Of a DNA stretch of 64,000 nt, positions 1 to 64,000 are shown in pieces. Numbering within the stretch: the stretch's first letter is position 1; the number at the start of each line of letters is the position of its first letter. A model generated the notes under the pieces. The model searched no databases. It was not told the origin of the DNA and saw only the letters and a list, made by a program, of their open reading frames with translations. The stretch covers positions 29,339 to 93,338 of the forward strand of contig DAOTJS010000004.1 of NCBI GenBank assembly GCA_035448825.1, in the 5' to 3' direction. The position numbers and the translations under genes were made by a program. This DNA comes from Fidelibacterota bacterium (lineage in GTDB: Bacteria; Fidelibacterota; UBA2242).

Positions 1-1194
1 CATTCGGACAAATTCACCACTTGGTTTCTTTTCCCAGACTTCGTACGAACCGATAACCATTCCGATTCTTTCATCAGAATTGAAGACAGCTACAATTTTC
101 TCAATCGCATCTGATTTTAAACGATCATCAGAATCAAGCTGGACGTAGTAGCGACCGCGGACAATTTTTAAACCAAGATTCAACGATAGTCCAATATTGT
201 TAATATCTGCCACTACCAATCTAACCGACGGCAGACTCGCCTCAAATCTATCACCACCCGGCATGTACCTGCGAACTTCATTAATTGTTGGATCGAGCGG
301 TCCGCCGTTGACTACGACGATTACTTCGATATTTTTCAGCGTTTGCCTGAAGACCGAATTCAGCGCAGTACCGATAAATTCAGGCCGATGATAAACCGGA
401 ATTATTACCGAAGCCAGGCAATCGTATTTTTCGTTTAGATCCGGCCGGCGGTGGTAACCCTGGTCGGGTGCGAGATAAGCTCCGATTCTCTTCAGATGAT
501 TAGTTAAAACTACCTCGGCTTCCAGCTGGGCTTCTTTGCTCACCAACAAATAATCAAAAACATTGTGTTTAACTCCACCGGACACCACTCGATAAAGCGA
601 GCCGTCTATTTTATTGGCAATGTGAACCAATTTATATTTTTCCGATAACTTTAGACGAATGTCATATAAGGCGTTGTATTTCAATGACTGATCAAAACCG
701 CCAACTGCTTCCAAAGCCGCTTTACTGAGCAGAAACACCTTGCCATAATCCTGATTATCACGTAAACGACCGGAATGATGTTTCAGAAGTCGGATTTCCT
801 GAATTACCTCATTATTAACTAAATCGTAGTCACTATATAACATCCCCAAATCAGGATATTTTTCAGCTATTAGGGAGGCAACATCAAGGAACGAATGTTT
901 CAGTATGACTTCGGCAACCGAATTATCAATGGATAAAATATATTTACCCTTTGCTGATTGCACCGCTCTATTCAACGTTCGGCTGAAATTACCTGCCTCC
1001 CGAATTATCTCCAGTGGAAGTGAGCAACAATCAAATTCAGGAACTGGCTGATCCGCCTGACATAAAACCAGAACTTCAAGCGGTAAACAGGATTGATTAA
1101 AAACCGAAGTCAAAGTTCGAGCAAACTGGTCTGCCATCTCAGGAATGTAATGTAAAACGACACTAACTGCGCTGAAGGTATTAGTTGATTTCAT
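1..1194 (-). CDS. Glycosyltransferase family 2 protein with two tandem GT2-like domains; partial, C-terminus lies beyond the window start
   Basis: Absent from the ORF track because it is edge-truncated. My own minus-strand translation from ATG at 1194..1192 (MKSTNTFSAVSVVLHYIPEMADQF...) stays open to base 1. The second domain shows GT2 signatures VIIPVYHRPEFIGTALNSVFRQTLKNIEVIVVVNGG and a DxD-type QLDSDD. Confidence 0.8.
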   Translation of the reverse strand, partial: MKSTNTFSAVSVVLHYIPEMADQFARTLTSVFNQSCLPLEVLVLCQADQPVPEFDCCSLPLEIIREAGNFSRTLNRAVQSAKGKYILSIDNSVAEVILKHSFLDVASLIAEKYPDLGMLYSDYDLVNNEVIQEIRLLKHHSGRLRDNQDYGKVFLLSKAALEAVGGFDQSLKYNALYDIRLKLSEKYKLVHIANKIDGSLYRVVSGGVKHNVFDYLLVSKEAQLEAEVVLTNHLKRIGAYLAPDQGYHRRPDLNEKYDCLASVIIPVYHRPEFIGTALNSVFRQTLKNIEVIVVVNGGPLDPTINEVRRYMPGGDRFEASLPSVRLVVADINNIGLSLNLGLKIVRGRYYVQLDSDDRLKSDAIEKIVAVFNSDERIGMVIGSYEVWEKKPSGEFVRM

Positions 1195-1447
1195 AAGCAA
1201 TTTTTGAAACGTTTGGGAATTTTAAAATGCCTAACGAGTTGTCTGATGAAACTACTGATAAGCTAATTCTCACGAACATAAAACTAATAAATTCCCTATC
1301 AAATAACTAAACATTTTAGTGACGATCGGCAATTTCTACGATTATTAACGCAAAATTATCAAAGGTGACCTGATTTTCCCCAAACCCATCGGACAACCAA
1401 TTATCTTAATGCCAATCTAATCGCTATGTTTTGGAAAAAGTGAAAAA

Positions 1448-1828
1448 ATGAAGACTCATCAAATAATCGAATTAGCGAAAAACCAAAAACTTAAAACAAC
1501 GAGGTCTCAAATGAACAAAATGATTAGAATTGGTGCGTTTCTTATCCTTTTGGTCGGTTTATTATTTTCGGCTTACCGGCTGGGATCTGAAAAAGGTAAC
1601 ACTTCGATTCTCTCAGTCACGACTACGGCTCAGGACTTCAACTCGGTATTAGCTAGCAGTTTGGAACAGTTAGAAAAAACCGCGCCAGAAACTACAACCG
1701 GTAAGATCATCATAAATGTGGATGATGCCGCTATTATCGTGACGGTTAAAATGAAAGATTTACAAAAATTAACCCGTACTGAAATTCCATTCGACCAATT
1801 TATCCGCACTTATTTGAAGTTTTCGTAA
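1448..1828 (+). CDS. Hypothetical small membrane-anchored protein
   Basis: 126-aa ORF with one hydrophobic segment (IGAFLILLVGLLFSAY), followed by a hairpin terminator. An internal start at MNKMIRIG is possible. No recognisable family. Confidence 0.5.
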   Translation: MKTHQIIELAKNQKLKTTRSQMNKMIRIGAFLILLVGLLFSAYRLGSEKGNTSILSVTTTAQDFNSVLASSLEQLEKTAPETTTGKIIINVDDAAIIVTVKMKDLQKLTRTEIPFDQFIRTYLKFS

Positions 1829-1850
1829 AATTTCCTCACTCGCAGAAAGC

Positions 1851-1890
1851 AGGCGCAGAAACTCAAATTTTCTGCGCCTGGTGGCTTTTA
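1851..1890 (+). terminator. Rho-independent terminator candidate
   Basis: 11-bp stem AGGCGCAGAAA (1851-1861) / TTTCTGCGCCT (1869-1879) with a 7-nt loop, followed by the T-rich GGTGGCTTTTATTTC. Confidence 0.55.
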
Positions 1891-1975
1891 TTTCAAAGGT
1901 TATGATTAAAGTTTAAAATTTTCTTAAAAAATACACATCCATAAATATTCTTTTGTGTAAATTGATTAAGACATT

Positions 1976-4945
1976 ATGAACACGAAAGAACTCAACTACT
2001 ATTATAACAAATTCAAATATGGCGAGGACTGTTACCACTATCTGATGGCTAACAAGGTTAAGGAAATATTATTGGTTTCAACTTTCTATGATGCTTTTAT
2101 TTTCGAACAAGATGGTCGTTTATCCGAACAGATTTATGGAGAATACCGCCAACTCAATCTTAGTACAGCCCCGATAATTACCAGCGTTCCAACTGGTGAA
2201 GATGCCTTGGCAATATTAAAAGAAAAGAAATTCGATTTGGTGGTAACAATGTTGCGCATTGGTAAAATTACACCATTTGACCTAGCACAGCGCATTAAAG
2301 AAGAAAATCCAGAATTGCCAGTTTTGCTTCTATTAAACATGCTGTCGGATGTCAAACTAACTAATATTCGTGAAGGCAAATTAAAGTATTTTGATGATAT
2401 TTTCCTCTGGAACGGCGATACAAAATTATTTTTAGCAATGGTAAAATCAGTTGAGGACAAGCGTAATTTGGAATTCGACACGAAAAACGGTTTAGTTAGA
2501 ATCGTTCTGTTTGTCGAGGATTCTATACAGTTTTATTCAATTTTGCTTCCTTTATTATATGAAGAAATCATTAAACAGACCCAACTTCTTATTGATGAAG
2601 AACTGACTGACATTAATAAGCGTCTCTTAATGCGCACTCGGCCGAAAGTCATTCTGGCTCATAATTATGAAGAAGCCATGAACATTTTTACCGATTATCA
2701 GGAGTACATCCTTGCAGTTATTTCGGACATTAGTTTTTTGCACAAAGGTAAGATCGATTCTGAAGCCGGTATTAAATTAATTTCAAAAGTAAAAGAAAAC
2801 GAATATGATATTCCAACGATACTACTATCATCCGAAGATAAAAATTATAATAAAGCCGCTCAATTAGGTTCCTTCTTCTTACATAAAAAATCTAAGCACC
2901 TTTTGCTTGAGCTCCGTACCTTTATTAAAAACAACCTTGGCTTTGGCGACTTTATCTTTCGGGATGGAAGTGGTCGTGAAATCGAACGTGCTCATAATCT
3001 GATAGAATTAGAAGAAAAACTCCAAACGATTCCCGACGAATCTCTCGTTTATCATAGTAAATCAAATCATTTTTCTTCATGGCTAATTGCCCGGGGTGAA
3101 ACAAGAATAGCTCGTCAGTTAAGACTTGTCACCGTAGAGGATTTCGAAACTGTCGCAGAATTGCGTCAACACCTCATCACTACATTCAGAACAATACGTA
3201 AAGCTCGCAATACGGGTAAAATTATCAGCTTTAGCCCTCAAAATCTTTCCGAAAACACCCTGATTTCAAAACTCAGCGAAGGTTCATTAGGTGGCAAAGG
3301 TCGCGGTTTAGCTTTTTTGAATGCTCTTCTTGTGGCTATGGATTTCTCAAAAATATTTCAAAATATTCGAATTAGCTTACCAACTACTGCTGTTATTGGC
3401 ACCAATGAATTTGATGATTTTATTATTCGCAATAAAATCAATGATCTAATGTTGGAAGAAAAATCCGACGCTGAAATAGATCAAATATTTATAAACGGTC
3501 AACTTTCAGAAGAACTAACTAATAAATTGAAAATTTTTCTTGATTACATCCGATATCCTTTAGCAGTACGCTCTTCCGGTTTACTTGAAGATTCCTATGC
3601 TCAACCGTTTGCAGGCATTTACAGAACTTATATGCTGCCTAATAACGCTGCTAATACACTAAATAGATTTGAACAATTAGTGACTGCCGTGAAGTTAGTA
3701 TTTGCTTCCATTTATATAAAAAGCGCGCGCAATTATATAGAGAACTTGAATCATCAAGTCGAAGAAGAAAAGATGGCAGTCATCATCCAGCAGTTGGTTG
3801 GTTCTCCTATGGGAAATGATTATTTTATGCCGCATTTTTCTGGTGTAGCCCAATCGTATAATTTCTACCCGATTACCAGCTTAAAAAATGAAGATGGCAT
3901 CGCCAGTGTAGCTATTGGTATGGGGAAATCAGTTATAGAAGGCGGTCGGAGCTTTCAATTTTGCCCACGTTATCCACATCTTGAATTTATCCAGCCACAA
4001 GCTTTAGTGGTAAATTCACAGAAAAAATTCCTGGCTTTAAATATGAAAAGTTCTGCTCACAACCTTATAAAGGGAGAAGATGTTACCATATCCGAATTGT
4101 CACTAAGCGAAGCGGAAACATTCGGGATTCTGGATCAAATGGCTTCTGTCTGGGATATGGCAAACGAGCGGTTAATTCCGGGCATCAATATTCCAGGACC
4201 GCGAGTAATCACATTTGAAAACATTCTAAAAAATGAGACTTTCCCATTAGCCGATATACTAGATAAACTGCTGGAAATCGGAGAAAAAGCTCTCGGGACT
4301 CCAGTTGAAATCGAATTCGCAGTCAATCTTACTAATAAACCACAGGATGATGTTTTTCCGACTTTCTACCTTTTACAAATTCGCCCTCTGGCAGTTGAAT
4401 CGTCAGGCATTTCAATTTTCGATGAAACTCCAGATCGTACAAAATTATTTCTTTATACCGAAAAAGGAATGGGCAACGGTGTTATTCAAAATCTATTTGA
4501 CATTATCTATCTCGATCCTGAAAAATTCGACAATCTCAAAACATTAGAAATGCAAGCTGAAATAGAATCTTTGAATGAAAAAATGAAACACAAAAACCAG
4601 CAATATATTTTAATTGGTCCAGGCCGGTGGGGTTCTCAAGATCGCTTCCTTGGCATTCCGGTAAAATTTATCCAGGTTAGCAATGCCCGAGTAATTGTTG
4701 AAGTCGGTTTGGAAAATTTTAACATTGAACCGTCACAAGGAACTCACTTCTTTCACAACATTGTAGCAATGAAAGTCGGTTATTTTAACATCCCATATAA
4801 CTCAAAAACAGATTTTCTAGATTGGGATTGGTTAAAAAAACAAACTATCGTTGAGAAAACCAATTATTTCGTTCATATTAAAACCGATAATGAATTACGA
4901 GTTTGCATGAATGGAAAAACTGGGGTTTCAGTAATATTTAAATAA
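1976..4945 (+). CDS. Pseudo-receiver + receiver domain protein fused to a PEP/pyruvate-binding (PPDK_N-type ATP-grasp) domain
   Basis: 989 aa. The first CheY-like fold lacks the acidic pocket (LLVSTFYD, DLVVTMLRIG). The second has VEDS and ILAVISDIS. The central GGKGRGLAFL and AVRSSGLLEDS motifs are typical of the PEP synthase / pyruvate phosphate dikinase nucleotide-binding domain. No swivelling His domain was recognised. Confidence 0.75.
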   Translation: MNTKELNYYYNKFKYGEDCYHYLMANKVKEILLVSTFYDAFIFEQDGRLSEQIYGEYRQLNLSTAPIITSVPTGEDALAILKEKKFDLVVTMLRIGKITPFDLAQRIKEENPELPVLLLLNMLSDVKLTNIREGKLKYFDDIFLWNGDTKLFLAMVKSVEDKRNLEFDTKNGLVRIVLFVEDSIQFYSILLPLLYEEIIKQTQLLIDEELTDINKRLLMRTRPKVILAHNYEEAMNIFTDYQEYILAVISDISFLHKGKIDSEAGIKLISKVKENEYDIPTILLSSEDKNYNKAAQLGSFFLHKKSKHLLLELRTFIKNNLGFGDFIFRDGSGREIERAHNLIELEEKLQTIPDESLVYHSKSNHFSSWLIARGETRIARQLRLVTVEDFETVAELRQHLITTFRTIRKARNTGKIISFSPQNLSENTLISKLSEGSLGGKGRGLAFLNALLVAMDFSKIFQNIRISLPTTAVIGTNEFDDFIIRNKINDLMLEEKSDAEIDQIFINGQLSEELTNKLKIFLDYIRYPLAVRSSGLLEDSYAQPFAGIYRTYMLPNNAANTLNRFEQLVTAVKLVFASIYIKSARNYIENLNHQVEEEKMAVIIQQLVGSPMGNDYFMPHFSGVAQSYNFYPITSLKNEDGIASVAIGMGKSVIEGGRSFQFCPRYPHLEFIQPQALVVNSQKKFLALNMKSSAHNLIKGEDVTISELSLSEAETFGILDQMASVWDMANERLIPGINIPGPRVITFENILKNETFPLADILDKLLEIGEKALGTPVEIEFAVNLTNKPQDDVFPTFYLLQIRPLAVESSGISIFDETPDRTKLFLYTEKGMGNGVIQNLFDIIYLDPEKFDNLKTLEMQAEIESLNEKMKHKNQQYILIGPGRWGSQDRFLGIPVKFIQVSNARVIVEVGLENFNIEPSQGTHFFHNIVAMKVGYFNIPYNSKTDFLDWDWLKKQTIVEKTNYFVHIKTDNELRVCMNGKTGVSVIFK

Positions 4946-4947
4946 TT

Positions 4948-5301
4948 CTATTTATCCAGAATATTTTGAATTGCTTGATCCAGTTGATTTTTGGGCAAAG
5001 CGCCAACCAGCATTTGTGGTTGGCCGTTTTTCGGGATAAATAACAGCGACGGAATACTCCGAACCCCAAAATATTCAGCCAGTTCGCCCTCTTCATCGGT
5101 ATTGACTTTATAGATATTTACTTTACCAGCGTATTTTTTACTCAGTTCCTCCAGAACCGGCGCTAACATTTTACAGGGGTAACACCAATCAGCATAAAAG
5201 TCAATTATGCTTGGTAATTTACCCTTGTATTTCCAAGTTTGTTCATTTTCGTAATCAAATATTTCTTTAATGAATTTTGTTTTTGTCATTCGTTCTGTCA
5301 T
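4948..5301 (-). CDS. Thioredoxin family protein (WCYPC active site)
   Basis: 117 aa. The motif DFYADWCYPCKMLAPVLEELS is a variant of WCGPC, and the Trx fold length fits; a cis-Pro region SIPSLLF is present. Confidence 0.85.
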   Translation of the reverse strand: MTERMTKTKFIKEIFDYENEQTWKYKGKLPSIIDFYADWCYPCKMLAPVLEELSKKYAGKVNIYKVNTDEEGELAEYFGVRSIPSLLFIPKNGQPQMLVGALPKNQLDQAIQNILDK

Positions 5302-5914
5302 ATTATTCTCAGTATTTATTTTTCAAGTTGTTTGATTCAAATAATATTTTTGGGTTACATCAGATTAATTTTAGCAAAAATATTTCATCAAAAGTTATCT
5401 CTAATATACATATTAAATTTTTTGTTAATATAAATATATCCTCATATAATCCTTTTTCAAATTAGAAATAACCATCGTCGGCAGTGGATTCAATACACAA
5501 AATAAATTTCAAAATACTTAAAATAATTAAGTATTAATGAAAAATGTTTTTGACAATATCATAATTAATATTATTTTTACAATTAGAAAAAATTGATTTA
5601 GATATTTAGATTCATTTTTTATTAGATTATATTTAAAGTAGAGTTAATTGGTTATTGAGAAAACATAATGAAATATTTTAAAAGATCAACCAGAATGAGG
5701 CAATTGACATCATTATGAATTGCTTTAAACAAAGAGAAAAATGGATAAATTTTCCATGAATATCATTTTGGTTTATATCGTTTATTTTCATTATATTCTA
5801 GCTAATTACAGCGATTTTCCGATCATTTAGACTTTACTGATTCAATTAATATTTCAACAAGGCTTTTTAAAAAGATTTGTCATTTATTATGTTAAAAAGA
5901 AAGGGATAATTATT

Positions 5915-7162
5915 ATGACCAAAAGCAATATTTTCCGAATTGCTCAATTACAACTCGATCGTTGTGCCAAAATTCTGAATCTGGAACCTAACATTCACGA
6001 ATTGTTACGAGTACCAATGCGTGAAGTTAACGTCTCATTACCAGTACGTATGGATGATGGAACTGTTCGAATATTTCGTGGATTTCGTGTTCAGTATAAT
6101 GATGCAAAAGGTCCTACCAAAGGTGGATTGCGTTTTCATCCAGATGAAACCATCGATACCATCCGAGCACTGGCAGCTTGGATGACCTGGAAATGCTCCC
6201 TTATGGACCTGCCTCTAGGAGGTGCAAAAGGCGGAATTATTTGTAATCCGAAAGAACTTTCGCTAACTGAACTTGAACAACTTAGTCGTGCTTATATTAG
6301 AAGTATCTACAATTTTATTGGACCTGAAAAAGATGTACCCGCTCCAGACGTATATACTACCCCTCAAATTATGGCATGGATGATGGATGAATATTCAAAA
6401 ATTGCAGGTGAAAACAAATTTGGGGTTATTACAGGCAAACCTATTTCTTTAGGTGGATCAATCGGTCGAGCGGATGCCACCGGTCGCGGTGGTATCTATA
6501 CCATTCAGGAAGCCGTCAAAGAATGTGACATTGATCTTGAAAAAGCAACTTTCGCTATACAGGGATATGGTAATGCCGGTTACTATACGGCTCATCTTAT
6601 TAAAGCAATATTCGGAAGTAAAATTGTCGCAATCAGTGATAGTCAAGGGGGTATTTATTGTGAACGTGGTTTGGATCCCGAGGTTGTTCTCAATCATAAA
6701 AATAGCACTGGTTCAGTGATCAATACCCCAGATGTCGATCACATTTCTAACGAAGAATTATTAGAGCTAAATGTTGATATCCTTATTCCATCAGCTCTTG
6801 AAGAACAAATCACTAAGAACAATGCCTCAAACATTAAAGCCAAAATAATCGCTGAATTGGCAAATGGACCGACTACACCGGAGGCAGATGATATCCTATA
6901 TCAGAACGGTGTACACATCATACCAGATTTTCTATGTAACGCCGGAGGGGTAACGGTATCTTATCTCGAAATGGTTCAGAATGCCTGCATTTATTATTGG
7001 GACGAAACTCAGGTTTATGATATTCTAAGTAAGCGCATGAAATCAGCCTATTATACGGTGCTTAATACTTCTAAAAAATATAAAATTTCAATGCGCGAAG
7101 CCGCTTATGTCGTCGCTGTTAGCCGGGTAGTTGAGGCAATGAAATTGAGGGGCTGGGTTTGA
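5915..7162 (+). CDS. gdhA: Glutamate dehydrogenase (Glu/Leu/Phe/Val dehydrogenase family)
   Basis: 415 aa. Contains the catalytic Lys motif PLGGAKGGI and the Rossmann motif IQGYGNAGYY, with typical small-GDH length and N-terminal region. Confidence 0.93.
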   Translation: MTKSNIFRIAQLQLDRCAKILNLEPNIHELLRVPMREVNVSLPVRMDDGTVRIFRGFRVQYNDAKGPTKGGLRFHPDETIDTIRALAAWMTWKCSLMDLPLGGAKGGIICNPKELSLTELEQLSRAYIRSIYNFIGPEKDVPAPDVYTTPQIMAWMMDEYSKIAGENKFGVITGKPISLGGSIGRADATGRGGIYTIQEAVKECDIDLEKATFAIQGYGNAGYYTAHLIKAIFGSKIVAISDSQGGIYCERGLDPEVVLNHKNSTGSVINTPDVDHISNEELLELNVDILIPSALEEQITKNNASNIKAKIIAELANGPTTPEADDILYQNGVHIIPDFLCNAGGVTVSYLEMVQNACIYYWDETQVYDILSKRMKSAYYTVLNTSKKYKISMREAAYVVAVSRVVEAMKLRGWV

Positions 7163-7855
7163 GCTAAACGCAAAATAGCCGGTTTTCAATCAATTGCATT
7201 ACTATATTCAGTCAGAAAATAGAGCATTAAAATAAATTAATGATTAATACCGGATTTGTTCCAATGAATACTAAATACTTTTGATTTTATTAGTACCTGA
7301 AGATTTTGAGTTTAAATTATTCTAAATCTCGATAGCATAAGATATTCTCTGTACTACATTGATCAGCTCGGAAATCAATTTAAACGAAAAATCAGTGCAT
7401 TTATAAAAATCCGGCTTCTACTGATAGGCAAGCTCTTAATCATCCTACGCATAGAATCAAAACCAGAAAATGTCTGCTGTTTACGATAGGGTAAGCAATA
7501 AATCAATACTTTCTTATTGTAATGAGATCAAACACCTCCCAAGTTAATTGATATTTTTAAGTTGAAAATAAACGGAAAACTATTACCCTAATCAAAGCTT
7601 GTAACTGATTATTTTCAACATTTGCTCAATATTATCTGTTGACATCTATTTCTCCTTTTACTTTATAAACCACATCTATTTAAAAAGCGGGAAAAAAAAT
7701 TTATTTATCAAATCATTTCTTTATCTACCCACACTTTTCTGTGATGAACCTTATCTGGATTTTTTTATAAAGGAACAAATAATTATTGTTTTTTCATTGA
7801 TAAATAATAGTAGTAGTATAATTTTACGTTTTTTAATAATATATATAGACTTATT

Positions 7856-8491
7856 ATGTTAGCTATAGAGGCATTTTATATGAAAGCAATTAATAAGAGC
7901 GACTTAGACGAGTTTCTTAAGATTAAGGGTGAAGTCAAAGGGGTAGTATTTCAGACTGACGGCAAATATATCCTACAAAAAGAAGGCGAGGAAGGGCTAA
8001 AAAAGTTAGAAAAAAGGATCGCAGAACTTGGATATCCCATTGATTATCGGAAAAAAGGAGAAGCATTAGATTTAAATCCGATTGGATTGCGAATCATTTC
8101 ACTTCTAGTAATCAAGGACACTTTCAATTGGCCAGATTCGGAAATAAGAAATATGGGATATGCGGCGCCGGGATTTTCATTTATAGTAAAACTTTTTATG
8201 CACTTTTTTATTTCATTTAAAAAATCCGCTAATGAGTACCCTTCATATTGGACAATGCATTATACTATCGGCAACCTCGAGGTAATAAATCTGGACGAAA
8301 AATCAAAAGAGATTACGATTCACCTTAACGATTTCAAAGTTCATCCTATTATGTGCCTATATCTTGAGGGATACTTTGAAAGGATTTATGAATTCGCTGT
8401 CGGAAAAGGGAAAGGGAACTGCACGGAGACTAAATGTATGTTTAAAGGCGATCCCTATCATGAATATGTTTTTAAAATGAAAAGGCAATAA
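7856..8491 (+). CDS. Hypothetical protein, possible ligand-binding accessory of the downstream kinase (DUF2378/V4R-like guess)
   Basis: 211-aa ORF. The likely true start is ATG 7880 (MKAINKSD) behind AGAGG. The stop lies 3 nt before the kinase start, implying co-translation. The C-terminus has a Cys/His-containing tail (NCTETKCMFKGDPYHEY). The family assignment is a guess from memory. Confidence 0.5.
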   Translation: MLAIEAFYMKAINKSDLDEFLKIKGEVKGVVFQTDGKYILQKEGEEGLKKLEKRIAELGYPIDYRKKGEALDLNPIGLRIISLLVIKDTFNWPDSEIRNMGYAAPGFSFIVKLFMHFFISFKKSANEYPSYWTMHYTIGNLEVINLDEKSKEITIHLNDFKVHPIMCLYLEGYFERIYEFAVGKGKGNCTETKCMFKGDPYHEYVFKMKRQ

Positions 8492-8494
8492 AAT

Positions 8495-11400
8495 ATGGTA
8501 TTAACTGCAGAAACTCGAGAATTAGAGAAATATATAGAAGACATCTGGCAATCATTACCTATACCGGTCTGCTATGTAAATGCGGTTCACCTAATTATAG
8601 CCGCCGGTGCTAATTTTGAAAAGTTCTCGGGTTATGATTCAGAAGAACTGGTCGGCGTGGAGCTTGAAACCTTATTTACCGATCAGCAAGAAATTAAGAA
8701 AATAGAAGAAGAAATATTAAACGTGGGCTTTGTTTCTAATAGAGTAACAACTTTCATTACTAAAGAAAAAAAGGAAGTCCCGGTGCTTCTCTCGGCAACC
8801 GTCAGAAAAGATGAAGAGAACAATATTTTCGGTTATTTCCTATCAATGCTGGATATCACTGAGCGTAAGCAATTCGAACAAGCCCTAAAGGAAAGTGAAA
8901 AGCGATTTTCCGCTTTTATGGAGGCACTTCCTCATACCGCCTTTATCAAAACCAGCGATCATAAATTTCTTTATATCAATAATGAAATGAAGAAGCGCTT
9001 TGGGATTGAAGAGTGGATCGGTAGAACTACTTTTGATATTTTTCCAAAGGAAATAGCCGAAAAACTAGTTGAAGCTGATAATAAGTCACTCATTGAAGGC
9101 TATCACATAGAAGAGCATATTGTCCCCGATCAAAGCGGCAAAGAATGTATCTGGGAAACTCATACCTTTCGGATTGAGAGGGAAAATCAAGAGCCGTTAA
9201 TCGGCGGCTTTTCCTTGGATATTACCGAGAAGAAGGAGGCGGAGAAAAAATTACGCGAGAATGAAGAATTTCTAAAAAGTATTATTGAAAGTATTCAGGA
9301 TGGCATCAGTATTCTAAATCCGGATTTGACAATCAATTTTACCAATGACATTATGAAAAAGTGGTACGCGGAAAACCTGCCACTTGAGGGGAAAAAATGT
9401 TATCAATGTTATCATAATATCAAGGCTCCCTGTGATCCTTGCCCAACTCTACGTTGCATTCAGTCCGGCGAAACTGAGTGGAATATTGTTCCGGGATTGC
9501 CCGGTTCGCCTATCAAGTGGATTGAATTATTCAGCTATCCTATCAAAGATCCGGATACAGGCAAAGTAACCGGAGTGGCTGAATTTGTGCGGGATATTAC
9601 CAGTAAAAAGCAGGCGGAAGAAGCTTTACGGCAGTCGGAAAACAAATATAGAGAACTGGTCGAGAATATGACCGAAGGTTTAATTACGATTGACGAGAAA
9701 AAAATAGTTACCTTTGTAAATAGCAAAATTTGCCAGATGCTAGAATATAAGCCCGAAGAATTAATCGGAAGAAATATCCTCGATTTCTTTGATTCTAAGA
9801 ATCAAAAGATACTGAAACAAGAATTAACCAAAAGGCCAGAAGGTACATTTTCCCGATATGAAATTACCTTTACTACAAAATCGGGAAAGCCAATTCCAAC
9901 CCTTATTTCTGGAGCTCCTAATTTTGATGATCAAGGTACATTTCGCGGGTCTTATGCCACTGTCTTAGACTTTACCGAGCGCAAGCAGGCGGAAGAAGCG
10001 TTAAGGCAGTCAGAAGAAAAATACCGCTTGATAACGGAAACTACGAGTGATCTGATTTCCTTGCATACTTTCGATTTGAAAGCGTCCTATAACTATGTAA
10101 GTCCCTCAGTTAAAAGGATTACCGGTTACGAACCGGAAGAATTGCTGGGTAAATCAGCATTCGATTATATCCATCCCGAAGATCGAAAGGGTTTGCTTAA
10201 AATATTGAAGACTTATATCGGTTATATGGTCAAAAATCTGATGACCGGGGAAAAATCAGAATTCACGGAGACAATCGAATACCGATTCAAACATAAATCT
10301 GGAAAATGGATTTATCTCCAGAGCGTTGGCAATACTCTTGGCAAACATCTGCTATTCGTATCGAGAGACATTACTCAGCGCGTGCAGATGGAAGCCTCTC
10401 TGCGCGAGAGTGAAGAGAGATACCGCTCGGTAGTGGAAAACAGCGCTACGGGAGTTTTTGTTATTGACGGTAATTACACTTTTGAGTTTGTTAATCAACG
10501 TCTCTGTCAAATTCTGGGGTACAATGAATCCGAAATTATCGGACATAAGTTTATGGAATTTTTAGCACCAGAGAGCGTCGAGCTGGTCCAAGATCACTAT
10601 CAGCGTCGCCAGAAAGGGGAAGTAGTTCTGGCGAATTATGAATTTGAAGTAATTCGCAAAGACGGCGAAAGACGACAGGTGGAGATTTACTCGAATGTGA
10701 TCAAAGATTCTGATGGAAATCCACATACCATCGCTCAGATTCTCGACATTACGGAACGAGTAAAAGCTGAAGCTGAGCGGGATAGTCTGGAATCTCAACT
10801 GCGTCAAGCTCAGAAAATGGAGGCAATTGGACGTCTGGCTGGTGGTGTTGCTCATGATTTTAATAATATACTAACAATTATCCTAGGTTACTCACAAATG
10901 GCGCTGATGAATTTGCAACCAGGTCAAAAATTCTATTCCCAGTTTCAAAAAATTAATGATGCCGCGCGTCGCTCGGCAAATATGATTGGTAAAATGCTGG
11001 CATTCTCGCGCCAGCAAAATGCCGAACCTCAAAGGCTCAATCTGAATACACATCTGGAATCTACCAAAGGTTTGCTGGAAAAAATGGTGCGCGAAGACAT
11101 TAGAATGAGTTTTATTCTTGGTAACGGACTTCATGATATTTATCTAGATCCGACGCAATTCGATCAGGTAATAATGAATCTGGTGGTCAATGCGCGGGAT
11201 GCGATGCCTAAAGGGGGAAGTTTGATCATTGAAACCGCCAATTTCACCTGTGATTCCGAATATTGTTTAAAACATCATGGCTTTCAACCGGGCAACTATG
11301 TTCTGATTTCTGTCAGTGATACCGGTTGCGGAATGGATAAAGAAACCCAGGAACATATATTCGAACCGTTTTTTACGACCAAAGGAGAGGGTGAAGGAAC

Positions 11401-11935
11401 CGGTCTTGGGCTTGCTACAGTTTACGGAATTGTCAAACAAAATCATGGATTTATCCACGTTTACAGTGAACCGGGTAAAGGTGCCACATTCAAAATCTAT
11501 TTCCCGGTTTATGAAGGTCAAGATGAAAAACACTATCAATTAGAAGATATAGAAAGTGTAATGGGGCAAGAGACAATCCTGTTAGCCGAAGATGATGCCG
11601 ATGTTCGCGCTTTTACCCGAAATGCGTTGCAACAATTAGGGTATCAAGTTATAGATTTTGGCGAACCAAGTGAAGCTCTTGAATATTTTGAAAAACACAG
11701 CGATGAAATTGATCTATTGATAACGGATTTGGTTATGCCGGGAATGAACGGTCAGGAATTACATCGCCAGATTGAACAGATTAAGCCCAGCATCAAAGTG
11801 CTCTATACATCCGGGTACACTTCCAATATCATTGCCGTTCAGGGTATTATTAAAAGAGGGATAAATTTCCTGCAAAAACCCTTTGCGCCCGCAGTCCTAG
11901 GGAAAAAAATACGCCAAATATTGGACACGAACTAA
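8495..11935 (+). CDS. Multi-PAS hybrid sensor histidine kinase with C-terminal receiver
   Basis: 1146 aa. It has about six PAS-like modules joined by repeated coiled linkers ([17 protein letters not shown] twice). Kinase motifs are the H-box [12 protein letters not shown]-box VNARDAM, and G-boxes DTGCGMD and GTGLGLA. The receiver shows [14 protein letters not shown]. Confidence 0.9.
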
Positions 11936-12121
11936 AAGTTGTAGCAAAAAATAACCCGCGAATTAATTCGTAGGCTAGGAAATCTAATGTTAAAACATAA
12001 CCTTTCGCGACACAAATTTCACAGGTTAAACCAATGACTGTTCTCTTTTCCCAAACTTAGCCTTATGACTAATGACCAGTGACTAATGACTTAAAAAATC
12101 TTCTGGAATTATAAAATTTAA

Positions 12122-12709
12122 TTAGATATAATTCGCTGGCGGCAGGTTCTCATAAATCGCTCTTATAGTCGGGATTAACTCCTCAAAATTCAAAAAGCGA
12201 TGTCCGCCGCTCTCGGAAATTATCACCTGACAATTATTTACCCTAAAATATTCCGCCGCTTTTCGGTAGTCCAGCAGTTCATCATCCCGATTGAGAAAAA
12301 CGAACAGGTTCTGGGGATTGATTGTTTGGGGTGAGTGGTAAAGGGCACGAATCTCAGAAGTAAATTTCTGACACCAGGCCGCCAGCGGGCTATTATCAAT
12401 TTCGCCGGGATTATCATCTGGTAGGTAAGTATCGCCGATAGGGTCAACTGTCGGGTTCAGCAGAATTGCCGGGAAACCATATTCCTGATTCAAATGCAAA
12501 GCATAAAACCCACCTAAACTGGATCCGACCAATAAGATGCGAGAATCATTCCCGGCTTTTCGAATATTCTCGATTATCGTTTCAATCGCCGCCGCTGGCT
12601 CCAACGGTAAATCCGGCGCTAATATCATTTTATCGGTAAAATGCGCCCGTAAAATCTGGGCTTTGGTAGCCTGTCCCGAACTACCGAATCCATGACAATA
12701 TATCAACAT
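12122..12709 (-). CDS. yqiA: YqiA/YcfP-family alpha/beta hydrolase (esterase)
   Basis: 195 aa. Collinear with my recollection of E. coli YqiA: N-terminal LIYCHGFGSS, nucleophile elbow GSSLGGFYA, DELLDY, and C-terminal GGHRF. Confidence 0.8.
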   Translation of the reverse strand: MLIYCHGFGSSGQATKAQILRAHFTDKMILAPDLPLEPAAAIETIIENIRKAGNDSRILLVGSSLGGFYALHLNQEYGFPAILLNPTVDPIGDTYLPDDNPGEIDNSPLAAWCQKFTSEIRALYHSPQTINPQNLFVFLNRDDELLDYRKAAEYFRVNNCQVIISESGGHRFLNFEELIPTIRAIYENLPPANYI

Positions 12710-12716
12710 TTAAATC

Positions 12717-13256
12717 TCAAGAATTACTATTCTGCTTATCAACCGGATGAACCTTCCAATCAACAGACGGTTCGACAATTTCGATTTGCCGATCCGGTTT
12801 GCGCATCACAACTCTTTCGATCTTAGCATTTGCAATAATTGCCTTGCACTGATCGCAAATAAACTTATGACCAACGACATAAATAGTAGCGCCGGCGGTA
12901 GCTTGACCATTACGAGCCGCTAGAACGACGGCATTGGATTCGGCATGCGAACCTACCGCCCGACACCGTTCCAACTGCGTCCCGGACTTGATCTTATGTC
13001 GGTCGCGGTAACAATAGCCGATTTCCATACAATTCGGCTGGTTGGTTGGCGCTCCGTTATAACCGGTGGAGACGATCACTTTGTCGCGCACAATCACCGC
13101 GCCGACTTTATTCCGGAAGCAGGTTGAACGACTTGCCACCATTTCGGCAATATCCAGGAAATATTCGTCCCAGGTTTTGCGAATTGGCTGAGGTGATTTC
13201 GACTCCGATGACTTTTTATTTTTCTGCATTGTGAATATCGTTCTCCATTTGGGCAA
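12717..13256 (-). CDS. Deoxycytidylate (dCMP) deaminase, CMP/dCMP zinc-binding family
   Basis: Zinc motifs HAESNA and a PCxxC-like ICDQCKAI, with the dCMP deaminase-type core VGAVIVRDKVIVSTGYNG. The start may be the internal MQKNKK. Confidence 0.85.
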   Translation of the reverse strand: MPKWRTIFTMQKNKKSSESKSPQPIRKTWDEYFLDIAEMVASRSTCFRNKVGAVIVRDKVIVSTGYNGAPTNQPNCMEIGYCYRDRHKIKSGTQLERCRAVGSHAESNAVVLAARNGQATAGATIYVVGHKFICDQCKAIIANAKIERVVMRKPDRQIEIVEPSVDWKVHPVDKQNSNS

Positions 13257-13330
13257 AATATACGAAAGCCTAAACCAGAAATGAAGGAAATCGTTAAAAG
13301 ACTGAGGTCGAGGCTAAGAAAAGAGGAAAT

Positions 13331-13482
13331 GTCACCCTGAGCTTTAAAGTCACTCTGAGCTTGTCGAAGAGTGACACTATTGCTTATCCTATGCCTATCA
13401 AGTAACTCATGCTTCGATGAACTCATGCTTCGATAAACTCAGCATGACACAGTAAGTCACCCTGAGTCCATCGAAGGGTGAC
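13331..13482. repeat. Hairpin-repeat cluster A (stem / TCGAnnnnCTC loop / stem units)
   Basis: Perfect hairpins at 13349-13375 (GTCACTCT/AGAGTGAC), 13424-13446 (CATGCT/AGCATG) and 13456-13482 (GTCACCCT/AGGGTGAC). There is an orphan arm at 13331-13342 and a conserved spacer ...CTTATCCTATGCCTATCAAGTAACTC. Confidence 0.9.
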
Positions 13483-13777
13483 AGTCCTTCCTTTTCCAAT
13501 AAGCCACTGATAGTTCTGGCAATTTATCCCATTCACCGTTAATCAATGCTTCTTTTTTGGCTCTTCTCCATCCTTTTATTTTCTTCTCATTCTCAATAGC
13601 AGACATAATATCCATTTCTTCTGAACACCATGCCAGCTTTACCGGTAGCCGGGAATGAATATAACCTTTTACAAAGCCGGATTGATGTTCGTAAAGTCTC
13701 CTTTCTGGATTATTGGTTACCCCGGTATAATAGGAACCGTCTGAACATTCAAGTATGTAAACAAATCCTGTTTTCAC
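13457..13777 (-). CDS. GIY-YIG nuclease superfamily protein (small stand-alone URI-domain type, COG2827-like)
   Basis: 106 aa. Contains FVYILECSDGSYYTGVTNNPERRLYEHQSG (GIY...YIG plus a conserved Arg and Glu) and an EKKIKGW helix. The last 8 codons (CHPSMDSG) are encoded by hairpin repeat 13456-13482. Confidence 0.9.
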   Translation of the reverse strand: MKTGFVYILECSDGSYYTGVTNNPERRLYEHQSGFVKGYIHSRLPVKLAWCSEEMDIMSAIENEKKIKGWRRAKKEALINGEWDKLPELSVAYWKRKDCHPSMDSG

Positions 13778-13790
13778 AATTTATTCGGCT

Positions 13791-14036
13791 ATCCTTCAAT
13801 GCTTCGATAAACTCATGCTTCGATAAACTCAGGATGACAGGAAAACTCACAATGTCACCCTGAGTGTGTCGAAGAGTGACAATATCGCTTATCCTATATC
13901 TATCAAGTAACTCATCCTTCGATGAACTCAGGATGACGATGAACTCATGCTTCGATGAACTCATGCTTCGATGAACTCATGCTTCGATGAACTCAGCATG
14001 ACATAGTAAGTCACCCTGAGTCCATCGAAGGGTGAC
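13791..14036. repeat. Hairpin-repeat cluster B
   Basis: Hairpins at 13854-13880 (one mismatch), 13913-13935 (CATCCT/AGGATG), 13978-14000 (CATGCT/AGCATG) and 14010-14036 (GTCACCCT/AGGGTGAC). Four tandem 16-nt half units CGATGAACTCATGCTT occupy 13937-14000. Confidence 0.9.
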
Positions 14037-14395
14037 CTAAAACAATCAGTTACATAAATAACGCCGGCAACAAAGTCAATCAGGTAAATTCTTTACTTAA
14101 TTAACACCATCTTCTTGATTTCGCTAAAGCGCTTACTTTTATTACTCATATCCAGAACCTCTAACCGGTAAAAATACAACCCACTGGTAAAATCTGCGCG
14201 AGGGCTGAATTTCATAGTATAAACTCCAGGACTCTTGATGCCATCTTCTAGCGTAAGTACTTTCTGACCAATAAGATTGTAAACCTCGATCTTAACTAGT
14301 GACTGTGAACTGAGCGAATAGGTTATCGTAGTCGCTGAGTTGAACGGATTGGGATAGTTCTGAGATAGAGAGTAAAACGGTATTTTCATTTCTTC
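13995..14395. repeat. Shared 3' module, copy 1 (T9SS C-terminal domain + 3' UTR + terminal hairpin); near-identical to 17720-18120
   Basis: Constant offset of 3725 nt to copy 2. The encoded last 100 aa differ at only a few positions, and the 3' flank CCTAAAACAATCAGTTACATAAATAACGCCGGCAACAAAGTCAATCAGG is identical. Confidence 0.9.
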
Positions 14396-17260
14396 TTCAT
14401 TAATCTTAGTTCCATTCGAGCTATACTTAATCGTGGTGTAAACGCTCCAGGTGTAAACGCCCCAGTAATATCCTTCACTATTTCCAGTAACAAAAACATT
14501 TCCATAACCGTCAACAGCAATATCTGCAGCCAAATAATAAACATTTCCTTGTCCATTATATCGAGCTACCCATTGCTCTTCGCCATTTGAGTTGTACTTC
14601 ACGGTCGCATAATCATTATTTGTTCCTGAGCCTTCGCTTCTTCCGGTAACATAAACATTGCCAGAACCATCGATGGCAAGAGCTTTAGCCTCGTCCCAAT
14701 CATTTCTTGGTCCATTATACCTTGCTACCCACTGCTCTTCGCCATTTGAACTATACTTAATAGTCGCGTAATCAGGCAATAATTCTGAACCATAACTATA
14801 TCCCGTAACATAAACATTGCCAGAACCATCAATAGCAAGAGCATTGGCATAGTCCCAAGAATTTCCCGGTCCATTATACCTTACTACCCATTGCTCTTCG
14901 CCATTTGAGTTGTACTTCACGGTCGCATAATCATCACCTGTTTCTGAACCAGAACTACATCCAGTAACATAAACATTGCCAGAACCATCAATAGCAAGAG
15001 CATAGGCCTCGTCATCATAATTTCCTGGTCCATTATACCTTGCTACCCACTTCTCTTCACCATTTGAACTATACTTAATAGTAGCGTAATCATGCCTTGA
15101 TTCTGAACCCTTACTATATCCGGTAACATAAACATTGCCAGAACCATCAATAGCAAGAGCATAGGCCTCGTCATCATAATTTCCTGGTCCATTATACCTT
15201 GCTACCCATTGCTCTTCGCCATTTGAGTTATATTTAATAGTCGCATAATCATAATCTGTTCCTGAGCCTTCACTATATCCGGTAACATAAACATTGCCAG
15301 AACCATCAATAGCAAGAGCATTGGCATAGTCACAAAAATTTCCCGGTCCATTATATCGGGCTACCCACTGCTCTTCACCATTTGAGTTGTACTTCACGGT
15401 CGCATAATCATCATCTGTTCCTGAACCTTCGCTTCTACCGGTAACATAAACATTGCCAGAACCATCAATAGCAATAGCCTGAGCTTTATCATAAGAATTT
15501 CCCGGTCCATTATATCGGGCTACCCACTGCTCTTCACCATTTGAGTTGTACTTCACGGTCGCATAATCATCATCTGTTCCTGAACCTTCGCTTCTACCGG
15601 TAACATAAACATTGCCAGAACCATCAATAGCAATAGCCTGAGCTTTATCATAAGAATTTCCCGGTCCATTATATCGAGCTACCCACTGCTCTTCACCATT
15701 TGAGTTGTACTTCACGGTCGCATAATCATAATCTGTTCCTGAGCCATAGCTTTCTCCGGTAACATAAACATTGCCAGAACCATCAATAGCAATAGCATTG
15801 GCATAGTCCAAAGAATTTCCCGGTCCATTATATCGGGCTACCCATTGCTCTTCACCATTGGAGTTGTACTTCACGGTCGCATAATCAACAACTGTTTCTG
15901 AACCATAGCTATATCCGGTAACATAAACATTCCCAGAACCATCAATAGCAATAGCCTGAGCTTCATCATAAGAGTTTCCTGGTCTATTATATCGGGCTAC
16001 CCATTGCTCTTCACCATTTGAGTTGTACTTCACGGTCGCATAATCCTCTTCTGTTTCTGAACCATAGCTATATCCGGTAACATAAACATTGCTAGAACCA
16101 TCAATTGCAATAGCATAGGCATCGTCACAAAAATTTCCTGGGCCATTATATCGGGCTACCCATTGCTCTTCACCATTGGAGTTGTACTTCACGGTCGCAT
16201 AATCATAATCTGTTCCTGAGCCATAGCTTTCTCCGGTAACATAAACATTGCCAGAACCATCAATAGCAAGAGCTTCTGCATAGTCACAAAAATTTCCTGG
16301 TCCATTATATCGGGCTACCCATTGCTCTTCACCATTTGAGTTATATTTAATAGTCGCATAATCATAATCTGTTCCTGAGCCTTCACTATATCCGGTAACA
16401 TAAACATTGCCAGAACCATCAATAGCAAGAGCATTGGCATAGTCACAAAAATTTCCCGGTCCATTATATCGGGCTACCCACTGCTCTTCACCATTTGAGT
16501 TGTACTTCACGGTCGCATAATCATCATATGTTCCTGAGCCATAGCTATATCCGGTAACATACACATTGCCAGAGCCATCAATAGCAAGAGCATTGGCATA
16601 GTCATCAGTATTTCCTGGTCCATTATATCGGGCTACCCACTGCTCTTCGCCATTTGAGTTATATTTAATAGTCGCATAATCATAATATGTTCCCGAACAA
16701 TCGCTTTCTCCGGTAACATAAACATTGCCAAAACTGTCAATAGCCAGAGCAGATGCAAAATCATCTCCTCCATTATCATACCTAACCGCCCAGATTGTAT
16801 TACCAGAATTGTCATATTTTACAGTAAAATAATCTACTCCAAATGGTAGTCCTGTACTATACCCGGTAACATAGATATAACCCTGATTATCAACGGCAAT
16901 ATCAGTTGCGACATCCTTGGCTGGATCCAGTCCAGAGGCATAGTGCCTTACCCATTCCGGTTCCTTATTAGTAGTTGAGGTACTCTGGAGATTGAGAACA
17001 GAAGTAGCATCTCGAGACCCAGAAGGATAGGGATCTCTATAAGGTTGTTCGTCTGAGCGTTCGACTGAGCTCACGCCTTGGTCCATCGGAAACTTAGGAT
17101 GATGATGCCGGTTAAAATGTTCACTTTTCTCTAATCGCTCTTCCGAAAATCGGGAATGATGTGGTGAGTCTATCAAACTACGATTTGCCGGTGACTCCTG
17201 GGAATGGGCTACAAGTCCTGCCAAAACAAAAACAACTAATGAAACAAAATACCTTTTCAT
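14093..17260 (-). CDS. T9SS-secreted SBBP (beta-propeller) repeat protein
   Basis: 1055 aa. Signal peptide MKRYFVSLVVFVLAGLVAHSQ, then a His-rich segment. About 15 tandem 53-aa repeats follow (DYATVKYNSNGEEQWVARYNGPGN..D.A.AIAIDGSGNVYVTG.S.GS). The C-terminal Por secretion tail reads LSQNYPNPFNSATTITYSL...SGLYFYRLEV. Confidence 0.9.
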   Translation of the reverse strand: MKRYFVSLVVFVLAGLVAHSQESPANRSLIDSPHHSRFSEERLEKSEHFNRHHHPKFPMDQGVSSVERSDEQPYRDPYPSGSRDATSVLNLQSTSTTNKEPEWVRHYASGLDPAKDVATDIAVDNQGYIYVTGYSTGLPFGVDYFTVKYDNSGNTIWAVRYDNGGDDFASALAIDSFGNVYVTGESDCSGTYYDYATIKYNSNGEEQWVARYNGPGNTDDYANALAIDGSGNVYVTGYSYGSGTYDDYATVKYNSNGEEQWVARYNGPGNFCDYANALAIDGSGNVYVTGYSEGSGTDYDYATIKYNSNGEEQWVARYNGPGNFCDYAEALAIDGSGNVYVTGESYGSGTDYDYATVKYNSNGEEQWVARYNGPGNFCDDAYAIAIDGSSNVYVTGYSYGSETEEDYATVKYNSNGEEQWVARYNRPGNSYDEAQAIAIDGSGNVYVTGYSYGSETVVDYATVKYNSNGEEQWVARYNGPGNSLDYANAIAIDGSGNVYVTGESYGSGTDYDYATVKYNSNGEEQWVARYNGPGNSYDKAQAIAIDGSGNVYVTGRSEGSGTDDDYATVKYNSNGEEQWVARYNGPGNSYDKAQAIAIDGSGNVYVTGRSEGSGTDDDYATVKYNSNGEEQWVARYNGPGNFCDYANALAIDGSGNVYVTGYSEGSGTDYDYATIKYNSNGEEQWVARYNGPGNYDDEAYALAIDGSGNVYVTGYSKGSESRHDYATIKYSSNGEEKWVARYNGPGNYDDEAYALAIDGSGNVYVTGCSSGSETGDDYATVKYNSNGEEQWVVRYNGPGNSWDYANALAIDGSGNVYVTGYSYGSELLPDYATIKYSSNGEEQWVARYNGPRNDWDEAKALAIDGSGNVYVTGRSEGSGTNNDYATVKYNSNGEEQWVARYNGQGNVYYLAADIAVDGYGNVFVTGNSEGYYWGVYTWSVYTTIKYSSNGTKINEEEMKIPFYSLSQNYPNPFNSATTITYSLSSQSLVKIEVYNLIGQKVLTLEDGIKSPGVYTMKFSPRADFTSGLYFYRLEVLDMSNKSKRFSEIKKMVLIK

Positions 17261-17604
17261 AACATACCTACTCTATAATTTGTTAAACTTTTCAACTGAC
17301 TAACTTCAGGTAAGTAAAGTAAATAGACAGCACTATTCGCCTTCCTACCGAGCCTCAAAGTAATTTTATAAGTGAAACTTCCTGCCATGCTTTTTTCTTT
17401 TTATAATATTACTAATATTTAGAACTAATTCAAGCTTTTAATTGATATTTTTGGACTTCAAGAGGACTTTTAGAAGGTTATCGTTTATCTATTCTCAAGG
17501 CATGGGCGTTGGCACGAAATAAATCGCCATGCTTCGATAAACTCATCCTTCGATAAACTCAGGATGACATCCTTAGTATCATTCTGAGAAATGTCACCCT
17601 GAGC
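17051..17604. repeat. Shared 5' module, copy 1 (N-terminal about 70 codons + about 270-nt leader/promoter region + start of hairpin cluster); about 93 percent identical by eye to 19975-20528
   Basis: Constant offset of 2924 nt. The N-terminal peptide is identical: AGLVAHSQESPANRSLIDSPHHSRFSEERLEKSEHFNRHHHPKFPMDQGV. Confidence 0.9.
17406..17433 (-). promoter_or_regulatory. Sigma-70-like promoter candidate for the SBBP gene
   Basis: Minus strand TTGAAT (17433-17428), 16-nt spacer, TAATAT (17411-17406), about 145 nt upstream of the ATG. Conserved in the paralog leader. Confidence 0.3.
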
Positions 17605-17761
17605 TCTAATGTCACTCTGAGCCTGTCGAAGAGTGACATTATCGCTTATCCTATGCCTATCAAGTAACTCATCCTTCGATAAACTCAGGATGACGATAAA
17701 CTCATGCTTCGATAAACTCAGCATGACATAGTAAGTCACCCTGAGTCCATCGAAGGGTGAC
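17528..17761. repeat. Hairpin-repeat cluster C
   Basis: Hairpins at 17544-17566 and 17670-17692 (CATCCT/AGGATG), 17611-17637 (GTCACTCT/AGAGTGAC), 17703-17725 (CATGCT/AGCATG) and 17735-17761 (GTCACCCT/AGGGTGAC). Confidence 0.9.
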
Positions 17762-18120
17762 CTAAAACAATCAGTTACATAAATAACGCCGGCAACAAAG
17801 TCAATCAGGTAAATTCTTTACTTAATTAACACCATCTTCTTGATTTCGCTAAAGCGCTTACTTTTATTACTCATATCCAGAACCTCTAACCGGTAAAAAT
17901 ACAACCCACTGGTAAAATCTGCGCGAGGGCTGAATTTCATAGTATAAACTCCAGGACTCTTGATGCCATCTTCTAGCGTAAGTACTTTCTGACCAATAAG
18001 GTTGTAAATCTCGATCTTAACTAGTGACTGTGAACTGATCGAATAGGTTATAGTAGTAGCCGAGTTGAACGGATTGGGATAGTTCTGGGATAGAGAGTAA
18101 ACCGGTGGTTTCATTTCTTC
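17720..18120. repeat. Shared 3' module, copy 2 (see 13995-14395)
   Basis: Same sequence as copy 1 at an offset of 3725 nt. Confidence 0.9.
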
Positions 18121-20184
18121 GTCCTCTATTCCCACTGCACCAGAGAATTGATAGATTTGTAATCCAGCACTCCCATCTGCGACATAGGCATATGACCCTG
18201 AAACATAAACATTCTCAGCATACTCAGGTGTATCATAATATCCTGCTTCATAAGGTGAAGAAGGGTCTGAAACATTGATTATACTTAGACCAGCAGAACC
18301 ACCTGCAACATAGGCATAAGCCCCTGAAACATAAACGTCCTCAGCCCAATCAGGTATATCATAATATCCTGCTTCGTAATAAGGTGAAGAAGGGTCTGAA
18401 ACATTGATTATCCTTAAACCATACCCATATACAACATAGGCATAAGAACCTGAAACATAAACATCTAAAGCCCAATCAGGTATATCATAATATCCTGCTT
18501 CGTAAGGTGAAGAAGGGTCTGAAACATTGATTATCCTTAAACCAGCATACTCATCTGCAACATAGGCATAAGACCCTGAAACATAAACATCTAAAGCACA
18601 CCCAGGTGTAGCATAATATCCTGCTTCGTAAGGCGAAGAAGGATCTGAAACATTTATTATCCTTAGACCAGCTTCACTGTCTGCAACATAGGCATAAGAA
18701 CCTGAAACATAAACACCATAAGTCCACCCAGGTGTATCATAATATCCTGCTTCGTAAGGTGAAGAAGGGTCTGAAACACTTATTATCCTTAGACCAGCTT
18801 CACTGTCTGCAATATAGGCATAAGAACCTGAAACATAAACATCTAAAGTCCACCCAGGTGTATCATAATATCCTGTTTCGTAAGGTGAAGAAGGGTCTGA
18901 AACATTGATTATCTTTAAACAATACCCATCTGCAACATAGGCATAAGAACCTGAAACATAAACATTCTCAGCATACCCAGGTGTATCATAATATCCTGCT
19001 TCGTAAGGTGAAGAAGGGTCTGAAACATTGATTATCTTTAGACCAGCATACTCATCTACAACATAGGCATAAGAACCTGAAACATAAACATCTAAAGCCC
19101 ACCCAGGTGTAGCATAATATCCTGCTTCATAAGGTGAAGAAGGGTCTGAAACATTGATTATCCTTAAACCATACCCATCTACAACATAGACATAAGACCC
19201 TGAAACATAAATACCCAGAGCATTATCAGATATATCATAATATCCTGCTTCGTAAGGTGAAGAAGGGTCTGAAACATTGACTATCCTTAAACCAGCAAAC
19301 TCATCTGCAACATAGGCATAAGACCCTGAAACATAAACATCTAAAGCCCACCCAGGTGTAGCATGATATCCTGCTTCATAAGGCGAAGAAGGATCTGAAA
19401 CACTTATTATCCTTAGACCAGCTTCACTGTCTGCAACATAGGCATAAGAACCTGAAACATAAACACCATAAGTCCACCCAGGTGTATCATAATATCCTGC
19501 TTCGTAAGGTGAAGAAGGGTCTGAAACATTGATTATCCTTAGACCAGCAAACTCATCTGCAACATAGGCATAAGACCCTGAAACATAAACATCTAAAGCA
19601 TAATTAGGTGTAAAATAATAACCCAATTTAGAGGGGCTTTCAGTATTGGCTACATTCCATATTTCAAGCCCACCTTGACCATCCGCAATGTAAAGTTGCT
19701 GGTTTGATGATTCATAGAAAAAGCCTTCAACAACACCCCTCGTATAGATTGCCTCTGAGATTTTTATCGGATTTGAAGGAACTGAGACATCAAGAATATA
19801 GACACCTCCCCCTGAACCGGCAAATGCAAGATTCCTTACGTTGTCATAGGCAACCGCAAAAGGAAGACCAAATGGCCAATTACCTACAAATCTTACATTC
19901 AAAGAGTCAAAACTTGAAGAGACAGCATAGGCATCTCGAGAGTCTGAAGAATAGTGATTTCTCTGAGGGTGTCCGTCTGAGCGTTCAACTGAGATCACGC
20001 CTTGGTCCATCGGAAACTTAGGATGATGATGCCGATTAAAATGTTCACTTTTCTCTAATCGCTCTTCCGAAAATCGGGAATGATGTGGTGAGTCTATCAA
20101 ACTACGATTTGCCGGTGACTCCTGGGAATGGGCTACAAGTCCTGCCAAAACAAAAATAACTAATGAAACAAAACACCTTTTCAT
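17818..20184 (-). CDS. T9SS-secreted LVIVD repeat protein
   Basis: 788 aa. It has the same signal peptide and His-rich N-terminus as the SBBP paralog. About 13 tandem repeats of 41-42 aa follow (GSYAYVAD..AGLRIINVSDPSSPYEAGYYDTPGW..DVYVS). The Por secretion tail is the same. Confidence 0.9.
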   Translation of the reverse strand: MKRCFVSLVIFVLAGLVAHSQESPANRSLIDSPHHSRFSEERLEKSEHFNRHHHPKFPMDQGVISVERSDGHPQRNHYSSDSRDAYAVSSSFDSLNVRFVGNWPFGLPFAVAYDNVRNLAFAGSGGGVYILDVSVPSNPIKISEAIYTRGVVEGFFYESSNQQLYIADGQGGLEIWNVANTESPSKLGYYFTPNYALDVYVSGSYAYVADEFAGLRIINVSDPSSPYEAGYYDTPGWTYGVYVSGSYAYVADSEAGLRIISVSDPSSPYEAGYHATPGWALDVYVSGSYAYVADEFAGLRIVNVSDPSSPYEAGYYDISDNALGIYVSGSYVYVVDGYGLRIINVSDPSSPYEAGYYATPGWALDVYVSGSYAYVVDEYAGLKIINVSDPSSPYEAGYYDTPGYAENVYVSGSYAYVADGYCLKIINVSDPSSPYETGYYDTPGWTLDVYVSGSYAYIADSEAGLRIISVSDPSSPYEAGYYDTPGWTYGVYVSGSYAYVADSEAGLRIINVSDPSSPYEAGYYATPGCALDVYVSGSYAYVADEYAGLRIINVSDPSSPYEAGYYDIPDWALDVYVSGSYAYVVYGYGLRIINVSDPSSPYYEAGYYDIPDWAEDVYVSGAYAYVAGGSAGLSIINVSDPSSPYEAGYYDTPEYAENVYVSGSYAYVADGSAGLQIYQFSGAVGIEDEEMKPPVYSLSQNYPNPFNSATTITYSISSQSLVKIEIYNLIGQKVLTLEDGIKSPGVYTMKFSPRADFTSGLYFYRLEVLDMSNKSKRFSEIKKMVLIK

Positions 20185-20528
20185 AACATACCTACTCTAT
20201 AATTTGTCAAACTTTCCAACTGACTAACTTCAGGCAAGTAAGGTAAATAGACAGCACTATTCACCTTCCTACCGAGCCTCAAAGTAATTTTATGAGTGAA
20301 ACTTCCTGCCATGCTATTTTATTTTTATAATATTACGAATATTTAGAATTAATTCAAGCTTTTAGTGGATATTTTTGGACTTCAAGTGGACTTTTAGAAG
20401 GTTATCGTTTATCTATTCTCAAGGCATGGGCGTTGGCACGAAATAAATCGCCATGCTTCGATAAACTCATCCTTCGATGAACTCAGGATGACATCCTTAG
20501 TATCATTCTGAGAAATGTCACCCTGAGT
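19975..20528. repeat. Shared 5' module, copy 2 (see 17051-17604)
   Basis: Offset of 2924 nt from copy 1. Confidence 0.9.
20330..20357 (-). promoter_or_regulatory. Sigma-70-like promoter candidate for the LVIVD gene (paralogous to 17406-17433)
   Basis: TTGAAT (20357-20352), 16-nt spacer, TAATAT (20335-20330) on the minus strand. Confidence 0.3.
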
Positions 20529-20699
20529 GTGTCGAAGGGCGACAACATCTCTTATCCTATATCTATCAAGTAACTCATCCTTCGATAAACTCATCCTTCG
20601 ATGAACTCAGGATGACAATGAACTCATGCTTCGATGAACTCACGCTTCGACAGGCTCAGCGTGACATGGTAGGTTACCCTTCGGTAACCTCAGCATGAC
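20452..20699. repeat. Hairpin-repeat cluster D
   Basis: Hairpins at 20468-20490 and 20592-20614 (CATCCT/AGGATG), 20517-20543 (one mismatch), 20641-20663 (CACGCT/AGCGTG) and GGTTACC/GGTAACC at 20672-20689. Terminal arm AGCATG at 20692-20697. Confidence 0.9.
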
Positions 20700-21019
20700 A
20701 TTTTTTGTCTTCTCTTTTTTCTCAGCCTTAGCCTAAAAATGCCGAAGACCAGGAGAAACATCTCCAATCCTTCCCCCTTTCTAATTTCCTCCCAATCAAT
20801 CGCCAATTGTCGAGATTTATCTGGCAAATTATCTCTATTTTTCCTAAATTTGAATCGTGATTTTTGGTATTTTTTTCTTTAATTTCAATCAATTTCTGAA
20901 TATTAAAACCAATTTAACTAGATCAAGGTTTTTACATTTAAATCGAGTATTTTCAGAAAACAAATCAGTTTTTCCGCTTCAAATATAATAGGTAACCATT
21001 TAAAACAAAGGTGATAAAA

Positions 21020-22903
21020 ATGAAACAACTATTTGCTTTCAGTGTAATGATTATGCTATTTCTGTCTAATGAAGAAACCTCCGTTGCGCAAACACGCGAC
21101 CGATCTCAGATTCCCGAAAAATATACCTGGGACTTGACACCGATTTATCCATCAGACGAAGCCTATTTAGTAGCCAAAGATGCTGTAGTCAAAAAATTCG
21201 ATCAGATTCTAAATTACAAAGGCAAACTCGGACAATCGGCTGACCAACTCTATGCTTGCCTTAATCTTCATAGCGAAATTAGTAAGGAAATGGCGCGACT
21301 GGGCTCGTATATCAATTTCAAAGCCGACCTCGATACCCGCGATACGAAATACCTCGGCCTGCGTCAGGAACTCTCGCAACTTGCTACCGAATATTATACG
21401 AAGGCAGCTTTTATTCAACCTGAAATCCTTGAAATCGATCCGGCTAAGCTGAAAAAATTCATTGCTTCCAAAAAAGAATTGAAGGTCTTCGAGTTTTATA
21501 TTAATGACCTGATCCGCGTTAAGAAGCATCTACTTTCCGAAAAAGAAGAAAAAATCATAGCCGAAACAGGCTTATTCGCCGATGCGCCTTATACTATCTA
21601 TGGTCTATTTAGCAATGCCGAATTCCCCTTCCCGGAAATCGTTCTAAGCGACGGAACCAAAGTCAAACTCGATCTGGCTACCTTTGCTACCTTGCGTGCT
21701 CTTCCGGTGCGCGCCGATCGCGAATTGGTTTTCAACTCTTTCTTCGGCAAAATGTATGATTTCCGTCGCACATTTGGGGCAACTATGGACGCCAATATCA
21801 AACAGCATCTTTTTATCGCTCACGTTCGTAATTATAACAGTTGTTTGGAAGCCGCCCTTGATGCCAATAATATTCCCACCAAAGTCTATACGGCTTTGAT
21901 AAAAAACGTTAATGACAATCTACCGACTTTTTACCGTTACCTTAAAATTAAACAGCAGTTGCTCGGCGTGGACACGCTGAAATATACCGACCTTTATACA
22001 CCGGTTGTCAAAGATTTGGCTATTGATTATCCAGTTGAAACTGCTCAAGAGATGATTTTAAGCGCTCTGCAACCACTGGGAAGCGATTACCTCAGCGTTA
22101 TCGAACGCGCTTTTAACGAGCGCTGGATTGATGTTTACCCGACTCCCGCCAAACGGAGTGGCGCTTATTCCGACGGCTCAATTTACGACGTGCATCCCTA
22201 CATTTTGCTCAATTACTGTAATAAATATGATGACGTCGCGACGATGGCGCACGAACTTGGTCACACTATGCACAGCTACTTTTCCAATAAGACGCAACCA
22301 TATCCGCTTGCCGACTACTCGATTTTCGTCGCTGAAGTCGCCTCGACCTTCAACGAAGTTTTGCTTTTTCACGATAATTTAAATAAAGTTACCGATCCCG
22401 ATCAGAAACTTACCCTATTGATGAATTATCTAGATGGCATCAAAGGCACGGTTTTTCGCCAAACGCAGTTTGCCGAGTTTGAACTGCGCATTCATGAAAT
22501 GGCGGAACGTGGTGAGCAGTTGACCGGTGACTCGATGACCGAGCTTTATAAACAAATCGTGCGGACGTATTATGGCCACGACAAAGGTATTTGCTACGTG
22601 GATGACGTCATCAATATCGAATGGGCTTATATTCCCCACTTCTATTATAATTTCTATGTTTATCAGTACGCCACTTCCTTCACAGCCGCTACCGCTTTAG
22701 CCAAAAAAGTATTGGAAGGTGACCAATCCGCTCGGTCCAATTATCTGAATTTCCTTTCTTCCGGCGGTTCCGACTACCCGATCAATCAGTTAAAAGCCGC
22801 CGGTGTTGATATGACTACCGCCGAACCATTCAATCTGACAATGAAGGAAATGAATTGGGTAATGGACGAAATCGAAAAAGTACTCGCCGAAAAGAAGAAG
22901 TAA
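21020..22903 (+). CDS. pepF: Oligoendopeptidase F (M3B family), secreted or periplasmic
   Basis: HELGH zinc motif (MAHELGHTMHSY), downstream Glu in FVAEVASTFNE, and pepF-typical length. The track ORF starts at GTG 21011, but ATG 21020 follows the AGGTGA RBS. A signal peptide is present. Confidence 0.88.
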   Translation: MKQLFAFSVMIMLFLSNEETSVAQTRDRSQIPEKYTWDLTPIYPSDEAYLVAKDAVVKKFDQILNYKGKLGQSADQLYACLNLHSEISKEMARLGSYINFKADLDTRDTKYLGLRQELSQLATEYYTKAAFIQPEILEIDPAKLKKFIASKKELKVFEFYINDLIRVKKHLLSEKEEKIIAETGLFADAPYTIYGLFSNAEFPFPEIVLSDGTKVKLDLATFATLRALPVRADRELVFNSFFGKMYDFRRTFGATMDANIKQHLFIAHVRNYNSCLEAALDANNIPTKVYTALIKNVNDNLPTFYRYLKIKQQLLGVDTLKYTDLYTPVVKDLAIDYPVETAQEMILSALQPLGSDYLSVIERAFNERWIDVYPTPAKRSGAYSDGSIYDVHPYILLNYCNKYDDVATMAHELGHTMHSYFSNKTQPYPLADYSIFVAEVASTFNEVLLFHDNLNKVTDPDQKLTLLMNYLDGIKGTVFRQTQFAEFELRIHEMAERGEQLTGDSMTELYKQIVRTYYGHDKGICYVDDVINIEWAYIPHFYYNFYVYQYATSFTAATALAKKVLEGDQSARSNYLNFLSSGGSDYPINQLKAAGVDMTTAEPFNLTMKEMNWVMDEIEKVLAEKKK

Positions 22904-22952
22904 GTGCTTTTAAGCGCTCTACTAAATAACTATTTGTTACAAGGTTATAAAA

Positions 22953-23004
22953 TGCATGAGTGCATGAATGCGTGAGTGCATGAATGCATGAATGACTGCG
23001 TGAA
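22953..23004. repeat. Tandem 8-nt repeat TGCRTGAR (five contiguous units plus one)
   Basis: Read directly: tgcatgag tgcatgaa tgcgtgag tgcatgaa tgcatgaa (22953-22992) and tgcgtgaa (22997-23004). Confidence 0.85.
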
Positions 23005-23050
23005 TAAATAAATGTAACTGAAAATCACAGAGTTCTTTTCATTTCTTGTA

Positions 23051-23100
23051 AGCACTTAAAAGCACTTAAATGAACTTATTAGAACTTAATAGCGCTTACA
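23051..23100. repeat. Five degenerate 10-nt tandem units (AGCACTTAAA type)
   Basis: agcacttaaa agcacttaaa tgaacttatt agaacttaat agcgcttaca. The first 17 nt are the inverted complement (16/17) of 22902-22918. Confidence 0.8.
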
Positions 23101-24760
23101 ACTGCTCGACGAAATACCTGGCGGACAGTTTTTCACCGGTAGCGCGGACAATCATCTCGTCCCAGCGATACTTCCTGCCGACCGAAAAAATATTGGCTTT
23201 AAGGTAATTCCCCAGATCGGGATTACTGACATATTTAATTTTAGCGACATCGCCAACTCTCTGATGGCGAGCTATCGCTTCGGTCAATTGGGCGGCTAAA
23301 AGTTCACCAAGCTGGTAATTATGATAATAAACCGGGTAAGAACAAACGTGAATCTTGGAAGCCCAATCCGGCTGGTTGCGATTTTCCGGCCGTTTGATCA
23401 TTTGATATTGTTCGACAAGGTCCCACCAGAGTTTATTCAAGTCTTGTTCCGGATTCTCATACAAAGACTTTTCGAAATTATACATTACCAACGACCACCG
23501 GGCAAAAATCAACTTCTGCAGTCTTAACATCTGCGAAGTTGCTTCCCGGATATTGGCTTCTTCCTTGGCATCGAGGTTAAGCATTGCGCGCATCCAGGTT
23601 GGATTCTTCGATAGTTTCTCAAAAAACATCGCAATGGCTTCGGTCGTGAACAAATGAGCTTCCTCCCGCAAAAAGTAAGGCAATTGGCGATCAATATTGG
23701 TCGAATAAACCGCATGTCCCAGTTCATGCAGGACGGTTGCCATCCATTCTTCGTTATTGCGTACGTTTACCATAATGCGCACATCGCCTTCGTGATCAAT
23801 ATCAGTACAATAGGCGTGCGGATACTTGCCCGGTCGTTCATATAAATCACTATTAGCAAGAATTTGGGATACATCTAGACCAATGCCGGCATAAAACTCG
23901 GCAGCTACTTTGATCACATCCTGATTCTGATAATATTGATCGAGGTTGACCGCACTAACAGCCGGAACATCCTGGAAATAGGGATCGGCGTAATGCCAGG
24001 GGCGTAGTTCTTCCGGTTTGATATTAAAGCGTTGGGTTAAAACCGAATCCATTATCGCCTTATCGTGACGGAATGGTTCTCTCGTTGCGGCATCCAGTTC
24101 CTGGAAAATTCGTTCGATCTCCGCCGGGTCTTGCTCATCGGTAATCAATGACATCTGTTGATAGTTATCGAAACCGAGTTTCCGAGCAGCTTCGTTCCGC
24201 AAATGCACCAGAGTCAGAATATCTTTCTCAACGACCGGCGCAACCTGTTTGGAAGCTTCCCAGGCTTTTTTCCGCAATGTGAGATCATTCGACGATACCA
24301 GGATTTCCTTGATATCATTGCCGGTAACTTCGCGGCCGTCAATTTTACCACGGAACTTATTGAATCGAGCTTCAACCGCCGTTTGCATTTCGGTAATTTG
24401 CTTTAACAGGGTTGTGTCGATCTGTTTGGCTAAAAAGCGATAATAAAGAATCTCGACTTGCCGCGCTAATAACGGGTCTTTGATTTTGCTGGCTTTTAAG
24501 GCTTTCAGCTTTTCGAAATCGGCTGGATTGGCATAAATCGTCGCCAGTTCCAGGGAAGCACCGGCATAACGTTCATAATATTCGTCTTTTCCAGAAGCGG
24601 TGGCTTCCCAGTAGGCTAAATTAGCCGCTTCATTCAACGGCTCAATAACATTGGTCAGGCTATCAACAAAAGCCTGCGCCGTCTGTTCGGTCTTCTTGAT
24701 TTTACTGTCACAATTCATCATTAATAACACCATAAAAAACATTAAGGTAAATTTCTTCAT
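23096..24760 (-). CDS. Zinc metallopeptidase, HExxH gluzincin (ACE-like M2 / M3-like dipeptidyl carboxypeptidase), lipoprotein
   Basis: HELGHAVY followed by EEAHLFTTEAIAMF (the third-ligand Glu region). The track ORF extends to 24865, but ATG 24760 follows AGGAG and begins a lipoprotein-type signal MKKFTLMFFMVLLMMNC. Confidence 0.75.
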   Translation of the reverse strand: MKKFTLMFFMVLLMMNCDSKIKKTEQTAQAFVDSLTNVIEPLNEAANLAYWEATASGKDEYYERYAGASLELATIYANPADFEKLKALKASKIKDPLLARQVEILYYRFLAKQIDTTLLKQITEMQTAVEARFNKFRGKIDGREVTGNDIKEILVSSNDLTLRKKAWEASKQVAPVVEKDILTLVHLRNEAARKLGFDNYQQMSLITDEQDPAEIERIFQELDAATREPFRHDKAIMDSVLTQRFNIKPEELRPWHYADPYFQDVPAVSAVNLDQYYQNQDVIKVAAEFYAGIGLDVSQILANSDLYERPGKYPHAYCTDIDHEGDVRIMVNVRNNEEWMATVLHELGHAVYSTNIDRQLPYFLREEAHLFTTEAIAMFFEKLSKNPTWMRAMLNLDAKEEANIREATSQMLRLQKLIFARWSLVMYNFEKSLYENPEQDLNKLWWDLVEQYQMIKRPENRNQPDWASKIHVCSYPVYYHNYQLGELLAAQLTEAIARHQRVGDVAKIKYVSNPDLGNYLKANIFSVGRKYRWDEMIVRATGEKLSARYFVEQL

Positions 24761-24951
24761 ATCGGATAAACTCCTATTAGAAACTTTCTGCAGATATACT
24801 TTATCATTATAATTTTTGCCACTCAATTCGATTTTGAATTTAGCATTAAAGTCACGAGGATTCAAGAATTAACCAGTTAAAATAAACTGTCTTTCAGATT
24901 GATTTAGTTTAAACTTTTTCGTATAATTGGAAAAAGAGAGAAAGGTTTATA

Positions 24952-25647
24952 ATGAGTCAGCGCAAAATATCGGGAGCAAAAATAGCTGGAATGGTTCTTG
25001 TGGTTTTAGGAGTTCTGCTACTTCTGGATAATCTAAACCTGATATTTTTCGATTTAGGCGATTTCCTTCATAATTGGTGGCCGCTAATTTTGATTCTAAT
25101 CGGTTTAAACGAGCTATTCAAAGCCAATCGTTCCGGCGGTTGGTTTTTGATCGGACTGGGAGCAATTCTGATTCTGAAAATCAATGATATTATTAGCGGA
25201 CCTCTATTAATCGCAATGCTGTTGATTTTAGCTGGAATAATTTTAATAATTCGCCCTCGACGATTTTATCCCCAGGAACCTGCGGATAATTCTCAAGCGG
25301 TATCTATCGATGCCAATACCATTAACTTACTAACTGTATTTTCGGAATCCACAAAGAACATCATCTCAGACAACTTCAGTGGAGGCAAAATTGAAACCGT
25401 TTTCGGGAAAATGTCAGTTGATTTGCGTCTGGCTAAAATGCAACCGAGTCGCTGTTGCCTCACCGTCGAAACAGTGTTCGGTCAAACGATTATAATTCTA
25501 CCAGCTGAAATTTCGGTCGAAGTAATCGCCACACCGGTTTTCGGGCAGATAGACAATCAAGCGAAAGCCATATCCAGAGACGACAACCCAGCGGTACTGG
25601 AAATTCGGGCTGAAGTAGTTTTTGGCAAGTTGGAAATTCGCCAATAA
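24952..25647 (+). CDS. LiaF-like membrane protein (N-terminal TM bundle + C-terminal DUF2154-type domain)
   Basis: Four hydrophobic helices, then repeated beta-strand motifs ETVFGKMSVDL, VETVFGQTIIILP and AEVVFGKLEI, typical of the LiaF/YvqF C-terminal domain. Confidence 0.65.
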   Translation: MSQRKISGAKIAGMVLVVLGVLLLLDNLNLIFFDLGDFLHNWWPLILILIGLNELFKANRSGGWFLIGLGAILILKINDIISGPLLIAMLLILAGIILIIRPRRFYPQEPADNSQAVSIDANTINLLTVFSESTKNIISDNFSGGKIETVFGKMSVDLRLAKMQPSRCCLTVETVFGQTIIILPAEISVEVIATPVFGQIDNQAKAISRDDNPAVLEIRAEVVFGKLEIRQ

Positions 25648-25677
25648 ATTGAATAGTCAGGATTTATTAGGGAAAAT

Positions 25678-26397
25678 ATGCATTTCAAAACTAAAACCGT
25701 ACTATTTTTATTAAGTCTCTTAGTAATATTGGCTATGGCAAAAAATCCTCAGGAACCCGATTATTTCCAACTACGGCAGAAAATGGTAAATGAGCAAATT
25801 ATTGCCCGCGGGGTCCGAACCGAATCCGTCATAAAGGCAATGCAAAAGGTTGAACGCCATTTATTTGTGCCCGAACAATATCGGAAATTTGCTTACTCCG
25901 ATCGTCCTTTACCGATTGGCGAAGGGCAAACTATCTCACAACCTTACATCGTAGCCCTGATGACCGAATTGCTGGATTTAAAAAAGAGCGACAAAGTTCT
26001 CGAAATCGGTACCGGCAGTGGTTATCAGGCGGCGATTCTAGCCGAAATTTGCGATAGCGTTTATACGATCGAAATCATCCCCTCGCTCGGAAGGCAAGCT
26101 CAGGCGCTTCTTAAAGAGCTGGGCTACCACAACATCCATTGCAAAATTGGAGACGGTTATCTCGGCTGGCCGGAACATGCACCGTTTGACGGTATAATCG
26201 TCACCTGCGCCCCGTCTAAAATTCCCCAACCACTCAAAGAGCAGCTCGCAGAGGGTGGTCGTATGGTTATTCCGGTTGGCGCAACTTACACCCAGGAACT
26301 GGTCCTGGTTACTAAAAATAAAGGCAAATTAGTCCAAAAATCAATTATTCCGGTACGCTTTGTGCCAATGCTCAGAAATGATTACGACTCATACTAA
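25678..26397 (+). CDS. pcm: Protein-L-isoaspartate O-methyltransferase
   Basis: TISQPYIVALM, SAM motif VLEIGTGSGYQAAILA, and DGIIVTCA. An N-terminal signal-like segment is present. Confidence 0.9.
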   Translation: MHFKTKTVLFLLSLLVILAMAKNPQEPDYFQLRQKMVNEQIIARGVRTESVIKAMQKVERHLFVPEQYRKFAYSDRPLPIGEGQTISQPYIVALMTELLDLKKSDKVLEIGTGSGYQAAILAEICDSVYTIEIIPSLGRQAQALLKELGYHNIHCKIGDGYLGWPEHAPFDGIIVTCAPSKIPQPLKEQLAEGGRMVIPVGATYTQELVLVTKNKGKLVQKSIIPVRFVPMLRNDYDSY

Positions 26398-26409
26398 AAT
26401 ATAATGCGG

Positions 26410-27054
26410 CTAAGTAGTTTCGGCTTCGATTAAATACAAATCCTCCCGATCAATTACCTCGCAAATCCTAAACGACATCCTTTCCAGACGAGTAACGACT
26501 TCTACTGCAGGCGGTAATAAATCGCCGCTAACCGGAAATCCGATCTGACGATGTTTGGAATTAATTACCTCCCGACCGTGGGGATGAACTATCAGTAGGC
26601 GTCCGCCGGATTTTAAAACGCGGCGATAATCAGACAAAGCTTGACAACTGTTTTTAATATGCGGAAAAATGCAATAATTCAGAACTACATCAATACTGTC
26701 GCTCTTCAAAGGTAACTCTTCACAGTAGCCAGCCCAGAGGGGTATTGTATTATTCGGAAAACGACAGCGGCTTTCGCTCAGCATCTTTCTGGAAATGTCG
26801 CAGGCGATAATAGTTGCCAGCGGTACGATTTCTTTCAATATCGGAAATAAATTCCCTGTTCCACAGCCGGCATCCAGAATTACTCCGGATTCAGGTAATT
26901 GGACTGATTTCAAAATTTTCTCGGCTTGAATTCGATCCAATTCGGATAAGTGCCAGCCGGCCGCTTGCTCATCGAAATATTTAATATTATTCTTATAACC
27001 TGCCGTATTCATTTGTCTAAAATAAATCAATACTTCAAGGTTATCCCGATCCAA
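26410..27054 (-). CDS. Class I SAM-dependent methyltransferase
   Basis: Motif I VILDAGCGTGNLF and the post-I acidic residue in IIACDIS. The likely real start is ATG 27012 (MNTAGYK), which removes the overlap with the upstream receptor gene. Confidence 0.75.
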   Translation of the reverse strand: MDRDNLEVLIYFRQMNTAGYKNNIKYFDEQAAGWHLSELDRIQAEKILKSVQLPESGVILDAGCGTGNLFPILKEIVPLATIIACDISRKMLSESRCRFPNNTIPLWAGYCEELPLKSDSIDVVLNYCIFPHIKNSCQALSDYRRVLKSGGRLLIVHPHGREVINSKHRQIGFPVSGDLLPPAVEVVTRLERMSFRICEVIDREDLYLIEAETT

Positions 27055-28910
27055 AAGTTGCGGCCCGGCAAAGGATAATGGTACATAGTTTCATATTTCA
27101 CATTGGTCAGATTCTCAATTTCGGCAGTTAGATCAACGAATTGGTTGATTACGTAGCTACTCCGCCAGTTTAGCAGCCAGTAACTATTTAAACGTTTATA
27201 GACCGGTTGTCCATAACTGTACGGATTGGCGACACTATAAAGATTGTTAACCCACTGGCTCTGTAAAGTCAGATGTACCTTTTCGGTCGGATTCCAGCGC
27301 AAACTAAGATCGCATTTTTGGCTGGGATTGCCGCTGACTTTCCGAGACGCAGAATTGACACTCATCGTCCAGGAAGTGGAAAAATTTCGGGCGATAATTA
27401 ATTGTCCTTCCCATTCGATACCTTTTAAAACTACCTCACCGCGATTTTGATAAACCGGCAGGCCGGAGACAAAACCCTTTTCGATCAAATTTTCGGCTCT
27501 CGTATTATAAAATGACAGAGTCGTTGTCAGCCGTCCGACGATTTCTTTCTCAACGATAAATTCCAGATTAGTCGAAAGTTCCGGTTTTAAATCAGTAGTT
27601 GACGGAATGAATAAATAAAGTTCATTGATCGTCGGATTGCGGTAGCCTCTGGCAAATTGAGTTTTCAGATACCAACCTTCTGGTAAACGGAGAGCTATAC
27701 CGAGCGCTGGTATCCATTCCGCACCGACAACCGAATGATGGGTATAGCGCAATCCACCGTCGAGATTAGCGCATGAAAATAATTTGCGGTTAAATTGAGT
27801 AACGAGGCTTTGTTCGGCGACGGAGTGCTTTTTCCAGGTCGAATCCAACCAGGCTTTGCCACCATACTGACGCCAATCTATCCCTACCATTACGCGTGAC
27901 TTTTCAGAATGGTAGAAAGTCTCGGTCAATATCAAACCCGCCGTGTAATCATCCGATAAATATTTATTCGGATCATCAATATCATGATGCCCACAATTAT
28001 AATGCAATTTCAAATCGCTAACCAATTTCACTCGATTATGATTCAAAGTCAGATCACCACCGCGCCGTTGGATGTCATAGCGATGATTGGTAAAAGGATT
28101 GTCGGTTTGCCCCGGATCGTAAATTTCCATATTCGAAAAATAGGCATTGGCATCAGCCCGCCAGGCATTGTCAATTTGCCAGTGAGCTTCGGCGGTACCG
28201 TTCTGATTCGAATAATCGTCTCTCCCGTCCGTTCGGTATCCGTCACTGCTAACCGTCCCAACCGTTCCCGAGACTCCCCAACTTTTCCGTTCGAACGACT
28301 GATAAAGATTTAATTGATGCGAATTAAAACTACCGAACCTAACAGGCATACGCAAATGGTAACCCGGTTCGGCTTTATGATCCGTGATAATATTAATCGC
28401 TCCGCCCATCGCATTCGAACCATACAAAAGGGAAGCCGGACCGCGCTGAACCTCGATTTTTTTGACATTTTCAGCAAAATAAACATCGCCCAGCGGATGA
28501 CCGAAAAGTCCCATTACATCTGGACGGCCGTCTATTAAAACTAATACCTGAGTAGTCGGAAAACTACCGATACCTCTCAGAGAAATCTGACCACCCGCAC
28601 CACTGCTCAGTCCATATCCAAGATTCGTGCGCCTAGTAATAAATAATCCCGGCACATTTTCGGATAACAAATCCAGAAGTGGCGTCCCACTTTGTTCGCT
28701 TAATACATTTTCCGAAATGACTGTAATAGCAACCGGCAGTTCATGCCGATTTATCGCCGTGCGCGACCCGGTCACCACTACCGGATCGAACGGAAAAACT
28801 TTCAGCGTATCGGTATAAATTGCCGCAGAGTTTAAACTCACCGACATTAAAACAATTAATAAAAAAAATTTTAATCCATATTTAATATTCATTTTCCAAT
28901 CTCTTTCCAA
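27027..28910 (-). CDS. TonB-dependent outer-membrane receptor
   Basis: Plug-domain motifs PVVVTGSRT and ISLRGIG, a beta-barrel-length body, and a C-terminal GRNFWIGITLKY ending in an aromatic residue. The start is probably MNIKYG at 28892. Confidence 0.88.
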   Translation of the reverse strand: MERDWKMNIKYGLKFFLLIVLMSVSLNSAAIYTDTLKVFPFDPVVVTGSRTAINRHELPVAITVISENVLSEQSGTPLLDLLSENVPGLFITRRTNLGYGLSSGAGGQISLRGIGSFPTTQVLVLIDGRPDVMGLFGHPLGDVYFAENVKKIEVQRGPASLLYGSNAMGGAINIITDHKAEPGYHLRMPVRFGSFNSHQLNLYQSFERKSWGVSGTVGTVSSDGYRTDGRDDYSNQNGTAEAHWQIDNAWRADANAYFSNMEIYDPGQTDNPFTNHRYDIQRRGGDLTLNHNRVKLVSDLKLHYNCGHHDIDDPNKYLSDDYTAGLILTETFYHSEKSRVMVGIDWRQYGGKAWLDSTWKKHSVAEQSLVTQFNRKLFSCANLDGGLRYTHHSVVGAEWIPALGIALRLPEGWYLKTQFARGYRNPTINELYLFIPSTTDLKPELSTNLEFIVEKEIVGRLTTTLSFYNTRAENLIEKGFVSGLPVYQNRGEVVLKGIEWEGQLIIARNFSTSWTMSVNSASRKVSGNPSQKCDLSLRWNPTEKVHLTLQSQWVNNLYSVANPYSYGQPVYKRLNSYWLLNWRSSYVINQFVDLTAEIENLTNVKYETMYHYPLPGRNFWIGITLKY

Positions 28911-28919
28911 TCTCTGCTA

Positions 28920-29342
28920 TTATAAACCCGGTAGGTTTTTACCTGTTGAGGTAAAGGTCAATTTGCCATGTTTAACCCCGCGCAAACCAATCAGCCGCTC
29001 GGCGATATTCCGTATAGATGAGCACCGCCCGCGCAAGACGATTACCTCGAGACAATTATGTTGATCGAGATGAAAATGAATATTCGCCATAATATTCTGG
29101 TATGACTCGTGTTGCATAGACTTCAGTTTTGCCGCCAAATCAGCAACGTGATGATCGTAGATCAAGGTTAATGTTCCGACAACCTCGGCATCGGAATCAA
29201 CTTCCTTCTGGACTAAAAATTCCCGAATTAGGTCACGCAAGGCTTCCGAACGATTAGAGTAGCCTCTGCGTTGAATTTCATTGTCGTAGCGTAAAAGCAG
29301 GTCTTCCGGTAGAGAAACTCCGAATCTAATCAAGCCAGCCAT
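28920..29342 (-). CDS. nikR: Nickel-responsive transcriptional regulator NikR
   Basis: N-terminal ribbon-helix-helix IRFGVSLPEDLL...RSEALRDLIREFL. The C-terminal metal-binding domain has HFHLDQHNC, matching the HxHx5C high-affinity Ni site spacing. ATG 29342 is preceded by GAGGTGA (the track starts at GTG 29348). Confidence 0.88.
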   Translation of the reverse strand: MAGLIRFGVSLPEDLLLRYDNEIQRRGYSNRSEALRDLIREFLVQKEVDSDAEVVGTLTLIYDHHVADLAAKLKSMQHESYQNIMANIHFHLDQHNCLEVIVLRGRCSSIRNIAERLIGLRGVKHGKLTFTSTGKNLPGL

Positions 29343-29359
29343 ATTCACCTCGTAGCAAC

Positions 29360-29388
29360 ATTTTCAAATTTGTAACACAACGAGTCAA
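29360..29388 (-). promoter_or_regulatory. Sigma-70-like promoter candidate upstream of nikR
   Basis: Minus strand TTGACT (29388-29383), 17-nt spacer, GAAAAT (29365-29360). Confidence 0.3.
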
Positions 29389-29396
29389 AAAATATA

Positions 29397-30749
29397 TCAT
29401 TTTGGATTAATTTGCAAATTTAAATAGGGCATTTCGACGGTAAAGGTGCTCCCTTGCCCTATTTTACTCTCGACAAATATTTTGCCTTTATATCTTTCGA
29501 CGATTTGTTTGACGAGACTCAACCCTAAACCGGTTCCCAGGTTTTCCATTTCCCGAGCATTGGCACTGCGATAGAATTCCTCGAAAATTTTAGGCAGTTC
29601 ATCTGGGGCGATTCCGATCCCAGTATCGCTGACACAAAATCCGAAACATTGCTGTTTTATAAAGGGTAAAATCGTTACCTCGGCTCCGGCTGGGCTATAG
29701 CGAATGGCATTATTGATTAAATTGGAAAGCACCTTCTCCATGCTGACCGTATCTATATAAATCGCTGGTGATTGAGATAATTTCTTGACTATCAATGCAA
29801 TCTTTTTATTAGCGGCATAAATCTGTTGCTGTTCGACGACTTTGTCAATCCATTCTTGAAAATTAACCCTATCTAGTTTTTGTTCCATCAAGCCATATCG
29901 GTACTGCGTTACCTCAATCATTTCTTTGACCATTATCAAAACCTGATCAGTGCGTCGTACAGCTCGCTCGACCATTTCCTTTAATTCCGGTTGGAGACTG
30001 TCAGAATAAACTTCATCAATTACAGCCAGCATACTGCGAATGGTGGTCAATGGTGACTTGAGCTCATGCGCTGTGAAACGAAACATTTTATCGCGTTCCA
30101 GCATAGTTTGCTCGAGCAATTCGCTTTTTTGATCGATCACTCTTTTCAGCATTCGGTAGCCGGAGACGATATCTTTGATTACATAGGTAGCCGTGTAAAT
30201 CAAAATATAGAAGGCGGCTAAGGATACCAAATATACTTTTAAAGGAGCTGGTGAACCGCTCAGCGAATAGACATTTACTACTTTGAAATATTCGAGTCCC
30301 GACCATAAAGTCAACAAAAACGCCGCTACAGTGGCATTGATATAAGGCCAAATGCCCTGATAAAGAATCCCTGAAATGATAATATGCACGAGGTAAATGA
30401 AATAAAACGGATTATCAATACCGCCCGTATAATGAACCACAAACGAAATCAGAACAAAATCAAAAATTATCTGGATTTCGGTAAAGGCGATTTCCTGCCC
30501 GAAATTGACAAATTTGAAATACTTACATATAAAAAAATAGGTCACATTGAGAACAATAAAAACCACCGCCAGAGTATAAATCTGCGGGAATCCCAGACTA
30601 AATTTTAAAACTTGTTCGGCAATCGGAATTATCCCCAATAAACTGATTATGCCTATCCAGCGCAAGTTTACCAACCAGCTGATTCTGGTCTGCATCGTTT
30701 CCAGAGTATGAAAAGGCAGAATTAATTTATATGGTTCATTGGTAGCCAT
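29397..30749 (-). CDS. Membrane sensor histidine kinase (polytopic N-terminus)
   Basis: About six TM helices. H-box FTAHELKSPLTTI, N-box NLINNAIRYS, G-boxes SDTGIGI and GTGLGLSLV. Confidence 0.88.
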   Translation of the reverse strand: MATNEPYKLILPFHTLETMQTRISWLVNLRWIGIISLLGIIPIAEQVLKFSLGFPQIYTLAVVFIVLNVTYFFICKYFKFVNFGQEIAFTEIQIIFDFVLISFVVHYTGGIDNPFYFIYLVHIIISGILYQGIWPYINATVAAFLLTLWSGLEYFKVVNVYSLSGSPAPLKVYLVSLAAFYILIYTATYVIKDIVSGYRMLKRVIDQKSELLEQTMLERDKMFRFTAHELKSPLTTIRSMLAVIDEVYSDSLQPELKEMVERAVRRTDQVLIMVKEMIEVTQYRYGLMEQKLDRVNFQEWIDKVVEQQQIYAANKKIALIVKKLSQSPAIYIDTVSMEKVLSNLINNAIRYSPAGAEVTILPFIKQQCFGFCVSDTGIGIAPDELPKIFEEFYRSANAREMENLGTGLGLSLVKQIVERYKGKIFVESKIGQGSTFTVEMPYLNLQINPK

Positions 30750-30765
30750 ATTAATTTTTCTAACT

Positions 30766-31227
30766 TTATGAGAAAAAATGCTTAAGGCCGGCTTTTACCG
30801 AGTCGGATAGTGATTGCCCGACTCCAGTATTTTCCGGCTGGATTCCGAGATAATAAATCGCACAGGGTTTTTCGTAAGTTAAATAGTCGGCGATGAGGCT
30901 AATCGAAAAGGCGTGAGTACTAAAATCGGACGATTTCAGATATTTTGCTTCCAGGAATTTTACTGTTCCGGGCTTATCCTGAAAGTGCGCCGCATCTATA
31001 AAAACTACAGCCAGCGGATTTTTATCAGCGATTTTTTGCAAATAATTCTCCGGATTAGTTCCCGCAAAAATGAATTTCGATTTTTTGAATTCTTCACAGT
31101 GCATCAACTTATTCAGCAATAATTGGCTGGCATTATCATCACCACAATCCGGATTACCTAATCCTACAAAAACTATTCGGTCGCTATTATAAACGGCTAA
31201 AGTTTTACTTAGATCATCAAAATTCAT
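30766..31227 (-). CDS. hycI: Hydrogenase maturation endopeptidase (HycI/HyaD family)
   Basis: VFVGLGNPDCGDDNAS (GxGNxxxGDD), ...IDAA..., and a C-terminal LGIQPE, collinear with my recollection of E. coli HycI. Confidence 0.85.
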   Translation of the reverse strand: MNFDDLSKTLAVYNSDRIVFVGLGNPDCGDDNASQLLLNKLMHCEEFKKSKFIFAGTNPENYLQKIADKNPLAVVFIDAAHFQDKPGTVKFLEAKYLKSSDFSTHAFSISLIADYLTYEKPCAIYYLGIQPENTGVGQSLSDSVKAGLKHFFS

Positions 31228-31819
31228 CTTTCACGACGATTTTATGGCGACATTTCGGACAAACCAATTTAACGTAATCTTCGCGGCGCAGGCGGTCTTT
31301 CACATGCGAATCGGGTATCTCGCTAAATTGTTGCTGAGTAATCAGGAGCAAATTCGGATTAGCGTACGATTTTGCGCCTAAGCGCTCTTTGACAAAAAGG
31401 AGTTGATCAAAACTGGCAATTTTAGTGCCGCAGGCTTCACAAAGAGCCAGCTCTTTTTCCACCAAATTATAGACTGCCTGGTCTTTTAAATCTGAGATGG
31501 CGAGCGAGTAATTTTTCGAAAGTTGGATGCCTTTGCCCGTGATACATTTTTCCTCGCACTGGCCGCACTGAGCGCAGGCAGTATAATCAACCCGCAGAAT
31601 GCGCCGGCGAGTGGCAATATCGTCAGTGACGGAAATAGCACCCGTCGGACAAACCTGCGCGCAGGTACCGCAACCGACACAATATTCTTTATGATATTCC
31701 GGGAATCCGCGAAAACCCTCCGCCGGCTGATGCGGTTTAGCCGGAAACTTAGTTGTAAATGGTAGTGAAAAAAGCGACCGCAAGGCTTCGCTTAGTTCTC
31801 TTAATTTCGGCAAATACAT
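31217..31819 (-). CDS. mbhN: 2x[4Fe-4S] ferredoxin-type hydrogenase subunit (MbhN/NuoI-like)
   Basis: CVGCGTCAQVCP and CAQCGQCEEKC cluster motifs, plus an extra CxxC...CxxC tail (CEACG, CPKCRH). Confidence 0.8.
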   Translation of the reverse strand: MYLPKLRELSEALRSLFSLPFTTKFPAKPHQPAEGFRGFPEYHKEYCVGCGTCAQVCPTGAISVTDDIATRRRILRVDYTACAQCGQCEEKCITGKGIQLSKNYSLAISDLKDQAVYNLVEKELALCEACGTKIASFDQLLFVKERLGAKSYANPNLLLITQQQFSEIPDSHVKDRLRREDYVKLVCPKCRHKIVVKDEF

Positions 31820-31829
31820 AGCGGTCTCC

Positions 31830-32168
31830 CTATTCCTTTAATTCATGGTCTTCTTGGTACTGATCCACGACAGTTTTTTTAGTCAGCTGAATGCCACTAC
31901 GATGCGCCGCCCGTGCAATGACATGCGCTGCCACCGGCGAGGTCAGGAAAATAAAGGCAATTCCGATCAGCACTTTAAAACCGAAACTATTGAAGCCCTG
32001 GAGAATGAAGACTCCAAATAGTAAACCAGCTGAGCCGAAAGTCACACATTTGGTAGCCGCCTGCAAACGATTGTAAACATCCGGCAAACGCACCAGCCCC
32101 AGCACTCCCAGAAAATCAAAAGTTACCCCAATCAGGATGAACGCCATGCCAATTAACGTTCTAATCAT
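31830..32168 (-). CDS. mrpG: Mrp/Mnh antiporter subunit G
   Basis: 112 aa, 3 TM. Family motif LGLVRLPDVYNRLQAATK. Confidence 0.8.
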   Translation of the reverse strand: MIRTLIGMAFILIGVTFDFLGVLGLVRLPDVYNRLQAATKCVTFGSAGLLFGVFILQGFNSFGFKVLIGIAFIFLTSPVAAHVIARAAHRSGIQLTKKTVVDQYQEDHELKE

Positions 32169-32499
32169 CGAGCGACCTCCCTTCTAAAATTTTGGCAAAC
32201 GCCAGCGAGGCAATAAAGCTCAAAAGCGCCCAGATTAATCCAATATCCATAAAGAAGGACTGATCATAATACAAGCCCAGTAGCGCCAGCATACCGACAA
32301 TTAATATGCCCAGAATATCTACCGCCACAATCCGGTCGGCGGCTGTCGGCCCGACAATGACTCGGTATACCACGAATAAGGCGCTGAAGAGAATGACATT
32401 GATCAATTTGATATAAATCGAACCCGTATAAATGAAAAAATTAGCATACATAAAGGCGCCGATCAGAACAAACCCAATCGCCCATCGCAGAATTCTCAT
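32161..32499 (-). CDS. mrpF: Mrp/Mnh antiporter subunit F
   Basis: 112 aa, 3 TM. Motif GPTAADRIVAVD. Confidence 0.8.
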   Translation of the reverse strand: MRILRWAIGFVLIGAFMYANFFIYTGSIYIKLINVILFSALFVVYRVIVGPTAADRIVAVDILGILIVGMLALLGLYYDQSFFMDIGLIWALLSFIASLAFAKILEGRSLDD

Positions 32500-33008
32500 T
32501 CCAAAACCTCCCTGATAAGCTTTTCAAAACGGCCACCAATAGAACGAGTATTTTCATCAACATCGGTAGATTTAACCTCAATACAATGAATGTAAATTTC
32601 CCGCGTTTCCGGATTAATGTCCACGGTCAGAGTACCCGGCGTCAAAGTAATCGAGCTGGTTAATACGGTCAAAGCCGAATCTTTGGTTAATTTACTCTTG
32701 ATTTTGATAATGCCAGGCCGGATTGGCAAAGTCGGATTAATGACAATCAATGCCACGTGGATATTGGCTTTGATCATTTCCCACAGAAATATAAATAAAT
32801 AGACAATGCCCATTAAAAAGCGTCGAACCGGATGCCGGCTTTTTTCCGTTGTAACCAGAAATGTCCCGGCGATCAAACTAACCAAAAATGCCACTATTAT
32901 GCCAGCTATTACTTCCTGAATGTCAGTTATATCCGTCAGCGCTACCCAAACCAAAAATGAAAGCACAAACACAATAGCGCGACTGCGATTCTTGATGGTC
33001 ATTTTCAC
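32496..33008 (-). CDS. mrpE: Mrp/Mnh antiporter subunit E
   Basis: 170 aa. Motif ITLTPGTLTVD, and its position lies between the D and F subunits. Confidence 0.75.
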   Translation of the reverse strand: MKMTIKNRSRAIVFVLSFLVWVALTDITDIQEVIAGIIVAFLVSLIAGTFLVTTEKSRHPVRRFLMGIVYLFIFLWEMIKANIHVALIVINPTLPIRPGIIKIKSKLTKDSALTVLTSSITLTPGTLTVDINPETREIYIHCIEVKSTDVDENTRSIGGRFEKLIREVLE

Positions 33009-34477
33009 CTCCCCAATATCCGTGTTATGTAGCCGGTTTTATTCATAATCACCTCAACTACCGGATCGAGGGTCACTTCTCTAATTCCCGGAATTATCAA
33101 AGCGCTGGTTGCCAGGCAAAGGATCGCCAGCACAATCATCGCCGATTGCATACCCCAACCTACTTTAGCTTTATCGGCGGTAACTGTTTTCTCGCCATGA
33201 AAACCATAACGTTGAACTTTCATAAACGAACCTAACGTCAATAAACTACCAAGTCCAGCTAAAAAGGCAACTACTGGACGACCGACCTGAATGGCGGCGA
33301 TGAAAATTATCAATTTGCTAAAGAAGCCATTGAACGGCGGGATTCCCGAAATCGAAAGCGAAGCCACCATCGAAGTAAACGAAGTCACCGGCAACTCTTT
33401 GGAAACTTTGCCCATTTGACGCAAATCGCGTGTACCTAGCGCCATTTCCAGCGAACCGGCATTCAAAAACAACAAAGCCTTGAATATGGCGTGATTCAAA
33501 AGATGAAAAACAGCACCTAATAGACCTAAAGTCGTTCCTAACCCCACACCGATAATAATGTACCCGATCTGGCTAATGCTATGATAGGCAAGCAGACGTT
33601 TAACATCCCACTGCCCCAGAGCCAAGAAAACCCCTATAACCATCGAAACGGTACCCAGAACTAGAAAAACTTCGCTGAACACTGGCATCTCGCCAAAGAC
33701 ATTGAAAAAAAGCCTGATAAGCACATACACACCCAGGGCTTTTATCAATACCCCGGAAAGCATCGCCGAGATCGGCGCCGGTGCGGAAGAATGTGCATCC
33801 GGCAACCAGGCGTGAAACGGCATAATAGCGGCTTTCAGCCCGAAAGCCGCCACAAATAGTCCACCGCTCCAATACATCACGGTTGGATTTTGCGGCAAAC
33901 GCTCAGCGATCAAAGCCATCGTCAAGGTTGAGGTTGCCGAATAAATTATCCCAATACCTACTAGCACTAAGGTTGATGAAATTGAACCCATAATAGCATA
34001 TTTGAAGGACGCCTCAAATTCCTCCGCGCGGTTACCATAAGCCACCAGCCCGTAAGCCGCGAAAAGCGTGATTTCGACAAAAACAAACAGATTGAATAAA
34101 TCGCCAGTCGCTATAACGCCGTTCATTCCACCCGTCAGCAACATAAATAAAGCGTAATACTTCCAGGACGGCGATAAATTTCTAATATACTGCACCGAAA
34201 ACATAATCGCCGTTAAAGCGATGACGCTGATAATCATCAGCATAAAGGCCGAAAGAGCATCAACTGCCAGAATAATGCCCAGCGGCGGTTGCCAGCGCCC
34301 CATTTCATAAACCAGAGTACGCCCATTCAACGAAACGAAACAATACACCGAAAGAATTAGAAGTGAAACCACGGCGAGAATCGAAAGAATTACCGCCCAA
34401 TTGTCTCGCTCTCCGGCAATCAAAGTAATTATAAAAGCCGTCAATAATGGAATTATGATAAAAAATGGGAGGATCAT
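33005..34477 (-). CDS. mrpD: Mrp subunit D / NuoN-M-like proton-conducting antiporter subunit
   Basis: 490 aa, polytopic. HAWLPDAHSSAPAPISAMLSGVLIK signature. Confidence 0.88.
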   Translation of the reverse strand: MILPFFIIIPLLTAFIITLIAGERDNWAVILSILAVVSLLILSVYCFVSLNGRTLVYEMGRWQPPLGIILAVDALSAFMLMIISVIALTAIMFSVQYIRNLSPSWKYYALFMLLTGGMNGVIATGDLFNLFVFVEITLFAAYGLVAYGNRAEEFEASFKYAIMGSISSTLVLVGIGIIYSATSTLTMALIAERLPQNPTVMYWSGGLFVAAFGLKAAIMPFHAWLPDAHSSAPAPISAMLSGVLIKALGVYVLIRLFFNVFGEMPVFSEVFLVLGTVSMVIGVFLALGQWDVKRLLAYHSISQIGYIIIGVGLGTTLGLLGAVFHLLNHAIFKALLFLNAGSLEMALGTRDLRQMGKVSKELPVTSFTSMVASLSISGIPPFNGFFSKLIIFIAAIQVGRPVVAFLAGLGSLLTLGSFMKVQRYGFHGEKTVTADKAKVGWGMQSAMIVLAILCLATSALIIPGIREVTLDPVVEVIMNKTGYITRILGR

Positions 34478-34818
34478 CCTGATAACCTCTTGATTTTAGT
34501 AATATCAAATGTTTTATTTTTCTCGAATAATCGGATGGCAAGCGCTACCAGCATAGCCGTTATACCAAGTTCAATGACGATCGAAGTCAACACCAACGCT
34601 TGCGGCAAAGGGTCAACCATCACTCGTTCGCTGACGGCTTTGCCTTCTTCTAAAATCGGATAAATCGCTCCTCTTTTGTATCCGAATAAAACCAGCATCA
34701 AATTTGTGGCGTAGCCCGTAATCCCGGAGGCAATAATAAGACGAACCAGGTCGCGTTTAACCAACAAGCCATAAATACCGACAAGTAATAATGCAAAACA
34801 TAACAGATAAACGATCAT
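34474..34818 (-). CDS. mrpC: Mrp subunit C / NuoK-like
   Basis: 114 aa, 3 TM, overlapping start and stop with its neighbours. Confidence 0.75.
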   Translation of the reverse strand: MIVYLLCFALLLVGIYGLLVKRDLVRLIIASGITGYATNLMLVLFGYKRGAIYPILEEGKAVSERVMVDPLPQALVLTSIVIELGITAMLVALAIRLFEKNKTFDITKIKRLSG

Positions 34819-35264
34819 TTTTCACCTCCCTCGTTTATATGGAAAATCGCCAGTGTCCAGACCACGGTGAATAATCCCATAGCCACCTTGATCCCGATAA
34901 TAATATTTAACAATAGAATATTCCCGGAACTGAGCAGATTAAAAAGCGTCCCTTTACTTAAAAAATTGGCTAAAAAACCGCCGCTGATAGAAATTCCTAA
35001 AATGCCAATCGCCATATATATCGCACCGCAGGCTGGTTCCAAATCGTGCAGAAATTCGACATTGACCCAGTGCGTAACGGTTTCGCGACCATAGGTTAAC
35101 ATCACATTGAGAAATGCTAACGCGATCACCACCCCGCCAGCAAAACCGCCGCCGGGACTCAAATGACCGTGCAAAATTATATAGATTCCGTAGAGAATGA
35201 TCAACCAGACACTGACCCGCGTCACGGTTTTGGCGATTAATGTTAAACCAGGTTCTTGTTTCAT
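34815..35264 (-). CDS. mrpB: Mrp subunit B domain protein (MnhB)
   Basis: 149 aa. Motif GHLSPGGGFAGGVV. Confidence 0.8.
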   Translation of the reverse strand: MKQEPGLTLIAKTVTRVSVWLIILYGIYIILHGHLSPGGGFAGGVVIALAFLNVMLTYGRETVTHWVNVEFLHDLEPACGAIYMAIGILGISISGGFLANFLSKGTLFNLLSSGNILLLNIIIGIKVAMGLFTVVWTLAIFHINEGGEK

Positions 35265-35812
35265 TTTTCGCTTTCCTCTTCTTTTTTCTTATTCGATTTC
35301 ACCCTTAGAATAGTCAGCGTTCCTAAAACCGCTACGAATAATACGGTGGCTTCTCCCAGCGTATCATAACCGCGGTAATCCAGAACTATCGAAGCCACGA
35401 TATTGGCCGAACCGGTTTCTCTGGCAGCATTTTCCAGATAGTGTTGCGAAGTGGTCATCAGTGGCTCGCCAAAAGGCGGCAAAGCTTTGAAAACATTGAT
35501 GCTTAATATAAAAATGGCAACTAGAACTGCCATTACGATAATCGTTCTACCCCTATGTTTGGATTTCGTATCGCTGAAATGATATCCCGGTTTCATAAAG
35601 GCTCGCACCATTATCACTATCGCAAAAATCTCGAACAGAAACTGGACAATTGCCAGGTCGGGCGCCTGTAAAAGCAAAAATGCCATAGACAGTCCCAACC
35701 CGACAATTCCCACCGCAATGATCGCTGAGAGCAAATCCTTGATCTCGAGCGCGGCAATCGAACCTACTAACATAAAACCCAAGATAAAAATCAACCACGT
35801 TTCAGTCGGCAT
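35261..35812 (-). CDS. MrpA C-terminal-like / MbhD-like membrane subunit (DUF4040-type)
   Basis: 183 aa, polytopic, with LLQAPDLAIVQFLFE. It sits between the NuoL-like and MnhB subunits, as in split MrpA arrangements. Confidence 0.65.
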   Translation of the reverse strand: MPTETWLIFILGFMLVGSIAALEIKDLLSAIIAVGIVGLGLSMAFLLLQAPDLAIVQFLFEIFAIVIMVRAFMKPGYHFSDTKSKHRGRTIIVMAVLVAIFILSINVFKALPPFGEPLMTTSQHYLENAARETGSANIVASIVLDYRGYDTLGEATVLFVAVLGTLTILRVKSNKKKEEESEK

Positions 35813-35844
35813 TTATTCCTCCATAAAATATTCAATCGTCAACA

Positions 35845-37659
35845 TTACCACGCCACCCATAGCAGAATTAACATCCCGATAATAATCCAGAGATTATAGT
35901 CCAGCAATTGGCCGCTATGCAGGCGCTTTAGAAGTCCGGAAAAACTCAAAGAACCGCGCACCCCAAGATCGTAAACATCAAAATGCTTCTTTTCAGCCGC
36001 ATTGTAAATTGACTTTAAAGGAGATATATTCCTGATTTCATTATAAAACTCCGTCCCGGCAATGCGGAATTTTTCCAGAGACGGCATCCCGCCAAGATAA
36101 TTTTCGTCAAACCGAACGTTTTTGACCAGTAGATAAATAACCAAACCCAACAGAAATGCCGTACCAAACAGCAGAAACAACTGCACCGGTTCATATGAGC
36201 CAAGAACTACCGGCATCGGTAAACCAAGTTCGGATATTATCGGCGCAATAAATTTCCCGATCGGTAAAGGCTTAGCGAATAATCCGAAAACAACACATAA
36301 CAAGGCTAATACACCGACGGATAACCATTGATTGAAAGGCGCCTCTTTAATATCCTTCCATTTCTTGGGACGTTTCCCGAGAAAAATAGCATGAATGAAT
36401 TTCATAAAGCTGGCTAAGGTCAAAGCACTTCCGAAAACCGCCAGTATCAGGCAAATCAAGAGCCAAATTTGATAACCGGTTGTCAAACTCTGCATTTTTT
36501 CGATTAATCCCTGGTAGATCAGCCATTTCGAGTAAAAACCGTTTAGCGGCGGAATTCCCGAAATCGCCAGCGCCCCGGTCAAAGCCGCGATGAACGTTAG
36601 TGGCATATTGCGCCCCAAACCTCCCAATTCATCCAGATTAGCGGTTCCGGTCTGCTTCTCTATCGAATTTAGCGTCAGGAAAAGTGTTGATTTGTAAATC
36701 GTATGGTTAACCATATGAAATAAACCGCCGATAAAAGCAATGACACTCCCGCTACCGACTCCAATAATCATATACCCGACCTGACTGACGGCATGGTAAC
36801 CGAGCAGGCGCCGACCATTATGTTGAATCAACGCCATCATTACGGCACAAATTACTGTAAGAGCGCCCAGCGATATTAAAATCATCTGAATGTTGAGATT
36901 AACTACAAATAATGAAACTGACAGTCGCGCCAGCAGGTAAATTCCAACCAATTTATCCAGCGAAGCCGGTAAAAAAGCCACACTTTCCAGCGGCGCATCC
37001 TGGCTAAAATCCGGCAACCAGGTATGAAACGGAAATCCACCGGCTTTGGCAAAAGCCGCAATCAGAATACTGAAGAAGGCAACGTAAGCCAAACCTCCGC
37101 TCAGAACTACCTGAGTATTCCATAAATCCCAGGAATTATCCGCCCCCAGAAACCAGATTAGAATCAATCCGAGAATCAGGAAAACATCACTTCCGCCGAC
37201 TATAATAAAAGTTTTCTTGGCGGTTTGCGGCGCGCTGGAAGTCTGTCCCAATAGACCAAACAAATACAACATCAAACCAGAAAGTCCCCAGAAAATCAGT
37301 AAGCCAAAAGTATTGACACTCAGAACAATTCCATTACTAATGCCGACTGTCATTGGATACAGAATAAAAAATCCGCGTTCGATGCCCTTATCAACACCTT
37401 TCAGTGAAAAAATCAAAATAATAAAACTCATCACCTGAATAAAAATCAGGGCGAACAGTGCCATTTTATCCATTCCCAGAATCGCTTGACCGAATAGGTA
37501 AACTGCCTCCGCTCCGCCCGTAAATAAATCGTAACAAACATAAAGCAAATAGCCCAGCCCGAGAAAAGTCAACACCTTCCTCAAAATCGTCGGAATAAAT
37601 ATATTCAACACCGCGATAACGACCGGCAATGCCACCATCAAAATCAAATTATTCGGCAT
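35845..37659 (-). CDS. NuoL/MrpA-like proton-conducting membrane subunit (MbhH-like)
   Basis: 604 aa, polytopic. Contains HTWLPDFSQDAPLESVAFL and LLGYHAVSQVGYM. Confidence 0.85.
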   Translation of the reverse strand: MPNNLILMVALPVVIAVLNIFIPTILRKVLTFLGLGYLLYVCYDLFTGGAEAVYLFGQAILGMDKMALFALIFIQVMSFIILIFSLKGVDKGIERGFFILYPMTVGISNGIVLSVNTFGLLIFWGLSGLMLYLFGLLGQTSSAPQTAKKTFIIVGGSDVFLILGLILIWFLGADNSWDLWNTQVVLSGGLAYVAFFSILIAAFAKAGGFPFHTWLPDFSQDAPLESVAFLPASLDKLVGIYLLARLSVSLFVVNLNIQMILISLGALTVICAVMMALIQHNGRRLLGYHAVSQVGYMIIGVGSGSVIAFIGGLFHMVNHTIYKSTLFLTLNSIEKQTGTANLDELGGLGRNMPLTFIAALTGALAISGIPPLNGFYSKWLIYQGLIEKMQSLTTGYQIWLLICLILAVFGSALTLASFMKFIHAIFLGKRPKKWKDIKEAPFNQWLSVGVLALLCVVFGLFAKPLPIGKFIAPIISELGLPMPVVLGSYEPVQLFLLFGTAFLLGLVIYLLVKNVRFDENYLGGMPSLEKFRIAGTEFYNEIRNISPLKSIYNAAEKKHFDVYDLGVRGSLSFSGLLKRLHSGQLLDYNLWIIIGMLILLWVAW

Positions 37660-38836
37660 AACTTCCCCTCCGGATTTGTTCGGTTTTGGCGCGCGAAAGT
37701 TTCAACAAGTCAATCTCATAAGGCCGGTTCAGCGGATCAATCACCCTCAGCGCTCGCTCCGTGCAACAGTAACAGGGGTCCACGGCAGCCAGAGTAATCA
37801 AGGCATCGGCGACCGGAATTCCCTTGCAGGAAGCCATATAAGTCGGGATATTCACATAACTGGGGGCGCGCACTTTGTGTCTGACCGGTCGGTTACTACC
37901 ATCCGATCGGATATAGTGAAAAACTTCTCCGCGTGGCGCTTCATAACGACCTATCCCTTCACCTGGTGTTATTTCCTTGACATTATTTAGAATCGGTCCT
38001 GCGACTACCTTTAATTTTTCCAGACATTGACGAACGATTTTACCGGATTCCAAAATTTCCAGAATGCGTAGCACCAGTTTATCGTAAACGTCACCATTAG
38101 ACAGGACAATTTCATCGAAATCAACCAGATCATAAGCATCGCTTGGCTCATCTTTACGAACGTCAATCGCCACGCCGGAAGCGCGCGCTACCGGCCCAAC
38201 GGCACAGTAAGCGATCGCATCGGCTTTGGTAAGAACACCGACACCTTTCAAGCGTGATTTCAAAACCGGATCGTCATGCGCGGCTTTGGCAAGCATATCC
38301 ATCTTGCGGTCAACGTTGTCCAGGATTTTCAGCAACTTCGGAATAATAGCTGGATCAACATCGCGGGCTACACCACCGACGCGCATCATACCGTAGTGAT
38401 TACGGTTGCCGGTAATAGCTTCGAACATTTCCAGAATTGGCTCGCGGTATTTCCAAGCCCACATCCAGAGTGTATCATATCCGATAAAGTGCCCGGCCAG
38501 TCCGAGCCACAATAAATGACTGTGAATTCGTTCCAGTTCACCGATTAAGGTGCGGATATAGCGTGCTCGCAATGGAATTTCGATATTATCAATGTCCTCG
38601 ATCGCATGAACGCAGGCAATCGGATGAGAAGTCGAGCAGATGCCACAAATTCTTTCAACCAAATAGATAGATTGAGTGAAAGTCTTGGATTCGCTGATGA
38701 ACTCATGTCCGCGGTGCATCCAACCGATTTCCATATCAATATCAACCACTGTTTCGCCGTCTACCTTCAGTTCGAAGTATTCGGCTTCTTCCAACAGCGG
38801 ATGAAACGGGCCGAGCGGAATCTTGTTTTCGGTCAT
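37649..38836 (-). CDS. mbhL: Group 4 [NiFe]-hydrogenase large (catalytic) subunit, NuoD-like
   Basis: 395 aa. The N-terminal Ni-binding motif is RICGICSTSH and the C-terminal one is DPCYCCTER. A tail of about 35 aa follows, which would be removed by the HycI-type protease. Confidence 0.92.
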   Translation of the reverse strand: MTENKIPLGPFHPLLEEAEYFELKVDGETVVDIDMEIGWMHRGHEFISESKTFTQSIYLVERICGICSTSHPIACVHAIEDIDNIEIPLRARYIRTLIGELERIHSHLLWLGLAGHFIGYDTLWMWAWKYREPILEMFEAITGNRNHYGMMRVGGVARDVDPAIIPKLLKILDNVDRKMDMLAKAAHDDPVLKSRLKGVGVLTKADAIAYCAVGPVARASGVAIDVRKDEPSDAYDLVDFDEIVLSNGDVYDKLVLRILEILESGKIVRQCLEKLKVVAGPILNNVKEITPGEGIGRYEAPRGEVFHYIRSDGSNRPVRHKVRAPSYVNIPTYMASCKGIPVADALITLAAVDPCYCCTERALRVIDPLNRPYEIDLLKLSRAKTEQIRRGSYAE

Positions 38837-39264
38837 AGCAACCTCCCGAAGCGTAACGGCCTGTCCGGATTTTCCGGACTATTTAGTGTTAGGAGTTGAT
38901 CCATCCGCGGATGCCCGACAAACTCGATCCCCCATAAGTCGAATATTTCGCGCTCGATCCACAGCGCACCGGTTACAATATCGGTAATGGTATTGACCTT
39001 TGGATTCTTCTTATCGTTCAAAACTACTCGTGGGCAATAATAGCAACCGCTAGCGTCGTGTGAAAAATGATAGAGGATTTCGAGACCGTGATAGGTTTCT
39101 TGAGCAGAAGCCGTCGAGAGCCGACAGCCAAGCGTAACAAACAGATACCGGGCAATCTCCTTGAGGTTTTCGTTAGACACCACAAAATAGAGCCGACGCG
39201 GTTTTTCGATTACCTGCGTAATCTTATCTCTCATCAATTCCAGAAATTGGGTATAGTCATCCAT
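38833..39264 (-). CDS. mbhK: NuoC-like (30-kDa type) hydrogenase subunit
   Basis: 143 aa. Contains EREIFDLWGIEFVGHP. Confidence 0.8.
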   Translation of the reverse strand: MDDYTQFLELMRDKITQVIEKPRRLYFVVSNENLKEIARYLFVTLGCRLSTASAQETYHGLEILYHFSHDASGCYYCPRVVLNDKKNPKVNTITDIVTGALWIEREIFDLWGIEFVGHPRMDQLLTLNSPENPDRPLRFGRLL

Positions 39265-39676
39265 TCAAAACTCCTATTAGTTTCGCAACTGCGGCAATCA
39301 TCGCCTCCGGCTTGGGCGGACAGCCGGGAATGTACATATCAATCGGTATGACCGCTTCCCGTGACGGCACAATATTGTAGCTATCCTTGAAACAACAACC
39401 GCCGGAAACACAGGTGCCGACCGCTACCACAAATATTGGCTTGGGCGCCTGTTCATAGAGTTTTTTAATCTTCGGCGCCACTTTTTTATTGAATACACCC
39501 GTCACTAAAAGCACATCGGCGTGGCGCACCGAACCAACCAACTTGATGCCGAAACGTTCGACGTCATAGCGCGGCGTCAGCAAATCGAGAATCTCGATGT
39601 CGCAATTGTTGCAGGGCGAGCCGCTGACGTGAAAAACCCACAGTGATTTCGATAAACGACGGTTATACCATCCCAT
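39257..39676 (-). CDS. mbhJ: NuoB-like [NiFe]-hydrogenase small subunit (single [4Fe-4S])
   Basis: 139 aa. Cys ligands are in SPCNNCDIE, VGTCVSGG and IPGCPPKPE. Confidence 0.88.
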   Translation of the reverse strand: MGWYNRRLSKSLWVFHVSGSPCNNCDIEILDLLTPRYDVERFGIKLVGSVRHADVLLVTGVFNKKVAPKIKKLYEQAPKPIFVVAVGTCVSGGCCFKDSYNIVPSREAVIPIDMYIPGCPPKPEAMIAAVAKLIGVLNG

Positions 39677-39677
39677 A

Positions 39678-40607
39678 TTACACTCCTAAAACCGCTAATA
39701 TTACCGCCAGTAAAGCCACCGGCGTTAGATATTTCCAGAAAAATTTTAACGCTGTATCAATTCGAACTCGCGGATTGGTATTTTTAATCAAAACCATCAC
39801 TACGACGATTCCAAGATATTTTAATGCCGACCATAAAACGCCCCAGCCGATTTCGTTAAATCCCCCGAGAAATAACAAAATTAATAAAAACGGAAATGCT
39901 ACCCACTGCATAGCCTGGCTCAATTTCCAGAAACCGAGCAAAGGTCCGGAATATTCCATCAAAGGACCTTCGACAATTTCGGTTTCGGCTTCCGGAATGT
40001 GAAACGGCGGCAGAGTCATTTTAGCCTGAATACATAAAAGCCCGACAATGAATGCCAGAGCCCCGGAAAACGAACCAATGAACATTCCCTGCGCTACCTG
40101 AGCGCTAAGGATTTCCTCAAGTTTTATATGGTAGCCGGATTTAATTATCGGCACCAGGCAAACTAAAATGAAAGCCAGTTCGTCGGCTAGAAGCAGTTTG
40201 ATCTCGCGTCCAGCCCCGAGACTGGAATAAACATTGCCGGTCGCCGACCCGCCCAGAATTACCATAACCGAATAAATCATCAATAAATACATTATCACCA
40301 GCAGGTCACCACCAAAGCCAATTCCATAAAAAAGGGCAACACCCAGCATTGTCGTGATCAAAGTCGTTACGCCAAATGCTACCAGCGGCGACAACACAAA
40401 AAGAGAATGCAGGCTTTCCTTTACGATTATAGTTTCTTTGCCGAGTAATTTGAAAAAATCGTTGAAATTCTGGAAAAGCGGCGGGCCAACGCGAAATTGC
40501 ACCCGCGCGCTGACTTTGCGATCAACCCACCCGACTAATAATCCCAGAACCGCACTAAACAATAATCCTGGAAAAACCAATAGATAAAAAAATACCCATC
40601 CAGTCAT
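39678..40607 (-). CDS. mbhM: NuoH/HycD-like membrane subunit
   Basis: 309 aa, polytopic. Contains DRKVSARVQFRVGP. Confidence 0.85.
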   Translation of the reverse strand: MTGWVFFYLLVFPGLLFSAVLGLLVGWVDRKVSARVQFRVGPPLFQNFNDFFKLLGKETIIVKESLHSLFVLSPLVAFGVTTLITTMLGVALFYGIGFGGDLLVIMYLLMIYSVMVILGGSATGNVYSSLGAGREIKLLLADELAFILVCLVPIIKSGYHIKLEEILSAQVAQGMFIGSFSGALAFIVGLLCIQAKMTLPPFHIPEAETEIVEGPLMEYSGPLLGFWKLSQAMQWVAFPFLLILLFLGGFNEIGWGVLWSALKYLGIVVVMVLIKNTNPRVRIDTALKFFWKYLTPVALLAVILAVLGV

Positions 40608-41107
40608 ACTTTCTCCTCCTTATGTCGCCAGCTCGGGCTCTTAATAGCCAGATGTTCGCCATATAGAAAAATCTGAGCGCCTGGATCTTCTTTAACTATT
40701 TCTTCCATCCGAATACTATTTTGCGGCGCGGTTTGGGCGCAAAGTGGAACATAGTCCGGATTATCCTGTAGTTGATTCAGGCAAAAATCGCACTTGCTGG
40801 TTACATAATTAATAACCTCTGGAAAAATCGTCCCGAAGGGGCAAGCCAGCGTGCAGGATTTACAACCGACGCAACGCATATTCCAGCGTTTGATCAAGCC
40901 GGATTCGGTGCGTTCGAGAGCTTCTTTGGGACAGACGGTTACGCAAAAGGCGTCCTGGCATTGACGACAATAGACCGCAAATTCGGCGATTTCCAGCAGA
41001 CTAAACTGCCCATCGTTATGGCGATGATAAAAGTACTCGCACTCAATTTTTTGCACTGCGTCACCCGCCTCATATAACATTGGAATGTCAATAAATAGAC
41101 GTTTCAT
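40604..41107 (-). CDS. 4Fe-4S dicluster electron-transfer protein (HycB/HydN-like)
   Basis: Contains CRQCQDAFCVTVCP and CVGCKSCTLACPFG, plus a further Cys group CDFC...C. Confidence 0.75.
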   Translation of the reverse strand: MKRLFIDIPMLYEAGDAVQKIECEYFYHRHNDGQFSLLEIAEFAVYCRQCQDAFCVTVCPKEALERTESGLIKRWNMRCVGCKSCTLACPFGTIFPEVINYVTSKCDFCLNQLQDNPDYVPLCAQTAPQNSIRMEEIVKEDPGAQIFLYGEHLAIKSPSWRHKEEKV

Positions 41108-41928
41108 TCCCAGATATTCTCCTCGTCTTTAATCTGTTCATAAGTAAAAACCGGGCCATCTTTACAGGCAAAATACGGACCCATTACACAATGACGACAT
41201 TGACCAATACCGCAGTACATTTTCTTTTCCATAGATAAATAAATATTCTGCGGTGGATAGCCATATTTCAGCAAATCGAACGTGCCAAATTTCATCATCA
41301 CCGGCGGACCACAGACAATCACCGGATTATTATGCGGATCAATAGAAATTTTACTCAGCAATTTTGTTACTAAACAGACCTCTTCGTCCCAGCTTTGACC
41401 TTCCGGAACTTTATCAACTGAACGCAGGATAGTGACTTTTGGAATTTTGCGCCATTCGGCAATTTGATCTTTATAAATCATATCAGCCGGAGTGCGAGCA
41501 CCAGCCAAAAAGGTAACACTGTTATAATCATCAATGTCATGTAATAACGTCAGGAAGAGCGAACGCGTCGGCGCCATCCCGACTCCCCCGCCCATTATCA
41601 AAACATCCTTGCCTTTGAATTCCGCCAGGGGATAACCCTTGCCATAAGGCCCACGCAAACCCAGACGATCACCGACTTTGGTTCGATGAATATATTCCGT
41701 TACGAATCCGGTTTTCATAATCGTAAAATCCAGGGTATCGGCAATATAATGCGAAGATGAAGGCGTAAAAGGTCCCTCGCCAATACCCGGTACAGTTACC
41801 TCCATAAATTGACCGGTTAGAAAAGGCATCGGTTTTTCCGGGCGCAACCGTAGAGTACGAATAGTCGGAGACTCTTCGATAATTTCATAAATAACCGCCG
41901 CAGTCGTTTCATAGGGATTCTTAGACAT
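41104..41928 (-). CDS. FAD/NAD(P)-binding oxidoreductase with C-terminal [2Fe-2S] (sulfhydrogenase gamma / AsrB / PyrK-like)
   Basis: Ferredoxin-reductase-type fold: RTLRLRPE...FLTGQFMEV, GGGVGMAPTRSL, and C-terminal CGIGQCRHC. ATG 41928 is preceded by GGAGG; the track ORF reaches 42036 inside the upstream gene. Confidence 0.8.
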   Translation of the reverse strand: MSKNPYETTAAVIYEIIEESPTIRTLRLRPEKPMPFLTGQFMEVTVPGIGEGPFTPSSSHYIADTLDFTIMKTGFVTEYIHRTKVGDRLGLRGPYGKGYPLAEFKGKDVLIMGGGVGMAPTRSLFLTLLHDIDDYNSVTFLAGARTPADMIYKDQIAEWRKIPKVTILRSVDKVPEGQSWDEEVCLVTKLLSKISIDPHNNPVIVCGPPVMMKFGTFDLLKYGYPPQNIYLSMEKKMYCGIGQCRHCVMGPYFACKDGPVFTYEQIKDEENIWE

Positions 41929-42967
41929 TGGACGCCTCCGTGACAATTCCGAGGGACATGATCCGTTGTAATACCTCACGAAATTCGATTTTTCCGGCGC
42001 AAACTTCAATGCAACGTCCACAACCGGTGCAACCAATCATCCCGAAGTTGCTTTGCATATAACTAAATTTGCATAAATAGCGGTTGCGGAAACGCTCGAA
42101 CATCTTCGGTCGAGGCGTCGCGCCACCTGCCACCCGCGCATAACCGTGTAACTGACAGGTGTCGGTACTGCGATCTTTGGTAAAGACCTCACCGCTGGTT
42201 TCGTCGTTTAAAATCAGGCAGTAACAGGTGGGACAAATATTCGTACAGCCGCCACAACCACAACAGGTAAAAGCCTCGTCAACCCATTTAGTTAAATCGG
42301 CGGCTTTAAGCTTTTCATACTGCTGATTACGTTCATACTGCTTATTCTGCAATATCAAACGTTTTTCGATGGCTTTGCGGTTCTCGTCGCGCGTAGGCAA
42401 ATCGTCTTCTAAATTATGACTGATCTTCGCATTGTTCTGCATCAGATCGAATAACTCCTGCCCTTTCCCTGAACCAACCTCTAGGTGATAATACTTCGAA
42501 TCGAGTCGGGTGAGATTTAAGTCAAAATTTTTAGTGGCATAGGGTCGGCCATTGACTAAATTGCAATGGCAGGTCGGTGCGATTTCATTGCAATCGGCAC
42601 TAATGATTGTCACATTCTTGCGCCGGTTTTCATATAACGGATCTACAAAATCGGCATTTATCAAGGCTTTATCCAATAATTCCAGAGCTTGCAAGTCACA
42701 GGATTTGGCACCGACAATCAGCCATTTTTCATCACTTGTCATAGCCGGTAAAACTCGTTCCCGCGCCATATAGAAAAGTATTCGCAAGGGATCAATCGTT
42801 CGATAACTGTCAATCACAGATTCTTCCCCTTCCCGCCAGTTATCGAAAAATAGAACATCATCCGATTTATCGGAACGACGCGGTGCGATCACTTTCTTGA
42901 AATTACCCAGATTTTCCTTCTGACAACGCGTTAAAAAGTCGAATAAAGCGGCTTTTTCAATTATCAT
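41921..42967 (-). CDS. Iron-sulfur subunit (sulfhydrogenase beta / AsrA-like)
   Basis: Contains CCGCGGCTNICPTCYC and CTGCGRCIEVC, with a length near archaeal HydB. ATG 42967 is preceded by GGAGG; the track ORF starts at 43006. Confidence 0.75.
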   Translation of the reverse strand: MIIEKAALFDFLTRCQKENLGNFKKVIAPRRSDKSDDVLFFDNWREGEESVIDSYRTIDPLRILFYMARERVLPAMTSDEKWLIVGAKSCDLQALELLDKALINADFVDPLYENRRKNVTIISADCNEIAPTCHCNLVNGRPYATKNFDLNLTRLDSKYYHLEVGSGKGQELFDLMQNNAKISHNLEDDLPTRDENRKAIEKRLILQNKQYERNQQYEKLKAADLTKWVDEAFTCCGCGGCTNICPTCYCLILNDETSGEVFTKDRSTDTCQLHGYARVAGGATPRPKMFERFRNRYLCKFSYMQSNFGMIGCTGCGRCIEVCAGKIEFREVLQRIMSLGIVTEASNV

Positions 42968-43021
42968 TAATAAACCTCCATCGGAAAAACTCAATCCAAA
43001 AATCACTTTTTAATACCTGAT

Positions 43022-43390
43022 TCAAACTTCACCCACGGCCATTTTTCGGATCAATTCGATTAATTTTTCTGATTCACTGGATTTATCGAAAAAATAATCA
43101 GTTCCTTCCTCGAGACACTTTTTACGATACTGGGGATAAGGATAATCGGTAAAGACAATTATGCGCAAATCGGGACGATTTTGGCGCACTGTTTTAAGCA
43201 CATAGATACCACCGGCACCCGGCATACGAATATCAAGAATAACTACGTCTGGCTTTAAGGCATTAATTCCGCTGATGGCCGATTCGGTATCCTCACCATA
43301 ACCGACTATTTCGACATCCGGTATTTCAGTGAGCAGATTCGTTAAATGCTTACGCAGAATTTCGGAATCATCAGCGATAAATACTTTCAT
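43022..43390 (-). CDS. Stand-alone response regulator receiver (CheY-like)
   Basis: 122 aa. Contains DDSE, DVVILDIRMPG and IVFTD, with no output domain. Its stop lies 15 nt upstream of the first hydrogenase-operon gene. Confidence 0.88.
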   Translation of the reverse strand: MKVFIADDSEILRKHLTNLLTEIPDVEIVGYGEDTESAISGINALKPDVVILDIRMPGAGGIYVLKTVRQNRPDLRIIVFTDYPYPQYRKKCLEEGTDYFFDKSSESEKLIELIRKMAVGEV

Positions 43391-43550
43391 GCTTAAGATA
43401 TTTTATTTAAAGGTATTTGATTCGTGTAATTCACAATTAAATGTATATCAATCGCATCGTCTTGTAAATCAGACAAAACCTGATTTTGTTATCGGTTTTT
43501 GTCCTACAAGGTTTGATTAAAATTAGTAAAGGAAAACCTGGAGTGTTTAT

Positions 43551-43580
43551 AAAAAAGAAAAGCCCGGCTAAGAGCCGGAC
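43551..43580 (-). terminator. Rho-independent terminator after hsp20 pair
   Basis: Stem CCGGCT (43564-43569) / AGCCGG (43573-43578), followed on the minus strand by GCTTTTCTTTTTT. Confidence 0.55.
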
Positions 43581-43610
43581 TTCTCTTGATTGAGGGTGAT
43601 TGGGAGGAAA

Positions 43611-44054
43611 TTATTTGACCTTCACTTCAATCTGTTTAGCAAGTGATTCTTTCTTTTTAGGAACAACGATATTCAATACGCCATCTTTGAATTCGGCTTC
43701 AATCTTATCAGCCTCAACCGAATCATCGAGTCGGAAATTCCGTTGGAATGAACCATAGATGCGTTCAGTGCGTTGATAATTCTTATCCTCGACTTTAGAT
43801 TCGCGTTTTTTCTCGCCGCTAATAGTCAGGTAATTATCTTTCACATTGATTTTAATTTCATCTTTGGTCATGCCTGGTAATTCAACTTGGATGTTATAAG
43901 CCTTATCCTCCTCGATGATATCAACGGCCGGACTGAAGGCTAGTAAACTTGTTTCCTCTTCATACTGCGGATTGAAGATCGAATCGAACAGACGGTCAAA
44001 TTCATTCCTCACATCCAACCACGAGCTTCTCGGAGTCCATCTTGTAATTGCCAT
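43611..44054 (-). CDS. Hsp20/alpha-crystallin small heat-shock protein
   Basis: Alpha-crystallin domain AVDIIEEDKAYNIQVELPGMTKDEIKINV...LTISGEK and a C-terminal GVLNIVVPK. Confidence 0.92.
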   Translation of the reverse strand: MAITRWTPRSSWLDVRNEFDRLFDSIFNPQYEEETSLLAFSPAVDIIEEDKAYNIQVELPGMTKDEIKINVKDNYLTISGEKKRESKVEDKNYQRTERIYGSFQRNFRLDDSVEADKIEAEFKDGVLNIVVPKKKESLAKQIEVKVK

Positions 44055-44086
44055 AGCACACCTCCTTTCTTTTTAAGTTAATTTGG

Positions 44087-44521
44087 TTATTTAATTTCAA
44101 TTGACTTCGGTTTACTTTCCGGCGATTTCGGAATAACGATATTCAATACGCCATTTTTGAATTCAGCCGCAATTTTTTCCTGGTCAACTAACTCCGGCAA
44201 GCGGAAGGAACGCTCAAACGAACCGAAAACGCGCTCACATTGATAAAAATTCTTTTTATTGATTTTTTTAACCCGTTTCTTCTCACCGGAAATGGTCAGT
44301 ACATTATCCTTTAGGCTAATTTTGACATCGTCTTTTTTGACACCGGGCAGTTCGACATTAACGATATATTCTGTATCTTTTTCCTCGATATCAACTTCCG
44401 GAGCAAAAGCCACTAAGGATGTTTCTTCATCCCGATCGAAGAAGAAAGGATCGAAAAACCGATCAATAGCATAAGGATTCTTCGTCAAGGTGCTTTTTGG
44501 AGTTGTTTTAGTGATTGCCAT
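44087..44521 (-). CDS. Hsp20/alpha-crystallin small heat-shock protein (paralog)
   Basis: Same motif set (EVDIEEKDTEYIVNVELPGVKKDDVKISL, GVLNIVIPK). AGGAGG RBS. Confidence 0.92.
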   Translation of the reverse strand: MAITKTTPKSTLTKNPYAIDRFFDPFFFDRDEETSLVAFAPEVDIEEKDTEYIVNVELPGVKKDDVKISLKDNVLTISGEKKRVKKINKKNFYQCERVFGSFERSFRLPELVDQEKIAAEFKNGVLNIVIPKSPESKPKSIEIK

Positions 44522-44854
44522 ATAGACCTCCTTTTTTTCTTATTTTTATTTTCTCACTTCAACTTTTCAAAAACCGCTTATTATTTGCTCAAGTAGTATG
44601 CCGGTTCAAGAAATGGCCGATTCTTGTCAGACTATTTGAAAAAACGACAAAGCTTTTTGCCGATGTGGCGATGTTGGGTAGAATTGGCATTCTCTCTTGA
44701 CAGATTCACGCCAGAAGGGCAAATCGGCGAAATGGAAAACTGACTAACCAGTTTTTTACTCAATCAAAGGAACTAATTATCAAATAGGACTTTACTTTCT
44801 TGTCCTTTTGATGCTCATTCTCTAAATTCCACTAGTCTAAAGGATTGAAAAAAT

Positions 44855-45232
44855 ATGGGTATTGTTAGATTAAATAATATGGTCTTTTATGGTTATCACG
44901 GGGTCGCCGAACCGGAAAAAATATTGGGCGGCAAAATCGAGGTTGACGTCGAGCTGGAATTTGATATGACCAAGGTCATTACCACCGATCATCTGACCGA
45001 CACGATTAATTACGAAAAAGTTTATCAGTTAGTGCAGGAAGTCGTTACCCAAGCCAAATTTTTCCTGATCGAAGCTTTAGCCGGAAAAATTCTAAACGAA
45101 ATATTTAATCATCACCCGGTCGAATCAGTCCGCGTCCGGATTCGCAAACCCAATGCGCCCATCAAAGGCGTTCTGGATACAGTCGAAGTCGAAATCTTTC
45201 GACGTCGCGATCAAATGGGAGAAAAGTCATGA
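44855..45232 (+). CDS. folB: Dihydroneopterin aldolase
   Basis: 125 aa. Contains FYGYHGVAEPEKILGG and INYEKVY, and it is in an operon with folK. Confidence 0.88.
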   Translation: MGIVRLNNMVFYGYHGVAEPEKILGGKIEVDVELEFDMTKVITTDHLTDTINYEKVYQLVQEVVTQAKFFLIEALAGKILNEIFNHHPVESVRVRIRKPNAPIKGVLDTVEVEIFRRRDQMGEKS

Positions 45233-45768
45233 AAAGTTCTGGAGTCTTTGTAGCTCTGGGCAGTAATTTGAATACGCGTGTAAATAATTTATCAGTGGCT
45301 CTGGAAACGCTTTCTAATAATCCTGCCATTTCCATCCGTCGTATGTCGGCCGTCTATGAAACAGCCCCTAAATATGATCAAAATCAGCCAGATTTCCTGA
45401 ATATGGTAATTGAAATTGCCACCTCATTAACGCCAATCCAGTTGCTCGATTTTTGTAAAGACACTGAAATTCGACTTGGAAGGCATTTCCCTCACTATAA
45501 GAATTCAGCGCGTGAAATTGATCTGGATATTATTTTTTTTAATGGGATTATAATCGAGAGTCCCACTTTGACAATTCCGCACCCGGGTCTCTACGAACGT
45601 AAATTTGTGCTTGTGCCACTGGCGGAAATCGCTCCGGAATTCGTTTGCCCCAAAACCGCCAAATCGGTAGAGGAATTGTTGAAAATTTGTCCGGATACAG
45701 AACAAGTTACCAGAATCGGCCAACTCGATGAAATCTTGACTTCTCCCGTTGGCAGTGGAGTTCTATGA
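45229..45768 (+). CDS. folK: 2-amino-4-hydroxy-6-hydroxymethyldihydropteridine diphosphokinase (HPPK)
   Basis: Contains FVALGSNL, REIDLDIIFF and LTIPHPGLYERKFVLVPLAEIAP. Confidence 0.9.
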   Translation: MKSSGVFVALGSNLNTRVNNLSVALETLSNNPAISIRRMSAVYETAPKYDQNQPDFLNMVIEIATSLTPIQLLDFCKDTEIRLGRHFPHYKNSAREIDLDIIFFNGIIIESPTLTIPHPGLYERKFVLVPLAEIAPEFVCPKTAKSVEELLKICPDTEQVTRIGQLDEILTSPVGSGVL

Positions 45769-46406
45769 AAAACCTTTACTTTTTGGCTATCGAAGGCGTT
45801 ATTGGAGCCGGTAAAACCAGTCTGGCACATCTAATGGCTGAAAAACTCAATGCCCGCCTGGTTCTCGAAAAATTCGAGGAAAATCCATTTCTGGAAGATT
45901 TCTACCGCGATCCGGAAAGGTATGCCTTCCAAACTCAACTCTTTTTTCTCTTGAGTCGCTACCGTCAGCAGGTAGATCTGAAACAGATTGACTTATTTGC
46001 CAACCTTTTAATTAGCGATTATACCTTCGCCAAAGATAAACTATTCGCCATCCTCAATCTCGACGAAAAAGAACTGTCTCTTTATAACTTAGTGGCTCAA
46101 CACTTGGAAAAAGACCTGCCCAAACCGGACCTGGTAGTTTATTTACAAGCCAGCACTGACCGCCTAATGGCAAATATCAAAAAGCGCGGTCGCTCTTACG
46201 AAAAATCAATAAATCGTGACTATATTGATTCCCTAAACCAGATCTACAACGAATTTTTCTTCCGCTACAAGGACAGCCCGCTAATTATTGTCAATACTAA
46301 TGAAATTGACTTTGTCAATAATGAAAACGATCTGAACGAACTGATCCGGGAAATCAAGCAACCGATTAGTGGAACGGTTTATTACAATCCGGTAAAGAAA
46401 ATTTAA
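45765..46406 (+). CDS. Deoxynucleoside kinase (dCK/dGK family)
   Basis: P-loop IEGVIGAGKTSL, ERxxF/Q motif region YAFQTQLFFLLSRY, and LID region KKRGRSYE. Confidence 0.85.
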   Translation: MKNLYFLAIEGVIGAGKTSLAHLMAEKLNARLVLEKFEENPFLEDFYRDPERYAFQTQLFFLLSRYRQQVDLKQIDLFANLLISDYTFAKDKLFAILNLDEKELSLYNLVAQHLEKDLPKPDLVVYLQASTDRLMANIKKRGRSYEKSINRDYIDSLNQIYNEFFFRYKDSPLIIVNTNEIDFVNNENDLNELIREIKQPISGTVYYNPVKKI

Positions 46407-46408
46407 TA

Positions 46409-46609
46409 ATGCTCCGACTATTATTACTTTTCCTGGTCTTTTACCTGATTTGGAAAATAGTCAAACCACGCAATTCGCGCCCACCAAAGCGGAATAACTT
46501 TAAACCTAAAAAACCAAATCCTACTCTTAACATTGATAAAAGTCAAATCGAAGATGCCAAGTTTAAAGAAATCAAAGAAGAGCCAGATACAAAATCAAAA
46601 GACCAATAA
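46409..46609 (+). CDS. Small membrane protein (DUF4834-like guess)
   Basis: 66 aa. It has one N-terminal TM helix, then a basic, low-complexity tail. It follows the dNK stop by 2 nt. Confidence 0.45.
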   Translation: MLRLLLLFLVFYLIWKIVKPRNSRPPKRNNFKPKKPNPTLNIDKSQIEDAKFKEIKEEPDTKSKDQ

Positions 46610-47249
46610 ACTGGCAAATTTGACTATATCCGTTTTCTTCTTAAACATCCTGATTATTTCAGCTGTATTGATATTAATATTTTTCATTTTTGGACAAAAT
46701 CGCGACGATAAACCTTCCGGCTGGCGCGCACTGATCGAAGAAAACTTGAATCACTATCCGGAAATGCAACCGGCAGATATATATAAATTAATCTATCAAG
46801 GGACTTTTGGCCCGGCGCATTTAGGTAGCGACTCAATCCAAATATCAAACGATCTGGAAAACGAACTGGGGAATATTGCACCGGATCCGAGCGCTCCATT
46901 ATTCGAAAATATCACTCCTTCCGGTAAATATGTTCGCCTGAATTTAAAACGCTGTAAAGCCGCGCAAATACCAACCGCAAAAATCGTCACTTCAGTCCTA
47001 AATTCGGTCTCTAAATCTCCAGATGATTCCTCAAGATTCATTCGCCGCTGGGAAATCGTCGAAAAATTAGTTGCTGACGGCTCATTACCTATTTCGCGGG
47101 CTGATTTTTTCACTTTTTCCGATAGTATTAAAAAAGCCGGTTACCCGGTAATTCATCATTCAAAGCAATATATAGAAAATTACCAACCGTCCTATCGGGT
47201 AATTGACCGCCGTTATCTTAATCTAATCAATAACACAGCATCACAATGA
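46533..47249 (+). CDS. Hypothetical membrane-anchored protein; start uncertain
   Basis: 238-aa ORF overlapping the previous ORF by 77 nt. In-frame CTG 46611 / TTG 46620 just before the TM helix (ISVFFLNILIISAVLILIFFIF) would remove the overlap. No family recognised. Confidence 0.5.
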   Translation: MIKVKSKMPSLKKSKKSQIQNQKTNKLANLTISVFFLNILIISAVLILIFFIFGQNRDDKPSGWRALIEENLNHYPEMQPADIYKLIYQGTFGPAHLGSDSIQISNDLENELGNIAPDPSAPLFENITPSGKYVRLNLKRCKAAQIPTAKIVTSVLNSVSKSPDDSSRFIRRWEIVEKLVADGSLPISRADFFTFSDSIKKAGYPVIHHSKQYIENYQPSYRVIDRRYLNLINNTASQ

Positions 47250-47334
47250 AAATGGAACTACCTTTACCTTTTTTAAGATTAATTGACGTTGATGATCTAA
47301 TTGGCGGTTTGAATCTTAAAATCTGGCCAAAGAA

Positions 47335-48240
47335 ATGAAGAAATTAATCATCACTGGCGCTAGCGGTTTTTTAGGTGGACATATTGCAAATTTAGCGGCT
47401 CATCATTTCCGAACGCTCGGATTATATTCGACTTATCCTTTTAGTTTAAAAGGAGTCGTGACTCAGCGAATCGAACTCTCCTCGCCGAGTTCGATCATCG
47501 TTGTCCTCAAACAGTTTAAGCCTGCTATTGTAATTCATAACGCCGCTTTGGCTAATCCCGACCAATGTGAAAATCAACCGGATTTTGCCAAACAAAATAA
47601 TGTTATCGCTACCGAACGCATTGCCAATTGGTGTCATAAAAATAATGCCCGTTTGATTTATGTCTCGACCGATATGGTTTTCGATGGTCAGAAAGGTAAT
47701 TATTCGGAAACCGACCGACCTAATCCGTTAAGTGTTTATGGCAAATCAAAATACGAAGCCGAAAAACTCGCGATGGCAAATAATCCCGATACGGTCGTAG
47801 CTCGTCTGGCTTTGATGTATGGTCGCGGAATTTTTCCGCGTGCTTACAATTCAGAATGGCTACTACGAGAGCTACTACAGCGCAAAAAGGAACCGAAATT
47901 ACCACCGTTGAAACTTTATAACGATCAATACCGCAGTATGCTGGTGGTCACGAATGCCGCTCAAGCATTAATCGAGCTAGCTTTATCACATTTTTGTGGA
48001 ATAATACATATCGGCGGTCCGGAACGCATCAGCCGGTTCGCTTTCGGCGAAAAACTCTGCCGCAAGCTAAACTTACCCCTGACTTTTATCCAAGCCGTTC
48101 CATACGACGAACATCAATTAACAGCGCCGCGACCACGCGATTTAAGTTTAGATATTTCGCTAGCCCGTTCATTTTTGAAAACAAAATTTTTAACGGTTGA
48201 CGATGGTCTGGATGAAATGTTAATGGACAAAAGAGACTAA
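47335..48240 (+). CDS. SDR-family NAD(P)-dependent sugar nucleotide reductase (dTDP-4-dehydrorhamnose reductase RmlD-like)
   Basis: Contains ITGASGFLGGHI and the catalytic YGKSKYEAE, with RmlD-like length. Confidence 0.75.
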   Translation: MKKLIITGASGFLGGHIANLAAHHFRTLGLYSTYPFSLKGVVTQRIELSSPSSIIVVLKQFKPAIVIHNAALANPDQCENQPDFAKQNNVIATERIANWCHKNNARLIYVSTDMVFDGQKGNYSETDRPNPLSVYGKSKYEAEKLAMANNPDTVVARLALMYGRGIFPRAYNSEWLLRELLQRKKEPKLPPLKLYNDQYRSMLVVTNAAQALIELALSHFCGIIHIGGPERISRFAFGEKLCRKLNLPLTFIQAVPYDEHQLTAPRPRDLSLDISLARSFLKTKFLTVDDGLDEMLMDKRD

Positions 48241-48250
48241 ACAGGAAATT

Positions 48251-49243
48251 ATGAATTCACCTCAAAAAGTCACCGCTTTGACTATCGGCAAGGTTTCTAT
48301 TGACCCACCGCTGATTTTAGCGCCGATGGCTGGCTATACCGACCAGGCTTTTCGCCAAATTTGTAAAGCGAATGGTGTCGGTCTGGTTTGTACCGAATTT
48401 GTTAGTAGTGACGGTCTGGTACGCAGTTCGGAAAAAACTTATGATTATTTACGTTTTTCCGACTTCGAGCGACCGATTAGTATGCAAATATTCGGCGACA
48501 ATCCCGTCGTTATGGCAGAAGCCGCCAATTTGATAGAGAATGAATTTCATCCTGACCTTATTGACATCAATGCCGGATGCTCGGTCCGCAAGGTCATTAA
48601 AAAAAACGCCGGCTCCGCACTATTGAAAAATCTTCCTTTATTGGAAAAAATTGCCCGCGCTGTCGTCGAGGCAGTATCGCTTCCGGTTACGATAAAAATG
48701 CGGAGCGGATGGGATCGCCAATCCATTATTGCCGTTGAAATTGCCCAGCGATTGGAACAGACCGGGATTAAGGCTATAACAATTCATCCGCGCACGGCTG
48801 TCGAGGGTTTCCGTAATCCGGCCAACTGGTCACTTATCAAAGAAATAAAGAAAAAGATCAGTTTACCTGTTATCGGTAACGGCGATGTCTTTACGCCCAC
48901 CGCCGCTTTACGAATGTTCACTGAAACCAATTGTGACGCGGTTATGATCGGGCGCGGGGCACTTGGAAATCCATGGATCTTCCGCCAAATTGCAGATTTA
49001 CTGGAAAATAAACCGACAATTTCCTATGATTCACCCGCTGAACGAGTTAAACTCTGCCGCCGACAACTGGAAATGGAAATCCAATATCGCGGAGAAACCG
49101 TAGCTCATAAAGAAATGAAAAAGTTCTATCGCTGGTATTTGCGCGGCTTTGGACATGTCTCCGAGATTCGGGAAAAATTGGTTCGGAGCAAAAATGCACA
49201 GGAAGCATTTAGTATTTTCGATGAATTGGCTCAAATTATTTAA
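48251..49243 (+). CDS. dusB: tRNA-dihydrouridine synthase
   Basis: Contains LAPMAGYTDQAFRQIC, DINAGC, TIHPRT and MIGRGALGNPWIF. Confidence 0.9.
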   Translation: MNSPQKVTALTIGKVSIDPPLILAPMAGYTDQAFRQICKANGVGLVCTEFVSSDGLVRSSEKTYDYLRFSDFERPISMQIFGDNPVVMAEAANLIENEFHPDLIDINAGCSVRKVIKKNAGSALLKNLPLLEKIARAVVEAVSLPVTIKMRSGWDRQSIIAVEIAQRLEQTGIKAITIHPRTAVEGFRNPANWSLIKEIKKKISLPVIGNGDVFTPTAALRMFTETNCDAVMIGRGALGNPWIFRQIADLLENKPTISYDSPAERVKLCRRQLEMEIQYRGETVAHKEMKKFYRWYLRGFGHVSEIREKLVRSKNAQEAFSIFDELAQII

Positions 49244-49247
49244 TAAG

Positions 49248-49277
49248 AAAGGTTAATGAAACCATTAACCTTTTTTT
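49248..49277. terminator. Bidirectional rho-independent terminator (dusB / M24 peptidase convergent pair)
   Basis: 11-bp stem AAAGGTTAATG (49248-49258) / CATTAACCTTT (49263-49273), then a T-run; an A-run precedes it. Confidence 0.75.
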
Positions 49278-49311
49278 CTTGAATCTAAATTTTTAAAGAC
49301 AATATTCTCTT

Positions 49312-50490
49312 TTACAATAATAACAACTGGTCTTGTTCATCACCAGCGACGATTACTTCCCGGTCTTTCGTGATGAAAACATCTATCTCCGAGCGCACCG
49401 CCATTTCGCCCGGCAGGTAAATCCCCGGTTCAATCGAAAAACAGATGCCAGGCACCAGTTCGCGCTCGTCCTTCGTTTCTAAATTGTCAATATTAACGCC
49501 ATTGCCATGCACATAATGTCCTATCGAATGTCCAGTGCGATGAACAAAATAATCACCATAACCAGCTTCATTTATTACATTTCGACAGACATCGTCAACT
49601 TGATAACCGTAGCAAGGCTGATTGTCAGCAAATTTGCGACGGATAAAATCGCGAGCTGTATTGCGAGCACACACTACGGTATTAAAAATTTCGACGTATT
49701 TAGCCGGCGGATTCTGACCGACAAATCCGCACCAGGTAATATCATAATAAATAGCCCGTTCGGTTTGCTCGCGCGCCCAGAGGTCTATCAATACCTTATC
49801 TCCCGGTTTTATTGTGTAAGCATTCTCCACCTTCGGCTCAAAATGCGGGTCGGCAGGATGATCATTGACACCTACAATCGGATGCTCGTTGTCATCTGTC
49901 AAATTTTCTTCGGCGAAACGTTTAACGATAAACTGCTGAACTTCAAATTCGGTGATGGACTTTTGTTCTTTTATTCGCGAACTGATTAAGGCAAAGGCTT
50001 CATTTTTAATTTTCTGAACTTTCTGGCCTGCTCGCAAGTGCGATTGATAGCCTTCTTCATCAATAACAGCTTCAAATATCTGCACAAGATTAGCTGAAGA
50101 AACAATTTCAACACCCATTGAGCGAATTAATTCAATCGTTCCGCCGTCAACAACCGAAACGTAAGGTATATTATTATTCGGTGAATATTGCATCGCGATT
50201 CGCCGACTGTTTTTTAATATTTCACGAAGGCTATTATGTTGCTGTTCCCAACTGCGATAGATGATTTTTTCGCCGGGAAGTGAGTCAATTTTAGATGCTT
50301 CAACCGCTGAAACAAGCTTGATTGGTTCGCCTTCTGCGGGAATGAAATAATACCAGCGCCGGGTGACGAACATATTCGGATTTAAACCGAGAATATGATA
50401 AGCCATCTTGTCACGATTATGAAAATCGTAAAAAAGCCAGCCATCAATTTTCTGTTTGCGGATTTCGCTTTGAATGTGTTCAATGTTCAT
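49312..50490 (-). CDS. M24-family metallopeptidase (Xaa-Pro aminopeptidase-like)
   Basis: Pita-bread fold metal ligands are found in VLIDLWA, HRTGHSIGHYVHG, SIEPGIY and RSEIDV. Confidence 0.85.
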   Translation of the reverse strand: MNIEHIQSEIRKQKIDGWLFYDFHNRDKMAYHILGLNPNMFVTRRWYYFIPAEGEPIKLVSAVEASKIDSLPGEKIIYRSWEQQHNSLREILKNSRRIAMQYSPNNNIPYVSVVDGGTIELIRSMGVEIVSSANLVQIFEAVIDEEGYQSHLRAGQKVQKIKNEAFALISSRIKEQKSITEFEVQQFIVKRFAEENLTDDNEHPIVGVNDHPADPHFEPKVENAYTIKPGDKVLIDLWAREQTERAIYYDITWCGFVGQNPPAKYVEIFNTVVCARNTARDFIRRKFADNQPCYGYQVDDVCRNVINEAGYGDYFVHRTGHSIGHYVHGNGVNIDNLETKDERELVPGICFSIEPGIYLPGEMAVRSEIDVFITKDREVIVAGDEQDQLLLL

Positions 50491-50501
50491 TGAAATGACC
50501 T

Positions 50502-51044
50502 TTATTTAATGATTTTAGCAATTTGCTTAAAGGCATCATTTGAGGCATCTTTTAGCATTTCAAAGAGTGCCATCTCGACGCTCGTGGGATGAACTCCATA
50601 AGCCAGCAATTTGTTTATCGTTAGTTGAGTATTTTCCGGTTTACGGCTCGCGATGCAATCGGTGACCAAGTGCACTTCAAATTTTTTATCAATTAAATCC
50701 CGACAGGTCTGGTAAACACAAATATGGGATTCAATTCCGCAAATGATAATTTGATCGCGGTTAATTTTGTGAATTTCATTCATAAAATTGTCTTCACTGC
50801 AACAACTGAATGCCATTTTTATAATCGGTGGAGTATTTGATAATAACGAGGCAATTTCAGGATGAGTTGGCCCTAACCCGGTTGGATATTGTTCAGTATA
50901 GATAATCGGAATATCCAGAATCTGCGAACCACGGACTAGTTTTTTAAGATTTTCGAGTAAGAGTGGGTAATTGTACATAACCGATAAGAGTTTCGTTTGC
51001 ACATCAATGATTACTAAAACTGATCGTTCATTTTTTAATTTCAT
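50502..51044 (-). CDS. Isochorismatase-family cysteine hydrolase
   Basis: Contains VLVIIDVQ and the catalytic Cys region IIICGIESHICV. Confidence 0.85.
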   Translation of the reverse strand: MKLKNERSVLVIIDVQTKLLSVMYNYPLLLENLKKLVRGSQILDIPIIYTEQYPTGLGPTHPEIASLLSNTPPIIKMAFSCCSEDNFMNEIHKINRDQIIICGIESHICVYQTCRDLIDKKFEVHLVTDCIASRKPENTQLTINKLLAYGVHPTSVEMALFEMLKDASNDAFKQIAKIIK

Positions 51045-51184
51045 TGTTCAATCCTTTCCTTTTGAACATTGGCTTTGGATTCATTTAATTTTGATCTAAG
51101 GTTGCGAAAATGTAAATAAAAAAGAACCCCAATCAGAAGAAAGATCAGAATTAAATTTGTTATTGATTTCCGTCTCCGACTCAT
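51041..51184 (-). CDS. Possible 47-aa single-TM micro-protein, translationally coupled (ATGA) to the isochorismatase gene
   Basis: Below the track's size cutoff. My own translation is MSRRRKSITNLILIFLLIGVLFYLHFRNLRSKLNESKANVQKERIEQ. Its TGA (51043-51041) overlaps the ATG at 51044-51042. Confidence 0.35.
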   Translation of the reverse strand: MSRRRKSITNLILIFLLIGVLFYLHFRNLRSKLNESKANVQKERIEQ

Positions 51185-51468
51185 CACTTCAATATTTCTT
51201 AGGTTAAATATGAATTATTTTAAAAAAATTAACAATAAAAATATCGTGTTTACTTAAACAATCTGAAAGTTTATGACTGATTTAGGCGCTCCATCCAACG
51301 ATCCGAAACTAATCTAACCTTATTTTGAGTGGGTCACTGACCTTAACAAGAGATTGTTTTTAAATTGAATAAAATAGAAACCACCCTAAAAAATGATAAT
51401 TGACACGCTCTAGTCGTTAAAAATCACGACAAAAATCTAATGGCCACAAATATTTTAAAAATAAAAAA

Positions 51469-51497
51469 TTGACTTTGTGATAAAACACTATTAAAAT
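51469..51497 (+). promoter_or_regulatory. Sigma-70-like promoter candidate
   Basis: TTGACT (51469-51474), 17-nt spacer, TAAAAT (51492-51497), about 40 nt upstream of ATG 51536. Confidence 0.45.
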
Positions 51498-51535
51498 TAG
51501 CAGGGTATTTTAAAAGAACTAATATGGAGGATTTT

Positions 51536-51730
51536 ATGAAGAATTTAGTGTTGATTTCAGGTGTTCTGGGGATACTGACCTTCCTTATGGGAGTTATCAC
51601 CCAATTGGTTGGCCACTCGATCCTGTTCTGTGCCGCGAGTTGGAATAGCCTGACTCAAACGATGTTACTATTCGCCATTGCCTTTGCTGTTTGGGGACAC
51701 GAGAAGTGTTGTAAAAAAGAAAAAGAATGA
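51536..51730 (+). CDS. Small two-TM membrane protein with Cys-rich basic tail
   Basis: The track ORF begins at 51524, but GGAGG at 51526-51530 fits ATG 51536 (MKNLVLISG...). It ends HEKCCKKEKE and has its own promoter-like element and a strong terminator. Confidence 0.55.
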   Translation: MKNLVLISGVLGILTFLMGVITQLVGHSILFCAASWNSLTQTMLLFAIAFAVWGHEKCCKKEKE

Positions 51731-51756
51731 ATAGTAATTAATCATCATCTTATAAA

Positions 51757-51782
51757 GTCCCGGGTCACCCGGGACTTTTTTT
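51757..51782. terminator. Rho-independent terminator (bidirectional context)
   Basis: GTCCCGGG (51757-51764), loop TCA, CCCGGGAC (51768-51775), followed by TTTTTTT (51776-51782). Confidence 0.8.
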
Positions 51783-51818
51783 ATACAGAATTATTTATTC
51801 TTTAGTTATTTAAAACGC

Positions 51819-52208
51819 TTATCTTACTTGCACCCAGACTCGGCGGTTGCGCGGTCCGTCGTATTCACAGAAAAAAATTCCCTGCCAAATGCCTAACAAC
51901 AAATTTCCATTATTCACGATCAGCTGGACACTATTGCCGGTTAAAGTTGACTTGATATGAGCGTCGGAATTGCCTTCGATATGGGCGTAATTTTCATTGT
52001 GGGGCACCAGTTTACTTAGGCGGTTGACGATATCGCTGGCGACATTTGGATCGGCATGTTCATTGATAGTTAAACCGGCAGTTGTGTGTGGACAATAGAC
52101 GACACATATTCCTTCCCGGATTCCACTGGAGCGGACAGCTTCAGCCACTTGAGCTGTAATGTCAATCAGCTCAATACGACGATTGGTTTTTAAAATAATT
52201 TCTTTCAA
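51819..52208 (-). CDS. yjbQ: YjbQ/UPF0047 family protein (secondary thiamine-phosphate synthase-like)
   Basis: 129 aa. Contains IDITAQV, CPHTTAGLTINE and HIKSTLTG. Confidence 0.85.
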   Translation of the reverse strand: MKEIILKTNRRIELIDITAQVAEAVRSSGIREGICVVYCPHTTAGLTINEHADPNVASDIVNRLSKLVPHNENYAHIEGNSDAHIKSTLTGNSVQLIVNNGNLLLGIWQGIFFCEYDGPRNRRVWVQVR

Positions 52209-52222
52209 TTTTCATTCCTATC

Positions 52223-53494
52223 TTAAGTTTTACGTTCCTTCTTACGGGCTGATGGAAAAAGTACATTATTCAATATCAGCCGATAACCTGGTGAATTTTT
52301 ATGTAATTCCAACCGGGTAGGCGGATCACCAACAAAATGTTGATAATCTTCTGGATCGTGTCCGGCAAGAAAGGTAAAAGTTCCCTTGCCATGATTGCCA
52401 TGGATATAGCGCACTTGCTCACCGTTAACAACTTCACCCATAACGACAACCGATTTTTTAATCCGATCGCGGCGAAATCCGGTTGTCTGTCCCATAAATC
52501 CTTTAATTACTCCGACATGATTTTGAGTCAACATTGTTGGCACCGGATCCCATTTCGCTGAAAATTCAAATAAGGTAAAATAATCGGCTTCGGCGCCCGG
52601 TGCCACGGCTTGAAAGCTCGGCGGAATATCAATATCTGAAAATTCATAAAGCATCGGATCCAGATACAATTTAAAATTCTCAAACGCCAGGCACTTGGAA
52701 TAATCCAACTTCTCATTGGCACGCGGATCAGCCGGATCGCCGTCATAAATTTCGGCGACAATATCTACATTCTCAGCCGCCAATGCTATATCCAGAGCAT
52801 CGGTAGCTGAACACATAGCGAATAAAAAACCGCCGTCATTGACATATTGCTTTATTGCGCGCGTCACAGCTTTCTTTTCTTCAGAAACTTTACGGAAGCC
52901 AAGTTTAGCCGCCATAGCTTCATTCTCAGCGACTTCGTTTTGATACCAGGCTTGATTACGATAACTCGCGTAAAATTTACCGTATTGTCCGGTAAAATCT
53001 TCGTGATGCAAATGAAGCCAGTCATATTCCGGCAATTTTCCCGTCAGCACTTCTTCATCCCAGAGAACATCGTAATCAATTTCGGCATAAGTCAGAGCCA
53101 AGGTGACGGCATCGTCCCAAGGTTGTTTGTTAGGTGGCGAATAAACTGCAATTTTAGCGGCTTTTTCTAATAATACAACGTCCATATTATTCTCTTCAAT
53201 CGTCGCATAAATTTGCAAGTTCTGAGCGGCATTCACTTCCTCATAGGCAACTCCCCGTAAACGGAGCTCTTTAACAATGCCCGGATAATTATCCAGAAGA
53301 AAAGAACCGCCTCGATAATTCAACAACCACTCGACATTTACTCCTTGTTTCAAACTCCAGTAAACGATGCCGTAAGCTTTCAGGTGATCGCTCTGGGTTA
53401 GATCCATCGGAATCAGAATTTTTTGGGCAAAACCGAGATTCGCCAGGATTAAAATCAGTCCAATAAATACAACTAAATGTCGGCTTCGTTTCAT
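52223..53494 (-). CDS. Secreted hypothetical protein, possible class-I glutamine-amidotransferase-like fold
   Basis: 423 aa with a signal peptide. The internal GGFLFAMCSATDALD resembles a nucleophile-elbow Cys. It is in an operon with the DUF4159-like gene. The family call is tentative. Confidence 0.45.
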   Translation of the reverse strand: MKRSRHLVVFIGLILILANLGFAQKILIPMDLTQSDHLKAYGIVYWSLKQGVNVEWLLNYRGGSFLLDNYPGIVKELRLRGVAYEEVNAAQNLQIYATIEENNMDVVLLEKAAKIAVYSPPNKQPWDDAVTLALTYAEIDYDVLWDEEVLTGKLPEYDWLHLHHEDFTGQYGKFYASYRNQAWYQNEVAENEAMAAKLGFRKVSEEKKAVTRAIKQYVNDGGFLFAMCSATDALDIALAAENVDIVAEIYDGDPADPRANEKLDYSKCLAFENFKLYLDPMLYEFSDIDIPPSFQAVAPGAEADYFTLFEFSAKWDPVPTMLTQNHVGVIKGFMGQTTGFRRDRIKKSVVVMGEVVNGEQVRYIHGNHGKGTFTFLAGHDPEDYQHFVGDPPTRLELHKNSPGYRLILNNVLFPSARKKERKT

Positions 53495-53499
53495 TCGGT

Positions 53500-55440
53500 T
53501 TAAATTTCTTTTTTTACGTCTGACAAATGTTGCAGTTCGCGTAAACGCTTGCGAACACTATCAATTAAAAATGAATTGGGATATTTTTCAAGAATTAATT
53601 CATAATAGTAAGCCGCAGTTTGGTAGTTAGCATCACGACGGTCGGCGACTTCCGCCAGCATAAAAGCAACTTGATCGGCATTCTCATTTTCAGAGGCGAA
53701 AAAGGGTTCGGCGGTCGCCTCGGCTTCGCTATAACGATCAAACTGTAAAAGAATCTGGGTTAAACGAAATCGAGCGGCTGAAATGATCGGAGTTTGAGGA
53801 TAATTTTGCAAAATAAAGGCATAAACCTTTTCGGCTTCACTCAATTTATTCTGGCGCAAAAGTAGTTCGGCTTTGGCGAATTCACCGAAAGCTTTCTTTC
53901 CGGTGGCGTCGGTCTCGCTGTAATTTGCTCGAAAAAAACCATCGAAGCCAACGACATCATTAAACAATGCATGCTTTGGACCCAACAACGGTATTAAATT
54001 TTTCAACTCGACGTCCAGCGAATCGAATTCCTGCGCCAAAAATTGAGCCAGCGCCAGATGAACTCGTAAATCCTTTTCGCCCGGCGTTCCTTCCCATCGC
54101 GCAATTTCTGTTTGATAATATTTGATAGCCGCATCGGGATCACCGCGCGCAATCTGCACCTCACCTATTCGTAAAGCACAGTTTAAATTCAATTGCCGGT
54201 CGCGAGTAATATTCTGAGCCTGGCGCAGTAGATTCAGCGCCCCGTCAAAATCACGCACTACCCGAAAACGCAAATCAGCCAGCCGATACAAAGCCCGGGC
54301 GGAATAGACGCTGTTGGGTTGATTGGCAACTAAAGAATCATAAATGGCAAAGGCTTTCTGCAAACTCGATTGTTCCTGATTGATTTGCTGGACAAAGTCG
54401 GTATTGAAAAAGAGGTTACCGGAATAAAAATAATGCAACGGTTCAGCCGTAGTCTGTTCCAGCACGGTTTTCTCGAACGCCTCGGCTAATCCGAGCAAAG
54501 CTTGCGGAGCAACACCCTGCAATTCTTTCTTCGCCAGAATTTTGGTATAAAAATCCTGGGCGAGTTCATAACGCCGAATCTGGACTAAATTTTTTGCCAT
54601 TGCCAAGGCTTGATCTCCACGATTACCGGTCAGGGCCTCAACCTGGAAAATTTCCTCCAGTGCCGTATTATAACGCCCATTTTTAAAAAGAAAATCCGCC
54701 CGAAGGCGATGCAGAGCGGCCTGATCGGGCAAAAGCGACAATTCCGCCCTCAGCAAGGAATCTATCTGGATAAACAAGGTCGAGTCGGTCGGGAAACGTA
54801 AAATTTGCCCGGCAATCATATTGTAATAACGCGGATTAGCGCGAGCATAAAGTAAAAGTTCACGAGCGGCTGAATTATATTTCCCCCGCGCGATTTGCAA
54901 ATTGGCTAATTCCATTGTCAATAAATCCGGTTGTTTATAATGAGCACGAGCTTGAGCAATCAAATGTTCAGCTTCATCATATAATTTCAAGCCGACCATC
55001 TCGTTGAATAAAGCACGGTAAAAGGAAATATTATGGTTAAATTTTTCGATGGCTTTCTGCCATTCCTGAAAGGCCGCGGCGCTGTCACCGCGCACATAGT
55101 AAAGTTTACCGAGATTGATAGCGGCATTTTCGTGGTTTGGATTCAATTGAATAAAACGGGTAATGACTCGTTCGAGCTCCGGTAAATTTTTCTGACGGAA
55201 AAGCAGGTTGACATAATTGCTATAATACAAATAATTAGCCGGTCGGGCATCAACCAACGCCTGGTAAATTTCAGCAGCTTGCGTCAGATGACCTTCTCGT
55301 TCCAGACGTTGAGCCTGATTAAAACGTGAATTCAACAGGTTTTCTTCGGGCGAGACGACTTTTACCGGTTGAGCGGCTACGAAAGTCGTAACCCAAAATA
55401 TTAACAAAGTTAATGATTCCCAACGCCGTCCGAGCTTCAT
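53500..55440 (-). CDS. TPR-repeat protein (secreted or periplasmic)
   Basis: 646 aa with a signal peptide and many A..Y/F..A-type helical pairs throughout. Confidence 0.75.
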   Translation of the reverse strand: MKLGRRWESLTLLIFWVTTFVAAQPVKVVSPEENLLNSRFNQAQRLEREGHLTQAAEIYQALVDARPANYLYYSNYVNLLFRQKNLPELERVITRFIQLNPNHENAAINLGKLYYVRGDSAAAFQEWQKAIEKFNHNISFYRALFNEMVGLKLYDEAEHLIAQARAHYKQPDLLTMELANLQIARGKYNSAARELLLYARANPRYYNMIAGQILRFPTDSTLFIQIDSLLRAELSLLPDQAALHRLRADFLFKNGRYNTALEEIFQVEALTGNRGDQALAMAKNLVQIRRYELAQDFYTKILAKKELQGVAPQALLGLAEAFEKTVLEQTTAEPLHYFYSGNLFFNTDFVQQINQEQSSLQKAFAIYDSLVANQPNSVYSARALYRLADLRFRVVRDFDGALNLLRQAQNITRDRQLNLNCALRIGEVQIARGDPDAAIKYYQTEIARWEGTPGEKDLRVHLALAQFLAQEFDSLDVELKNLIPLLGPKHALFNDVVGFDGFFRANYSETDATGKKAFGEFAKAELLLRQNKLSEAEKVYAFILQNYPQTPIISAARFRLTQILLQFDRYSEAEATAEPFFASENENADQVAFMLAEVADRRDANYQTAAYYYELILEKYPNSFLIDSVRKRLRELQHLSDVKKEI

Positions 55441-58400
55441 TCCAGTGAATCCTTACTCAATTCCTCAAAATAACGGCGAATCAGATTTTCGTATTCTCTG
55501 GAATACCCGTCGCGGAGAGCTTTTTCCAGATTTTCCTGTAAAAGAGTGCGCCGTTCGCCCAGGTTAGACGGCAGACCGTCAGGAGATTTGCGAACGATTT
55601 CCTGACCGGTTTTACTCTGGCGTTCCTCTTTAAAATCCTGAGTGCGCAGAGATTTCTGAGCATCCAGGAGTCGGGAGAGAATTCTCTGCTGGCGTTCCAG
55701 CGTGCGGCGTAAAACCTGGTTATTCTCGAGGTCTTTGATGACTTCGTCCATATCTTTGGCAATGCCACCGAGATCGCCCGACTGTTTAGTGCTACCTTGC
55801 CCTTGCATTTCATCGCGTAATTTTTCGAGTGATTGGCGAATTTGTTGCTGGCGAGCGGCTAATTGCTGGAGAGTTCCCTGATCACCGGGAGAACCCAATC
55901 CCAGCATCTGGGTTTCTTCATTCAAACCCTGTTGCATACCAGCCAATTCCTGCAATTGCTGAAGGTAATTTTCGAAACCGGAAGCCGAACCGCTCTTCTG
56001 TAATTCTTGCATAGCCGCCATCAGTTCCAGAGCCGTCATATTGAGCGAAGCGGTGGCATTTTCAGCGGAAAGTGCCGCCAGTCCCGGATCTCGTTCTTCC
56101 ATATAGGCGATAGCCGCATTCATACTATTAGCTGATTGACCGAGGTTTTTGCCAATACGCGGGGAAATGCCAAAAGTTTTACCCGACAAATCAATCAAAT
56201 CGGAAATCAGGCGGGACAAATTCTGGCGAGTTTCACTTTGCTTAACGGCTATATCCATAATCTGATCGCTTTGACGCGGAGTGTTTTTAATCTCCTCGGT
56301 GAGTTCTTCTTGACGATAGGATAATTGCATTGTTTTATTCAAAATCCGACGGAAGTCTGTCATAACGTCCGCCATATTCCGCCTCTGAAATTCAGTGCGA
56401 AATTCTTCCATTCTTTCTAACAATTTCTGCAAGTTTTGCTGGGAATTCTGGGCTGACTCCTCAGCTTGCGATTTATCACCTTTGCGCATGGCACTGCTGG
56501 CTCGAGACTGTTCTTGCGGTAGATCCATCGCTTGCATTTCATCTATCAATTGTTGAAGCTCCTTATTCGGCATCATTGGAAATTCTGCCATATCAGCCGC
56601 AGTTCTTTTCATAATATCCTGAGCGATTTCAGTATCATTTTTAATGGCATTTTCAGCTTGCGCCAACTCACTCAATTTTTGCTGATCATCTGGCGCTGTT
56701 TTCTTCAATTCGTCAGCCACTTGCTTCTGCCTTTCGCTTAGATCGGCAAAGCGCTTAACCAACTCATCAATATTCTGCTCAATCTGAATCCGGCGAAAGA
56801 TTTTCAGGAGGCGGTCGAGTTCCTGCGAAAATTGCTCCTGGGAAGTTTTGAAATTATTCAGAGCTTTTTGAACTTCCTTTGGATCCATTTTTTCGATAGC
56901 GGCTTGCAATTTATCGAGTGCTTCGCGCATTTCCGGTGTCATTATATCCTGAAATGCTTCCTGCACCTGGGCTAATTTTTCCAATGTTTCCGCATCGAAG
57001 AGTTGATTCTCACGACTTTTCTCAATCAAGTCGTCGAGTTGCTCACTAAGTTTGGTGATTTTTTCACCGGCTTCGCGAGTTTTTTTCATTTCCTCTTCTA
57101 ATTGCTTTTTCTGTTCCCATTTCAGTTCCGGTTTTTTGAGTAATTCACGGGAAATCTCGTCGAGAACCTTTTTGGTTGTTTCCAGAGATTTTAAAACTTC
57201 CTCGCTACTGGAATAAATTTCATCCTGTTGTTCGTTGACCGAGCTAAAAAGTTCATTGAGTGATGGAAAGCGGGCGATTAGCCAGTCGGTGCTGGCTTTT
57301 TTGGGGCCGCTAATATTATCATTGTCATAAATATCAACCCGGAATTCGACTGCATCTTCCGGACCTAATCTAAGTTCGCCGATTTGCCAGGGATAAAATA
57401 CTTCCTGCCAGGTGATATTCAATTTTGCGAGTGGGAATGTTATTTCCGTTTCATTTTCCTGATAATCGGCATATTTTTTTATCACACGGTAGCGAATAGC
57501 GGCGCGGGTGAATCCGAAATCATCGCTAATCCGAATACCGAGTGGAATTACCATATCGGCGTTTAAATCAAGATCATTTTTCGGGCTGAGCATAGTGATA
57601 GTCGGATAGGCATCCGGAATGACGCTCAGTCGGTACTTGATAGGATTAATATTTGTCACTTGCTTTTCATCGGCTACAATAATTTCGAACTGGTCATCAT
57701 TTTTTACGATGAATTCTCCACGAGCGCGATCACCATTCGTCGCCAAATTTAAGACATTCCCGCTGGCAAAGGATAAATGGCCTTCTTTAATTTCTTTATT
57801 TATACGAATTTCTAAAGATATTTTCGTGCCAGCCAGCAAGTTAAATTCCGCGCTTTTGGTTTCCTGAGTCTGAGCCGGAAGTCCGGTATATTCCGGATAA
57901 ATAAAACGGGATTTGACATAGAGAATTTCAGGTCGGTTGATGACTCGAATTGTATCGGGAGGAGTTCCGATTCGGCGCCAGGGCTTGAACGGCGAACGAT
58001 TTTGATAATAAGCGCTATAAATCAAATCAGAGCGCAAATTTTCGATCAGATATTGGCTCCGTCCGGAATCATCTACCGTTAAAATCTCTTGCTGAGTGTA
58101 ATCCGGATACTGAAGGTCAAGCGTTAAATATTGCGGAAATCGTCCCTGACACTGAAAGCTGATTGTTACCGAATCGCCACCTAGCACCCCCGATGACGCT
58201 CGGGTTGATTCGATAGAAAAGGGCAATTTGACCGGGTATTCGATTCTGGGGTGCAAAAGTCGCTCCGTGCTATTTTTGAAATATGCGGGACTGGAGGCAA
58301 TACAAATTACAAGGCAAAAAATCGCAATTGCCAGATGACGCAAACTCTTCCGGACTTCCTGATATGGTATTATCCGATCAAAATTAAGCGGCTCTATTTT

Positions 58401-58829
58401 TCGGGCTATCCGCTCCAGAGCTTGCTCAATCAGTTCACTCGAATAACCTTGTGTCTCTTTATTCAGCAACTCTCTTAACTGCAATGCATTCAGTAAATCG
58501 TCCTTGATTTCCGGCTGGTCGGCGCCTATCCGGCGTGCCAGGTGATAATCATCGTAAGCACTAATTCGATTCCGGATTATTTGGAAATAATACACAATTG
58601 GAATCGCCAGAAAAATCAGACTGAATCCAACTGTAAAAAATAAAATGTCACTGCGGACGGAACCTTTGAAATAGCGAAAACCTTCGACGACAACAATTAA
58701 GAAAGTCACGATTATAATCAACAATAAAACTTTCAGCAGACCGACCTGTAAAACATGCCGCGCAAATTGGCGTCGCAAGTCGTTTAATTTGCGTTCGATC
58801 TGGTTATAGCTGAATTGATTATTTCTCAT
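55437..58829 (-). CDS. Large membrane-anchored coiled-coil protein (DUF4175-like guess)
   Basis: 1130 aa. It has two N-terminal TM helices and a beta-rich middle region. About 550 aa of E/K/Q-rich heptad-like sequence follows. ATGA overlap with the downstream TPR gene. Confidence 0.6.
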   Translation of the reverse strand: MRNNQFSYNQIERKLNDLRRQFARHVLQVGLLKVLLLIIIVTFLIVVVEGFRYFKGSVRSDILFFTVGFSLIFLAIPIVYYFQIIRNRISAYDDYHLARRIGADQPEIKDDLLNALQLRELLNKETQGYSSELIEQALERIARKIEPLNFDRIIPYQEVRKSLRHLAIAIFCLVICIASSPAYFKNSTERLLHPRIEYPVKLPFSIESTRASSGVLGGDSVTISFQCQGRFPQYLTLDLQYPDYTQQEILTVDDSGRSQYLIENLRSDLIYSAYYQNRSPFKPWRRIGTPPDTIRVINRPEILYVKSRFIYPEYTGLPAQTQETKSAEFNLLAGTKISLEIRINKEIKEGHLSFASGNVLNLATNGDRARGEFIVKNDDQFEIIVADEKQVTNINPIKYRLSVIPDAYPTITMLSPKNDLDLNADMVIPLGIRISDDFGFTRAAIRYRVIKKYADYQENETEITFPLAKLNITWQEVFYPWQIGELRLGPEDAVEFRVDIYDNDNISGPKKASTDWLIARFPSLNELFSSVNEQQDEIYSSSEEVLKSLETTKKVLDEISRELLKKPELKWEQKKQLEEEMKKTREAGEKITKLSEQLDDLIEKSRENQLFDAETLEKLAQVQEAFQDIMTPEMREALDKLQAAIEKMDPKEVQKALNNFKTSQEQFSQELDRLLKIFRRIQIEQNIDELVKRFADLSERQKQVADELKKTAPDDQQKLSELAQAENAIKNDTEIAQDIMKRTAADMAEFPMMPNKELQQLIDEMQAMDLPQEQSRASSAMRKGDKSQAEESAQNSQQNLQKLLERMEEFRTEFQRRNMADVMTDFRRILNKTMQLSYRQEELTEEIKNTPRQSDQIMDIAVKQSETRQNLSRLISDLIDLSGKTFGISPRIGKNLGQSANSMNAAIAYMEERDPGLAALSAENATASLNMTALELMAAMQELQKSGSASGFENYLQQLQELAGMQQGLNEETQMLGLGSPGDQGTLQQLAARQQQIRQSLEKLRDEMQGQGSTKQSGDLGGIAKDMDEVIKDLENNQVLRRTLERQQRILSRLLDAQKSLRTQDFKEERQSKTGQEIVRKSPDGLPSNLGERRTLLQENLEKALRDGYSREYENLIRRYFEELSKDSLE

Positions 58830-58831
58830 TT

Positions 58832-59599
58832 TTATTGTATCAACGAATATAAGACTATATTGGCGCCCATTTGAAGTGCCGCCTGGTGTTTTTCCTCAGG
58901 ATCATTATGGACTTCCGGGTCTTCCCAGCCGTCGCCGAGATCACACTCATAAGTATAAAACACGACCAGTCGACCTTTGTAAAATATTCCCAGTCCCTGC
59001 GGTGGCTTACCATCGTGTTCGTGGATTTTGGGCAAACCGTGGGGAAATTTATATAAAATGTTATAAATCGGATGATCGAACGGCAATTCCACCAGGTCAT
59101 TATCGGGAAAAACGCGTTTGATTTCACGCCGAAAGGATTGATCCATACCGTAATTATCATCGGCATGCAAAAAACCACCGTTTTGCAAATGCTGGCGGAG
59201 ACGCAGGACTTCCTCATCGCTGAAACGCACGTTGCCATGACCATTCATATAAAGATAAGGATAGGCAAAAAAGTCTTTGTCCATTATGCCGACCCGCACT
59301 TCGTCCGAGGCGACGTCCATATTGACATTTTCGCGGAGAAATTTCAGCAGATTGGGAATCGAACTCGGATTGCTGTACCAATCGCCGCCACCATCATATT
59401 TCAGACGAGCAATCGTAAATTTTCCATAGAGGTTTTTGTTCTGTGCTGTAAGAGTTATGACCGCCAATAAAATAACGATCAATGTTCGACTAATTTTCTT
59501 CAATTTTCCTTCGACTTTCGCGAAAACAATCATAATAAATTTACTATACGCCTGAGCCGCTAACAAGTTTCGACTGATAAAAACCGGTTCTTTTGACAA
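58832..59599 (-). CDS. DUF4159-like protein (GATase1-like fold family)
   Basis: Contains ARLKYDGGGDWYSNPSSIPNLLKFL and GGFLHADDNYG. The track start is a TTG; ATG 59533 (MIVFAKVEGKLKKISRTLIVILLAV...) is the more likely start. Confidence 0.6.
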   Translation of the reverse strand: MSKEPVFISRNLLAAQAYSKFIMIVFAKVEGKLKKISRTLIVILLAVITLTAQNKNLYGKFTIARLKYDGGGDWYSNPSSIPNLLKFLRENVNMDVASDEVRVGIMDKDFFAYPYLYMNGHGNVRFSDEEVLRLRQHLQNGGFLHADDNYGMDQSFRREIKRVFPDNDLVELPFDHPIYNILYKFPHGLPKIHEHDGKPPQGLGIFYKGRLVVFYTYECDLGDGWEDPEVHNDPEEKHQAALQMGANIVLYSLIQ

Positions 59600-59618
59600 T
59601 CCTCTTTATTTTTTCCCG

Positions 59619-61403
59619 TTGTATTGTTATTTTCTACCTGTGGCTCGATTCCTAAAATGTGTCTTAATAATTTTTATATTGACCGCCACCCTATCCGCAC
59701 AATGGTATTTCAAGATCGTGGATGCTATTCACGGTCCAATCGAATATCGCACACCACTTAAATTGACTTTATTTGAAATTAAAACCGGCTTACAGAGTTT
59801 CGGATTTGACGGTCAGCCGCTTCTATTCGATACCACCGGCATTTCCTTTGACGGCTATCAGACTACCTGGGAACGGAGTATGAACAGTTTCGAACTGGAC
59901 TTGATGAAGTTCAACTGGCTGGTTTATATTGTGCCGCAAAATTTACTCGATTTCCAAACTGGGATAGGCGCCAAATACGCCTACTCATTATCGGAACAAA
60001 AACTCCCCGCAACCTGGCCACAACGGATGCCGGGAGGCAGAGATCAACTGTTTTTATCACCCCGAATCTATGAATTCAATCTAAACCAAACGATAATATA
60101 TCAATGGGCACCGAATTTTTACAATTACTTAACGGTAAGTTACGGCCAAGCCTTCGGCTCAGCCTATAAAACTCATTCTAACGACTATTTTCTCCATCAA
60201 AAAGGAAATACTTACTCTTTCGCGCTGGGATTTAAATTCCTAGGCAGTGTCGGGTATAAATTAAAAGAAGGTTACGGCATAGAAATCCGATATACGACCA
60301 GCGATTTCGGAGATTTAGATGACCCTCACAAAATTAGCCCAATTAAGAAAATTAATTTTAATTCAGTAGGGATTTCTCTGGCATTCAATTCTAATCTCGG
60401 CGGAGGTCGGAGCCTCGGTGACGACGCCCAAGCTCTCTATCAGGCCTATGATTTTATCGCCGCTAAAGCGACCTTTGAGCAATTCATCGCCGATAATCCC
60501 CACCATCCGAGTCGTTTTAAAGCCCGCCGGATGATCAAGGAATGTGACCAGCGAATTCCTCATCAAGAAGCATTTCTGGCGGAATTTTCCATTTTCCGTC
60601 ACAATTATCCCAAAGCCGCTGAACATTTAGCGCGGGCGCAAGTAACTAAGGACACTACCCTTTTAGCGCGGATAAATCGTAATTACCAGAGAATGATCAC
60701 GCAGTTCGCTGATTCGATGAATGCAATGATTACCAATAATCGCATTGATGACGCCGAGCAGTTATTAAATGAAATCGAAATGCTCGATATACCTAACAGC
60801 GACGACTTGCTCCATCGCTATCGCAGTGAGATTTACTTCCATCGTGGAGCGGTTTTTACCGAATACGGCTATTGGGAAAAGGCCATCGAGTATTTCGATC
60901 GTGCCATTCAATACTATCCACCTATTCGGAATCGTGTCGAACCGTACCTGATTCAAATCGCTGACGGTTATATCAATGACGCTAACCTTTCCGTGGATAA
61001 GAAAAGTATCGCATTGGCATTGGAATCACTCAGTCAGGCGACTGCTCTGCGACCGGATATTCATTATTTAACTGCTCCCCATATTCAAAGCATAGAAGCC
61101 GGCATCGAATACCTCAAACAGCAAGACGCCAAACAAAAAGTCCAGGAATCAATAAGTAAAACTTTCAACCCTCCGCCGGAAACTCCCAAACCCGAAATCG
61201 GGATGAATTCAAACCAGATAAAAAGCCTTCTCGGGCAACCGGGTTCGCAAACTCGCTTAGAAGCCAGCGGTGGAAGGATTTATGAGTTGTGGATTTACTT
61301 ATATCCGGATGGTAATGAATTACAGATTTATTTCGACAATGAAAAGGTAGTCAAAATGGAAACTTTATCTCCGGTTGACATAATATCGGAAATGGACGAA
61401 TAG
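59619..61403 (+). CDS. Hypothetical secreted protein: N-terminal beta-rich (OM-like) domain + TPR-like helical region + small C-terminal domain
   Basis: 594 aa, with a signal peptide ending LSAQ. It uses a non-ATG start (TTG 59619, or GTG 59640). No family recognised. Confidence 0.55.
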   Translation: MYCYFLPVARFLKCVLIIFILTATLSAQWYFKIVDAIHGPIEYRTPLKLTLFEIKTGLQSFGFDGQPLLFDTTGISFDGYQTTWERSMNSFELDLMKFNWLVYIVPQNLLDFQTGIGAKYAYSLSEQKLPATWPQRMPGGRDQLFLSPRIYEFNLNQTIIYQWAPNFYNYLTVSYGQAFGSAYKTHSNDYFLHQKGNTYSFALGFKFLGSVGYKLKEGYGIEIRYTTSDFGDLDDPHKISPIKKINFNSVGISLAFNSNLGGGRSLGDDAQALYQAYDFIAAKATFEQFIADNPHHPSRFKARRMIKECDQRIPHQEAFLAEFSIFRHNYPKAAEHLARAQVTKDTTLLARINRNYQRMITQFADSMNAMITNNRIDDAEQLLNEIEMLDIPNSDDLLHRYRSEIYFHRGAVFTEYGYWEKAIEYFDRAIQYYPPIRNRVEPYLIQIADGYINDANLSVDKKSIALALESLSQATALRPDIHYLTAPHIQSIEAGIEYLKQQDAKQKVQESISKTFNPPPETPKPEIGMNSNQIKSLLGQPGSQTRLEASGGRIYELWIYLYPDGNELQIYFDNEKVVKMETLSPVDIISEMDE

Positions 61404-61898
61404 ATGAAGATCATTTACTCGGATGGTGCCTGTTCGGGAAATCCCGGCCGCGGCGGCTGGGCAACTCTAATTTTTAATGAAAATAAATTGCTCAAAGTCC
61501 TGGCTGGTTATCAAGAAAATACGACTAATAATCGGATGGAAATCATCGCGGCTCTCAACGGCTTGAAACAATTGCAACCCGGTGAAAACGCCATTATTTA
61601 CACTGATAGCCAATACCTGCGCAACGGCATTACCACCTGGCTTTCCAGCTGGAAAAAGAAAAATTGGAAAACCGCAAACAAGAAACCGGTCAAAAATCAG
61701 GAACTCTGGCTTGAACTGGATAAACTGAACCACCCCGGAATCACCTGGCAATACGTTCAGGGACATAGCAATAATCTCTATAATGAAATTTGCGATTGCC
61801 TGGCACGTAAAATGATCACCAGTCAGGGTAAGGTAAGCGATTTAAACACCGAATTCGAAAAATATTACTGGCAATTACAGAAAAAGAGAAAAGCATAA
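61404..61898 (+). CDS. rnhA: Ribonuclease HI
   Basis: Contains IYSDGACSGNPGRGGWA, TNNRMEIIAALNGL, IYTDSQY and GHSNNLYNEICDCLA (DEDD catalytic set). Confidence 0.92.
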   Translation: MKIIYSDGACSGNPGRGGWATLIFNENKLLKVLAGYQENTTNNRMEIIAALNGLKQLQPGENAIIYTDSQYLRNGITTWLSSWKKKNWKTANKKPVKNQELWLELDKLNHPGITWQYVQGHSNNLYNEICDCLARKMITSQGKVSDLNTEFEKYYWQLQKKRKA

Positions 61899-61926
61899 TT
61901 CCGTAACATTTAGCTTTCAAGATGCG

Positions 61927-61973
61927 CCGAAACCAAATTAGCCCCGCCTGCGGCGGGTCGGAAATTGGTTGGG
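61927..61973. other. Two-tier GC-rich hairpin downstream of rnhA
   Basis: The inner stem is CCCGCC (61943-61948) / GGCGGG (61952-61957). The outer stem is AACCAA (61931-61936) / TTGGTT (61965-61970). No T-run follows. Confidence 0.5.
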
Positions 61974-62080
61974 CTAGGCTAAATCCTGTAAATCCTGTTT
62001 ATAAATACTCAACCACATAGGGGTAGTAAATTTTGCGACCATATAATCCAAAACTGGGGGGAACTCCTGCAAGATGTTTG

Positions 62081-62109
62081 TTGACAAATAAAATAAACCG
62101 GAATAAATT
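62081..62109 (+). promoter_or_regulatory. Sigma-70-like promoter candidate for the HEPN-like ORF
   Basis: TTGACA (62081-62086), 17-nt spacer, TAAATT (62104-62109). Confidence 0.35.
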
Positions 62110-62212
62110 TAAAATGATGAAGTTGGTAGATAAAAATAAGGTTTTAATATTAACTGGAAAAATATGAAAGATGGACAGGGCGCCTAATATATACGTTGTA
62201 CATTAAAGAAAA

Positions 62213-63151
62213 ATGTCATATAGTTATAGAATACAGATAAAATTTCCGAAAGATTTTGGACTAATATGTAATGAATCTTCCTACTACATTAATGGAAATG
62301 AAAATCTCCACCCTATTACAATAAGAAGTCTTCATGAAGATCAAAATCTCAGTGAATCCAGTGAATATGTTTTTGTAGGTGATGGGTTCGATAGTTATTC
62401 TGAGGCTGAAGAAGAAGGTAAAAGCGTATTAAATTCAATTATTCGTTCGTTTGTAAAACTAGGAATAGGTATTGATTATGGTATCAAAGGACCTTCAGCT
62501 CATATTACAGAAGATGGCCTAGAACATTTTCGAAGACAATTCTGTGTGGAGAGATTACTTGAAGGAGGATTGGGACTTAAAGTTTATAAAACATTACCTC
62601 ATCCTAAATTCGCAACACCAGAAATTACCACACAAGTACATACTCCAATTGTAAAATTCGTGGATATATTAATAGAGTCAAAAAATAAATATAGAGAATT
62701 TACCGATAAGGAACTTTTATCAATTAAATTATTTAATTCATCATTTTTTGAGGAAATACCAGAGTCACGTTTTCTTTTATTAGTAATGGCAGTAGAGACC
62801 CTTATTATTTGTGAACCAAGGTCCGAAGAAGTAATCGAACATGTCAATAATATTATCAAAATGACAAATTCTAACGATAAAATTTGTCCGGATGAAAAAA
62901 AATCAATAATAAATTCATTATCTTGGTTAAAATTAAAGTCCATTGGTCAAGCTGGTAGAGAATTGGCTAAAGGCAAACTTGGAAATAAAAAATATTATAA
63001 TCTATCTGCACCAAAATTTTTCACATACTGCTACGAAGTGCGAAGTAATTTGGTACATAGTGGCAGAAAACCCCCTGACTATAAAGAACTCGGAGAATTA
63101 TCTAACGAATTAATAAAGTTCGTTTCTAATTTATTGTTTGGATGTGTATAG
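62213..63151 (+). CDS. Orphan protein with C-terminal HEPN-like Rx4H motif (candidate RNase / abortive-infection effector)
   Basis: 312 aa in a visibly more AT-rich segment. The C-terminal half is helical and ends in FTYCYEVRSNLVHSG (R277-x4-H282). The N-terminal half is of unknown fold. Confidence 0.5.
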   Translation: MSYSYRIQIKFPKDFGLICNESSYYINGNENLHPITIRSLHEDQNLSESSEYVFVGDGFDSYSEAEEEGKSVLNSIIRSFVKLGIGIDYGIKGPSAHITEDGLEHFRRQFCVERLLEGGLGLKVYKTLPHPKFATPEITTQVHTPIVKFVDILIESKNKYREFTDKELLSIKLFNSSFFEEIPESRFLLLVMAVETLIICEPRSEEVIEHVNNIIKMTNSNDKICPDEKKSIINSLSWLKLKSIGQAGRELAKGKLGNKKYYNLSAPKFFTYCYEVRSNLVHSGRKPPDYKELGELSNELIKFVSNLLFGCV

Positions 63152-63172
63152 TTAATCTTGTCTAATAATTAA

Positions 63173-64000
63173 TCAATTGATATTCAGAAAACGCGCCACG
63201 ATCGTTTTGCGACCGCAGGAACGAAAATTCACCGTCACGCGCGCATTTTGGCCCACACCGTCAATATTGACCACCTGACCGGTGCCAAAAATTTTATGGG
63301 AAACATAAGTACCGGGCTCGATAGCTCGACCGGTCGTAGGAGTTGTCTCAGTTAAGTTCGAAGTGGTTTCCGACATTGAGATCGGATTGGTTATAACCCG
63401 CTCAAAAGTATTTTTGATCTTCCGATCAGATGAACGACTACCGGTTCGCGGTTGGCGTTTACTGGAAATGACACTTTCCCGAAAATCACAGGTAGTCATC
63501 AATTCCGACGGGATTTCATTGAGAAACATTGATTCCGAGGAGTAGGCGACTTCACCGGCACGCAAACGCTGGTGAGAAGATGATAAAAACACCTTTTCCT
63601 TGGCGCGGGTCAATCCGACATAAAACAAGCGCCGTTCCTCTTCGAGCGCTTCATGAGTCAAATCGCGTTCGAGCGGCAATAAGCCTTGATTTAATCCGCA
63701 GATGAAAACTACAGGAAATTCCAAACCCTTGGCCCCGTGCAAGGTCATCAGCGTTACCGCATTCTTGGTGTCTTCCCATTCGTCAATCGAAGTCGCCAGA
63801 GTAACATTTTCGAGATAAGATTCCAGCGATGGCTTGTCGTTGGTCTGGCAAAATTCCGAAATGTCGTTGAGCAATTCGTCGAGGTTGGCTAACCTTTCGG
63901 TGGCTTCTTCGCCTTCACTTTCTTTGTAATAGTTCCGCAAGCCGATGCTGACGATGACAACCCGCGCCCATTCCTCAAAGGACAATGAATTGCGTAACGA
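63173..64000 (-). CDS. UvrD/PcrA/Rep-family ATP-dependent DNA helicase, C-terminal part (N-terminus beyond window end)
   Basis: Contains LMTLHGAKGLEFPVVFICGL (motif V/VI region), EEERRLFYVGLTRAKEKVFLS, and a C-terminal Tudor-like GTGQVVNIDG. The frame stays open to base 64000, and the track's M is an internal TTG. Confidence 0.88.
   Translation of the reverse strand, partial: SLRNSLSFEEWARVVIVSIGLRNYYKESEGEEATERLANLDELLNDISEFCQTNDKPSLESYLENVTLATSIDEWEDTKNAVTLMTLHGAKGLEFPVVFICGLNQGLLPLERDLTHEALEEERRLFYVGLTRAKEKVFLSSSHQRLRAGEVAYSSESMFLNEIPSELMTTCDFRESVISSKRQPRTGSRSSDRKIKNTFERVITNPISMSETTSNLTETTPTTGRAIEPGTYVSHKIFGTGQVVNIDGVGQNARVTVNFRSCGRKTIVARFLNIN

Follow-up and report, generated by a model that had tools for sequence, protein, structure and literature searches.

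The locus analysed here, part of a 64-kb stretch of DNA that we refer to as the window, raises the question of why the gene for a small GIY-YIG nuclease should be wedged between clusters of short, similar hairpins, and whether the enzyme and the repeats belong together. A preliminary description of the window had proposed that they do, and that the pair may constitute an uncharacterised nuclease with its cognate repeat; it had also argued, from hairpin stems that differ between copies and stay complementary, for selection on folded structure rather than on coding capacity, and had suggested that the hairpin pattern be searched for in other genomes and that aligned copies be analysed for covariation. 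Largely by analogy with a published nuclease family, we think it probable that the clusters are BIME-like arrays that provide the cognate DNA site of an Ssn-like GIY-YIG single-stranded DNA (ssDNA) nuclease, the enzyme being either a member of the Ssn family or a sister to it. The features of the locus are collected in Table 1.

Table 1. Positions of the hairpin clusters, the nuclease gene and the neighbouring genes in the window.
Feature	Position	Strand	Description
Variable island	13308-20750		delimited by clusters A and D; contains two T9SS cargo genes besides the GIY-YIG gene
Cluster A	13331-13482		downstream (3') of the GIY-YIG gene; one 16-nt half-unit
Cluster A hairpins	13349-13375 (-), 13423-13447 (+), 13456-13482 (-)		
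GIY-YIG nuclease gene	13457-13777	-	106 aa, GTG start, single domain, Ssn-like/Slx1-like
Cluster B	13791-14036		upstream (5') of the GIY-YIG gene; with tandem 16-nt half-units
Cluster B perfect hairpins	13912-13936 (+), 13977-14001 (+), 14010-14036 (-)		
Cluster B one-mismatch hairpins	13813-13837 (+), 13854-13880 (-)		the first about 36 nt from the GIY-YIG start codon
Cargo gene 1	14093-17260	-	SBBP beta-propeller protein, 1055 aa, T9SS C-terminal sorting domain
Cluster C	17528-17761		without an adjacent nuclease gene
Cluster C hairpins	17543-17567 (+), 17607-17641 (-), 17669-17693 (+), 17702-17726 (+), 17735-17761 (-)		17607-17641 with a 12-bp stem
Cargo gene 2	17818-20184	-	LVIVD-repeat beta-propeller protein, 788 aa, T9SS sorting domain
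Cluster D	20452-20699		far island edge; half-units and a degenerate terminal unit
Cluster D hairpins	20467-20491 (+), 20517-20543 (-), 20591-20615 (+), 20640-20664 (+)		20517-20543 with one mismatch
Hairpin sequence of this repeat class			GTCACCCTGAGTCCATCGAAGGGTGAC

A strict scan of the window for the loop TCGAN4CTC closed by a perfect stem of at least 5 bp recovered 14 hairpins with stems of 7-12 bp, all of them inside the four clusters, compared with a mean of 0.01 in dinucleotide shuffles of the window. The bare loop motif was present 40 times (expected, 7.2 +/- 2.9) and 25 of these 40 occurrences were inside the clusters. Relaxing the scan added three one-mismatch copies, which brought the total to 17 (14 perfect plus 3) in the four intergenic clusters, with none elsewhere in the 64 kb. 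Every hairpin listed in the preliminary description was present where it had been placed, to within one base of stem, and the two one-mismatch copies reported there (13854-13880 and 20517-20543) are real; the third such copy is the one at 13813-13837. The clusters also hold tandem 16-nt half-units composed of a stem arm and the loop, for example (CTCATGCTTCGATGAA)n, which do not fold on themselves and are not hairpins. Folded as ssDNA, cluster C gave -43 kcal/mol (z = -7.1).

How many independent events these copies represent is a separate matter. The four clusters align as versions of one mosaic element of 150-240 nt; clusters B and C have a common 300-nt flank with 99% identity, and clusters C and D have a common flank with 93% identity. 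Since the clusters are copies of one mosaic with near-identical flanks, the 14 copies amount to far fewer independent events. Furthermore, the stems in the window follow the frame (G)TCA[C/T][C/G/T]CT and vary only at stem positions 3 and 4 from the loop, which yields 5 types, and covariation within the window therefore comes down to a handful of changes. The argument for covariation that had been made from the window is thus weaker than claimed, and convincing evidence for it has to come from other genomes. Clusters A-D were identical across four samples of the same strain, and in these samples we saw no polymorphism or ongoing movement of the clusters.

The small GIY-YIG ORF was confirmed. 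Its product matches Pfam PF01541 alone (E 7e-15) with no second domain, the fold is predicted with confidence (AlphaFold pLDDT 83.7), and the catalytic residues Y7, Y17, R27 and E64 are invariant in 33 homologues. Foldseek placed two uncharacterised UPF0213 proteins, BH0048 and EF2693, at the top of the structural matches and Slx1 after them; the match to UPF0213 (profile E 2e-19 and 2e-15, and top in Foldseek) does not tell UPF0213 apart from the sister Ssn clade. Within the motif that characterises the subfamily of the window protein, IKGW(R/S)RxKKEALI, the Trp (KGWxRxKK) is shared with the type found in S. meliloti and is missing from BH0048 and EF2693. No NCBIfam profile matched the protein. 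We also considered and rejected an identity as Slx1, which is a weak structural match, as the window protein is without a C-terminal RING/zinc finger after the GIY-YIG domain.

We looked at hairpins around homologous genes in a set of 80 loci with flanks of up to 10 kb, drawn from Bacteroidota, Ignavibacteriota, Nitrospinota, Nitrospirota, Chloroflexota, Pseudomonadota, Desulfobacterota, Lentisphaerota and Marinimicrobia. Strict hairpins occurred at 0.93/kb within 300 nt of the gene as opposed to 0.020/kb in the other 1.21 Mb of flanks, a 47-fold enrichment, and the corresponding densities for relaxed hairpins were 1.90 and 0.042/kb (45-fold). At least one relaxed hairpin was found within 300 nt of the gene in 55 of the 80 loci (69%) and hairpins were found on both sides in 35 (44%); 25 homologues (31%), including those of cultured Flavobacterium, Chryseobacterium and Pedobacter, were without a nearby hairpin. 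The usual layout consists of a hairpin 10-80 nt upstream of the start codon and a hairpin of opposite orientation at or over the stop codon, and the gene in the window, flanked by the hairpins at 13813-13837 and 13456-13482, conforms to it. Hairpins downstream of the gene or overlapping its end favored the '+' orientation by 29:5, and those upstream favored the '-' orientation by 18:12. In the window, the last 8 codons of the ORF (...CHPSMDSG*) are an in-frame translation of the hairpin at 13456-13482, and the C-termini HPSTSSG, HPSTGSG, TLRQAQGD and HPEPVEG of many homologues are in-frame hairpin translations as well; such hairpin-encoded C-termini occur in homologues from Nitrospinota, Nitrospirota, Desulfobacterota and Bacteroidota.

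The genomic setting of the gene is variable. Close homologues that are 88, 80 and 75% identical to the window protein were found in lexA-dinB, PEGA/cohesin and pilus (pil) operon contexts, respectively, the first two flanked by canonical hairpins and the third by expanded-loop variants. As close homologues keep their hairpins in unrelated contexts, gene and hairpins appear to travel together. Phage records contained distant homologues alone (41-47% identical over 71% of the protein), and there were cases of alphaproteobacterial homologues in plasmid and chromid records; no repeat features were annotated at the homologues in the plasmid and chromid records. The repeat-gene-repeat unit occurs in some nine phyla and its genomic contexts are unrelated, and the link between hairpins and GIY-YIG gene that had been proposed from the window holds well outside it, with strong local enrichment and a conserved layout.

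Other genomes supply the covariation. Among 64 hairpins near homologues, which were selected by complementarity with the closing pair left free, the closing pair was T-A in all 64, the loop was TCGACARGCTC in 47, and there were 20 different inner stems. Loop variants had either a 12-nt loop (TCGRCTCCGCTC) or a centre expanded by about 20-25 nt, and from these length variants it follows that the constant parts are CT-TCGA and CTC-AG. We also scanned metagenomes for CTTCGACAAGCTCAG, which gave 120 loci, and compiled 132 metagenome copies with the loop and two closing pairs as the sole criteria, which leaves the set unbiased for the remaining stem positions. Of these 132 copies, 94% and 89% were paired at stem positions 3 and 4, respectively, with at least four pair types at each position, and over ten stem positions 67.7% of cells were paired compared with 54.8 +/- 0.9% after shuffling (0 of 500 shuffles reached the observed value) and 27-44% in slid controls. 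Further from the loop, the outer stem is limited to a small number of conserved 'dialects', namely TGTCA/TGACA, CCGTTCG/CGAACGG and CCTCA/TGAGG. A conserved loop combined with inner stem pairs that covary across genomes supports selection on the folded structure rather than on coding.

Most copies of the hairpin are found away from the gene. The GIY-YIG gene was present at only 3 of the 120 pattern-selected metagenome loci, at two of them within 100 nt, and given that 117 loci are without it, most copies must be solo hairpins or inverted doublets. Adjacent metagenome copies were inverted in 48 cases and direct in 9, and many doublets are REPIN-like in that the arms of one unit, outer and inner, pair with those of the other. 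Copies were depleted within long ORFs (33% compared with 77% for random positions). No other protein family recurred beside solo hairpins at the metagenome loci.

There is precedent for a GIY-YIG nuclease being paired with hairpin repeats. The Ssn family, reported by Chenal et al. 2025 (Nat Commun 16:2388, PMC11893778), consists of single-domain GIY-YIG nucleases whose genes have hairpin repeats (NTS/SRM) at their flanks. In N. meningitidis, SsnA is a single-domain GIY-YIG protein of 94 aa (CDD cd10448) whose gene is flanked by NTS in the arrangement NTS-ssnA-NTS; among its homologues a related repeat (SRM) is found nearby in 71% and on both sides in 42% (PMC11893778). It was shown that SsnA binds and cuts the repeat solely as ssDNA, on one strand and just upstream of the hairpin, that it does not bind RNA, and that Ssn homologues cut their own repeats (PMC11893778). 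Recognition of NTS does not require the loop; what matters is the stem, together with the 3 nt on its upstream side and the C that follows the palindrome (PMC11893778). The authors of this study likened the layout to IS elements and to REP/RAYT/BIME (PMC11893778). Our literature search found no other link between this gene family and repeats, and no follow-up to the Ssn paper. The impression given in the preliminary description, that a pairing of GIY-YIG and hairpin had no described function, is therefore incorrect; the cognate pairing itself appears to be the right interpretation, and what has to be given up is its being uncharacterised, as the kind has already been published (PMC11893778).

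Our reasoning for placing the window nuclease with or beside Ssn is that: (i) both are single-domain GIY-YIG proteins of about 95-105 aa encoded by a gene that is flanked on both sides by a 20-50-nt hairpin repeat; (ii) the fractions of genes flanked on at least one side and on both sides, 69% and 44% here, are close to the published 71% and 42%; (iii) many further intergenic copies cluster around surface-protein genes and (iv) the layout is IS-like and the spread over phyla is wide. The window protein is 44% identical over 88 aa to its counterpart in S. meliloti, a homologue with NTS-like repeats at its flanks, and homologues in Devosia and Sphingomonas (55% and 46% identity) are flanked by the same hairpin type as in the window. 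In one Pedobacter locus the two protein subtypes are separated by 4.5 kb, and each is flanked by a repeat of its own. There are also differences. The 11-nt loop and the closing pairs are conserved here and the inner stem pairs vary, whereas the loop of NTS is dispensable; the sequence GTCA is located inside the stem rather than being an unpaired tag; and the window protein belongs to a separate subfamily. The published SRM motif, HGTCWYN(0-2)YYVSBRHN(0-5)WNVSBRGN(0-2)RNCYNB, did not match anywhere in the window or within 400 nt of any of the 80 genes, and its 14 matches in 2.17 Mb were unrelated to the present hairpins, a few of them being NTS-like solo copies in the same genomes. In view of this, membership in the Ssn family is argued from the protein and the layout. 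The hairpin class described here is not covered by the published motif, and the logic of recognition appears to be reversed relative to NTS.

A plausible scenario, modelled on N. meningitidis SsnA and NTS, is that the nuclease binds the hairpin in ssDNA arising during replication, transformation or conjugation, on one strand only, and nicks nearby. The repeat itself comprises an outer stem (T)GTCA/TGAC(A), two freely covarying base pairs, C-G and T-A closing pairs and the loop TCGA-N4-CTC. Unlike SsnA, the enzyme would read the loop and closing pairs rather than the sequence of the stem or its flanks. Nicking at the arrays may then promote or restrict recombination, and by this means the repeats might spread in a manner resembling IS200 or RAYT elements while the cassettes they flank become exchangeable.

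Several of those systems deserve comparison. As with REP/BIME and RAYT, a single enzyme gene lies between inverted hairpin repeats, solo copies and REPIN-like inverted doublets are abundant, and there are mosaic clusters of alternating orientation that are mostly intergenic. Here, however, a GIY-YIG nuclease takes the place of the HUH Y1 transposase, and it is the loop that is conserved; the foot of the palindrome, where stems begin with (T)GTCA, CCGTTCG or CCTCA, has neither a GTAG nor a CGTC tag. A RAYT system was rejected on account of the wrong enzyme, the GIY-YIG protein being the only enzyme among the ORFs scanned and no other family recurring near solo copies. IS200/IS605 elements are similarly small, with one small gene and subterminal hairpins that are recognised as folded ssDNA, as we suppose to be the case here, but their end hairpins lie on the same strand where ours are inverted, and the catalytic fold differs. 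Integron attC sites likewise are structure-defined hairpins of variable sequence that bracket gene cassettes; the present hairpins, arranged in arrays, differ in their much smaller length and in the conservation of the loop. Integron-like cassettes were rejected after a Pfam scan found no tyrosine-recombinase integrase among seven neighbouring ORFs. The Neisseria variable regions bounded by dRS3 (minimal mobile elements) and the NTS clusters are also similar, in that exchangeable genes encoding surface or secreted proteins are bracketed by repeat arrays and lie between genes that are conserved (PMC11893778), with phylum (Marinimicrobia-like here), repeat and cargo (T9SS beta-propeller proteins here) all being different. 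Intrinsic terminators were also rejected, there being 0 terminator-like sites in 13000-21000 where 4.9 were expected, and an Rfam scan of 12500-21500 (E <= 1) gave nothing above gathering score, the best being RF02901 at 26 bits as opposed to 97.

The clustering of hairpins around the gene might have come about in another way, if the hairpins are an independent REP-like family and the GIY-YIG gene is a selfish, homing-endonuclease-like gene that inserts in or beside them without any enzyme-substrate link. Insertion of this sort has parallels, as IS1397 and ISPpu9 insert into REPs, and the many pattern-selected loci without a nearby gene (117 of 120), the 31% of homologues without hairpins and the varied genomic contexts of the gene would all be accommodated. 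What such insertion does not account for is the precise and conserved layout, in which the ORF ends inside the stop-codon hairpin; insertion into an existing hairpin would leave split half-stems and not two complete inverted hairpins. In addition, GIY-YIG subtypes have different flanking repeats, even within one locus (L016, L213), a finding that fits cognate pairs, and Ssn homologues cut their own repeats (PMC11893778). We consider this explanation unlikely.

It could also be argued that the hairpins act in RNA, as 3'-end stabilisers, processing sites or protein-binding sites, and that the link to the gene is regulatory, for instance autoregulation. The position of the clusters with respect to the island genes and the covariation of the stems would be in keeping with such a role, for which the effect of E. 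coli REPs on mRNA decay offers a parallel. On the other hand, neighbouring copies are mostly inverted, so that half of those in one transcript would show the complementary loop; on the TCGA...CTC strand, G-T mismatches are as frequent as A-C mismatches, meaning that there is no G-U signature; the hairpins have no T-tracts and no Rfam family; and SsnA does not bind RNA (PMC11893778). A function in RNA thus strikes us as quite improbable. The idea that the pattern in the window is simply a by-product of segmental duplication of one palindromic segment, in which repair keeps the symmetry and no function is needed, draws on the relatedness of the clusters, which are copies of one mosaic with flanks 93-99% identical and 5 stem types only. 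It is hardly tenable, and is in fact already contradicted by the data from other genomes, where about nine phyla share the loop, the closing pair and the association with the gene across at least 20 different stems and where covariation is seen in 132 independent metagenome copies. We accordingly favor the reading in which the hairpins are the DNA site of the nuclease.

If the pairing works as we infer, the Ssn system would extend to a very widespread class of hairpins that the published motif has missed. An enzyme that reads the loop and leaves the stem free would, if real, have a different and possibly more programmable specificity for cutting ssDNA. The fuller proposition is that this is a second, mechanistically distinct Ssn-type class (loop-read, free stem, at least nine phyla), that gene and hairpins form an active mobile element built on a GIY-YIG nuclease and that its arrays create exchangeable cassettes of secreted-protein genes; taken as a whole, this is possible but, in our opinion, rather doubtful.

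An observation that had been missed in the preliminary description is that the hairpin clusters bound an island of 7.4 kb. Sequence from a relative (L223) whose dCMP deaminase is 96% identical at the amino acid level aligns to window positions 21493-20751 and then 13307-12130, with just 358 nt between the two aligned blocks, which means that 7,443 nt (13308-20750) are present here and absent there. The edges of the island are within 25-50 nt of clusters A and D, and in a second relative this junction is occupied by a hairpin cluster that differs from ours. Clusters A and D therefore bound a variable island that a close relative lacks, and the difference could be due to a deletion in L223 rather than an insertion here. 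The island lies between the dCMP deaminase and M3 peptidase genes. The order within it is cluster A, GIY-YIG, cluster B, SBBP gene, cluster C, LVIVD gene and cluster D, with the clusters falling at the 3' ends and 5' leaders of the island genes; the first cargo gene, which contains 14 tandem 159-nt repeats, is bracketed by clusters B and C, and the second by clusters C and D. A foreign origin of the island, judged by composition, was rejected, as its GC content equals that of the flanks. In this uncultured phylum, the comparison connects repeat arrays of this sort with whether secreted-protein genes are present or absent, and provides a concrete case in which to ask whether pairs of nuclease and repeat drive cassette exchange.

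The hairpins also have a practical consequence for annotation, in that they create false C-terminal extensions and false small ORFs. This hairpin class is presumably the source of the common spurious annotated peptide tails PFDKLRANG, SLSKGE and LRQAQGD.

The two T9SS cargo genes of the window island, which encode SBBP and LVIVD beta-propellers, resemble cassettes that share their ends and that recombination could exchange. Window positions 13969-14268 and 17694-17993 are 99% identical, and 16998-17297 and 19922-20221 are 93% identical. The two genes are almost identical at their 5' ends (the leader and about 87 codons) and again at their 3' ends (the sorting domain and downstream flank), whereas their cores are unrelated. 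Each gene also carries long in-frame tandem repeats (see table), whose identity to the respective reference copy is 60-93%.

Partial hairpin units, consisting of the loop and one stem arm, are arrayed in tandem in the window and in five loci from other genomes (L086, L004, L019, L067 and L044). The units recur every 16 nt in the window, as against every 24 or 42 nt in the other genomes, and a single complete hairpin terminates every array. The direct repeat AACTCA may have given rise to these arrays by slippage; alternatively, they may be a footprint of GIY-YIG nuclease action.

Coordinates of repeat arrays, NTS-like repeats and second-subtype GIY-YIG genes
Feature	Locus	Position	Detail
Tandem partial-unit arrays	window	13399-13446, 13800-13830, 13937-14000, 17528-17560, 20452-20484, 20576-20660	
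In-frame tandem repeats, SBBP gene	window	14465-16838	14 x 159 nt
In-frame tandem repeats, LVIVD gene	window	18120-19673	11 x ~126 nt
Canonical NTS-like repeats	L030	13772-13799	
Canonical NTS-like repeats	L063	18182-18289	
Canonical NTS-like repeats	L097	5264-5291	
Canonical NTS-like repeats	L073	339-371	
Canonical NTS-like repeats	L197	3753-3780	
Second GIY-YIG subtype	L016	5421-5735 and flanks	motif YILASKRNGTLYTGVT...KKWxRxxK
Second GIY-YIG subtype	L213	19995-20285 and flanks	motif YILASKRNGTLYTGVT...KKWxRxxK

Some genomes, among them Dehalococcoidia and Nitrospirales, contain both the TCGA-loop hairpin and repeats resembling NTS, the Neisseria hairpin repeat of the nuclease SsnA (PMC11893778), the latter either solo or as doublets, so that two hairpin classes coexist per genome. 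One example, CGTCATTCCCGCGAAAGCGGGAATCCAC, is close but not quite equal to the Neisseria NTS consensus. The second GIY-YIG subtype is flanked by different repeats of its own: a 170-nt direct repeat in Pedobacter and, in S. meliloti, a 115-nt element that contains the hairpin ATCCCTGTG-CTCGT-CACAGGGAT, located between hflX and mazG.

Window positions 17552-17765 and 13349-14040 gave sub-threshold Rfam matches to RF02901, the Aggregatibacter 'sRNA 41' family, whose consensus contains two inverted copies of CUGAGCUUGCCGAAG. What has been annotated as an sRNA in Aggregatibacter may itself consist of two copies of a related repeat in inverted orientation.

At the corresponding neighbourhood of a relative with an 84% identical deaminase (L220, 1-4615), the island is absent and cas1 and cas2 are present, probably together with a CRISPR array. 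In L223, another relative that lacks the island, an unrelated 358-nt segment (745-1102) occupies the junction, which is therefore not a clean empty site there. The window GIY-YIG ORF starts with GTG (13775-13777), and close homologues have ATG at the same position (MKTGFVYILECS).

Follow-up and report, generated by a model that had tools for sequence, protein, structure and literature searches.

Adjacent genes for predicted T9SS cargo with unrelated beta-propeller cores and near-identical ends on a Candidatus Marinimicrobia chromosome

Results

The window, i.e. the whole 64-kb stretch of DNA that was analyzed, contains two neighboring genes, termed A and B here, together with a gene for a GIY-YIG nuclease and four clusters of short hairpins (Table 1). 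An earlier note, made from the sequence alone, had described the ORFs of both genes correctly, and the cores that it ascribed to different repeat families matched different Pfam domains, PF06739 in 16 SBBP stretches of A (E = 6e-99) and PF08309 in 12 LVIVD stretches of B (E = 7e-126). The core of B also matched TIGR04312 (choice-of-anchor B; NCBIfam). The repeat arrays lie at 14543-16751 and 18174-19599, with measured periods of 159 nt (13.9 copies) and 126 nt (11.4 copies), in line with the units of 53 and 42 aa read previously. BLASTP detected no similarity between the two cores (E = 22), across which A and B diverge by ~65%. As the cores are unrelated, a whole-gene duplication whose core similarity had been overlooked, one of the cases named against the earlier reading, is ruled out.

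Both proteins matched models of the T9SS sorting domain within their final ~85 residues, at the extreme C terminus. Gene A (aa 969-1035) and gene B scored 27.5 and 29.4 bits, respectively, against PF18962 (Por_Secre_tail; cutoff 27) and 31.6 and 35 bits against TIGR04183 (cutoff 23). A putative Sec signal peptide, assigned by eye, comprises MKR, the hydrophobic stretch YFVSLVVFVLAGLVA, and then HSQE. From this domain content, A and B are predicted to be Sec-exported, T9SS-sorted beta-propeller proteins that are secreted or held at the surface. PorK/L/M/N, Sov/SprA, and PorU/V had no match among the scanned ORFs of the window, and a literature search on T9SS in Marinimicrobia yielded nothing useful. 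A 730-aa form of gene B in one assembly (L096) reflected another start call only, the DNA being identical.

Table 1. Positions in the window of the two T9SS cargo genes, their parts, and neighboring features
Feature	Position	Strand	Description
Gene A	14093-17260	minus	1055 aa; SBBP core and T9SS sorting domain
Gene B	17818-20184	minus	788 aa; LVIVD core and T9SS sorting domain
Gene A core	14396-17005	minus	SBBP beta-propeller repeats
Gene B core	18121-19929	minus	LVIVD beta-propeller repeats
Gene A leader	17261-17530	minus	Noncoding, ~270 nt; from alignments
Gene B leader	20185-20454	minus	From alignments
Gene A N-terminal module	17006-17260	minus	Signal peptide and His/Arg/Ser/Glu-rich segment
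Gene B N-terminal module	19930-20184	minus	Codons 1-85
Gene A 3' module	14093-14395	minus	~14-aa linker and T9SS type A sorting domain
Gene B 3' module	17818-18120	minus	Linker and T9SS sorting domain
Gene A 3'UTR	14038-14092	minus	100% identical to gene B 3'UTR
Gene B 3'UTR	17763-17817	minus	From alignment
Hairpin cluster 0	13326-13483		Downstream of GIY-YIG gene; repeats part of clusters 1 and 2 in direct orientation
GIY-YIG nuclease gene	13457-13777	minus	106 aa; flanked by clusters 0 and 1; PF01541, E = 6.8e-15
Hairpin cluster 1	13789-14037		Directly 3' of gene A
Hairpin cluster 2	17519-17762		Between genes B and A
Hairpin cluster 3	20443-20701		Upstream of gene B leader

The shared modules first noticed at constant offsets proved to be real. 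At an offset of 2924, positions 17051-17604 were identical at 534 of 554 sites (96.4%), and at an offset of 3725, positions 13995-14395 were identical at 391 of 401 (97.5%), while 2000 random offsets gave a background of 26% on average and 32% at most. Immediately core-ward of the modules identity drops to 38 to 50%, placing breakpoints at the module borders, where it had been suggested to look for them. Sharing of the first 70 or so codons held for codons 1-69, which are almost identical, and a weaker zone (76% identical) extends over codons 70-85. The leader was also shared as described (95% identical), placing both genes under what is predicted to be the same 5' control region. It matched no Rfam family at gathering thresholds, a lax threshold returning palindrome-driven noise far below them, and RNAalifold found no covariation in it. 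Neither a sigma-70-like promoter nor a canonical intrinsic terminator was predicted above background. A 43-codon upstream ORF called in the leader by one annotation was rejected as coding, since its substitutions fall evenly across codon positions and it is shortened in the relative gene described next.

The nearest relative gene, A', carries SBBP repeats and stands alone, with YidD-side genes on one side and DUF72 on the other; this is not the locus of A and B, which includes pepF and a dCMP-deaminase gene. Genes of the A and A' types had no sample in common and came with different MAG accessions, which argues that A' belongs to another species, where it may be an ortholog, or else a third paralog. 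LVIVD genes resembling B turned up in no other species.

The divergence between A and B is mosaic. No difference separates the two genes in the outer CTD (14093-14268; 0/176) or in the 3'UTR and first hairpins (0/87), a combined tract of 0/263 that may be inflated, since the paralogs were compared in short-read metagenome assemblies only and a near-identical repeat may collapse there. The adjacent inner CTD (14269-14395) differs at 10 of 127 sites (7.9%; Fisher P = 1e-5 against the outer part of the module). At the other end, divergence amounts to 4.8% in the leader, 1.7% in codons 1-61, and 23% in codons 70-85 (P = 9e-6 against the remainder of the 5' module). Site patterns shift likewise. 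Outer segments favor ((A,B),A'), codons 1-61 having 23 sites where A = B ≠ A' versus 2 where A = A' ≠ B, codons 70-85 favor ((A,A'),B) (2 vs. 9 sites; P = 3e-5), and the inner CTD is star-like, with B as distant from A as A' is. These segments display the pattern expected of concerted evolution by interlocus gene conversion: paralogous segments are closer to each other within the genome than to A', and topology is discordant between adjacent segments. The 3'UTR and hairpins are 31 to 44% diverged from A' yet identical between A and B, an identity that selection cannot explain in sequence evolving this fast. Both this identity and the mosaic divergence bear out the earlier proposal that the ends are shared through recombination, beyond selection alone. 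Within the tract where the window shows no difference, the A copy of strain L001 departs from the B of that strain at five sites, and in strain L003 the same variant occupies the homologous sites 14046 and 17771, a pattern that repeat collapse by the assembler could mimic.

A simpler history would consist of a single recent tandem duplication and one core replacement, with no exchange thereafter, so that constraint and chance produced the uneven divergence. The tandem unit structure is compatible with it. Of the 11 changes in codons 70-85, 9 are nonsynonymous, consistent with relaxed constraint, which in B may account for the high divergence of this segment instead of greater age, and the leader looks constrained, as it is only 10.7% diverged from A' (~89% identical) vs. 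31% for the 3'UTR. Such a history nevertheless sits poorly with the abrupt contrast between adjacent CTD segments and the lack of any difference in unconstrained 3'UTR and hairpins, with an inner CTD equally far from B and A' beside an outer CTD identical to that of B, and with the L001 copy of A, and we consider it unlikely.

The hairpin cluster that had been placed on both sides of each gene was borne out, and a fourth (cluster 0) lies beyond the GIY-YIG gene. Shared identity does not, however, end at a terminal hairpin as was thought: similarity continues through the whole clusters, making the repeated unit a cluster, leader, gene, 3'UTR, and cluster. Across the window, motif CTGAGNNNNTCGAAG matches 27 times against an expectation of 0.7, and all but one of these matches fall within 13355-20693. 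Palindromes in cluster 1 are of the type GTCAnnCTGAG-N4-TCGAAGnnTGAC and are accompanied by runs of 16-nt partial units. By blastn, cluster 0 is 86% identical to cluster 2 (13326-13482 vs. 17588-17761) and 97.5% identical to cluster 1 (13404-13482 vs. 13958-14036); segments 13800-14037, 17530-17762, and 20443-20701 resemble one another, cluster 2 being alignable to cluster 1 on one side and to cluster 3 on the other. Cluster 2 folds far more strongly than shuffled sequence (z = -7.2), and hairpin stems covary, with five complementary variants. Direct repeats of the cluster also lie on either side of A' (61 nt at 84%, together with hairpins), where all five motif matches of the relative's 15.7-kb contig are found. 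In protein searches the exact GIY-YIG protein occurred at this locus only, and the other fetched loci held no homologs of it.

Other proteins carrying these ends were sought with the N-terminal module as phmmer query against 1.84 billion representatives and with a chimeric query (N terminus, X-spacer, and CTD) against 5.8 billion clusters. Both searches found the shared ends on SBBP and LVIVD proteins only. With the N-terminal module, phmmer retrieved an allele of B and a single repeat protein that was spurious; gene A was missing from this search of 50%-identity clusters, so its cluster representative evidently lacks the module. Beyond A, A', and B, the closest CTD matches were generic CTDs of at most 54% identity. 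A DNA pattern for the PHHSRFSEERLEK peptide matched one JGI contig, which holds the same A/B junction, and had 0 matches in GTDB genomes. Of the module swapping by recombination that had been envisaged, the sharing of ends by recombination is supported, and a pool of interchangeable cores is not.

These data also bear on whether the locus is a mobile cassette array, with recombination taking place at the clusters and with three cassettes (those of B, A, and GIY-YIG) arriving in succession, integron-like or GIY-YIG-driven. Three same-strand genes bounded by direct cluster copies, the near-confinement of the motif to this locus within the 64 kb and its restriction to the flanks of A' in the relative's contig, the covarying stems, and the placement of A' between direct repeats at a different locus would all fit, as would the different content upstream of pepF in the closest GTDB genome (85% aa identity, located via pepF synteny), where no T9SS gene was present in the 2.4 kb up to the contig end. 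However, no integrase, recombinase, or transposase appeared in the gene lists for 10 kb on either side or in Pfam scans of further ORFs of the window, and neither an empty site nor a circular form was seen. In addition, the leader, N terminus, CTD, and UTR common to A and B mark them as paralogs that did not insert independently, billions of searched proteins yielded just two types of core with these ends, and the GIY-YIG protein was found at this locus only. We regard such an array as quite unlikely. Nor is the integron-like layout suggested at first supported, because the neighborhood lacks an integrase and the leader of each unit is conserved; units that are paralogous save for the core and have a 270-nt leader of their own are the opposite of integron cassettes. 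That an as yet undescribed type of mobile gene unit is delimited by the palindrome clusters, with LVIVD, SBBP, and GIY-YIG units inserting or duplicating at hairpin sites and GIY-YIG perhaps cutting, strikes us as distinctly improbable. If true, it would explain both the different loci of the SBBP unit in two related Marinimicrobia and the occurrence of clusters around these units only.

The order of B and A was recovered in ~10 assemblies from different assemblers. Records of the source samples carry accessions such as 3300025689 and ERZ795052. JGI, metaSPAdes, and MEGAHIT assemblies of different samples agreed on it, collinear and at 98.9 to 100% identity, and one contig (L005) runs from the A core through leader, cluster, and B tail into the B core. 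The modules are longer than assembler k-mers, contigs of the A' relative break at clusters, and one contig (L094) switches abruptly from ~88 to 100% identity within pepF, so that chimeric contigs may exist. Even so, an assembler can tell the copies apart by the 20 differences among 554 sites of the 5' modules, and the other path through the identical tract would be circular. That genes from elsewhere, or alleles of different strains, were joined via shared repeats, the chimera against which the earlier note had cautioned, is thus very unlikely on these short-read data.

Gene B occurs as alleles of 788 and 621 aa (the allele with four fewer repeats being that of P0121/L094), A' varies from 833 to 1052 aa, and strain differences inside the SBBP array are patchy, as conversion among its repeat units could make them. 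Although such alleles and patches, along with direct repeats of 400 to 730 nt flanking each core, might speak for programmed surface variation (phase or antigenic), with shared ends letting recombination switch, delete, or hybridize both surface proteins, it is scarcely credible here, as no hybrid or single-gene deletion appeared in the ~10 assemblies or in protein searches, both genes are complete with a leader each, and invertase and silent copies are absent.

Discussion

Taken together, A and B are probably tandem paralogous units on a Candidatus Marinimicrobia (Neomarinimicrobiota) chromosome, with unrelated cores and ends homogenized by recurrent recombination. Each unit would consist, in order, of a hairpin cluster, the ~270-nt leader, a signal peptide and N-terminal segment of ~85 codons, the beta-propeller core, the T9SS type A sorting domain, the 3'UTR, and a further cluster. 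The ancestor may have been a single unit between direct cluster copies, the form that A' still shows. Unequal crossing-over between the flanking cluster repeats would have duplicated it in tandem, and an LVIVD core would have replaced the SBBP core in one copy. Both ends have probably been kept alike by recurrent exchange between these direct repeats, either intrachromosomal recombination or gene conversion, through tracts of differing ages and endpoints that the nonhomologous cores would block. Recombination between the two copies is the most likely reason why the ends have stayed near-identical, judging from sequence comparison. The arrangement of cluster, gene, and cluster is explained equally by tandem duplication through unequal crossing-over between flanking repeats, and the solitary A' has just such a flanked form. 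We infer that the clusters are REP/BIME-like palindromic elements and not integron-type recombination sites; as candidate 3' terminators or mRNA stabilizers, they probably also supplied homology for duplication.

Similar arrangements are known. The KLIKK proteases of Tannerella forsythia are T9SS cargo encoded by several genes of one genome, with unrelated cores between a signal peptide and N-terminal extension that they share and a C-terminal extension/CTD that is all but identical; their genes are clustered, the authors propose fusion of preexisting cores to these ends, and the identical motifs led to assembly errors (PMC4404884). A and B likewise hold unrelated cores between a shared signal peptide/N terminus and a near-identical CTD, an analogy of architecture only; the CTD of A and B matches just the generic T9SS type A models. 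Unlike the KLIKK genes, A and B are just two, reside in an uncultured Marinimicrobia bacterium, and have beta-propeller arrays (SBBP and LVIVD) in place of proteases; their identity reaches into the noncoding leader, 3'UTR, and hairpin clusters, and their segment-wise divergence suggests ongoing exchange.

In Helicobacter pylori, babA, babB, and babC have homologous N termini, differing middles, and C-terminal regions >90% identical, and their homogenized ends are ascribed to intragenomic gene conversion and concerted evolution (PMC4552749; Pride and Blaser 2002, cited therein). These too are surface-protein paralogs with homogenized ends. Their middle regions are homologous and their loci dispersed, however, whereas the cores of A and B are unrelated at the sequence level and the genes adjacent, and bab chimeras alter phase-variable expression, whereas no A/B chimeras were seen.

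With REP/BIME elements (e.g. PMC3733652), the clusters have in common short palindromes of ~27 nt with compensatory stem variation, both orientations, clustering between genes next to their 3' ends, and plausible roles as terminators or stabilizers and as substrates for duplication by unequal crossing-over. They differ in lacking a GTAG or CGTC tag, their units beginning with GTCA, in having a GIY-YIG nuclease gene as neighbor and no RAYT transposase close by, and in being confined within the 64 kb essentially to the surroundings of these three genes. Integrons resemble the locus in having same-orientation genes separated by structured, palindrome-rich elements. No IntI and no attI/Pc arrangement was present here, though, and where integron cassettes are promoterless, mutually unrelated, and separated by single imperfect attC sites, these units have their own conserved leader, are paralogous save for the core, and adjoin clusters of several short perfect hairpins.

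The secretion and regulatory ends of T9SS cargo can be near-identical across unrelated cores, as A and B show for a candidate phylum that has been little studied. Recombination, and not descent alone, most likely maintains this sharing. Short-read assemblies are broken or misled by loci of this type, the shared ends are concealed when proteins are clustered at 50% identity, and CTD phylogenies at the family level would be confounded. A and B appear to offer a natural example of new cargo placed under an existing export and control context. Other families of bacterial surface proteins already show this pattern, and A and B are a clean example of it that involves no new mechanism. Only the association of hairpin clusters with the GIY-YIG gene could be new. 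That gene is small, stand-alone, and on the same strand as A and B, and its final codons run into a hairpin.

Locus organization and shared ends of the two cargo genes

The window is ordinary chromosome from a Candidatus Marinimicrobia/Neomarinimicrobiota MAG lineage, and also carries pepF, a second M3 peptidase, dCMP deaminase, a PAS sensor kinase, Nuo-type subunits, Dus, and RmlD. No tRNA genes or Rfam matches were detected in it, and no recombinase was present among the ORFs scanned. Based on Pfam and NCBIfam, gene A encodes 16 SBBP repeats and gene B 12 LVIVD repeats with a choice-of-anchor B match; both carry the same T9SS type A sorting domain, with matches above the curated cutoffs. Repeat periods were 159 nt (A) and 126 nt (B), with 86 to 87% identity between units. 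Counterparts of gene A (HPC35338.1 and HRS52212.1) occur in assemblies GCA_035451345.1 and GCA_035385405.1.

Features of the A/B locus, in window coordinates
Feature	Position	Strand	Remarks
Hairpin cluster 3	20443-20701		first 5' on the minus strand, ahead of the B leader
Leader of gene B	20185-20454	-	
Gene B	17818-20184	-	788 aa; followed by 3'UTR
Hairpin cluster 2	17519-17762		between B 3'UTR and A leader
Leader of gene A	17261-17530	-	
Gene A	14093-17260	-	1055 aa; followed by 3'UTR
Hairpin cluster 1	13789-14037		3' of gene A
GIY-YIG nuclease gene	13457-13777	-	106 aa, stand-alone
Hairpin cluster 0	13326-13483		beyond the GIY-YIG gene

The earlier note had described two genes with common ends and unrelated cores, and this observation was borne out. 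At the fixed offset it proposed for each, the 5' module (leader and N-terminal segment) was identical at 534/554 positions (96.4%) and the 3' module (CTD, 3'UTR, and hairpins) at 391/401 (97.5%); random offsets averaged 26% and identity fell to 38 to 50% directly core-ward of the modules, while BLASTP found no similarity between the cores (E = 22). The likeness extended past the boundaries first drawn and through the hairpin clusters, of which 1, 2, and 3 are mutual copies differing by small indels of 16-nt units. Therefore, the repeated entity is the whole unit of cluster, leader, gene, UTR, and cluster.

The B-A order was also recovered from JGI samples 3300025689, 3300010347, and 3300009667, from ENA assemblies ERZ795052 and ERZ795050 (SPAdes-style NODE contig names) and ERZ27257464 and ERZ27257402 (k141-style names, taken as MEGAHIT), and from two NCBI MAGs, all of them short-read assemblies. 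These loci were collinear and 98.9 to 100% identical, and a separate 2.6-kb JGI contig linked the A core to the B core by way of the leader, cluster 2, and the B tail. Given the same order from several sources and this junction-spanning contig, a one-off assembly chimera is very unlikely.

The N-terminal segment common to A and B is His-rich (HH, HHH), and 27027-29342, ~7 kb away, encodes a NikR-type regulator and a TonB-dependent receptor. A metal link is doubtful, since the His run is not kept in A', the closest relative gene.

A solitary relative at another locus

A' is also of the SBBP type. Its representatives (P0124-P0126), like the 22-member cluster they belong to, carry annotations as Marinimicrobia SBBP proteins, e.g., in GCA_035431965.1. 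Its leader (~89% identical) is homologous to those of A and B, as are its N-terminal module and CTD (87% aa). A' stands alone, with YidD-side genes to one side and a convergent DUF72 gene to the other, and its locus holds neither an LVIVD partner nor a GIY-YIG gene. Direct hairpin-cluster copies border A' on both sides and extend ~35 nt into the neighboring sequence (84% over 61 nt). It did not co-occur with A/B in the samples or assemblies seen carrying them, and its sampling was much denser (22 cluster members versus 4 for A); hence we treated A', without proof, as belonging to another species. A' products of 833, 889, and 1048 to 1052 aa were found. A B allele of 621 aa (P0121; 6607-8472 of locus L094, another assembled copy) differs from the window at about 19000-19571, where it lacks four LVIVD repeats, and is otherwise identical and in the same B-A context. 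The length variants of B and A' could be real polymorphisms or collapsed assemblies.

Mosaic divergence points to recombination between the two copies

Site patterns were compared three ways, segment by segment, among A, B, and A'.

Divergence among A, B, and A' by segment
Segment	d(A,B)	d(A,A')	d(B,A')
Leader	0.048	0.107	
Codons 1-61	0.017	0.134	
Codons 70-85	0.229	0.083	
Inner CTD (14269-14395)	0.079	0.102	0.087
Outer CTD + 3'UTR + first hairpins (13996-14268)	0/263	0.10 outer CTD, 0.31 3'UTR, 0.44 hairpins	

Informative sites in codons 1-61 favored ((A,B),A') by 23 to 2, whereas those in codons 70-85 favored ((A,A'),B) by 9 to 2 (Fisher p = 3e-5). In the inner CTD the three genes were roughly equidistant, and divergence of the inner and outer 3' module differed (p = 1e-5). 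Selection cannot explain the A/B identity, because the identical tract includes the least constrained sequence, and a single duplication date is ruled out by divergences of 0%, 5%, and 8% in side-by-side segments. These patterns are most simply read as recurrent recombination or gene conversion between the two direct repeats, in tracts that stop at or before the non-homologous cores. For codons 70-85, where 9/11 changes were nonsynonymous, the divergence could stem from relaxed constraint in B rather than from greater age.

The 270-nt leader is conserved like coding sequence (10.7% diverged from A'), roughly threefold better than the 3'UTR (31%), and is probably functional as promoter plus 5'UTR. 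It showed no covariation-supported structure, known RNA family, or sigma-70 consensus; a leader uORF was rejected as coding for want of coding conservation.

Hairpin clusters and the GIY-YIG gene

The hairpin unit reads GTCAnnCTGAG-N4-TCGAAGnnTGAC, and is found in both orientations, interspersed with stretches of 16-nt partial units. Arrays of the latter (e.g., 13909-13995) resemble slippage products of half a hairpin. All five stem variants (ACT/AGT, ACC/GGT, ATG/CAT, ATC/GAT, and ACG/CGT) are complementary, which implies selection for structure rather than sequence, and cluster 2 is far more stably folded than its shuffles (z = -7.2). The clusters held no canonical U-tract terminators or Rfam family. 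Within the window, 26/27 motif matches fell in this 7.4-kb region (13348-20700); on the 15.7-kb contig of the relative, 5/5 flanked A', and 80 loci of other FCB and unrelated genomes contained none. We infer that the clusters are REP/BIME-like elements. As the first hairpin lies 55 nt past the stop codon in each gene, it probably ends or stabilizes the transcript. Direct repeats around a single gene are the standard starting point for tandem duplication through unequal crossing-over, a role the clusters may have played for A/B.

The GIY-YIG gene lies between direct cluster copies (13346-13482 and 13851-14036; 79 nt at 97.5%), and its final codons run into a hairpin. This layout is similar to that of REP-flanked RAYT genes, although the nuclease family differs.

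Shared ends carry only two kinds of core

The earlier note had tentatively read the locus as an integron-like exchange of cargo cores between fixed ends; recombination does shape the shared ends, but the exchange of cores did not stand. When the N-terminal module (88 aa) was compared by phmmer with 1.84 billion representatives, only P0121 and one spurious match came back. A synthetic query that joined the N-terminal module to the CTD through an X spacer, run against 5.8 billion clusters, scored A at 398 bits, B at 354 bits, and P0124-P0126 at ~300 bits, followed by generic T9SS tails at 95 bits. Neither protein search found these ends on cores beyond SBBP and LVIVD, which argues against a pool of alternative cores.

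The A/B arrangement is of an already known kind. In architecture it comes closest to the KLIKK proteases of Tannerella forsythia, a set of six T9SS cargo genes in which metallo- or serine-protease cores share a common SP, NTE, and virtually identical CTE/CTD; their authors proposed that cores already in existence had been joined to these ends (PMC4404884). In mechanism it comes closest to the bab family of H. pylori, with a variable middle between N- and C-terminal homology regions homogenized by gene conversion (PMC4552749). The locus does not qualify as an integron in respect of the integrase, of promoterless and mutually unrelated cassettes, or of the kind of site, nor do the clusters qualify as REP elements proper in respect of the tag and RAYT. 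These comparisons do not account for the hairpin-cluster element, its confinement to these units, the different location of the unit in the relative, or the presence of the GIY-YIG gene between two cluster copies.

Strain-level variation

In L001, another assembled copy of the locus, A and its own B differ at 14046, 14099, 14147, 14159, and 14183, inside the tract identical in the window; one of the five differences is Glu to Asp, Asp being the A' residue. In a further copy, L003, the homologous sites 14046 and 17771 share one alternative base. Both fit recent conversion but are only suggestive, because an assembler collapsing the repeat into one node would equally yield identical copies.

Strain differences in the SBBP array of A (16003-16451) were bunched in patches, including 11 SNPs within 16429-16451 in two strains and, in L003, the effective replacement of one 159-nt unit (insertion at 16178, deletion of 16003-16161). 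These patches fit conversion between repeat units or assembler choice between them.

Compared with window positions 26980-15825, L094 (ERZ27257402) was 82 to 93% identical from 26980 to about 22600 and 100% identical from a point inside pepF through B into A. Either the B-A pair was imported by recombination into a ~12% diverged lineage, or the contig is a chimera of two species that occur together. In the closest GTDB genome by pepF (L006, 1-2445; 85% aa), T9SS genes were absent upstream of pepF, where different palindromic repeats (TGTCATCCTGA... and TGTCATTCCGAGGAGGAACGACGAGGAATC), small ORFs including a DprA-like fragment, and, at the contig end, a ~32-nt tandem array were found. In this lineage, the region upstream of pepF seems to be variable.
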